Source: Carcharhinus amblyrhynchos (Eukaryota). Taken from it: a DNA stretch of 64,000 nucleotides. The stretch covers positions 76,942,001 to 77,006,000 of the forward strand of contig OZ336874.1 in assembly GCA_965287045.1 (NCBI GenBank), written 5' to 3'. Positions 1 through 64,000 of the stretch are shown here, piece by piece (within the stretch, counting starts at the first letter, position 1; each line of letters opens with the position of its first letter). Under the pieces are notes generated by a model. The model was not told the DNA's origin, did no database searches, and saw only the letters and a program-made list of their open reading frames with translations. The position numbers and the translations under genes are program-made.

Positions 1-1700
1 CATTCTAATGTCTTCCACAAGGGGAAACATCCTTTGGTTAGCTACCTGATCAAATCCCCTCAGGATCTTATATGTTTCAATTTGATCGTCTGCCAGTCTT
101 CTAAACTCTAATAGGTAAAGGCCTAACCTGTTCAACCTTTCTTCTAAAGGTTTTAATCCCAGAAATGAGTCCCAGTGAACCTTCTTTGAATTGCTTCTCA
201 CAATTATGCCTTTTTTCAAATAAGACGACCAAAACCGTACACTATTCCAGATGTAGTCTCGCTAATGCCCTGTACAGCTGCCGTAAAATTTCCCAATGCT
301 TATGTTTTATTCCCCTTGCAATAAACACCAACATACAATTTTCCTTCCTAATCACTTGCTATGTCTGCCTTCTAACTTCTTGTGATTCATGCATCAGGAC
401 ACCTAAATTCTTCTGTAGCAGAGTTCTGTAATCTCTCTCTATTTATACTGCTTTTCTATTCTTCCTGCCAAAAACAAACATGTTCAAATTTCCCACGTTT
501 TGCTCCATCTGTTAAATTTTACCTAATCACTTAACCTAGCCATGTCCCCTTTACTTCTTCTTGATAATTTATTTTCCTACTTACCTTAATGTCATTGGCA
601 AGTTTGGTGAATGTACATTTGGTCCCTTCATCCAAATCTTAATAAAACAATAAGACTATAAGTAGTTGAGGTCTCAGTATTGATCCCAATTGCACTCCTC
701 CAGTTACAGCTCGCCAACCCAAAAAAGATCCATTTATCCATAATCTCGGCTTCCTGTTAGATAACCAGTATTTATCCTTGCTATAACGTTACCCCTATTA
801 ACTTTTGAAATGACACATTATCAGTTGCTTTTTGAAAATTCCAGTTACACCTCATCTAAAGGTTCCCCTTATTTTACCTTGCTTGTTAAATCTTTGAAGA
901 ACTCTAATAAATTTGTTAAATATGGTCCCCTTTGCACAAAACCATTTTCACCGTACCTAATTCCATTATGATTTTCTAAGTATCCTGCTAAGATCTCTGC
1001 AATAATGGATTCCAGCATTTTCCCCTACGACAGATGTTAGGCTACTGACCTCCAGTTTGCTGCTCTCTGTCTCCCTTCTTGAATAAGGTGATCATCTACT
1101 TAGCTATTACTACATTAGCTATTCCTTCCAGAATCTAAGGGATATTGGAAGATTGTAACCAATGTGTCTGCTATCTCTGCAGCCACTTCTTTTAAGAGCT
1201 TACGGTGCAGGCCACTTTGTGCTGGGGACTTTTCAGCTTTTAATTTTTCAAGTATCTTCGAGAAGTTTTCTAAGTCTTTTACAGTGAAGCCAAAAACAAT
1301 TTTTTAAAAAATCTTTATTCCAATTCAATCCAATCCAATCAAATCAAATTCAATTCAGAGTCCCAACAAGTTGGGACATTCCCGATCCAAGCTGACCAGA
1401 CAGGGCTCTCACCTCCTGTCTTGGGCTCGATCTACATGATCCACGTTGATTGGAGTAGGTTTAGCTCCTCCTCCAAGGCTTGATCTCATTTGCATCTTAG
1501 CCAAAAGGTACTTGTTCAACACTTCCACTGTTTCCTTTTTTCACATTAGTAATTTCCCATTTTCACTCTCTAGAGGACCAACACACATTTTAGTTACTCT
1601 TTTCCTATTTAAAAACTCTCATTAAAACATTTATACAACTCATACTAAAATAAATGTTTGAATATCTTCTTGTGTACAACAAATCTTGCATTATCCAAGG
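1..1700 (-). mobile_element. Degenerate CR1-clade LINE ORF2 fragment (RT and C-terminal region), interrupted by the insert at 1300-1508
   Basis: Reverse-strand sequence typical of CR1 ORF2 (e.g. aactgtacacagtattccag-like, tactgatccc-like, acagatgttaggcta segments). It parallels the better-preserved CR1 at 6991-9130 and has many stops and frameshifts. Confidence 0.8.
1300..1508 (-). mobile_element. SINE-like insert with U2 snRNA-derived 5' head, internal hairpin and AATAAA/A-rich tail
   Basis: The minus strand begins CCTTTTGGCTAAGAT, identical to the U2 snRNA 5' region, followed by GCAAATGAGATCAAG. There is a hairpin gtcccaac-aa-gttgggac at 1360-1377, a (GATTG/GAATT)n run, and an AATAAA plus A-rich end. 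The element interrupts a CR1 fragment. Confidence 0.65.
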
Positions 1701-1707
1701 AAACAAT

Positions 1708-2430
1708 GGCCAGAAATTTCCCAATATCATGAATGCAGCTTTGGAGCATGGAGGCACATTGCATTTTTGAAATGGGAGAGTTGGATTTGCTGCCAAATGG
1801 GATGCTGCCTCCTCCTACTTTTCCTGGAGGTGGCAGCACACTGGTAACAGCAATGTGCCTGACAGTAGCAAACAGATAACAAGCCTATTAATGACATATT
1901 AGATGGCATTTCATAAGCATACTACATACATGGCAGCATTGTGCTCCCACTCTGTCCACATCCTATCAAGTAAGAGACCACAGCTGCAAAGAGGAAGGTA
2001 TACACTCGATTACATATGATTGCAATTTAACTGATATTAGCAGAAAATGGTAAGGCAATAGCCTTGCTATTGAGTGTGGATCCATGGAGAAGAATGTTCC
2101 CGATTGTCACAAGCACCATATCTCACTCTTGCTGATGCTGATGGCAGCTGTATTCTTCCCTGTCAGTTGTGTCACCTGGACCTCAACAGGACTCACACTG
2201 GTCACACAGTGAAGCTGAACAGCTGCTATTGCAGTGGGCTACGCTGATGTGAGCTCCCTCCTGTGAAACCCATCTGCTTTCTCTCGTCTGACAATGAACA
2301 CAGAAGTGGCCTGTTATTTGACCACTTTCTATAAAATTAAGCTGACAGGCCCACTAGAGAATAGCACATCCTTGGGACCCAAAAGTGGTCCCAACATCAG
2401 TTTTTGGATGCTGTGGAAAAATTCAACCCT
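1708..2430 (-). mobile_element. Probable non-autonomous PIF/Harbinger element with a decayed Myb/SANT-like ORF remnant
   Basis: Ends ggccagaaatttccc ... ggaaaaattcaaccc resemble the GGCCNGAATTCTCC TIR family seen elsewhere in the window. Minus-strand 2090-2290 faintly resembles a Harbinger Myb/SANT domain. Confidence 0.4.
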
Positions 2431-2999
2431 ATAATTCTGCCCAAAAGGACTCTGACCTAAAGGCATTACAAACAAAACCTTGGGCCACCTACAAAATGAA
2501 TTAAAAAATAATCTGTCCAATACCTTATCAGCCAGTGCTTTCTGATATTCCATCAATGGTTAAAATTTCAGTAGAAGTGGGTGGCAATTTCCACAAATTC
2601 ATCCCATGAAGTACAGCACATTTTACCTATACCAAAATGATAAATTATAGCGTGTGACCAATGAAAGGTACTGGGTGAAATTCTTCAGCCCCATCAGCTC
2701 CAGGCATTGTTGTAGGTGGGATGGAAAAATTTGGAGAGCTACTGGGTCCAGAAAATCCTGGCCACTGACTCTATACATTTTTTATAATGCTCACAGTGAC
2801 AGCAATGGCATTTCTACTGATATGCTGTAATTTAATTCTGACGTGGTTGGTGCCCTACTAAGGCAAGTTAAAATCTTCACCTAATTATTCTGATCGTGTC
2901 AGAGAACATCTCCCAAATCACATATACCAGCATCAATCTGTATGACAAAAGACTGGTTATAATCAGGATGTCCCATTACTGAAGTTCTCAATTAATTCA

Positions 3000-4350
3000 C
3001 TTTCAAGGACCTTAAAAGTATTGTTATCCCCTTGGGTCCACTTTCAAGTCAGACATTTTTCTTCAGTACATTCAGGGTTTGTACAATTACCAAGTTGTCT
3101 GGCACAAAGCTGTAATATCATCCTATTATCCAAGAATCTCTCTTTATTACTTCATTCTCAGAGACTTCAGGAAAAATAAGAGGCAATGCCACAACTGTAC
3201 AACATGACAGAACAATTTTATATCGTCTTTAAGAAGCAGCTGTCAGTATATTTTACTGTCGCAGGGATTTGTTTCAATCCCTTTGATCAAAATTTGGAGA
3301 AAATAATGGCAAACAGAGTAAACAGTTTTCTCCTCTAAGACCCCTTAAGAACTATTCCATTAATATTTCAAAGCATTTTAAGCTCAAATGGCATGGCCTT
3401 AAATTGTTACAAGTCACACTTTGTTACAAGGGTACCTTGCTTATTGGATTCACCTTCATCTACCAATAGCTACTTGCTTTAGTGCTCGTGCAGAAAGGTG
3501 TACCAAGAGGGTCCAGAATTTAATTCATGGTGGTTAATGGGCATACACCTCACTGAGTGTGATATAGCCAAACCAGCAGAGTTCATCCGGCATTAACCGA
3601 AATGTCATCAACAAAAAGTCCAGCAGTTTCATTTTCTTAAAGAATTAAATGATTGATGAATCCTTAAGTAATCTAGAAGTTCCTCACTTTTGAGACAATG
3701 TTGTGCCATTTTTCTTTTTTGCGGCACATGGACTGTACTAGAAGCAAGTTTTGCGAATACTGCCAATATCAATAACAAAGCTAAATAAACAGGACCAATC
3801 TGACCATTTTGAAGAAACTAAGAAAAACTGTAAAACACTAATCCAACAAAATCTCTGTCTTTTGAAATCCTCAGCAATGCAGATAAAGGTTTTCCTTCTT
3901 GTCATCCAATTTAAAACAATCCAATCCAGGTTAATTCTGTGCTCTATCCACACAAACAAATAGTTTCTCAGCACAACACCTTAATCAAAAGCATTTGCCA
4001 CCAAAGTAATCCATCAATTCAACATTTGATGCTTGGTAACTGATCAAATCAGAATCATTTATAAACTCCAATCTCATCAAAGATACCTCAGAAAATAAAA
4101 CATGAAGATGACTGCTTTGGGTTGCTAACAATTATTATAAAACAAGAGATGCTCAACAAGGAATCATTGTAGGAATGATGTAAAACTACAGGGTACCTGG
4201 AGAAAGGTTATAGCTGACAAGAGAAGTTCTGATATATTTAACATCTCAGACAATTTTATCTACTGTCTTAGCCATTTAGCCTAAAATAAAGATAAGAGCA
4301 GTAAAAAAGTGACAAGATTCTTTGTGCAATTTGTCCTACAATTAGTTTGT
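3000..4350 (-). mobile_element. Very old non-LTR retrotransposon RT remnant
   Basis: Minus strand near 3600-3625 reads GLFVDDISV, similar to the RT LFADD motif. The rest is highly decayed. Confidence 0.3.
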
Positions 4351-5094
4351 TTATTTGAAAATCGTATAATTTTGACTTTTTCCTTCATGATTTCAGAACA
4401 TAGAAACTTTTGACCTCTTACTATCTTTCAATAGTATTTATTTAACCAGTTCTCATTTTACTGACAATTATGCCAAATAACAATCAATTTCCCCTCTTAG
4501 TTTTTTTTAGATGTATAAGTATTTGTGAATAGTATCTTGCTCTCTTGAAATCCCATTGTCATTCCCAGTTAATGGCTAAAGAATCTCTTGCTTTTTGAAT
4601 ATAAATCATCAGAACATGCCTGTCAATTGATTTTTTTTTGCCTGTGCTTAAATTTTAACTTGTATTCTGCTTGGTAGAATGTTAGGGGTTAACACACCGA
4701 AGCTGGACTGGATAGCATCCAACAGAATAATTGTCAGCTCAGACCAGATAGTTAAAGGACTTTGCAAGGTATGGGTTTTGAACAACCAATGCAATGGCTG
4801 GTCTGAAGTGGGTACTGTTTCATGGACCAGAGCCATTTGGACCTGATATTTATGCGAGGGGAGCTATTGGGGAAAGTGGGGATGGTGGAGGGGTGGGATT
4901 CCAGAAATGCTCGGATCATTGAAGTCCTGTTGAAATTTACGACGGGGGAAAATCCAGCTGTAATTTCACCGCCATACCTGCCCCACAACCAGGGCGGGGG
5001 TGGCTCGCAGAACGGAATTCTTCATTAGCCTTGGGCAGAAGGGTGCCCCAGCGAGGTCGTAAAATACTGGCCAGAGGACTGTCTGTCTGTCTGT

Positions 5095-5185
5095 CTCGCT
5101 CTACGATGCTGCCAGGTCTGCTGAGTTCATCCAGTATTTTCTGTTTTTATTTCAGATTTCCAGCATCCACTGTCTTTTGCTTTTA
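5095..5185 (+). mobile_element. Short repeat resembling a Penelope-like element terminus
   Basis: gatgctgccaggtctgctgagttcatccagtattttctgtttttatttcagatttccagcatc matches a repeat I recognise as common in shark DNA. Confidence 0.5.
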
Positions 5186-5574
5186 AGTTTTTAATAAATT
5201 TAATTAATCATCTGGGTTATTGAGATTGGCATTCTTAGAAAATTACTGAATTTCCTATAAAGGAACTGGAATTGGGCAAAATCAGAAATCAACTCCACTT
5301 ACACTGCCTGCAGCTCTTTAACTTCTTAGCCAATTCAAGAGAATGGCCCTCAGGATGGAAAGTTGCCAAGTTTGAATGGATTTATCAGTCTCCTCCTAAT
5401 AATATCTGGCTGCCTACTTCAACACATTTTAAAGATGTATCAATGGATTCAAGGTCAAATGCTTTTCTATTCCACCAAAATAAGAAATAGATTTTTAAAA
5501 TTTTTTTTTCAATTACTATTTTGCAGTAATTAAGCCCTGAATGTGAGTGAAATAAGGCAGAGCTTGCAATCATG

Positions 5575-5925
5575 TGTTTTTTATTCATTTGCGGGCATTG
5601 CTGGCTGGCCAGTATTTATTGCCCATCCCTAGTTGCATTTGTTCAGCGAGCAGTTGACAGTCAACCACTTTGCTGTGGCTGTGGAGTCACATGTAGGCTA
5701 GACCAGGTAAGAGTGGCAGATTTCCTTCCCTTAAATGACATTAGTGAACCAGATTTTTTTTTTCAACAATTGACCATGGTTTCATGGTCATCAGTAGATT
5801 CTTAATTCCAGATATTTTTTATTAATTCGAGTTCCACCATCTGCTGTGGCGGGATTTGAACCCGGGTGCCCAGAACATTAGCTGAGTTTCTAGATTAATT
5901 ATCTTGTAATATTACTAGGCCATCG
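5575..5925 (-). mobile_element. tRNA-headed SINE (non-HE1 family)
   Basis: The minus strand shows an A-box-like gatggcctagtaata and a B-box gggttcaaatccc. The 3' end is caataaatactggccagccagcaatgccc, and a related tail occurs at ~48487-48540 (+). Confidence 0.7.
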
Positions 5926-6990
5926 CTTATGAATACATAAAAAAAATTAAACTGATGATTGGGATTGTCCCAGTGATGACTTCCATCACTGTGCCCACCA
6001 GAATCTGTTGGGTTAGTGGGCACATCATTTGCATGACGCTAACAGGCACCTGTACCACAATGTGCTAATCTCAGTTGAACGTAGTTGGAAATGCCAGTGC
6101 TATCTATCATCCAAAGCCAACGGCGTAGGCAAAAGGGGTGAACAAATTTTGCCTCAATTTATTTTGATTTATAAATAAAGGATTAAGAAAAAATAAATTA
6201 ACTTCTTGTTTCTCTTTAGCCCAAGGATGCTGCAGTTAACCCACAGCTTCCACATCTGAGTCCTGACAAGTCAAAACAATTTACTTATTATGCAATTTTG
6301 TTCAGAACTACATGTAAGGTTGGAAGTTTCAGAAGAGTTTTATCTCTTAGCAATTAGCGTAGGTTACAATCACACATTGGTAAATTATTTTCTTATTGTG
6401 TCCCAATTGATCCATTGCTTTATATTAACAATACTTCAATTGCAAAAGGATTTTATTAAAAAAAAGATATTTTATATCCTGCTCATGCTTACACATTGGG
6501 GTAATCTCAACCCCAAAAATCAATGGGTTGGAGTTAGGTGACGTATAACATTTAAAAAAAAAACTCACCATGTTGCGAACCTACACCCAACCTACTCATT
6601 TTTGGTTTTAAAGAGACAGGCAAGGGTGAGCATACTGTTCCCAAGAGGTGGGTTAATAATTTAGATACACTGTAACTCTCCCAGCCAGAAATCTATTATT
6701 CAGAAGCACCAGTTGTTCGGAAATATTTGGAACAGACCTTCAACATCATTGACAATATTTTAATAAAGAACCTTGGCAGTGGAGACGTGGAAGATACAGA
6801 TTTGGAAAAGTAAAATTATTTTAATGTATTATCACTGTTCCAGCTTCCAGATAAATATTTATACCTATGGTGTTTCCATTTTACACAGTTGTGGCTAGGT
6901 TTTCTAATGTCATTCTATAATTCACAAAATATTTAGATCTGGAAATAACTTTGTTCCAAGCATTCTAGACTGGAAAATTTACAGCATATT

Positions 6991-9130
6991 ACAGAAACGT
7001 AGAAGAAAGGAGTAGAGGGAGCCATTTGGCCTTTCAAGCCTGTTCCACCATTCATTATGATCATGGCTGATTATCCTACTCAATAGCCTAATCCTGCTTT
7101 TTCCCCATAACCTTTGATCCCATTTGCCCCAAGTGCTATTTCTAGCCATCTCTTGAATACATTCAATGTTTTGGCATCAACTACTTCCTGTGGGAATAAA
7201 TTCCACAGGCTCACCACTGTTTGGGTGAAGAAATATCTCCTCACCTCCATCCGAAATGGTCTACCCTGAATCCTCAGACTGTGACTCCTGGTTCTGGAAT
7301 CCCCCTCCTTCAGGAACATCCTCCCTGGATCTGCCTTGTCTAGTCCTGTTAGAACTTTATAAGTCTCTATCAGATACCCATCATTCATCTAAACTCCAGC
7401 AAAAACAATCCTCACCTTGTTAATCTCTCCTCATACATCAGTCCTGCTATCCTCGAAATCAGCTTGGTAAACCTTTGCTGCATTCCCTCAAGAACAAGAG
7501 CGTCCTTCCTCAGAAAAGGATACCAAAACAATACACAGTACTCTAGGTGTGGCCTCATCAAGGGCCTGTATAATTGCAACAACACATTTCTGCTCCTGTA
7601 CTCAAAACCTCTAGCAACGAAGGCCAACATACCATTTGCATTCTTTATTGCCTGCTGCAACTGCACGCTTACCTTCAGTGATTGGTGCACAAGGACACCC
7701 AGGTCCCACTGCACATTCCCCTCTCCCAATTTACAGCCATTCAGATAGTAATTTGCCTTTTTGTTTTTGCTTCCAAAAAGTGAATAACCTCACATTTATC
7801 TAAATTATACTGCATCTGCCATTGATTGGGTTTCTCACCTAATCTATCCAGATCATTCTGAAGAACCTCTGCATCCTCGTTGCAGTTCACCCTTCCACCC
7901 AACTTGGTATCATCTGCAAACTTTGAGATAGTACATTTTATTCCCTCATCCAAATCATTAATATATATACTATATATAGTGAATAGCTGGGGTCCCAGAA
8001 CCGATCCTAGTTACTGCCTGTCAATTTGAAAAGCATCCATTAATTCCAACTCTTTGTTTCCTCTCTGCCAACCAGTTTTCTATCCATCTCGATACGTTTC
8101 CCCCGATCCCACATGCTTTAACCTTGCACAATAATCTCTTATGCAAAGTCCAAATATATTACATCGACTGGCTCCCCCTTATCAACTCTATTAGTTACAT
8201 AGATAGAATCATAGAACCCTACAGTGCAGAAAGAGACCCTTCGGCCCATCGAGTCCGCACCAACCATGATCCCACCCAGACCCTACCCCTACATATTTTA
8301 CCCACTAATCCCTCTAACCTAAGCATCTCACTAAGGGGCAATTTTAGCATGGCCAATCAGCCTAACCCACACATCTTTGGACTGTGGGAGGAAACCAGAG
8401 CACCCAAAGGAAACCCATGCTGACATGAGGAGAATGTGCAAACTCCACACAGACAGTGACCTGAGCCAGGAATCAAACCCAGGTCCCTGGAGCTGTGAAG
8501 CAGCAGTGCTAGCCACTGTGCTACTGTGCCATCTTCAAAGAATTGACATCTTCAAAGAATTCCAACAGATTTGTCAAGCATGATTTTTCCTCTTCATAAA
8601 TCCATGCTGTCTCTGTCTGGTCCTGCCAAAGCTTTCTCAATGCTATAAAGTCCTTGATAATGGATTTGAGAATTTTCCCCACAACTGATGTTAAGCTTCC
8701 TGGTCGATAATTCTCTGTTTTCTCTCTACGTCCCTTTTTGAATATTGGAATGACATTAGCTACCCTTCAATTTGCAGGGACTGTTCCAGAGTCTATAGAA
8801 TCCTGGAAGATGACCACCAATACATCCACTATTTCTAGAGATACTTCTTTAAGTATTTTAGGATGTAGATTGTAAGGCCCTGGGGATTTATCCACCAATT
8901 CCATCAACTTTCCAAGTGTCAATTTTCCAAGCACCATTTGTCTACGAATATTGGCTCCCTCAGTTCTTTCCTCTCACTAAATCTTGCATTTTCCAACATT
9001 TCTGGCATTTGATTTATGTCCTCTTTTGTGGAGTCAGAACCAGAGCACATATTCAAATGCTCAGCCATCTCTTTGTCCCCCATTATACATTCCCCCATTT
9101 CTGTCCATAGGGGAACCTACATTTGTCTTA
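6991..9130 (-). mobile_element. 5'-truncated CR1/HER1-like LINE (RT domain to 3' tail), interrupted by a HE1 SINE
   Basis: ORFs 7741-7953 (ISKFADDTKLGG...NLDKCEVIHF), 7412-7729 (DLGVLV...RPHLEYC) and 7080-7388 (RTRSHSLRI...FFTQTVVSLWN) are canonical CR1 ORF2 motifs broken by frameshifts. Confidence 0.95.
8198..8530 (-). mobile_element. HE1-type V-SINE
   Basis: tRNA-like head (ggcacagtagcacagtggctagcactgc; gggtttgattcc), V-domain (gtgtggagtttgcacattctcc...ggtttcctcccacagtccaaagatgtg) and HER1-like tail (tctgcactgtagggttctatgattctat). Confidence 0.92.
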
Positions 9131-9149
9131 CAATGACACTGCAAACCTT

Positions 9150-9345
9150 GGACTTAAGCTGGAGGAACAGGACCGACTAGGGATCTAAAAAGGGATTTAC
9201 ACATGGAGGTAGGGGACATGGCTGAGATATTAAATGAATACTTTGTATCTGTCTTTGCCAAGGAGGTAAATGCTACCCAGGTCATGGTGACAGTCAAGGA
9301 AATTCTGTGTCCAAAAGGGTTCAAAATTGATAAAAAGCAATGTAT
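9150..9345 (+). mobile_element. CR1 LINE fragment in opposite orientation
   Basis: Encodes an MAEILNEYFVSVFAKE-type CR1 ORF2 motif. Confidence 0.75.
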
Positions 9346-9982
9346 ATTGTGATGGTCCTTGTGCTTTTGAAGTACTAGGTTTTTCTGGAAGATGATTTCT
9401 TTAAAATGATGGTTTCCTGGTGAACACTTGTGTGGCCTTTAGAAATGGTACATTTCTGAGGGACTATGTTGCTGACCAAGTCTCAAACGACTGCGAACAA
9501 ACTGCCATTGCTGCCAATGGCTTCAAAACTGCTTTTCATTCCCGCTTTCCGGGAAAATTTTGTCTTTTTTTTCTGACTAATCCCAGACAATACGGCAGAA
9601 AAAGTCATGCTCCGCTGCTTTTCCCACCTGCTATCAGCCTCTGTTGATATCTGGGAAGATTTTCCCCATTAGCTCTTTCCATGGCCTTATTAACTTGATA
9701 TTTTACCTTTAATGCCCTGTGAACTTTCACTAACAAATACGGTTATTCTTCCCTAGCACAGAGTCTACTTCCATTCAAAGTATAATTGCTGTTTTTATTT
9801 TTAGCAAAATGCATCAGTTCACATTTGCGAATATTGAATTCCACCTGCCACTTTTTAGCCTATTTCTCCACCTTTGAAGTTTCCTTTCATCTTCTAAGGA
9901 ATTAACTATACCTCCTATTTTGGTTTCAAATAAACATGTTAGCACCACTGCCTCTAGGACAACATCCAAATAAACAATATAA

Positions 9983-10680
9983 AGGGCAGAATTTTCCTGA
10001 TTCCATGAAGACAGGGAATTGCTAGGAAATAGGAGGGAGCCACTTCAGGATGTCTCCTTGGCACATTTCCGCCTCTGGGGTCTTTCCCAGGGAAGACTGG
10101 AAACAATGGTGGCTGCTGCTCTATGGAAACGAGCAGCTAATTAGGACAATTAGTGACCCACTCAGGGGCCATTTTGCTGTGTTGTTGGTATTTTCCCACT
10201 GCCAGAGTAGTTTCTTACAATGTATGGAGGATGCCAACTCAATAAAGGTGGTCTCCTACTGGCAGGCTGAGTGACTACAAGAGCCAGAGGCTCCAAGACC
10301 GAATATAAGGGATTAAAGGCTGTGACTGAATCCATTACTGCTCTTGAGGAAGGATTTCTCTGACACCCTGATTGTCCTACTGGCTTCAGGTCTCTGTATT
10401 TGAGGACTTCACTGCAAGAAGCTTAGAGTTCCTCCATGTTGAGATCCTGCCTATTTGCCTAGGTGGCATCTACCTCTCCTAGTGATTAGGCTTCAGTGGT
10501 TGGGTTTCCAGCCTTGGGAATATGCCATCTGTTTTTAATAGGATGCTAAGTGCAAAGGCAGATAATTAGGGGATTACCTCGGAGATTACACCAGAAATTG
10601 CGCTGGTGAGAAGGGTAGGTTTAGGATCCCCAAGTGGACATGATATTGGGGCTCTGAATCTCACCAGAAAATGCAGTCTT
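9983..10680. mobile_element. MITE-like non-autonomous DNA element
   Basis: Starts gggcagaattttcc (same TIR family as other MITEs here), ends ...agaaaatgcagtct, and interrupts the CR1 fragment. Confidence 0.45.
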
Positions 10681-10892
10681 CACACTGAACAGAAATAGCA
10701 CTAAACCTGAACCTAATGTTCACTATGTACTTCTAATCTCCTTTAAAACTTATCCTTGACTCACACCTTTATTTTCTTTCTTTTACCCAATTTTTGGCCT
10801 GATCTGCTATTCTCCCCCAAAGTTCAATACCCATTAATCTTACCTAGTTATCTTCCATATGGTAGTTGACTTTCTTAAAGTCCATATACACT

Positions 10893-10977
10893 GTCTCATA
10901 ACACCAGGTTAAAGTCCAACAGGTTTATTTGGAATCACGAGCTTTCAGAGCACAGCTCCTTCCTCAGGTGAGTGTTT
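10893..10977 (-). mobile_element. Penelope-like terminal mini-insert containing a minimal hammerhead ribozyme; 12-bp TSD
   Basis: Flanked by tccatatacact at 10881-10892 and 10978-10989. The minus strand reads TCAC-CTGAGGA-A-GGAGC-TGT-GCTCT-GAAA-GC-TC-GTGA followed by AATAAA. Confidence 0.75.
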
Positions 10978-11199
10978 TCCATATACACTATATCTGCTGT
11001 ATTAGCTCCAGTAACCTGGTATGATAATTATGCAATGATTCCTGTAAGGCTTGATAAGCATTATTCTCCCTTTTCAAATCGATGCAGGCTAGACACATTT
11101 TATCCTTAATTAAAATCTCTAAAAGGTTTTCAATTAATGATGCTAATTAGTTCCAATCAACTGGTTTAACATTGTCTTTTTTTTAATGGCCACTCCACA

Positions 11200-11800
11200 G
11201 TTAGCTGAATTTTACAAGCTCTTTGATGATAGGCTGGCAGGCAGGAAAGTTAGTACTGTGGTAAACAAAGCCATCAGGAGCCCAACATCTTTCTGTTGCT
11301 ACAGAGTATTACTGGTAGCAGGATCTTTAGCTGCATGGCAGTGTGTCAGGTGGCTAATTGAACCTACTAATCAGTCCAATTTCCCCTCCTGCCTTTAGTT
11401 TGCCCAAAAGAGGCACAGCTGCTACGTGGGGAGACTCCCATGTAAACCAGAGTAGCATCTGGTGGTGGGATCCTCCTAAATGGTTTCTCCATGGCTCTTG
11501 GAGGCTCTCTCTCTGATGGCATTGTGGCTAGGCTGCCTTTGCTGCAACATGTCCCACTCCTGATCACCAGGGCCCATTTGCCTGGCCCTGTCTTGATCAA
11601 AAAAGCTCACCTCATCTTCAAGGTTGCTGCAACATGGTGGTTCCCCTTCCTTCATCGTACAGCCTCGTAGGTGATGGTGTTTTTGGTGAAGCTGCTGATC
11701 TTCTGAGTCAGCTGGCAACTCTGGGAGGTGGGTTGCCAACTGCAGTTGGATGGTGGTTCCTATCCCAATCTACTGCCCAAGGTCCTGCTGCCTATTGGCA
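11200..11800 (-). mobile_element. Possible decayed Harbinger transposase N-terminal fragment
   Basis: Weak minus-strand resemblance to the R-V-Y-R and VTAVLNF motifs of HARBI1-like transposases. Confidence 0.3.
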
Positions 11801-11955
11801 AGAAGCCAGCACCCACTTTTGATACCATCAGCAGAATTTCTTGACTTCTAACAAATTTTAACCCATAAATTCCAGAACCTCTGCAATTTTCTCCTTGATC
11901 TCAATGAACTAACTTGTCAGGCCTGGTACTTTGACTTGATTTAGCTTTACTAACA

Positions 11956-12370
11956 AGAGTTTAGAAGAATGAGGGGAGATCTCATTGAGACGTATAAGAT
12001 GATGAATGGGATGGATAGGATAGAGGTGGAGAGACTCTTCCCGCTCAAAAAAGACAGTAGGACTAGGGGGCACAGCCTCAAGATAAAGGGGAGGCGGTTT
12101 AGAACGGAGTTGAGGAGGAACTTCTTCACTCAAAGGGTGGTGAATCTCTGGAATTCTCTGCCCGTTGAAGTGGTGGAGGCTGCCTCGCTAAATATTTTTA
12201 AGAAGCGGGTTGATGGGTTTTTGATAAGAGAAGGGATTAAGGGTTATGGGGAGAGGGCGGGAAAGTGGAACTGAGCCACGACAGATCAGCCATGATCTTA
12301 TTGAATGGCGGGGCAGGCTCGAAGGGCTAGATGGCCTACTCCTGCTCCTATTTCTTATGTTCTTATGTTC
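11956..12370 (+). mobile_element. Young 5'-truncated CR1/HER1 LINE 3' end
   Basis: Intact ORF2 C-terminus MRGDLIETYKMMNG...RTRGHSLKI...FFTQRVVNLWNSLP with a 3' UTR ending in (ttcttatg)n. Confidence 0.95.
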
Positions 12371-14079
12371 ATATCAACTTTCTTACCTCTCAATCATTCT
12401 ATCTTTCTTTTAATCATTAATTTTATATTGATATACTTATAAAAAACTTCCCTTTTTCTTTCAATGTTTTTATTTTATTTAGTTGTACTCCCTTCTAGTT
12501 TTTCTTTTCCTGCTTTGAACCTCATCTTATTTTCTGAAGTTCTTCAGTTTTCCATTATTATCATTCTTTGATTCTTAAAGGCCTCTTTTTCAACTTTAAT
12601 TGGTTTTTACCCTCTTTGTTTATCCATTGCATTTTAAAACTAGCTGTAGTTTCCTTTGTTTTTGGTGGAAAAACATATTTGGTAGCTTGGCAATCTGTAT
12701 ATTGAAAACATATCCTGTGTTTTCTAAATTCCAATGTGCCAATTTCTCCCCCCACCTCACTTCAATTTGTTCTCTTCTCATCTTTCTATATTCTTCGTCA
12801 TTTCAATCTGGTGCTCTATTTCTTTCTGGCACTGAGTTTTCCCCTCATCTAGTTGGCTCTTAAACCTTGTATAGTTTTCACCAATTCCAAGGTGCTCACC
12901 CACATTTAGCTTACCTACCTGCTCTATTTTACTACTTATAACCAGATTTAGCAACAGCTCCACCCTTGTAAGCCTACTAATGCACTACTTTGGGAAGCCT
13001 GCATGCATGTAGGAATTAAATTCCCTTTTCTCTATTTGCTTTCTCTGCGTCCCAATCGCTAAATGGATAGTTTAAAAACTTCCAGCACAAAAATGTTGTT
13101 ATTCATTTCTCTAATCAGACGGCAAAGTTCCTCTTCCATATTTTCCCTACAATTTGGACGGTCTGTAACACACCCCTGATAATGTAACAAACAGAGGGCT
13201 CCAACCATGTTGGCTCTGTTTGTACCTTTTCTTGTTTATGGAACTCTATTTCACTTCTGAATCTTTTTATGCTAAATAACATATCCCTTTGTATTTATCT
13301 GATGGATTTTTTTTTTAGAAAGAGCAAAACATTTTTGTAAAGAATACTTAAACTTCTGTCAAGCCTGCTTTCATGTCAGTGAAGGTAGACAGGATTTCAG
13401 AAACAAAGAGTGTCCTGGGACCCACATTACAATTAGAGAGCCTTTTAAATATAGTGATTACAAGGAAGCAATCTAATCAAGTGGTTCAGATGACATCACA
13501 AACCACAAGACTGAAGCTCCAAAGGTTAATAGCTGCCATCCAATTCTGGGATTTGATTACATCCTTGAAATCGCTATGTGGTATCTCCTACTGTTTAGAA
13601 AATATAGTGTTTTGAATTCTGGTGAAGGTTTTATTCAGTTTCTGTGTCTATGCTGGCCTTGAATGTAGACGCCAACTGCCATTGTGCTCCATGCTCTTGA
13701 TCCATGATGACATTTACTGTGGACAACGATCGACAGTGAAATAATCATTGCAGAGATAACAGAAATGATCTGCAGCTGATTGCCAAAAGAAACCTATGCC
13801 TCATGTTTATTGTTATTGGTTAAAATTATTCTGAGTAATATAATTACAGGAGACTGAAGCAAATCCTTTCCTGGAGCCTTCCATTTAAAATGATGACTTT
13901 GATGTGATTAGGGCAATGTGAATATGTTCAGAGCTTTGACACTTTATGCAGGCAGGGCTGCTGGATGTCTGTCCAATATGTTAGTGTTCTGTGCAAGAAA
14001 GCTATCCTTTTTAAAGCAGATCCCTCTCTTCGATACATACTGGATTGAATTTTTCCCCCAAAGTTCATAATCATGAGAA

Positions 14080-16190
14080 TAATGGAGTGATCCATGCCAG
14101 TCTCTCAGGGATTTCGTACCGCAGTCCACTCACACTTAGTCACTTTTTTGGAGAGTTATAAGTTTCGCACCGGACTGGGGGAGGTGGGGGGTGTGGGGAT
14201 GGGGCCTATACATGCTGGTGAGCCCGGATTCAGAACACTCAGGCGTCATTTCGCAATGACGCCCCAACCTCATTACAATGGAAGACCCCCTCCCTCTCCC
14301 CATAGACATTGGGACACCCTGCCCCACTGACACGGTTGCTGACATCAGGGCCCTCCCACCAACACTGTATTTTCATGATCTCCAGAATGGCCTCCCATCA
14401 TGGCCACCTGAATGATCCATGCCTACATGATCCCTCCCCATCAGAAACCTTGTAAAGCTCACCCATCATATCACCCCTACATTGCATTCCACACCACCCC
14501 GTCATGTCATAGCCCCCAGTCAGGGCCCACTCCTTGGCACTGCCCTGGCACATTGGCAGTGCCCAACTGACACCCCATGGGTGTCCAGTGGCCACTGCCA
14601 GGATGTTTATGAGCTGCCAGTATGCCTGGTGGGTCTTGGCAGGTGGGCACTGCCCAATAACTACATGGCCCATGCTCCCGACAACCCAAGGCTTCAAAGG
14701 TCTCCAAGCTCCACCACCCCCCCCCACCCCCCCCCCCCGCCCAATGTGACTATTGCGCCATGTCTCTGCCAGTGAAAATCAGTAGTGGTTCTCGTCGTTA
14801 TCGCACTGTTTGAAGGCCGAGACTTCTGTGCACTAGGAGTTAAATGGATAATGCATAATGGATAATGCTACTTTAAATAGGCTATTTGGTTCTGTGCCCT
14901 TTCTGGTTGCAATCCAGTTTGCACCATCCAGAAGAGGCCAGGTGACTTGCAAACTGTTTGGCACCAGACGTGAAATGGATTTTTAGGCCTGCGCTCTATT
15001 CTCGAGGATCAGCGCCATCTGCTAACAGCAGAATGAGGTCCCAAGAGTCACCCATTGTTTTTCTAATCGCAATTTGGGTTCTTGGCTGGGTTCACTGGCC
15101 CGCCAGTCCCTGACAGGAATTCCGAAGGCCCACTGAACTAGGCAATGCGCCTAAAACAGGATTCCCGCTGGGCAACAAACCTGGAGAAATGCTCCTGACC
15201 TGCTCCGCCCCAGCCCCGATCAAGTTTCTGCCCAGAGCAGGTGGGAATGGATGAATATACAAAAAACCTACTAATCATGAATTAGAGTGCGAGAAGCCCA
15301 ATTCAATGGCCTTCCATGACGTACCTGCCCCTCCCTCCCCCTCCCCCATACTGGGAAGTCCACTGGGAGAGTTTTGGTTCAGGTCCTGCCAAATGTTTTA
15401 AACTTTTAACACCAATTCCTATTTTGGAATGGAATGCGGCAGTGATTTTACAGGTTTCCAGGTGTCCAAAGGGTGTAGGTGTCAAAGTAACTAATGCACT
15501 TCAAAGTTTTCAGCGGTCAGAGGCAATAATGAATATCTTACCACAGAATGGTGTCAGAATTCACCATCCTGAAACAGAATAATACTTTTCGCAGGGCAAC
15601 AAAGACAAAGTCCCCACCAGATCCTGGGGGAGAGTCCCAATGTCATACCCTTTCCCCCAGCCAAAGCCCTTCCAATTCCCAGGTCACTTGAGGGATCCTC
15701 CCTCTGCAGCCTATCAAGGGCAGAGGGGTACCTGACTTGCCTTCTTGCTCACTCATACAAATGCCAGTTCAGGGTGTCATTGCCAGTGTAAAGTTGGCAC
15801 TATGGTTTCTGAGGAGGTTTGTGATGGGAACCCATCTGGAAATGTCTCTCTTGTTGGGGGAGGGGGTGGGTTGAGACCACTGATTGGAAGGGAGGAGGGC
15901 GGTTGTCACCCTTATGGTATGGGGGCGCAGTGCGCTGGGGGAGATGATACTCCTCTGTGCTGAGGGATTGGGGGTGCTTCTCCCGTCAGTGGAGGTTGCC
16001 ATGTCTGTTGTGGAAGGGAGGGGAGGCCCGTCTTTCAACACGGAGCCTGGGATGCCCTGACCTCTGTAAAGCTGGGCTGGCTGGCGTGATTCCCGAGATA
16101 CACACATTTAAATGCCGAAGGTGGGAGAATCCCATCTGACAGGTGCTGCCACCGCCAGTGGGAAAGATTCCGGTTTCCCCATTGACACAT
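14080..16190. mobile_element. Cluster of GC-rich non-autonomous DNA-transposon (Harbinger-type MITE) sequences
   Basis: GC-rich interior with tggcactgcc/ggcagtgcc inverted motifs also found in the 19624-20756 element. Boundaries are uncertain and there are probably two or more elements. Confidence 0.45.
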
Positions 16191-16753
16191 GTACTCAAGA
16201 TTGCAATTGCGCTCTTTGTCTAGCAGAAAATAGAGTACATATTCCCAGTAATTGAGTGTCTCACTGTATCTAATATGCCTGTCATTTGTTGCCAACTAAT
16301 TTCCTGATTGTATAATTCATAAAACTCACATCAATTGGAAAATAATCTTAACTATAAATATATTACGTATGCTGGAATCATGTCACTTATCTATTAATTC
16401 ATCTGATAAGAATTTATAGCTTATGAAACCTGGCCAAAGTATTTAAAGTTTACACACTGAAGATCAACATTTACACATTAATTTATCTTAAAATAGTCAT
16501 CCCAGTGCTAATAATGAACTGTATTGGAAAATAACCAAATTAGAATGTAAGGAAACGTATAATTTACAGTGATGCAAATACAAAAGCTAATACAAAAAGC
16601 AAGCATAGAGTATATCAACACAAACGAATGGAAATACGTGGCAATCACCAAGAAAGAATTGGAGTTGGTGTCTCAAACCTCAATACAGAAAGGTCAACAT
16701 ATACCGACAATTTGTTTTATATAGGCTAACATAGCAGCCCTTTTGTATACAAT

Positions 16754-16888
16754 GGCCAGAATTCTCAGGTCTCGTACGTCCGGTACTGCTGCCAGCGAGA
16801 ACAGAGAATTTGGTGCTCAGCGAAATCCCTGTTCACAGCATCGGGATTGGAAAGTTCCAGCCACGGGCAAGGTCGGAGAATCCAGCCC
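16754..16888 (+). mobile_element. 135-bp MITE with 13-bp imperfect TIRs and a 3-bp AAT TSD (PIF/Harbinger-like)
   Basis: ggccagaattctc ... gagaatccagccc, with aat on both sides (16751-16753 and 16889-16891). Confidence 0.75.
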
Positions 16889-17370
16889 AATGCAAAGATA
16901 AATACTCAGTGGTTAGTTTTAAATTTTAAAAGAAACAAACTTTCGCTAGGAGAATTCCCTTCAAATCTTGCCACGAGGTTATGTACTCAAGCGGAGAGAA
17001 TACCTGGAGGTCATTATCTTCTGAATGAGGTTAAATCTCAACTGAACTAAACTGACACATGGCAGCTGCAGTGATGCCATTAGCTCTGAACTGTATTGGA
17101 ATGGCTGGATTACTATTTGTAAGCATGATTAGTATTCCTCCCAGCTTTTTAGTTGCATGCAATGAATTTATTCTGTTATCTTCCATATATTTATGATCTT
17201 GATGTATGCAACACTTTAGATACTAATAACATGTCATGGAAAGAGTCTTGTAAAATGTCAATCCCACCATAAGGTGATGAATGCCTTCAAGAATCCCTAA
17301 AACCACGATAATCAACAGTGGTAACTTTGATGCAAAAAAGAAAAAAAATCAAATGTTGAAAGTATGCCGT

Positions 17371-17506
17371 GGCCGGAATTCTCCGACCTCGCCTGCAGCC
17401 GGGATTCTCCGGTTGTGTTGCAGTGGGTGGAGATTTGGCTGAGTGCTAAATTCTCTGTTCTCACTGGCAGCAGTAACAGGGCATGCGAGAGCTGAGAATT
17501 CCGCCC
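17371..17506 (-). mobile_element. Second copy of the same MITE family, inverted
   Basis: ggccggaattctc ... gagaattccgccc. Its reverse complement aligns with 16754-16888 (shared tactgctgccagNgagaacagagaattt). Confidence 0.75.
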
Positions 17507-17800
17507 AATGGGTCTATCCATAGCTGAAAGCACGAGACATCCACTGACACTCTAAACCTGATGAATATTAATGGAGAGGGGGCAATGTCAGGCAGAGGGA
17601 AAACATCTACTCAGGTCCTCTCCCTATCTGAGGAAGAAGTAATCCAGATGCCGGCGATGGCTCACATTAAAGACGCGGTCAGTGTTGAAACTGGAAGGTG
17701 CATCTTACAGGGCTCTTGCCATCTTAGGCTGTTTCCTCTCAGTGCAAATTCACCACATATTATGCATGACAGGATGCAGTCACGCATCCATTGTTGCTTA

Positions 17801-18170
17801 TTAGCTGTGGCTTGGTTGGTAGCACTCTTGCCTCTGGATCAGAAGGTTATGGCTTCAAGTCTCACTCCAGGCTTTGAGCACAATAGTCAATGCAGTACTG
17901 TAGGAGCGCTGCACTTTCAGTGGTGGTGTCTCTTGGATGATACGTTAAACTGAAGCCCCATCATAATTCTGTCATGTAATTGGATGTAAAAATCCCAAGT
18001 ACAGGGGAATTATGCCCAGTAGTCTGGCTAAAATGTATTCTTCAATCAACATTACAACAACACACTGCTGTTTGTTGGAGTTTGCACAATTGACTGCAAC
18101 ATTCCCTACAACAGTGCCTACACTTCAAAAAAATGCATTGGGATGCCCAATGGCCAGGGAATAGAAGTCT
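17801..18170 (+). mobile_element. SacSINE1-like DeuSINE
   Basis: Head agctgtggcttggttggtagcactcttgcctctg...ttcaagtctcactccag, Deu-like core (ggatgatacgttaaactga...ggatgtaaaaatccc) and L2-like tail (ctacacttcaaaa). Confidence 0.75.
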
Positions 18171-18399
18171 CTCCTTTCTTTATCCTTTATGCTTCAAGCC
18201 AACAAACATAAAAGAAGAACTGTCAGTAAGCATCACATAAGATGACAGTGTCACTCAAACCTACTTTAGGAAGTACCAGCTCAGAGACTGGTCCTATACA
18301 TGCGGCAAAGGATGGGCTAAAGGGAAACAGCAAGCAAGAGACCACAGGAGCCTGAACAATGGGTGAGTTGGCCCAAGAAGCTACCAGCCAAAGGGACAG

Positions 18400-18875
18400 C
18401 TTGTATCTTAGCTCCGATGAAAGAGCACAGTGAGGGATCTCAAGGATGCGACATGCATTCAAAGGTTTATCTCTGCACAATAGTTTGCAGATGACTACTG
18501 TGTGATGGCTAACTTTGCATCGTACTTGCGAGCCACTCCTGATCTCTTCAATTCAGCATACAAGAAACTCAGCCTGCCTTGACTGCTGCCAAAATAAAAC
18601 TCATATTAACCAACGTCAGCCAAATATCTCATCTCCCATATGTTTTGAAGGACAAACCCAGGAATATATTGGGCACTTTCCATACCTTGGCAGTCACCTC
18701 TCTCAAAAGGACACCTTGACAAGGAGACCCAAAACTGGATCAGCTGCACCACTTCAGCCTTCTACAAAGTATGCAGCAAGTATTTAACAACCAAGATGTC
18801 CACAAGTCAACAAAGCAGAGCAGTTGTCATAACCATGCTCCCATGCTGCCATAAGACTTGGACTTTGTCTAGGCA
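18400..18875 (+). mobile_element. RTE-clade LINE RT fragment (5' part)
   Basis: Translates to FADDYCVMAN...DLFNSAYKKLSL, HFPYLGSHLSQK and AVVITML...KTWTL, which are typical RTE motifs. Confidence 0.8.
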
Positions 18876-21000
18876 GATTGTCTTATGAGGAAAGGTTGGA
18901 TAAGTTAGGTTTGTGTCCTCAATCAAGTAAGAGTGACTTGATTGAAACATATAAGATCCTGAGTGGTGAATCTGTGGAATTCACTACCACAGAGGCCAAA
19001 ATGTTGCGTGATTTCAAGAAGAAATGGAATATAGCTCTTGGGGTTAAAGGAATCAAAGGGCGCGGAGGGGGGTGGGGGGGGGTGGAGGTGGTGGATCAGG
19101 ATATTGAATTTGATGATCAGCCATGATCAAAATGAATGGTCTAGCAGGCTCAAAGGCTGAATTGCCTACTCCTGCTTCTAGTTTCTATGCCTTGACAGGG
19201 TTGACATGTGGGAAAAATAAATAGTTGCCCACTTCTTTCCCTGGAGCTTAGGAGGATGAGAGGTGACCTTATAGAGGCTTGTAAGATCATGAGGTGCCTA
19301 GGTAAGGTGAACAGCCAAGGTCTTTTCCCAGGATAGGGGAGTCCAGACTAGAGGGCATAGGTTTAAGCTGAGAGAGGAAAGATTTAAAAGGGACCTGAGG
19401 GGCAACTTTTTCACAGAGTGTGGTGCATGTATGAAATGAGCTGCCAGAGGCGGATACAATTACAAATTCAAAAAAATGTGGACAGGTACACGGATAGGAA
19501 AAGTTTAGAGGGATATGGGCCAAATGCAGGCAAATGTGACTAATTCAGCTTAGGAAGACTGGTCGGCATGGACGTGTTGGGCCAAAGGGCTTGTTTCCAT
19601 GCAGTTTATCTCTATGACTCTATGAGGACGATTCTCCCAGGCCACTACACTGCTTGAGCTTCCCGCTGGGCACCATGGCCTCCGTGAGTCTCTGGGTTAA
19701 GATTTCCAGAGTAATCAGATCTGTGCCAAAAACCCGGGCAGAGCTGTTTACAATATGTAAATCAGAATTCAATATTATTAGTGGGCCAGGAACTGAATTC
19801 TCCAGTTCAGTTAGTGTCTCCCCCACCCACACGGAGTGGTTCACTCCAGTGGGGTTTACAACTGCTCCCCACTAATGGGGAACAGGCAGCCCGACCACGC
19901 TGGAGGGAACAGATGCCACTGAGCAAGCACCCCCCCCCCGCCCCTCCCGGGGAGGTCTGGGACAATGGGGGGATGCCTTGGCACTGTCCACCAGGCATTA
20001 GGCAGCGCAAAAGGGCAGGCCAGAGACGGTCGGGGCCTATTGGGGGGGAACCTTTTGGGAGGGTGATTTGTAGGGGTGGGCAACCCACTACTACTTTACA
20101 ATTGGGATGACTGGTTGAGGGAGAGAGGGAGGACGGCGATTGCGGGGGCGGTATGGGGTGTTGGGACTGCCGGAGGTGGGGGAAATTAGGCGATCGGGGC
20201 AGGCCAGGTGAGTTGAGGGGGAAGGGTGGGTGGAATCGGGGAGATGAGATTAGCCAGTGGGAGGTGGGAGGAACACTAGGGCTTGCCAGGGAGCTCCAGG
20301 AGGCCAGCGATCGGGGGAAAGGGGGCTCTGCAAGAATAGTGAGGGGGTACTGCAGGGCTGGCAGGAGGTGGAGGGGGAGCGGCAGATGGGTGTAGTCAGG
20401 GAGATCAGGTTTGGCCAGAGAGTTCTGGGAGGCCAGTGATTGGGGGATAGGAGGCTCTACAAGGCCAGCGCTGGGAGGGGGGGATTGCAGCGCTGGCCAT
20501 TGATCAGGAGGCCAGCAGTGTGGGGCCAGTGTGCATGCTCCAACCTCTGTGCTGACAAATTGGCGCATGTGCAGTAGCAGAGTCAGCGCTATGCTGCTGG
20601 CCCTGCTCAGGTGGGAATAGGCCTCACCCATTGATTTTCAGGGGGAATCCCACTAGGGTACTCTGTGATACACAGAGTGTGGGAGGTTCACTCTGGAAGT
20701 TACTCCCATTTTCCCAAAGAACTGGGAATTTAGAATTATTTTGGAGAATCCTGGCCAATGGTTTTCAGAGGGTTGTGAGGGCTTGGAATTCTGTTCCCCA
20801 AAAGTTAATTGAGGCAGAGTCTTTGGATCTCTTTAAGGCAGAAGTAGATAGATTTTCAATAAGCAAGGGAGTGAAAGATTATTGAGTTTGGCTGGAATGT
20901 AAAACTGAGGTTAAAATGAGATCAGCCATGATCTTATTGAATCTCGGAGCAGGCTTGAGGGGCCAACTGGATTCGTCCTGTTCCCATTTCATTTGTTTGT
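18876..21000 (+). mobile_element. CR1 3' fragment split by two further CR1 3' ends (~18963-19190, ~19236-19623) and a MITE
   Basis: SYEERLDKLGL...DLIETYKIL at 18878-18962 resumes briefly at ~19191-19235 and again at 20761-21000 (FQRVVRAWNSVP...). The intervening pieces carry their own CR1 3' tails. Confidence 0.75.
19624..20756. mobile_element. ~1.1-kb non-autonomous DNA transposon (Harbinger-type TIRs) with G-rich internal tandem repeats
   Basis: Ends gaggacgattctccc ... tggagaatcctggcc. Internal repeated ggaggccagcgatcgggg units at ~20180-20520. Confidence 0.65.
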
Positions 21001-21014
21001 ATGTATCAGTGACA

Positions 21015-21435
21015 CATAAGAACATAAGAAATAAGAGCAGGAGTAGGCCATCTAGCCCTTCGAGCCTGCCCCGCCATTCAATAAGATCATGGCTGATCTG
21101 TCGTGGCTCAGTTCCACTTTCCCGCCCTCTCCCCATAACCCTTAATCCCCTCTCTTATCAAAAACCCATCAACCCACGTCTTAAAAATATTTAGCGAGGC
21201 AGCCTCCACCACTTCAACGGGCCGAGAATTCCAGAGATTCACCACCCTTTGAGTGAAGAAGTTCCTCCTCAACTCCGTTCTAAACCGCCCCCCTTTTATC
21301 TTGAGGCTGTGCCCCCTAGTCCTGCTATCCTTTCTGAGCGGGAAGAGTCTCTCCACCTCTATCCTATCCATCCCATTCATCATCTTATACGTCTCAATGA
21401 GATCTCCCCTCATTCTTCTAAACTCTAACGAGTAC
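21015..21435 (-). mobile_element. Young 5'-truncated CR1/HER1 LINE 3' end, near-identical to 11956-12370
   Basis: ORF 21108-21443 differs from ORF 11969-12274 at only a handful of residues and has the same tail. Confidence 0.95.
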
Positions 21436-21580
21436 AAGTGCAAAAGATTCCATCAGCAGTCCCTCTGCTACATCTTCTGGATTCAATGGGAGAACCATTG
21501 AATAAATGCTGGTGTTTTTGAAACCAGTTCACTGGCGTTCAGGCAAAACTCCTACAGAATCAACTTTGAACCAGTTACAA
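21436..21580 (+). mobile_element. RTE LINE continuation
   Basis: RFHQQSLCYIFWIQWE and AKLLQNQL, the RTE motifs that normally follow TWTL. Confidence 0.7.
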
Positions 21581-21599
21581 TGAGATGATAGTGTCACAA

Positions 21600-23150
21600 G
21601 CCATTCAGAAGCTGGGTTAAATATTGGAAAAGTGGCATACAGGGTTGGGAGAGGTCTTGCTTAGAAGAATCACCAACTGTTTTACTCCTGGTCTTCTTCC
21701 TCCAGTGGGGTGGCACGGTAGCCCAGTGGTTAGCACTGCTCTTCACAGCTCCAGGGACCTGGGTTTGATTCCCGGCTTGGGTCATTGTCTGTGTGGAGTT
21801 TGCATGTTCTTCCTGTGTCTGCATGGGTTTCCTCCCGGCGCTCTGGTTTCCTCCCACAGCCCAAAGATGTGCGGGTTAGGTTAATTGGCCATGCTAAATT
21901 GCCCCTTAGTGTCCTGGGATGGGTAGGTTAGAGAGATTAGCAGGTAAATATGTGGGGAAATGGGGATAGGGCCTGGGTGGGATTATGGTCAGTGCAGACT
22001 CGATAGGCTGAATGGTCTCTTTCTGCACTGTAGGGTTTCTGTGATTCTATGACTGCATGGCTTGTCTCTGTGAATGGCACAGCATGCAATAAGCCACTAC
22101 AATTCTAGAAACTTACTATAGGGCAAGACTGCAAGGCACCACCAGAGTGATCCAGGCACCTGAAACTTTCTTTGAACATGTCTATGGCTTGCTTATGAGA
22201 ACTCAGATATCTAGATATTTTTTCACTGAACTGATGCTCAGCATCAGTACCTTGGTTCATAATAGGAGCAGTGAACCAGGTGCAGAGTGGATACTCACTG
22301 CCTTCAAGCAGCCAATCTGGCATTTGCTGGTCTGGATTGCAAATGGGGAAATTGAGGATCTTTGCAGAATGAAGGCATCATTGAGGAACAGACCTCAATA
22401 TTCACTTCTTAGGGCTACAGTTATTGTAAGGGGAATAACTTGGCAGTGAAGGATATAAGTGGAGCCTAGTCTTCACACAGGACAAGCCTTTACCTAGAGA
22501 CACAATTGCATAGTCCTACACCTCAAAATCTACCATCCACAGTTTTCAACCTGCTCCAATCTCTGAACATAGGTGACTGTCCAGTTAGTGACTTCCACTT
22601 GAATACAATTAAACACCTAATTCATATCCAATTCACAGCGGCCCAGTTGAACATTCAGGCAGTAGCAACCGGTCTTGTTCTAAAAACATTGGTGTTTCTT
22701 GAAGGAGATAGTGCGGGTTAATGTATGAACAAGCAAACCAGCAATGTGGACAAATGAAAGATCTCTCCTCCTGTTCAAAAGCCTGTATTGAGAAGTCTGC
22801 TCTGGCAGCTGTTTGGTGCTCTTTTGCATCTGTTTGATAGCTGCATTATTAGCGAACTGACTGCTGATGTTTACCTCACTTATTACGCCCTGAAACTAGA
22901 TCAGGGTATAAAAGTAGGAAGCCGCCATTATCGTCACAGCTCCAGGCTCTGACCATTTGTTCTTTGGCGTCAATGTTTGCTTGCAACAGGTAGGGTAGAT
23001 CAGTGCTGCCTACCTACTGAAGTGTAGCCTCCTTACACACCCTGAGGTGTGACATGTTATTCTGGAATACCCAAAATCTGCAACCTCTCATTCGTCCTTG
23101 CCTCCTTCGCCATATTTCTTGACTTTGCACCGGTCTTTCCTAAGAGGCTT
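21600..23150 (-). pseudogene. Decayed PIF/Harbinger DDE transposase (HARBI1-like), interrupted by a HE1 SINE
   Basis: Collinear minus-strand motifs: CVRRLHFSR, GAVTIMAASYFY, FQGVISEV, GCYCLNVQL (cf. GFHSLNVQL), DAFILQRS, WLLEGSEYPLCTW (cf. WLLGDxGYPL), QAIDMFKESFRCLDHSGGALQ and IVVAYCML. Multiple stops and frameshifts. Confidence 0.85.
21707..22052 (+). mobile_element. HE1-type V-SINE, full length
   Basis: A box tggcacggtagcccagtgg, B box gggtttgattccc, V-domain and tail tctgcactgtagggtttctgtgattctatga. Confidence 0.92.
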
Positions 23151-36768: not shown

Positions 36769-37070
36769 CATAGAATTCTACAGTGCAGAAGGAGGCCATT
36801 CAGACCATCAGGTCTACACCAACCACAATCCCACCCACGCTCTTGTCCTGTAACCCCACATATTAACCCTGCCAATCCCCCTGACACTAGGGTCAACTTA
36901 GCATGGCCAATCTACCTAACCCACACATCTTTGGGCTGTGGGAGGAAAGCGCAGCACTCGGAGGAAACCCATGGGGAAAATGTGTAAACTCCACACAGTG
37001 ATCCGAGGCTGGAATTGAACTTGGGTCCTTCTTGTTGAGAGGCAGCAGTGCTAACCACTGTGCCACCGTG
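36769..37070 (-). mobile_element. HE1-type V-SINE
   Basis: Same head, V-domain and tail as 8198-8530. Confidence 0.9.
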
Positions 37071-40000
37071 TCGAGTAGTTAGTTTGCAGAGGCGGAGTCA
37101 CGTGTGAGAAGTTCTGGACAGGTTAATGATGCTTCTGGGAAATATTGCTTTTCTTATTATCCTGTGGTTGTATTTTCTGGTAGTGATGGGAGGAACGCAA
37201 CAGTATTTTGGCATGTTGTTGTCAGAGGTAGTTTTCTTTTCATGTCCTCTGGTTTCTCAGCTTATTTTTATTTTAATCCTTGTTTGTCCAATATTTCTGG
37301 AAGCCCAGGTCTTTGAATGTCCTCTGGCTTTTCTGGTTAATTTGAATGCTGTTCGCCCAATATTTCCGAATGTCCAGGCTCTTTCATGGCTCCCTACTGC
37401 TGAGTTCCACTTGGAAGGAACCATAAAATAGTACCGTCAAACTCCAGTAAATATTGACCGTGTCTTGGAGCTGTGACCACTCTAAAAGCGGGAACCAGCA
37501 AATTAAAAGACTGCTATTGTTCTGTCCTTAACCAGTGCTCCATGACTGACGCCAAAGTATGTGTGAGATAAAAGCTAAGAATCAGCATAAGAAAGATATA
37601 GGAAGAAGTAAGGAGGGGGGGAAGTAAAATAGGCATCACATTGGAACCTCTAAGTACTAATGTGAAGGAAAGTAAAATATACAAAGAGCACTGACATGCA
37701 CTGAATCACAAACTTCCACAAAGCTAAATGAAAAACAGTCTGCCCGTATGGTGAGGCTGGATTTATAAATGGAGGGAGCTAATTGATGCACTTAACATTT
37801 TGCCCTTTGTGTGTCATTGGGCAGGGTCTAAACACATGGAATATTCAGCATGACGGTATAGATTCGGCTATATTAAACCCTTCTTGTCTGTTCTGGGAAC
37901 ATATTGGAACGTGCCTTGGGGTTAGTTTACACCAGTGAAAAGTGAATAGGGCAGTCTTTGGGTTGATTTTGTGATTTAACGAAAAACCTGAGCACTCCAA
38001 ACTACCTTAGTTGTGAACGTGACACACATTACGCTTGGATGCGCATACAATTGTTTGCTATAGTTGAACTACAATTTTGAAAGTGATCTGGTGGGCAGAT
38101 TTAAATGAGGTATAAATCAAAAAGTTCCTTCAGTGTACCAGAGTAAATGTCCAGCCCTACTGCTGATTCTGGGGTAAAGCACTGAGTCTGGGCTGAATGC
38201 TAATTTATACCATCTTTCCTGTGCCCTGTGTATCATAGTGGTGTTTGTTGGGCTTTCTAGCACAAGCTGATTCATTCTTATCGTTATTTTGTTTTTAGTT
38301 GAATATAAAATTTGGTACTCTAGTTAGCCAGATTGATAGCTCAAATGAGGAGTGTGAACAATTGAGTGTTTTGGATCAGAACTGGTTAGCTACAATTAGA
38401 GAGTAGATCCCTTGGTTTTAAGGGGATGTGAACAAGTGTGGCAGTTCCTTTAACAGCTATTTAGTTATCTTTCAGCTTTCAATGCACACACAAGCTTTCT
38501 TTTATGTAAAAGCCGCAAAAAGAATCCCTGCAAATTGTGCATGTTATTTAAGTGCAAGGGAAAATTACAGCAAATATAGAATAATTTCAACAATATTAAA
38601 GTGCCCTCACAAAATGCCACAGGAAGCTACAGTTTGATGGGGCATGGTGGTGGTTACACGGTGATTGACTGTGTTGCAATAAGCATTTGTGATTTGCATA
38701 CACATCTGATCTTGTACGTTACCATAGGCTGTGTTCCATGCTAGGAAGTAGCCCCCAAGGAATGCAGGATATATACTCACATCAACCCACCCCCTCCTGC
38801 ATCCTTGACTTTGTACAAATTACAATTCAAATCAAGAGTGTGTGGTGGATTGCAGGGGGTGGGGGTTATGGTGATGGGAGCGTTGGCTCTGAGATTCTTG
38901 TCTTTGTCAGTTTTGAGATCCTACTGTATCTGTTTGATCTTTTTGTGCAGCAGTCAGCGGGATAAGGTGGTGTCACGGGCAGTCAGGATCAATGCCATCA
39001 TACCAAGGCTGTGTGATGACAACAAAAATTTCCATTCCCTGCACCAGCAAAATATGTGCTTGATGAATGCACAAGTGTTCGACGCTGCTAACATTACCGA
39101 GTTGCAGACAGATTCTGATTTTTTTATCTTGTCCAGTAAAGAAGTTGCCATTACATAAATATAATTGGCAGCATTATAAATAGGATTCCGTACAACAGCG
39201 GTTTGAACCACAGTTGTTGGTAATGTTATTGATTTGATTATATGGCTGTTCAATGCTGGATGGTTTCTCTTGCTCTGATGTGTTGATGCTCATTAAGTTA
39301 TTTACTATATGATCATTACACTTTTAAAATGCTTGCTCATTCTCCCTTAAACTTACCTTGCTCAACTTGTGTGCAAGTTTACATTTGTCCTGATGTGATT
39401 TACTTCCCATACAAACAATTTGTGCCTACAGAAACCAAGGTCGTTTTGGTGATGACAGCAAATGCTGGTAATTCTGTATTGATTATAACTAAACCCATAA
39501 CTTGCCTTGCATTTTTCTCACTCTTTTAGCAACATTGAGTCAGTCAGGACTACTGTCAAATTTCTTCTTTTGTACCTGCAGAGGTTTGCTTTGCATCCCC
39601 TCAAAATTTAAATCTCATGGAAAATTTTGCTACTCAAACCCATTCTTCTGGATTTTGAAACATCACTTTGCTAATCCTCCCTTCCGCTCTAAGCTGCAGT
39701 CACATAATCACGGTTTCATGATTTTCCTCACCTTCTGATTTATTGCTCTGATATCTTGCGTTACATGCGTCAGCCTTTTCTTGTTGGTTTCTATTTTTGC
39801 AAATTAAGAGAATGGATGATCTATTCATGAATGTGTTTTCTAGTGTAACTTAGCAAAGTGCTTCTTTTCATAGATTTTGCAGCGAGGTTTGCTGCTGCAA
39901 CCACTGATTATTAAGTGCTACATCTCTAGTGTCAATTGGATCTTCTCGTATATTTATTAATAGTTAAGATTGAGCTGGTGTGGAATTACCAATTGCAACC

Positions 40001-42719
40001 AAGAATAAACATTTATTTTGAACAAATTTACACCTCTCTTGCAATCGGAGATAATTTGATTTCTTGGCTTCTGTGCTAGGATTTAATAAGCCACAACTAA
40101 TTCTGATTGATCTCAGATTTTTTTACGTTAGACCCAGTGCCACGTTTATGCTCTTGCTGCAAATTTGCACTTCTGAACTTGCAGACGAGTGCAAAGGTTC
40201 TGGAAGAATTAGTGAGAAATGGTTATAAAGGAAGGCTTTCACCATCTGCATTCGAAGGCTTTCATCAGAAGGCCATTAATGGCTGGTGCAAATTTTGAAA
40301 CGTGTTTAACAGGCTAGCCTAATATTTCCTGGAAATAACTCAACACAATGGCAATTATTCAATTGGGAAGGCCATCGTAGCCTAAATTCACCAGGGTACT
40401 TAGTTGATAGGTACACTGAGTTATATAGACAGAATGGCTCAGGCTCTAGTCTGTATTTAATTTGCTGACTTTTGCAATGAGCTGTAGTATTCTTTAGGTA
40501 AGGTAGAGTCAAAACCAGCTATGGGGTTCAGACCTCTACCATTGAGAATAGTTCAAGTCTGGATATCCGATCCATCTGAATCAAATTTGAACACCATTGT
40601 CTCCATAGTGGAAATGCCTCACAAATAGTAGCGAGGTCCACTTCTGAATGGAAAAATGGTCTAATTGTGGCAAATGGAACTGTATACAACCATAAGCCAG
40701 TTTCTTCAGAAGACAAGGGAAAAACACTCAATGGAAATATTATATTTTGCTTGGCACATTCAGTTTTGTTGGGGGCTAATTTCACTGAACTACCTTGGAC
40801 TAAAGTGTCTCTTTCAGATCTGATGCCATTCATTGAAAACATTGGCATAAGCGGTAATAGATGGAACAGCTTCTGTAACGTGTTTGAATATATGATCTCT
40901 GCTGGCTAAATGTGTCAATAGCACTAAAATTCTAGCAAGTGCCTTTAAGTGTTTTTATTAGTGAATTTTCTCCATAGCAGGAAGTAAGAGGCTGAGACTT
41001 TAAAAGTGCTAACCCTTCCTCCCCATCTCAGCTTCACAGCTCTAAAGATATTACATGTTAGTGCCACTATTTGGATGTTCGAAAGATATTCTCCTCTTTG
41101 CTGTGTAATTGCCAAATCCTATATGGTTATGTATCTAGTGTGGTTAATATGCATTGCAATTAGACGGCTCCATATCACACTATTCAAGTGCAGCATTGTT
41201 TATGGATTTTTTTGTCTTGCGTCAACATAGTATCGATGTCTGAAGTTCATGAGTTTGATCCACAAAATGATGAGACAAGATGTATGATTCTTGGCTTATC
41301 TGTGACTGCAATCTCACTGCAGTTTCTCAGCAGCAGGTAGCTTTACATGACTTTATAAACCTTACTGGCTGTTTTGGCTAAGTGACCAAAGTGTCCCCCT
41401 GCCATGTCTCTTGTGCTGAACCTTTTGTAGGAGAGTATTGCAACTCAAAAGGTCTCGAGTGCATGCAGGCGATGCATTTTGCCCCCTATTGCAGTTGGAG
41501 CACTTTATTCTCATACCATCTGCACAAATATAAACCATTCCTGTTCCACAGGAGAAAACCTTCGACAAAGCTGGTGTTTGGTTAAAAAGTTGGTTCATGC
41601 TATGTGTAATTTTTGTTCAAGACAGTAAAAATTCTGTGTCTCAAACTCTTATTCTGAGGTTTATTTTCTCTTTGTACACACAGCAGTTTAAATTGATTGC
41701 ATGAAGAGCTTGGTTTGACCAGCTCCAGTTCATTTGAATACAGACTCAGTCCTAATGATGAGAGCGATGAAGGATTTAAAAAGCCACCTTATTATTGTCC
41801 TGAACACAAAACCCTTCCGTTGAGATCTTTCGGCTAACTTCTTCACTTCTTAAATATCCAGGGGGCAAACTGGCCATTCTTATTAATCGGCTTAAAGCTA
41901 ATGAGATGAATAGATCTTAAGCAGAACCTAAAACTGTCCTAATCCTTCCACGTCAGCATTTTTGAAGGGAGTTTGAGGAGGGTTTCTGTGCGGGTAGGGG
42001 GTGGGGTGCAGGAGATGTCGATTGGACTTCAGAGAATAGCTGGCCCTTGTTTTTCTAAGATGTCAACGCATTCTCAAGTTTTACCTCGGGTATTAGCCTG
42101 CCCCTCTGTGGTCAATCATGTGCTGACGAAGCTTGCGAAACAATAAAAGGAGGAATTAGTTTGCTTTTTTGGTGAAGTATACCATGGGAAAGGCAGGAAA
42201 GGCTGAGCTGGTTACTGGGGACTTAGCCGCTGACTTGTTGTCAGTGAAGTCTATTTGAATAACCTTCCCCTTTAGCCTTCGCTTTCCCCTTTTGTCCACT
42301 CCAGTTCATAAACGGTAGCAGCTGGAGATTTTTATTCATGTAAGCTGCTGCTTAATATCCATGAAGATTTCTAACTGGGTCAGAAGAGCAGTAGGATTTC
42401 TTTTTTTTGTTTTTCTTTTTCCTCACATCTAGTTAAGGCCAAAATTCCAAATGTCCTTTTCTAATCCACAAGTAGTCACCTTTTGTGTGATCTGGGCTTT
42501 GTCTTTATCACATTCTTTATTAACAGACACCCGATGCAAACCACATTTTCTTCACAGAAGCTTGAAAAGTCCTCAACCCCTCAGAGGATTAATAAGCAGA
42601 AGTGCTTGAAGTGCTTGTTCTGGTGCTGTGTGAGAAGCTGGACTTTGTACTGTAGAGGTGATGGCAGCTGGGAGTCAGAAGCGTTTCATCCAACCATATG
42701 CTTATGGGTTGAACAAGTC

Positions 42720-43880
42720 ACAGTTGTCAGCAGTTGTAGAACACATCTTCACCCTGTGTAGATACAGCAGTTGTAGATTATATCTTGACAATGTGTAGGT
42801 ACAGAAGTTATAGAGCACACTTGCATACTGTGCAGCTACAGAGGGCATTTTTCATAACCACGTCTACACATTTGTGAGGATGTGATAGATTGTGGTGTCA
42901 CACCATGCAGACGCTGTTCTGATAGATCATAACATCACACTGTGCATCAGTGGTGATTGTAATGGTACACTGTAGGTGCATCGGTGGTGATTGTAACATG
43001 CCATGCAGGTACATGAGTGATAGATCTGAACATCGCACTATCTATGTGCATGAGCGATAGACCATAACATCACATTGTGTTAGTACAGTTGCAATAACTC
43101 ATATGTGTAGATGCATCTGTGATGGCTTGTAGTGTCAAATTGTATAGGTGCATGAAGGATACGTCATAATATCACACTGTACAAGTGCAGTTATGATAGA
43201 TTGTACTATCACACTGAAGGTGCAGTTCTGATAGATTGTAATATCACACTGTAGGTGCAATAGTAATCGATTGTAATATCACACCGTTGGTACATCTGTG
43301 ATAGCTTGTGGTGTTACATGTGATAAATCATAGTATCAGATTGTATAGGTGAAGTTGATTGCAATATCACACTATGTAGGTGTAATAAGTTGCCTCAGGA
43401 TGTCCCAACTTGCTTCGCAGGCGTCAAAGTACATTTTGATTGTAGCGACTGTTGTAACGTAGAAAAGCAAGATGAAAACTAGGGCATAGCAAGGCCCCAC
43501 AAACAACGATGAGCGAAATGACCAGGTGATCTGCTTTTGAAGGATTTTATTGAGGGATAAGTCTTAGCCAGGACACCTTGAGAATGTCCCTGCCCATCTA
43601 AGGGCTTGGATTAGTATCTCACTTGAAGGACAGAACCTCTGACAGTGCTGCACTCTTATACTGCATTGGAGTGTTAGCCTGGATAATGTACTCAAATCTC
43701 TGTGGGACTTAGCACACAGCCTTCTTGGACAAAAAAGCCACAATTGAACTAAGGCTAACAGTAAGGATAGATTGTTATTGTTACAGTATGTAGGTGCAAA
43801 AGTGATAGATTGCATTGTATAAATACCGTAGTAATGGATTATGTTATCACACAACGGGTGCAGTAATAGTGATTGCGCCC
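42720..43880 (+). repeat. Degenerate ~35-37 bp minisatellite, interrupted by a SINE at ~43388-43760
   Basis: The unit is approximately gtgatagattgtaatatcacactgtaggtgcagtt. It is repeated through ~43385 and resumes at ~43762-43880. Confidence 0.85.
43388..43760 (-). mobile_element. SacSINE1-like DeuSINE
   Basis: Reverse complement of the family at 17801 and 35020 (gacagaacctctgacagtgctgcactc...tactgcattggagtgttagcct). Confidence 0.75.
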
Positions 43881-43989
43881 AACAACGCCTTTGTGACATG
43901 CTTTCACAATTTCACTGACACAAAAATGGCTGTTTAATTTCTGATTTGCAAAGCAATCTTGAATTCACTGAAGCCAAAAGGAAAATAGA

Positions 43990-44220
43990 GATACTGAGCT
44001 TCATATCTGGGAACCTTGGGATCAGACGTGCCGATTTTTGAGGATTTTACGGATTTTGGATATTCAGCCTAGCGTGTGTTTACACATAAAACAAAGTACG
44101 CGACATAAAGAATAAAAGGATTTTATTCAAGTTGCTACCAAGGGTGCCAGCTTCAAATATAGCTGGTTTTTGGGTCTTTCTGCAATTTGGGGTGGTATCG
44201 ATATTTGTGGGTGCTGGAAA
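43990..44220. mobile_element. Possible pogo/Tigger-like MITE remnant
   Basis: cttgggatcagacgtg...ggattttacggattttggatatt resembles Tigger4/MER46-type terminal sequence. Confidence 0.35.
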
Positions 44221-47200
44221 TCCTGAGCTCAAGTTATGAGAGGCCGTGAATGAAAAGATCCTCAGCGTTCGAAGGAATTAACTTGAATCAAATTCAAATC
44301 CATGTTTTAAAAATTGTCCAGGCTCTCCATTGTCTGCCTGGGCACTTGGAAAATTTACATTTTGAATTATTGTAATGTTAACGTCTCTCACTCCCACCAG
44401 AAGCCGAAGGCTCCTCTTGTGTGTTTGCACAATATCAGTGATGTTGGCGTACAACTGATAATGTATTGTTTGTCTGATGACTCCTTTATCATACTCTGCG
44501 GAAACTTATCTGATTTTATCGAGTTCCTTTAATCAATACAAATAGTAAAATAATGTAAAACAGATTTCAAGTTGCTAAGGTGTGTTTGTTAGTCTGAGTT
44601 GTTGAATCTGAAGAAATTTCTTAAACACCCTAAGATGTATTAGCTCATCTGCTGTTGTGACTACAATGCAAACTTTTGAACAATTTCATTGATTTTTGAT
44701 AAATCTTAAGTCGATTTCATGTATGTGGACAACTTTAGCTCGTGTTCCTTTGAAAAGCTGTTATTTAAATGCGTCCACTACTTTGGCATGTGTTTTACCA
44801 CTGCTTCTGGAGAAAATATTCACAGAGGAACCCTTCTGTTGAAAAATCTGCGTTGGAGATTTTTCCGTACCTGGTGCTGCTTTGTTCTATGTGAGGGTGT
44901 GTTTAGACAGGAAGAGAAATTACGATGCCTTGACCAAGCTAATCAAAATGAATGCACTGGTATTATTTTAGAAAGGAAATTGTTTATTATTGTCATTAAT
45001 CTAAAGGTTTCATTCCTTTTGAGGTATGTTGTGACATAACATGCAGTAATGGTTTAGCGTCGGAGGAAACATTAGATGAGTGTTTGGAAAATATTTGAAG
45101 TGATTTAGTTATGATTAGGTACTAATTTGCTCTGCTTGATTACATCAACTGGCTATGGAGGTAGCTGAGGTAGAATCAGTTCATATTTGTATAGTGGACT
45201 CCACAACTGGCTACTGAAGACTTCAATCTTTGACAGACCTACTTTTATTTAATTGCCACTAAAACCTCTATCCGAAGCTGTGCAAGATTGAGTTCTCTTA
45301 TTTGTGTGTGGAAACTTACCCAATATACGTTCCAGGTTGTTTTCTATGCTTACATTAAAGGCTGAACAGTACAATGCTTTACTGGCCTGTTTATAATGTT
45401 TTGAGGTCATTTCATTTAAATTTAAAGACCTACGGGAATATTATTTATTTCCTGTCTCTTCAGACCTTTATGCAATACATACTTACATCGTAGCAAAGCT
45501 GCTGTTGCTTCCTTGTATAGGACTGTGTTTACTGAATTGTTTGAAAAAAATGTATTTTAAAGTGTTAAAGATTGGCTACCTTTGTGCGTCATTTCCTAAA
45601 AACTTGTTGTGACTTCTATTTGGTTTAAATTCTGTTGGATTATTAGTCTGTGAAGGAAGCGATAACGCATTTCCTTGTATTGAATTTTGGCACGCTCTGT
45701 GCTTTGTGGCCAATGAAAAATTAAAAGATGCCTGTGAATTAATGGCAAAGCAAGGCTTGAAAATTTCACACGCACATGAAAAGAACTTTTGAGGAAATCA
45801 TACTTCCCATAATTGGGTAATATTTTGTGCAAAACACATTTTCTTGTGTTTATTTTATCAAAGGAAGATCAACAATATACAAAGTTAAATTCACAGCAAC
45901 TCATTTTGGAATACTGCACCCTTTTCTATTGTCCAAATTGAGATTAATTTTAATTTTTGTCTCTACAATGACAGTTGAATGGAGGAAAAGTCAGTCATGA
46001 AACTATTTGAAATCCTTTGAATATTGCTCCCATCGCTATTCATTTTCTATGTTTCCCACAGAATATTTTTCTGTACTGTGACTGAAATGCGATTGAGGTA
46101 ATCAAAAATAGTCTTGGAAATCTATTTGTGCAGATAAAATCATCATTCCTTGCCAAGACGCTACAGCTTTGGTAGAAGTGGAAAATATCAGTTTATGTGG
46201 ATTAACATTTTGGCGACAGACCCTTTCTATGAATTCCAGCTCCTGTGATGGGTTGACATTCTGAACATTAATCCATCATTTCTCTTTACAAAAGCTGATG
46301 AACCTAGTGTGTTTCCAGAATTACCTCTTGTTATTATCTCTATACAATATATTGTACAGAAAGATGTTTATTTGCATTTTTAAAATTTTGTAAAATACTC
46401 TGAAAATGAACTATAGCTGTTTAAAAAAAAAGACACATAGTTCTAATTGTTGATAACGGCTTTACTTTCCTTTGATATGTAACCATGAAGCAAGCGACTG
46501 GTCTTCTGTTAAAGGACTTTTAATCAGTTTTTTGTGTGAATCTTGCAACAAAGGACCATCTTTATATTGGGAGTTTTTGTGTTAAACTGTGATGAAAATA
46601 CAAGTAGAATATGATTTCACATGCAATTAGATTCTCTAAGAGAAATATCCTCGTCAAATGGAGAAAAGGTTGATTATTAACGTGATTCTGAATGCGCAAT
46701 ACACATACGATTTCACGTTAGATTTAATAATACTCAAACGGCGTTGATCTGTTATTTGTAAATTTGAAACATTTGTGCAAATGTGTCCCTTCCTCTGTGT
46801 AACCTTTAAAATGATGCTTATGGAATCAAGTTTTATTAGTTTTAGAATCTGATTGAGATAGCGTGAGAAATAGTGATATTAAAACGAAGTAACTAAATGG
46901 AATGACCCCAACCTTGGATTTTAAAAAAATCTGAGAGTTGATCGTAGCACGCAAACTTCCCATTAGCTTCAATGACGTGACTGCAGCTGCGTTTCAGAGG
47001 CCTGGGGAGACTTGAGGACCTTGTGCAGTGGGCACGAAATTTATTTTTTGTCCTCAGAGGGTACCGAAATACTTTGTCAAATTGTACACATGTCCAAAAG
47101 ACCAACTTTTGTTTTTGACTTCATTCTTTTTTAAGAAAAACTTTTGGACCCACCTTCATTTGCATCTGTGCCTCTAAACTTTGGTTAGCGAAGAGATGGG

Positions 47201-50200
47201 AAAAAGAATATACTGAAATTCAGCAGTGACAGGAGACCGCAGCTGAATAATGCAGCAACTTTCTGCCGACTTTAAAGTAAACGGGGAGTTGTCAGTACAT
47301 TAGGAGGAGGAACCTGCCCTGTCGGTACATTACTTGCACTGGGCTAGTATCGCTGGTAAAAGGAGCATGGCACGCAGGTGTCTAAATTATTTACACTCAT
47401 AATCGTCCTTTATGTTACATCTCAAAGCCATGGCTCTGTTATTCTTTTGCATAATTGATGGTGCTCAGAACTGGAAGAGTTAGAATAGCAGAAGTAATGT
47501 GATGCGAATGTGCAGTGAGGCAGCAAGTCAGTCAGCTGGCATTGCGCTGCAGTGATGTGTGGGTACAGTAATCACTGGTTTGCGTGTGTAAGCCCAGTAC
47601 GTGCACAGCTAGAAGCAGAGAAAGGGGGCCATCTAAATATAACAGGACCTGACACTTAACAACGACTGGCAGTCAGATCAGAAGGTATTGGTTCATAGTT
47701 ATAAGCCATCTGTACTGGGAGAGGCAATGGTTCCAGTAGCGCCTGTCCCAGTGCTGCAGGACGCAAATTGCTAGGAGATCAGTAATTTTTTTCTTTTTTT
47801 TAGTGCAGCCCAATGCCATTTTGTGTTCCAGAGGAAAAATAATTGTGGAAGCAAGACTATATTCATTGTGAATGAATTCACATTTGAATGACATATTTTG
47901 CTTAAAAGTAAGGAGAAATTCTGCATCATCTTACAATTAAGCTATTTTAAATTGGAAACAGCAAAACCAAATTTTGAAGATTGTTTCGTGCTGGACTGAT
48001 CCAATAGTGCAATGAAGTTTCTTGAAAAGGGGCTATCAGCAAATAATCATGAGTGAAAATGTATTTGTTTAGCAGTGATTTATAGAAGATAAACAGATAC
48101 AAATAAGGTGGTTTACTTTTCTATCTATTGGCACAGAGGGAGCTCTGCTTGTCAGAATTTTATTGTATTCCAAACCTGTGCTGCATTATGAAGTTTGAAA
48201 AAAAAACCTTGTACAGATCCCAATGGATTATTATTAACTGTTACCAATTGGAGAAGGTAAGGAAGGGTTGGAGCCCATGAGGCCAAGAGAGCATGCTTTG
48301 GTTCTCGATATATTTTCAAAATGACTGAATATCTTTCTCCATTCTCTTTCCTTCTGACAGTTTGAAAATCTTAAATAAACAGGAGGAGAAAGAATGACTT
48401 CTCCTTGGTACATTTCACTTCACTGAGATAGGTATTTGAAGTGGGAATTCCAGATTGACGTGTTTGTTTATCCTCTCACATTCAGGCAATAAATGCTGGC
48501 CTAGCCCGTGACACCCACAACCTGTGAAAGAATTAAAAATAAGCAGTGTTGGTCTGAGATCACTTAATATAGATATTTCCATTTTAGTGGGTTGATGGTC
48601 ATTCACTGATATCAGATTAAGCGGCAAAGGGCTAAATCTGGGGTTTGATTTTTGGGAGGGTTGGCCAGGGGAGGGGCTGGTTGGAGAATGAAACTGGCAT
48701 TGTGTGGATTTTAATATAAATAGATAAGAAAATATTGAAAGCTTTATCCTCCATTACGCCTATCCAAAAGCCCCCAACAGTACAATGGGATATTGTGTCA
48801 CTGTTTGAGTAAGACCATATTACTTGTTGTAGAAGCATTGTGTCAAGACAAAAATGCAATCATATTTTTGTAAGCTCAGAAGTTAATTCTTGCTAGGTTT
48901 TTTATTCTGAGTTGCTATTCAAATGTTGCTGTAGTTATTCACTGGAAAATGCCTGAGCAATGAGAGCTTTGTTATCAGAGTGCATTTCCAAAGAGGTTTA
49001 ACCATATCACTTTTCAAATTGCTTTATTCCTATTGATGTGGTTTCATAGTGAGGAAGTCATTGCTTTTGTGCAGTTTCCAAAATGAGCATCTTTTCTGAC
49101 GTGAACTATCTGCTATGTTTTGAACTGACATTTCTAGAATAGGAAGGAGTCATGTAACGATAGAGTATCTGCCATTTTCTGTACTCTTAACCACCATGCA
49201 TTGGCAAAATGAAAAATAGTGTTGAGCACTAGAGAGTGACAGAGGCAGCCAGGTGATAACTGAACCGTTAACAAAGGGGACATCCTTATCTTTGCAGGAA
49301 ATCTTGTGATGTGAATGTCTTCTGAACCTTGAACATGAGATGCATTTTATTTTTACCTTTCCAATGCCAATTTCCATTAGAACTGCAGCACTGTTTGGTG
49401 GGACAACTGCACAAGGCAAGCAGCCAAGGAAAATGACTGTTGGTTGTTGAAATAGAGGTTAGTTTGCACCACCATCTTGTTTGCTGGAATGAATGGAGCT
49501 AGTGCAATGAAAATTACTTGCAGACCTTCAAAACCTTCATGAAGGGGGGAGAAAAGAAAAATTCTCGAGTGCTTTAAACAGCATGGGAGCGAATATATTT
49601 TCTTCATGAACTTCCAATAAACATATTTTCTTCAGAGAAAAATTCTGCTAAATAAATCTTCTACTTTGTCTTGGGACAGGAGTTAAATTAATTTATTGGA
49701 TACAGTAGGCTTCCCACTAATTTAGAGATGTAATTTGTAAAATCATCAAGAATTTAGGAGTAAAACATGCAAAATATTCCATTTCAACCAATCTTTTGCT
49801 ATTTAATGAACCAGCGCAGAAATATTAGTCCAGTTCTTTGAGGATTAGAGTATGAAATATTCTAATCGACCATAAAACAATTTTCTTTTGTTTTAAAATT
49901 GCAGTGGTCTGAAAATTCACTCCAACCTCGCAACCATCACAGACAAGCAGATAATTAAGTTTCAGGGAGGAAGACTCAGTTGTTGCCATTAATGTGTCAC
50001 TTTCTATGCGTTCATTTCCCCTTTGCACTTCAAAAACTGGACTGTATATGTTTGGGGAGTCAGTAGGGGGTTAATGAAAGCCCTGATTAATGAATCATCT
50101 GCGCATAGAGAAAGACTTGAAATATGTTTTATAATCAAGTTTCTCTGCGATGGGAAATCAAAACCATTCATCTATCAGGGCAGATTAAGCCATTTTAAAA

Positions 50201-52149
50201 TTTGTTTCAGACAGCGCGATCGATGCTTGAGTTGCCATTTCAACTCACTGAAGCGTTAACATTTCTCGTGCTATAAATTCTTGCTGCGTGCACGCAAGTG
50301 GCGGAATGGGAAGCACACTCAGCCCTGACAGCCTTCAACTCTGAAATTTCAATGAAATCAGCTTTCATTCAACAATATTCCTAACTGTAGCAAAAAAAAA
50401 ATCCCCGGCATATTATTAAATATATCCTCTTGATCTTTATGTGAAGGAGGGGAGGCAATTTACAATTATCTTGTGCGCAAGTGTTGGACTGCACCGTGCA
50501 AGATAAACCAGTGAAAACTGCATGGCAGCTAAGCCAAAATGATTGAGTTTGCCGTTACTTCTAAATGTTCTTCTGTTGATTTATATTACACTAAGTGAGA
50601 AAATCTTCTCATTCCATTATACTTTATAATTTTTACTTTGTATTTTTTGATTTAGCATGTACAAGTTTCATATCAGAGCAAAAATTACCATGTTATAAAA
50701 TTCATATAAAGGCTATCCAATTTTCAAAGGAATTAATATGAAAATCTATGATCATTAAGTGCTAATTCCAAAAGCGAGAGTGATAGGTTGATTTCAAATA
50801 GGTGCAACAAAGACTTGCATTTATACCGCATCTTTCACAAGCTCAAGATTTTCCAAAGCACTTTGCTGCTGATGAAATCTTTTGGAAATGTAATAGCTCT
50901 AAATGCAGGAAACAAATATAATGTTGTAATGTAAGACCATGATAGACAGAATGCTGCTGCCTTTCAGTATCCATTTGCTGAAATCTATCCACAACTGATT
51001 TGTAACATTCAGATGAATTAGAGAATCTTGCTAAAACTGCCCAAAAAATGCAATTCTATATCAAAGATTTTCCCTGTGCAAGTGCATCCTTGAAATCTAG
51101 CATAATAGTATGGGAGAAAAATCTTTGATACAATTCACTGAATGTGATTGTTTAACAAATATCTGAAATATTCAAATAGCTCCAGTATTCAGAAATCCCA
51201 ATGATGGCACTGATTTATTGACTGTAATTAATGACACAATGAGATTTTTAAAGTGCAGTTACAAACCTTGTTTTGAGGATAATGGGAGGATAGCACAGTT
51301 ATCTCAAACAGATAATTGGCTGAGATGAATAGCTTGACTTTGAGTTGAGCTCCAATAAATAAGACTTACTGTACACTAAAATGTATAGTCCCCATTATCA
51401 AGTTCCATATATTATGTAATTAATTTTACAAGCTGTATTTGCAATATAGTTTATTTATCTCAAACACATTTATCCTTGTATCAGCATCTTAATTCATCAA
51501 TACACGTGCATACAAAAATAAGTGACATTGTGGGTACGATCTGTGATGGCAGAGACTGCAGGTATAGTCATAATCCATTTAGTGTAAATACAGCACCATG
51601 TGTTACACTGTACAACTTAGTTAAAGTAAATGAACAGTCTGAAATATAAGTACATTCGTTCAGAGTTGTATTTGGAGATGTTTCAGGTGCTAGTTTTTGT
51701 CAGACAGGTTGGAGTTACCAGCTTATGCGGTTTCTATGCCCGCACTTTGGTGAAATGAAAACTGACACATGCACGAAACATTAAAAGACTGATCACAAAC
51801 ACACAATACTATAGCCTCCAATAAAATAAAGGAAACGTCTAACTTTTCCCTGCAGCGTTCAATGAGTGCCGAGCATGAGGCACCACTGTATAGTTAGGCG
51901 CCTCTCAAAGTGTTTCCCCAAAAAACGGTCATGATACACATGAATAAAATGAAAACAATATATTGTGCAATGTTTACAAGTGCTGAAGTGAGTTTTATAA
52001 AAATGCTCATGCTACCTTTGTGGCGTAATAAATTATTTTCTTTTTCTACTGCTAACCTTAGCGTGAGCCCGACAACAGCTGAGTGTGATGCCCCATTGCC
52101 TGCTGTGATTTTGCTGGACATCGTCAGATATTCGTAAAGCCTTGAGGCC

Positions 52150-53672
52150 TCTGGCTTACTGGGATGTTTGTACGAGTGCAGAGGAAACCTTTTTGGCCTG
52201 GGGACAATGGGGTCATTAGCAGAGGGATGTGAAGAGTTTGCTCACCTGAGAGTCCTCTGAGAGGAACCTCACTGCGTAGGTGGCACCTGCTCCATCATCT
52301 GGTGGGAGGTCCAAGTGCCTTGGCCTCCCCAACCACTGATTGGAGTGTATGTGGGTTAATTGCTCAACTTAGCTCTCCATGGTAGTGGCCAAACTTTGTA
52401 TGGAGGAAGCCATACGTTCATAGACATGAGATGTGACGTAATTCATGGTGTATGTGGAATTCTCCATACTTCGCTAAACCTGTGTGTACCCCTGGCATTT
52501 TCACCATGTATTTTCCTAACCTGTGTTTCAATTTCAGCACTTCTTGTGGCTATGACCAGAAATCAGTCATTAGCAAGGGGCTCAGCAAGTCCCAACAGTC
52601 CTTCAGGTGTCTGGGAGCTCTGCTGTCACAGCCTCACTCAGCTGCTGGGAGTTGTTTGAACTGCGTTTGTCTAAATATGGACCCAATTCTAAATGCAGTC
52701 CCTCTGCTCACCTGGGAGAATATACCTGTGCTAGTGGAGGGTACATCCTCTGGGTCACTGGTATTGTGTCTAGACATAGGGTATTTGTAAGCCTTTATAA
52801 AGTAGAACAAAAAGAAGCACAAAGCTTTGCAACATCTATGAGTACTGCACAATTCCTCATGTAGTTGTGAACATCCTTATAGCAGCAATAAGTTTGGTGC
52901 ATTTGTACTTGTCATTCCACTACAGCTCAGCTGCATTGTTCTCCTGCAATCTGGAGACCACCTTCCTTTAGTAGGGATGAGAGCCTTAATCAAACGTCCC
53001 TCTGCCTGTCTTTGTTCTTTTAGGTTGGGTCGTCTTGTCCTGTAGGAGAAAATGAAGATTTGGTGACTTCTCAAATACCAATGACCTCCTTGTCTGTACC
53101 GGTGCCCATCAAACATACTGGCCTACCAATGTATTAGGATGTATCCAATCATTCACTCAAGCTAAATTATGACATGCTTTGGCCTCAAGTGCCGTGCATG
53201 ATCTTGTCTAGCTGCATATCCACATGTAGCCTTATGCTTACAAGAGATAATTCCATGCCACCGTGACACTGTCCTGCATTGACTAAACAGGTTTTTGACC
53301 TTTTTTGTTTTCTTGCTCTGAAACCAGGATCTTCAGTGGATCCCACTGTTGCTAACTTCTTCTGTGATCTCTGCCCAGGTTGCCTTAGTCAGACAGGAGA
53401 CCCCTGCTGCCATTATTTGGGAAGAGCACCTCTTGTTGTTCCTTGATGCCCTGGAGAGACTGTATTGCCGGGGATGGGGAGGGGCTTTGCTGAATCATGG
53501 GGCTGATCTAGGTTTTGGCTCTGAAATCTTCAAAGTGATGTGGAAGGGGCTTGGATGTGATAGAGGAGCATCCCAGGATCATAAAGAATGTAGAGTGCAG
53601 AAGGGAGAGGTTGATGGGGGATGAAGAGTTGTAAAAGAAAAATGGCTGTGTTCTAGAATTGAAAATTAAGGC
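52150..53672. mobile_element. Highly decayed Harbinger-like element (transposase remnant on -, Myb/SANT-like remnant on +)
   Basis: Minus strand 52450-52960 has faint FSQV-G, DC and ATRS-IE...MVKM motifs. Plus strand 53430-53600 has DALERL...W...ECR. The right end is aaaattaaggcc. Confidence 0.4.
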
Positions 53673-56454
53673 CTCCCTGCTTGTGTTGTCAGCTCATTTC
53701 TGACTTGCTGACCTCTCATCTGACTGTGGAATTCTCTGATGGAAATTCGCCCTGCCACATAATCACCGGCCCTTGGAATTATCATATGAATCACATAGGG
53801 GTTGGCTCCTGACTCTGAACAGAAGTGATGCCCACTTCCAGTTCTGCAGTTTGGAGGGGCATTCCATGGATTAAATGCCACAGAAAATTAAAGAATAATT
53901 CTCTCTAATTCATAACCTTGTTTATAAATGTTATTGATCCAAATGACAAAATATTTTTTGTGCTTAATCCTTTCATGTTAATCTAGGTGTGATGCAGCAT
54001 TCAGAAGGTATGTTAGCTATCCCGGCTCAGACAAACTGGAAGTACCAAGTTGCCTGTTCCTTCAGCAATCATTGTCTCCTTAGTTTTATTTTGAGAAGGT
54101 TAGATAGTTCAGCTGACAGTTTTTTTTAAACTACCTTTTGTTGGAGGAAAATTAGAGGTTTGACAAGAGTCATGTTGAGAAATCTGTTGAAATAACTCAT
54201 TGTTATGCATCAATAACTGCAGTCACATTGGCAATGTGAGACTTTGCTGAACAAAGTAAAACAAATCTGTTAAAGAAATTGAACAAACCAAGGGCAAAAA
54301 TATTTATTTTTGTAGAGTCCACTGTTCAAAATCGAGCTTTTTTTAAACACCAATTTGATTTTGGAGCAAGATGTGAATTCTAAAAAATAAATGACCAAAA
54401 AGAGCCTATTATTTTTAAATGACACTATGTAAGCTCAACAGTGAAGCAAACAAGAGTTTTTTTAACGGCAATTGTCAAATGCTGACAGGTGCCATTGTAA
54501 TTTGCCACAGAGGGGACTGATTTGAAACAGAGATTGATATTGGCAGGGAATTGAAAATACTGAGAGACAGTAAACAGCAATGATCTTAATAAGAGCTTTT
54601 GATTACAAATTGATTTGAAACAGGCTGCACTTCACCAGGTAGGTTTCTCAATCTCAAATCCTGACTGGAAAAAGTGTCGCTTCTTTTAAAGAGGTTATAA
54701 CCCACAGCCCATGGGCTGTGTTAAATCTGGAAATTCAAACTGGCTGTGATTTTAACCGTGGCAGAATTTCACAAAGAGCTGCATTTTGTGATTCTTGTAA
54801 GAGAAGTGGCCACCTGCTTACCAAAAATATACTTTTTTTTTGTTTGCGTAGCATATTTGAATGCAGTGCTGGAACACAATAGTTTTCTTCATAATCTGCT
54901 GTATCATTTAAATTTGGGCTGTTGCCCATTTCAGAATGAGGGACTACACCCAATCGACTCTCCAAATGCAATCTGTATTTTCCTGCAGGGTCCCGTATCT
55001 GTCATTTCTTCTCCTTCATGCTTGTACGATTATACAAAAGGTATTTGGAAGAGAAAAATGTTTAGAAGAAGCCAAGTAGACAAAGTTTTCCTGGATGTGA
55101 CGGTGATGAAAGTAGCACCATTAAATTCAGTCACATGGAAGTGTGCTGAATTCTGATTTGTGACAGTCATAGTGACCAAATGTGATGCCAATATTTTCAG
55201 TCTGTAAATATTTTCAAAATCTTCAGAGACCCAAAATTCCTGTCCTGTAACCTCAAGATATGCATTTTCTAAGACCGATGCAAAATACATCATTTTGATA
55301 CAATTAGCCTTACAAAGCAGCTGTTTCTGTCTTTTGGACAGAGAGCTGTAAATGATGACAGTTACACCAAAGTAACATGGGCTGATCTAAAGCAGATATT
55401 TTATATACTTCCTATAATGGAGGCAGAAAAAAGGATAGATGGTTTATGTGCTGCAACTGTGATTGGATGTGAAATATTCTATTAATAGCCTGAGACATTC
55501 TGTGAACAACCAAGCAGCCTATTGATGGTATGAGGAAAAATTGATTAAACATCGCTTGAGAGGAAAAGAACCTGGAATTACTACCAAGTGCATCCTATTC
55601 ACCTGACTTGGCCTAAGGCAAAGTAATATATCCCGTATCGCATTTTTTAAAAATGAGGCAATTCTTGAACACAGCTTCCTTTTATTTTTATTCCTCTCTT
55701 CCCCTTAAAAAAAAATTCTGAACAGTGTCACCTTTCTTCGCCTTGTAGTCCTTCAATAGCCTGAGGGTTAACGGATATATTCCAGTGCTCACTAGCAATG
55801 CAGCGCCTAACTTGGAGCTCCATGCTGTGTGGACGCTGAGTTTTCACTGAGTTATCAAGCCCTGTTTGATTCACTGTTTTAGTCATGCCATTAATGTTAA
55901 GAACATAGAGGACAGATCAAAGAGCTCTCTCTACTGCTAAAGAGTTCAAGACATTTGATCTGAATAAGGAACCCTTCAAGAGGCTAGGATAACCATTAGC
56001 ACAAGCCCTTTTAAAATGATCCATGTCTAAATCTGAAAGATGATTTTAAAAAAATCTGGTAATATCTTTTTAATAAAGCTGCTCTACTCCACACACAGCA
56101 AATGCAAGGGATGCACTTTATGACCAAACTTGTGTATTGGATACATTTGCTTTTAAAACCTGCCAATTTCAGGTGGCTTCAGCCCTTCGCGGGTTAGTTT
56201 CAGGCTCATTGATTCGAAATTATTATTAGAAGAGACGAAGGTTGAGTGTGATCGTGAAATGCATTGTGCTTGAAAAGACTCAACCTCATTGAAGAATTAA
56301 TTTCAGAAAACCTCCCACCTTCATTCTAAAAGTCATACATATCTTCATTCAGAGAGCTACTGGATTTGGTTCCTGATTTTTCTCATGTTATGGTGTGTGT
56401 TCTTTTGGGACATCCACTCTAGCACATACCTCATTACAATATAAAAAACACTTG

Positions 56455-56642
56455 GGGGTTTAATTTCCTCCTGTGTGCTATTTTTGGCCTTTGCATTAAA
56501 CTTCTGTATGCACTATTTAATATTGTTATTAACCCATTTTATTTTAAATGGGTTAACAACTATATTAAAAAAAGCCACTGAATGGAATTTAATGCATGTA
56601 TTATTCAGCGTGTGAAAACCACAGGCAGAGAATTATATTCCA
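56455..56642. repeat. Degenerate fold-back (palindromic) element
   Basis: Nested inverted pairs: cctgtg/cacagg, tgcattaaa/tttaatgca and ttaacccattt/aaatgggttaa around a centre near 56542. Confidence 0.65.
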
Positions 56643-57960
56643 TGTGTGTTGAAATTGTATTATACAGTATTAACTCATTCATATAAAATTTATTTTCCTG
56701 TTAATTTAATGAAATGTTAATTCGTTTATTGCAATGCAATAGTTAATTTAGTGGTCGGAGGGAATTCCAATCAATTTGATCACATAGAACCTAGTGCAAT
56801 TTCAGCTCGCTGGTTCCAAAGAGAGATTTTACATCAAGGGTGTGGTGTACTTTTGATGGCATCAGTGACATATCCTCAGCCACTCTGTGCCAGAAGTGTA
56901 ATATAAAATGAATGAATGAGTGTGCAATGGTGCTGAAACTTGCAGTGAAGTGAGACCAGCTGCAAGAGTTGATTTTGCATTGATAACCTTACACTTCAGC
57001 AGTGGAATAAATGCATATAGTGTGAAGTTAGTCACTAAATCAAATTTTGAGCGTTAAAGAATGCAGACTTGTTAGCCCATGTGCTCACCCTTGCCATATC
57101 AATATTTGGGAAAATATTGGCTATCCTGATGAGCTTTTCTCAGATATTAGAGAAAACCTTACCAGCAGGACAGAGGATGGTGAGCAATGACATTTGACTA
57201 TTTCAGTAGATAGTCACACAATACTGTATTCCCCTATTCATACTGCTGTCTGATCAAATTGCTATTTAAATCCACCCAATATTAAAAAGGGTATTAAATA
57301 AAAAGGGGTGGGGGTTGTGGGAAAATTGACATTTGGAATAGAACTCCTAAAAAATCAGTCTAAGTTCCGTGTAATAAAAAGAGTTGGATTTAATAGTCAA
57401 AAGTCAGTGAGTGAGAGGAAATCTTCACACATCCCAGGAGAATTATGAAATATCCATCTATGACTTCTGTTACTGATACTTCAGGGTTAGGGAGAGGAAA
57501 CCTCCCCCCCTCCACCCCCTCCCCCCCCACCACTCCCTGGAATAACTAGGTGCCCCACATCTCCATTTATAACAGAGCTGATGTTTTCTTACCTTTCTGT
57601 CGAATTCTTTGGAGACCAAGGCCACAATCAGCCTGGGACACTTACAATGCTGAATTGATATCTTGACAAACAAATTCAACAGGGGGAATTAAAGGAACCT
57701 TCATTCTTAATTCTAAATCCTAGAAGGTTCCTTGATGAGAAGGTGCTACGCAATCCACAATGTGTAAACTAGGTTGTTCAAAATGCCTTAAATCAGCCAG
57801 TTCAGATTCTATTAATATTTGGACAGCCAAGCACTGCATCAATAGTCACACATGACACTGTCAGCAAATTAACTCTTGCCAGTAATCAAAGTCATCAAAC
57901 AAAGTCATGCAATAACATTTTTCATTCATCAAATCAGTTAGCAGTGTTTAAACTTGAACA

Positions 57961-58105
57961 TTGATTTTGATTTTTGATTTATTATTGTCACATATATAGG
58001 TATACAATGAAAAGTATCATTTCTTGCGTGCTACACAGGCAAAGTACACCTTTCGTAGAGTTCGTTGGGAAGAAGGAAAGGAAATGGTGTAGAATAAAGT
58101 GTTAA
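57961..58105 (-). mobile_element. LINE 3' end (Rex1/Babar-like)
   Basis: ttgatttttgatttattattgtcaca...tacaatgaaaagtat. The minus strand ends gtgacaataataaatcaaa(aatcaa)n. Confidence 0.55.
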
Positions 58106-59129
58106 TTGAGTATGCAAATAATAGATTAAACAGTTGAATTGGAATTTCACTGTTTCTGGATGATGCATCATAATTAAATTACCAACTGAAGTACTAATGA
58201 CAACAATTCTTGATGTCTATTAATCATGATAGATTTCACCTATGTTGCTGATCATAAACCAAGTGACAGGATGTCTGAATCAGTGCCTCCCTTTGGTTGG
58301 CGAACCTGCAGATACACTGAAACCGAACATCCCTAAGATTATCAATACTATCAATATCATATCAATGGTTTTGGAAAAGCGTGAAGCTTCTTGGTAGTGC
58401 CCCACCAGCATGCTTTTGTTCTACTGCACAGCAGCAGTTTGGTGCATTTTGAGTAGATCATGGGGTGAGGTTTTGTCCGGCTTGCGTTAAGCTGGAATTG
58501 GCTGCAAAATGAGCTGACTGGTGATATCTGTCCCTCATTTCAGTGCTTTCTCCCTTTGAAAAGGCACACGGCCTTGGCAGATATTAAAGAAGAGAAAGCG
58601 CCACAGACCTGTTTCCTGCAATTGCCCTTGTTGGGTTTATGGGCACTTGTTTTTATGGGGTCGCACGAATGAATTTGAATGAATCCCACTTGAATCTGAA
58701 AGATAACACATTATTTTGAAACAAAAATAGCTGTTTTTTTTCTGTCAAAAACTCAGGAGAAGAATAAATCCTTTTGCTTGTGCAATTTATTGCAGCAGTA
58801 TGTTTTTATGATGTCATAACAATGACAATTTATAAGGTGATCATACCAGGGGAGAAGGGATAATATACAAAAAAGCAGTTATAACCTGTCAGTTAATTCA
58901 AAAAGTGCAGAGATTTTCACTGACTTGTGTCAAGCTGCCCCCCTCAAGGAGAATTGTGAAAAAAATGGTATGTAAAGGGAGCAGTCTTTCCTGAGTGATA
59001 TGCAGAGATTCTGGAGCAACGCTGTTCAATGCAAAAGGTGGAATGTGTTTGTCAGCATAGCACTGGCACACCTTGCCTGAAAGTTAGTTGGGGAGAAAGG
59101 CAACAGTCCAGAAGTGACTGAAGGCTCTT

Positions 59130-59980
59130 CTCTAATACAAATATTCACATTGTAGTGATGTAAGGAATGAGTTAATTCTGGTGACAGAGTAATTAGGGCA
59201 GCTTTCAGCCAACTGCTCCCAGTTGCAGATGAGATTTACATCATAATGGTAAATTCTATCATCATAATCCCAACTAACTTTAGAAAACGATAAATGAAGT
59301 ATTAAGAAAACAAAATTGGATATAGAATGTGATTTTCCAGTCCCCTTCGCCACAGATGCAAATTGGTTATCCCTTCCAGGAAGTCCATAATGGGATTTGC
59401 GCCAGGTAGTTGAAACTATCTCATGCTGAGAACCTTTTCCCCACTGCTTCCTTCCTCTTCCAGCAGCTTGACCAGTTCCCAATCGCCTCAGCTCATTCTT
59501 CCAATTGTGTTGTATTCGAAAGGGATGCCGCCTTGTGCACCCATTAACTGGTTTTGTGCTAAAGCCTTGAAGTCAGTGAAAAATCCTTCAAGCACTCCCT
59601 TAGATTTTAGCATCCATAAGAGTGCACCAAACACATGTAGAATTGTTGCAACAATTAGTAGAAACTCGTCAACAACTAGCTTGTATGTTGTTGATGATAC
59701 CATTTAATAGCCAGATGGTCCTTGCTGCTTGGAAATGTGGGTTCAGAGGCTGTTAGTTGAAACATTGAGTTCGAAGGTGGCAGCATGGGTGCCAAATCAG
59801 TGCCACATATCTCATCACTATGTAGTTTGTCATGATTTGTGGCAACAGCATGCTGTGGAGCTCAATGACTACTCCAGTGCCCAACAAATGGATGCATTGC
59901 ATCCAAATTTTGAACTCGTATTTTTGGCGATTTGGTCTCTATCACTTCAATTAAATTGTCATTGTTTTATGAATTGATTT
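59130..59980 (-). mobile_element. Old non-LTR RT remnant (possibly L1/Tx1-like)
   Basis: Minus-strand ORFs contain KSKGVLEGFFTDFK (cf. KSPGPDGFTAEFYK), HYGLPGR (cf. QxGFxPGR) and FSKVSWDY (cf. AFDRVxWxY). Confidence 0.45.
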
Positions 59981-60290
59981 GTGCCTGTTGGACCACAGAT
60001 GATCCACTGCCTGGTCTGGCCAGATATCCAACTGTACAGGAACGCTGGATAATTTCCCTTTCCCTAACTCAGCCTGAGAGGTTTACCTGTGAACCCCTAC
60101 TACCACCCTGACTGAGAGCCAACTCACCATGATTAAAGTTCAGTTACACTACTGCTTTAGCATTTCAGACTCTTTGAATTATATATTTAACCATTAATTT
60201 TTATGATGTTGAGACTGAAGTGGTCATAGTATTGGAAGTGACGAGTTATGCCCAGAGGTTTGCATTTGATCAAGTAATGCACTGTGCAGA

Positions 60291-60592
60291 TTAGAATCAT
60301 AGCATCCTTGCACAGCAGGAGGAGGTCATTTGGCCCATCGAGTCAGTGTTGACAACAACCACACCCAGGCCCATTCCTGTAACCCCATGTATTTATCCTA
60401 GCTAGTCCTCCTGACAACTAAGGGGCAATTTAGCATGGCCAGTTCACCTAACCAACACATTTTTAGACTGTGGGAGGAAACCGGAGCACCCAGAGGAAAC
60501 CCACGCAGACACAGGGAAAGCGTGCAAATTCCACACAGTCACCCAAACTGGGCCCCTGACACCGAGAGCAGTGCTAACCGCTGTGCTGCCCC
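60291..60592 (-). mobile_element. HE1-type V-SINE
   Basis: V-domain gactgtgggaggaaaccggagcacccagaggaaacccacgcagacac, with tail at the 60291 side. Confidence 0.9.
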
Positions 60593-61176
60593 AGTAACGT
60601 TTTAAAATTATAATGGATGCTCAAATTTAATGGGGGAAAAAAAAGTCATTTTTTTTTTATGATCACCACAATTTGAAAAAAGTTCGCGAAAAGTGTCCGT
60701 ATTATGGAGAAAGTGGGTTGGGGGCTATACTTGCCCATCCCTGGCTATACCTCAAATTCCCAATCAGCCAAGCATTGGGCTTGTAGTGCTCTATAACTTA
60801 AAGGGCCAGCCATCAACTCTAAATTAGTTATTCCAGGATAAAAAATAATGCAGCTGGCAGCAGGCATCTTGTTTGGAATGAACAATTGCAGAAATTCAAA
60901 CTATGAACAACATTGCCATCTCTTTGTAAAACAATCTTGATTCAGTGAGGGCGGAGGAAATGGAGGATCTACCCACTCGTTGAGCCCTTTCATGCTTTGT
61001 TATCCTGCCGTAAAATTTCAGATCTCTAATGCATGGTAATGAGATTGACTGCAGTTCTGCCGAACTCAGCTGGAATCCTTGTTTATGAGCAGTCTTAAAA
61101 TTACTTGATGGCCTTTGAAAAAACAATAGGCGGAATCCTCTTTTCTGGAATCTGTCTGATGGCAGGCAGAAAAATT

Positions 61177-61316
61177 ATGATGTGGATATGCCGGCGTTGG
61201 ACTGGGGTAAACACAGTAAAAAGTCTGACAACACCAGGTTTAAGTCCAACCGATTTATTTGATAGTAAACTCAAGCTTTCGGGGTTTGTCCCTTCGTCAG
61301 GTGAGTGGAGAGTTCT
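61177..61316 (-). mobile_element. Penelope-like terminal mini-insert with hammerhead motif; 12-bp TSD (1 mismatch)
   Basis: Flanked by ggcagaaaaatt (61165-61176) and ggcagaaaagtt (61317-61328). The minus strand reads ACTCAC-CTGACGA-AGGGACAAACCCC-GAAA-GC-TT-GAGT. Homologous to 10893-10977. Confidence 0.75.
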
Positions 61317-61559
61317 GGCAGAAAAGTTGGCATGGTTCCTGCTGCTTGGCAGGATGGCTGAACACGTTTGATCTTCTGCTGTTCAACTTACCAATTATGC
61401 ATCTGTAAGGAGCTTGGTAAGCCACATGGTGAGGTAGGCAGGAAGTGGCAAACCTTGCCATTACCTTATAGGGTTGAAGGTCATGGTGCCATATTTAAAG
61501 GGAGCTCAGACAGCCATTCATTCAGTGCAGGCCAAGAGCTCCATGTTATTCCTTCTGAG

Positions 61560-62500
61560 TCCTTGTGACTGAAGCTTGTAATGGGGAAGCTGGAGATGTC
61601 AGCAACCACATCCTAAGTTATATGCCGACGCCGATGCCGCCACCATTTTCTTCTTTCCTTTCTGGATAAGAGCATTGCCTGCTATATATCAATGGTCGGG
61701 GTCAATGGTTGACATTGCACTGGATCCCATTTGCCAACATCTTGACCATCTTGGTACCCCACGGAGACATCTGCCTCCCTTCTCCATTCATCCCTGCCTC
61801 TGACAGCAGCAATGGGTATTGGCACAAAATTGGGTTTTTGATTTTTTGACAGATTTCTCCCAAGCTCTCGATGGCGGGCCCAGTGGGAGAATATGGCGGG
61901 AGGGCCAGAAATCGGTTTGCCGCTGCTGCGAATTTGCAGCAGAATCTTCTGTTGATGCACACTATGTCAAATTGAAAAACCCACCAAGAAGCTGCCTTTA
62001 ACCTCATTTGCATCCCATTAATGGTGTGCAGATGAAAGCCTCAGATTGTTCCTGACGATTAGTCATCTTTTTCAGCTGATCCATCTTCATCTTTCTTCAA
62101 TAGTGTGGGTCAGTAATGTTGGGCGCCTTTTCAATATGTAGTTATGCAGACTACACGCCATTCGGAGCTTCCTGCCACTGAATATAGCTTAAACACCTGG
62201 GTGCATAATTAACCAGGCTGGGGTTGGAAGATTTGCTGTGTTTTCTTGCTGGCTGCCATAACGCGAAACACTCCACATTCCTGCTCCTGCCATGGCACCA
62301 AGCCTCAAATTAGGAGAATTCCACCCCTTGTATCGGGTACAAACCTGCTGCCGTATGGGTTTCACGTAGATAGGAGAACACAACTGAGCATTGTCGATAT
62401 TCAGTTGCCTCAATTCTTTGGGCATCTCTTTAGTTGGCCACGTGTGCTGTCCTGAACTCCCTCCCATCCAAAAAGTCTCACTCCGCTTCAAGGGATTTCA
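61560..62500 (-). mobile_element. RTE LINE AP-endonuclease remnant, interrupted by MITE fragments (~61765-61950, ~62190-62326)
   Basis: Collinear minus-strand motifs KELRQLNIDNAQL (cf. ELxRxNIDIAAL), YIQWQ...NGV, IEER, DANEVKGSF, DVGK and GNALIQK. Confidence 0.6.
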
Positions 62501-64000
62501 CTGCATGATCAAGGTCAGATTTCAAAAATGGTGTATATGTTATCTTCTTGACTGGTCCATCACCTAACCTTCCCTGCCACCCATCAACTGCTGTCCCCCC
62601 ACCCCCATCATCTTAGACCTACCCAATATCATTTTCCTCTTCCTTCTGTCACTCTTGAACCCCTCACACCCACTCATTACCCAGAACTCTTAGTTGGATC
62701 TACCACCAATGTCCTGAGTTGACCCCACCACTTGCACTGCCCTTTAAGGTACTCTTTCCCTCTTCTCCCCAGGCACTTTTTCACACCACCTTCCCTGTTT
62801 AGCCTGCTTATTGTGTCCAGCCTCAAAGGTGGTGGAAGAATTGAAATTTGCCAGGCTCACACCACTTGTATTCAGAGGTGGAAACAGAGATTCTAAATTC
62901 TTGCTGGTGGGAAACTTAAATTAGAGGGTGAACTTAATTCTGGCGCGTTGTCCTTTTAACAAGCGAGTGCGAGATACTGAAGCATGCAAATAGAGTTTCC
63001 GACCTTGTTCATTGGGAGGTTTTGACCCGCCATAAGAGTCAGGAAAACAAAATTCAAACAGCTTATCTCAATCGAGAAACAGATTTTTTAAACTGTTGCC
63101 CAGTTAGGTGCCTCCGACTGCCATGACTCCTGCTGCAGCAGAATGGGATGGTGCCATCCAATGGAAGTAATGTAGCCAGTTTAGAGGTGAGTGGTCTTTT
63201 GTTTTGCAGTTTCTTTTACATACTGAGTTTTGGAATTAAGTACCTGCTATTTTGTGGGACTAGAAACTTGCCCTCCTGGAGGTTCAGCATCATGTGGAGA
63301 ATTCAAAGGATGAGGCAGCTTCATGTTACTCCACAGTGCTGTCCATGCTGCCTGGTTGTTCTTTGCAGGCATTAAGTATTGGGCTTTGCCCTATTGGGCA
63401 GTTATTCCTTAAAATTTCCAATTTCCTTCACACTAAAACAAAATCACCCTGAACTGTCGAGTCGGTGACCCTATCCTGATAGGGGGCTGGTGACAGGGGA
63501 TTTGTGGGATGGGGGGAAATAGCTCTGTGGTAACTTGAAGATTTTTTCATGTTATGTGAGCCATGCTGCTCAGTAAATTTACTGAGCCAGGATGCTTGTT
63601 AAAATGGTGCCACTTTCAGAATAAAGTATTAAAAATTCAATTGACCCAGCCACTTTAAGACCTGAGAAGCACTCATTTCTGCTGAGTCAGTTCCTTTGTA
63701 AGAGTTAATTGTATCAATGTCCCTTCTTATTTAGTGTGTTTACTATTCCGTAGGTCTGTTTAAGTGCTGGAAAACATTTTGTTCTTTGTCATATTACCCA
63801 TCAGTATCCTGTTTTAAAATTCAATAGATAAACATTCCTACAACGACTAGACCATAACTCTATTGCGGTAAATGCTGTTCCTACATTATTCATGCCTTAT
63901 ATTTTTCTGTTAGATTTCTTTATTTAGTTGAGATAGAAACTGAAATAATACTACGTTCTTAACTCTTTTTTGTAGTAAGAACTCTCAGTTAATGGCTGTT

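Follow-up and report, generated by a model that had tools for sequence, protein, structure and literature searches.

Known snRNA-headed and U2-targeting elements

SINEU elements are crocodilian retroposons with U1- or U2-derived heads, and the published account records none outside crocodilians (Kojima, 2015, PMC4494074). Their insertions are described as showing duplication, truncation or neither and, because U1 and U2 lack an internal promoter, the author leaves their transcription open (PMC4494074). Some crocodilian Tx1 families in the same report also have U1 or U2 heads (PMC4494074). At insertions of Keno (Tx1 clade) and Utopia the 3′ flank begins at U2 nt 39 (PMC4640811; PMC6136364, citing Kojima and Fujiwara, 2004), and relaxed specificity is described for crocodilian Utopia and Tx1-Mar (PMC4640811; PMC4494074).

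The element considered here is a minus-strand insert in a stretch of 64,000 nt of Carcharhinus amblyrhynchos DNA (the window). The nearest known elements are SINEU-1J and its partial duplicate SINEU-1E (PMC4494074). Like SINEU, the insert is short (207 nt in this truncated copy, below 500 bp) and non-coding, starts with a U2-derived piece and ends in an A tail (A6, short and old); it also shares an internal duplication, a T run in the head, the lack of an obligatory target duplication and a body of unplaced origin. Unlike SINEU, it is not crocodilian, it lies in a CR1-type fossil instead of Mariner-N4 (SINEU prefers Mariner-N4_AMi), and it carries an AATAAA-T6 end and box-like motifs, whereas SINEU is described as being without promoter-like sequence (PMC4494074). 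Since it departs from SINEU in distribution and target, it is not filed as a member; by analogy, it would work like the crocodilian elements but have arisen independently. With Keno and Utopia it shares U2 sequence up to about nt 38 on the 5′ side, but it has no ORF for an endonuclease or reverse transcriptase, and its 3′ flank is CR1 rather than U2 from nt 39 onward. The order AATAAA, T run, A tail (seen in one copy) and the box-like motifs recall B2, Dip and Ves, which are T+ SINEs (PMC8466645); in contrast to these, the head is U2 with no tRNA found, the box gap is 60 nt, the head contains T4 and the organism is not a mammal. As in tailless U2 retropseudogenes and snRNA-LINE chimeras (PMC5322556; PMC4494074), a 5′ U2 fragment has been retroposed, but unlike in the tailless retropseudogenes it is followed by 180 nt of body and tail, shows no clean duplication and has a junction common to two copies. 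Judged by the features that define each of them, it is none of Keno, Utopia, T+ SINE and tailless retrocopy. The evidence below makes it very probable that the insert is a real U2-headed short retroposon.

The insert and its CR1 host

The preliminary description had placed an insert of ~210 bp in a CR1 fossil, read on the minus strand. The insert is real, but its size is corrected to 207 nt: when all excisions were tested against a second CR1 copy, the best four each removed 207 nt, in equal placements from 1298-1504 to 1301-1507, and the host minus 207 nt forms an ungapped alignment, colinear with the second copy at 9110-8990. The whole insert is accordingly set at 1300-1506 or 1301-1507 (minus strand), as a 5′-truncated copy of a short retroposon. 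The host is an ORF2 fossil, also on the minus strand, with its downstream part at 1-1299 and its upstream part at 1508-1597; both were recognized because ~850 nt align with the copy at 7.3-9.1 kb, the upstream part through the excision test as well. The second copy matches Pfam RVT_1 (E 4.5e-6), the frames of the host itself have no Pfam match, and the clade name CR1 is our assumption. The insert is non-coding, with stops in all six frames and no ORF above 60 codons, and inspection of the six frames revealed no recognizable coding remnant.

An 8-mer is identical at 1288-1295 (minus strand) in the host and at 1499-1506 in the head of the insert; nearby recurrence of this kind is found at 170 of 127,960 sites. 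This pair underlay an earlier caveat that the U2 match might partly be target duplication. Taken as a duplication, the 8-mer implies removal of 211 nt, which leaves the host 4 nt short, whereas the 207-nt excision keeps the CR1 frame without any duplication; this places the U2-like letters within the insert. A duplication followed by a 4-nt deletion is a conceivable alternative origin of the pair. By the frame test there is no clean duplication, and the host 8-mer possibly guided the joining of the 5′ end.

Several other features occur in the window. A tRNA-headed SINE of ~330 bp, which we take to be the V-SINE type of sharks and rays, is present in five copies that are 72-84% alike (8203-8531, 21711-22050, 32456-32708, 36768-37070 and 60292-60587), the first of which interrupts the second CR1 copy. 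A 413-bp pair (11956-12368 and 21014-21426) is 97% identical, inverted, 9 kb apart and related to CR1 3′ ends, representing a young repeat family. At 22108-22377 (minus strand) a weak match to Pfam DDE_Tnp_4 (E 4e-4) marks a Harbinger-type transposase remnant, and tandem arrays lie at 42728-42841 (37-nt units) and 43167-43309 (35-nt units). A CpG-rich region at 24.6-26.7 kb includes a 39-codon first coding exon with a signal peptide and GT donor (25836-25953, plus strand). This exon presumably belongs to ephrin-A5, in which case the insert lies ~24 kb upstream and is intergenic; searches of PDB and Pfam with 25836-25952 gave no confirmation. The insert itself is dead and apparently intergenic, and nothing indicates that it serves the host.

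The U2-derived head

That the insert begins with the U2 5′ stem-loop region, as had been proposed, holds: 1508-1494 (minus strand) equals U2 nt 13-27, the 3′ side of stem-loop I, at 15 of 15 positions. The reference is a U2 gene verified by Rfam (L001, 183.5 bits). The two letters at 1507-1508 may represent microhomology to the host at the junction. A T4 run (1503-1506) stands at the start of the head. The exact U2 15-mer is the sole one among 127,972 window starts, and the Rfam U2 model matches at 14 of 14 positions (13-26) with 6.9 bits (E 5.5) when the 28-nt stretch 1481-1508 is scanned alone; wider Rfam scans detect no U2, and the whole window has zero matches at gathering scores. Taken alone, the U2 match is modest, with a blastn E of 0.033. 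When tiles were compared with U2 by Smith-Waterman alignment, the one with the insert scored 36, three of 319 tiles scoring higher and one equal. Its weight comes from its position, since it begins no more than 2 nt from a junction that was defined independently.

Beyond nt 27 the head is diverged. A gapped alignment assigns 1482-1493 (minus strand) to U2 nt 28-40, the branch-site-pairing region, and ends at about the Keno/Utopia insertion site. The 11-nt insertion initially described in the head is one of several possible alignments but not the best: the best local alignment reaches U2 nt 40 at the cost of a one-base insertion, one substitution and the loss of two bases. The anchored extension past nt 27 is equalled by 92 of 3,000 random pieces (3% level), and U2 homology stops at nt 36-40.

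A second copy

One translated frame of the insert was searched against 1.84 billion protein representatives and gave three matches. The first, P0001 (E 2.9e-8), is an unnamed singleton of 74 aa from a 1,548-nt contig and is known as a protein only; it is a spurious ORF that reads out of a flank into the element. The other two, P0002 and P0003 (E 5e-4 and 6e-4, 42%), are tandem-repeat proteins and were dropped as chance. P0001 agrees with the insert at 28 of 41 residues without gaps, with at least 16 differences in 126 nt, and neither PDB nor Pfam returned anything for it. Its residues 1-30 have no match in the host flank of the insert and may come from the beginning of a CR1 endonuclease. The U2 letters in the head of the insert are encoded again by residues 33-36, so these letters are not a duplication. 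Residues 31-32 fit U2 nt 8-13 with zero mismatch, equalled by 524 of 103,228 random four-codon windows (0.5%), and residues 29-30 fit U2 nt 2-7 with one mismatch each (all four residues: 742 of 103,228, 0.7%). The fit to U2 extends beyond the junction of the insert, and the element is not single-copy, head and body being shared in register. The wider claim of a multi-copy, non-coding, U2-headed retroposon is supported by two copies with 126 nt in common, although the count stops at two.

This second copy bears on two alternatives. The U2 match could be chance plus target duplication, the insert being an ordinary LINE 3′ UTR fragment; the blastn value given above is compatible with this, as is the fact that the host 3′ flank repeats 8 of the 15 letters that match. 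However, besides the 4-nt deficit that duplication leaves in the host, these letters follow a different flank in P0001, where the U2 match also reaches further. This explanation is largely refuted and very improbable. Alternatively, a LINE enzyme might have jumped from a 3′ UTR to U2 RNA, producing a template-switch chimera with no U2-targeting ancestor and perhaps no family. Chimeras of snRNA and LINE and 3′-truncated U2 retrocopies are documented (PMC4494074; PMC5322556), but the junction and the departures from U2 are common to both copies, which independent switches would not give. In both, G replaces U2 C28 (residue 37 of P0001 is Met) and the same frame crosses the head-body junction, which argues for one master rather than two fresh chimeras. 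A chimeric origin of the copies is accordingly improbable; a single template switch founding the master is possible.

P0001 also bears on the octamer that had been noted in the head. A perfect octamer is present at 1488-1495 (minus strand), but the suggestion of an internalized snRNA enhancer fails: the window holds 13 octamers (1-10 in 20 shuffles), and none of the 20,736 possible encodings of P0001 residues 35-42 contains one. An snRNA distal element within the transcript would also be out of place, as it is described as working from ~220 bp upstream of the start (PMC4494074). The octamer is private to this copy, incidental, and plays no part. Equally hard to credit is a head formed by the 3′ end of an HDV-like ribozyme. 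An HDV model is the best weak match in Rfam (E 1.8 and 7.2), but it scores 10.6 bits against a cut-off of 44, and nothing as long as 4 nt within the 92 nt upstream is complementary to the putative closing strand. Ribozyme and octamer enhancer were rejected on score, missing complement and P0001 encodings, and a head of either kind is extremely improbable.

Body and 3′ end

Repeated GATC modules had been reported in the body. They are present, but are in fact the ends of two duplicated hairpin units of ~54 nt. The body is a degenerate dimer (1490-1438 and 1437-1382), with a duplication score reached in 1 of 5,000 shuffles, and each unit is a hairpin closed by GATC with a B-box match at its start. 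Unit 1 (1438-1490, minus strand, ~54 nt) has arms at 1467-1476 and 1450-1459 and a B-box consensus at 1477-1485; its degenerate duplicate, unit 2 (1382-1437, minus strand), has arms at 1415-1421 and 1398-1404 and a B-box consensus at 1424-1432. At its start, unit 2 still shows letters of U2 nt 26-40 (branch-site-like), a likeness found in 392 of 20,000 random 29-mers; this suggests that the duplication took in the last part of the head.

The remaining features described earlier, namely the 8-bp hairpin, the pentamer run, AATAAA and the A-rich end, are all confirmed on the minus strand. The perfect hairpin (1360-1377) gives z -2.7 (7 of 500 shuffles) for 1350-1385, a region picked after inspection. 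It is followed by a T/G-rich run of ~7 pentamers (1319-1357) and by the 3′ end (1300-1319), which consists of AATAAA (1314-1319), T6 (1306-1311) and A6 (1300-1305). This arrangement of AATAAA, T4 or more and A5 is the sole one among the 119 AATAAA sites of the window. P0001 ends before this third hairpin and the tail, so the tail is known from one copy only.

Folding of the whole insert is unexceptional (z -1.64, 13 of 200 shuffles). Three stem pairs are compensated between the two units, a number equalled in 68 of 500 shuffles and drawn from two sequences only, and of the 14 changed codons in P0001 three fall in stems, at least one breaking a pair. These observations do not amount to a demonstration of selection on structure. 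A MITE was considered and rejected, no terminal inverted repeat being found among nine inverted pairs.

Searches for further copies

Within the window, self-BLAST finds no second copy, the best Smith-Waterman score is 31 (28-33 in shuffled controls), and a covariance model of the two body units gives a next match of 13.3 bits (E 0.14). BLASTN has no match in plasmids and two chance matches in phages (E 0.7). Among proteins, the plus frame 1301-1480 returns nothing and two further frames return one candidate, none at E ≤10 (four of the six frames searched in all); a profile including P0001 recovers P0001 alone among six candidates, and the ESM Atlas is uninformative (best 0.77, twice). No report of a U2-headed SINE in cartilaginous fishes was found in the literature searched, subscription journals excepted. 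The family may already be catalogued under an unclassified name, Repbase and Dfam lying outside the search.

A scan for the head in contigs of bacterial species-representative genomes detected 35 loci (L001-L035), by inspection 33 U2-like and 2 chance; the insert body is absent from all of them. Rfam, applied to 14 of the 35, identified U2 in 12. The 33 loci are eukaryotic U2 genes in bacterial assemblies, that is, eukaryotic contamination; some lie in tandem arrays of ~2 kb or beside 5S, U1, U5 or tRNA genes. In L002 (290-340) a U2 5′ fragment (~nt 1-42) runs directly into an inverted near-copy of one of its own parts, beyond which the sequence is no longer U2. This is a U2 pseudogene that has been rearranged, with its break near the U2 position at which the head of the insert ends.

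Origin of the element

The preferred reading, to which we give an even chance, is a SINEU-like non-autonomous retroposon that goes back to an element of Tx1/Keno type inserted at nt 38 of U2, this copy being 5′-truncated and dead. The master would have combined a fixed U2 head (nt 8 or earlier to ~nt 40) with the body of duplicated hairpins, ending in a polyadenylation signal and an A tail, and would have been born from a Tx1/Keno-type element, or a remnant of its UTR, at the site between U2 nt 38 and 39. The external Pol II promoter of the U2 gene would then have produced an RNA starting with U2 nt 1-38 and ending in AATAAA and poly(A), and a poly(A)-priming LINE, most likely of the Tx1 clade, would have copied this RNA elsewhere by target-primed reverse transcription. 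Landing in a CR1 fossil would reflect relaxed target choice without a clean duplication. After a staggered cut the 5′ end may have been joined by microhomology, the match between target and head guiding the joining, which would explain why the copy is truncated at nt 13-14 and why it has an 8-mer in common with nearby host sequence. About half of the 5′ junctions of ZfL2-2 are reported to have microhomology, which is common at LINE 5′ junctions (PMC2666801).

A Tx1/Keno-type master is favored because the head ends at nt 36-40 and the 3′ flank of Keno and Utopia starts at nt 39; from the sequence, a connection with a U2-targeting element is plausible. Human U2 retrocopies likewise often break off close to the nt 36-40 region, so the end point of the head does not single out Keno. 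Further findings stand against the preferred reading: the empty site is no more similar to a Keno/Utopia target than 3,136 of 127,920 sites (top 2.5%), the window contains no autonomous partner, and there are two copies only, the second being a protein that covers 126 nt without the tail.

Rather than a short retroposon, the insert could be the joined 5′ and 3′ ends of an autonomous U2-headed Tx1 LINE with an internal deletion, and P0001 could then represent the beginning of that long element. P0001 ends before the tail, so the second copy need not be short, and both U2-headed Tx1 families (PMC4494074) and bipartite non-autonomous LINEs (PMC5786205) are reported to exist. However, the window contains no autonomous LINE with the 5′ or 3′ end of the insert, and its six frames are without visible coding remnants. 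An internally deleted LINE is unlikely, and the difference from a SINEU-like retroposon is mainly one of name.

Transcription

Transcription from a U2 promoter is not the sole scheme that fits the insert. It could instead be a self-transcribing Pol III SINE of the T+ type, polyadenylated and copied by an L1/Tx1 enzyme, in which a single substitution converted part of the U2 head into an A box, a B box lay 60 nt further on in the body, and transcription stopped at the T6 behind AATAAA. The A box is a relaxed, A-box-like 11-mer in the head (1493-1503, minus strand) that needs the G for U2 C28 shared by P0001. With this box starting at 1503 and the B boxes at 1485 and 1432, the insert has what U2 itself lacks, and P0001 is compatible with all three. 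Pairs of A and B boxes with a gap of 25-70 nt occur three times in the window, one being the head of a tRNA SINE, and the A/B layout of the insert is found in 75 of 127,586 random 207-nt pieces. These patterns were, however, picked after inspection of the sequence; a stricter A-box pattern with one mismatch allowed has no match on the minus strand, and the first B box may simply be duplicated U2 nt 26-31. The gaps of 7 and 60 nt also differ from the 30-40 nt described (PMC8466645).

The ends of the insert are similarly two-sided. AATAAA, T6 and A6 reproduce the defining layout of T+ SINEs (PMC8466645), but these are reported from mammals only and are all tRNA-derived, and the T6, known from one copy, could be a decayed tail. 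The T4 run at the head start would be an obstacle to Pol III: TTTT terminated ~95% in a tRNA context, and T runs served to exclude Pol III for SINEU (PMC4494074). On the other hand, TTTT terminated just 65% of B2 transcripts (PMC8466645). Taken together, transcription of the insert by Pol III is possible but doubtful.

Significance

If a vertebrate lineage far from crocodilians has an independent U2-headed family, snRNA heads would be seen to have originated repeatedly, and a head ending at the Keno/Utopia site would tie the birth of such heads to U2-targeting LINEs. Given the box-like motifs and the T+-like end, a single construct would be enough to put the mode of transcription to the test. 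It is unlikely that this is a cartilaginous-fish SINE in which one substitution turned a fragment of U2, a Pol II snRNA, into the A box of a new internal Pol III promoter, joined to a B box in the duplicated hairpin body and to an end like that of mammalian T+ SINEs. If true, no snRNA-headed SINE before it would have had a promoter of its own and no T+-type SINE would have been found beyond mammals, and the transcription of snRNA-headed SINEs could be tested directly.
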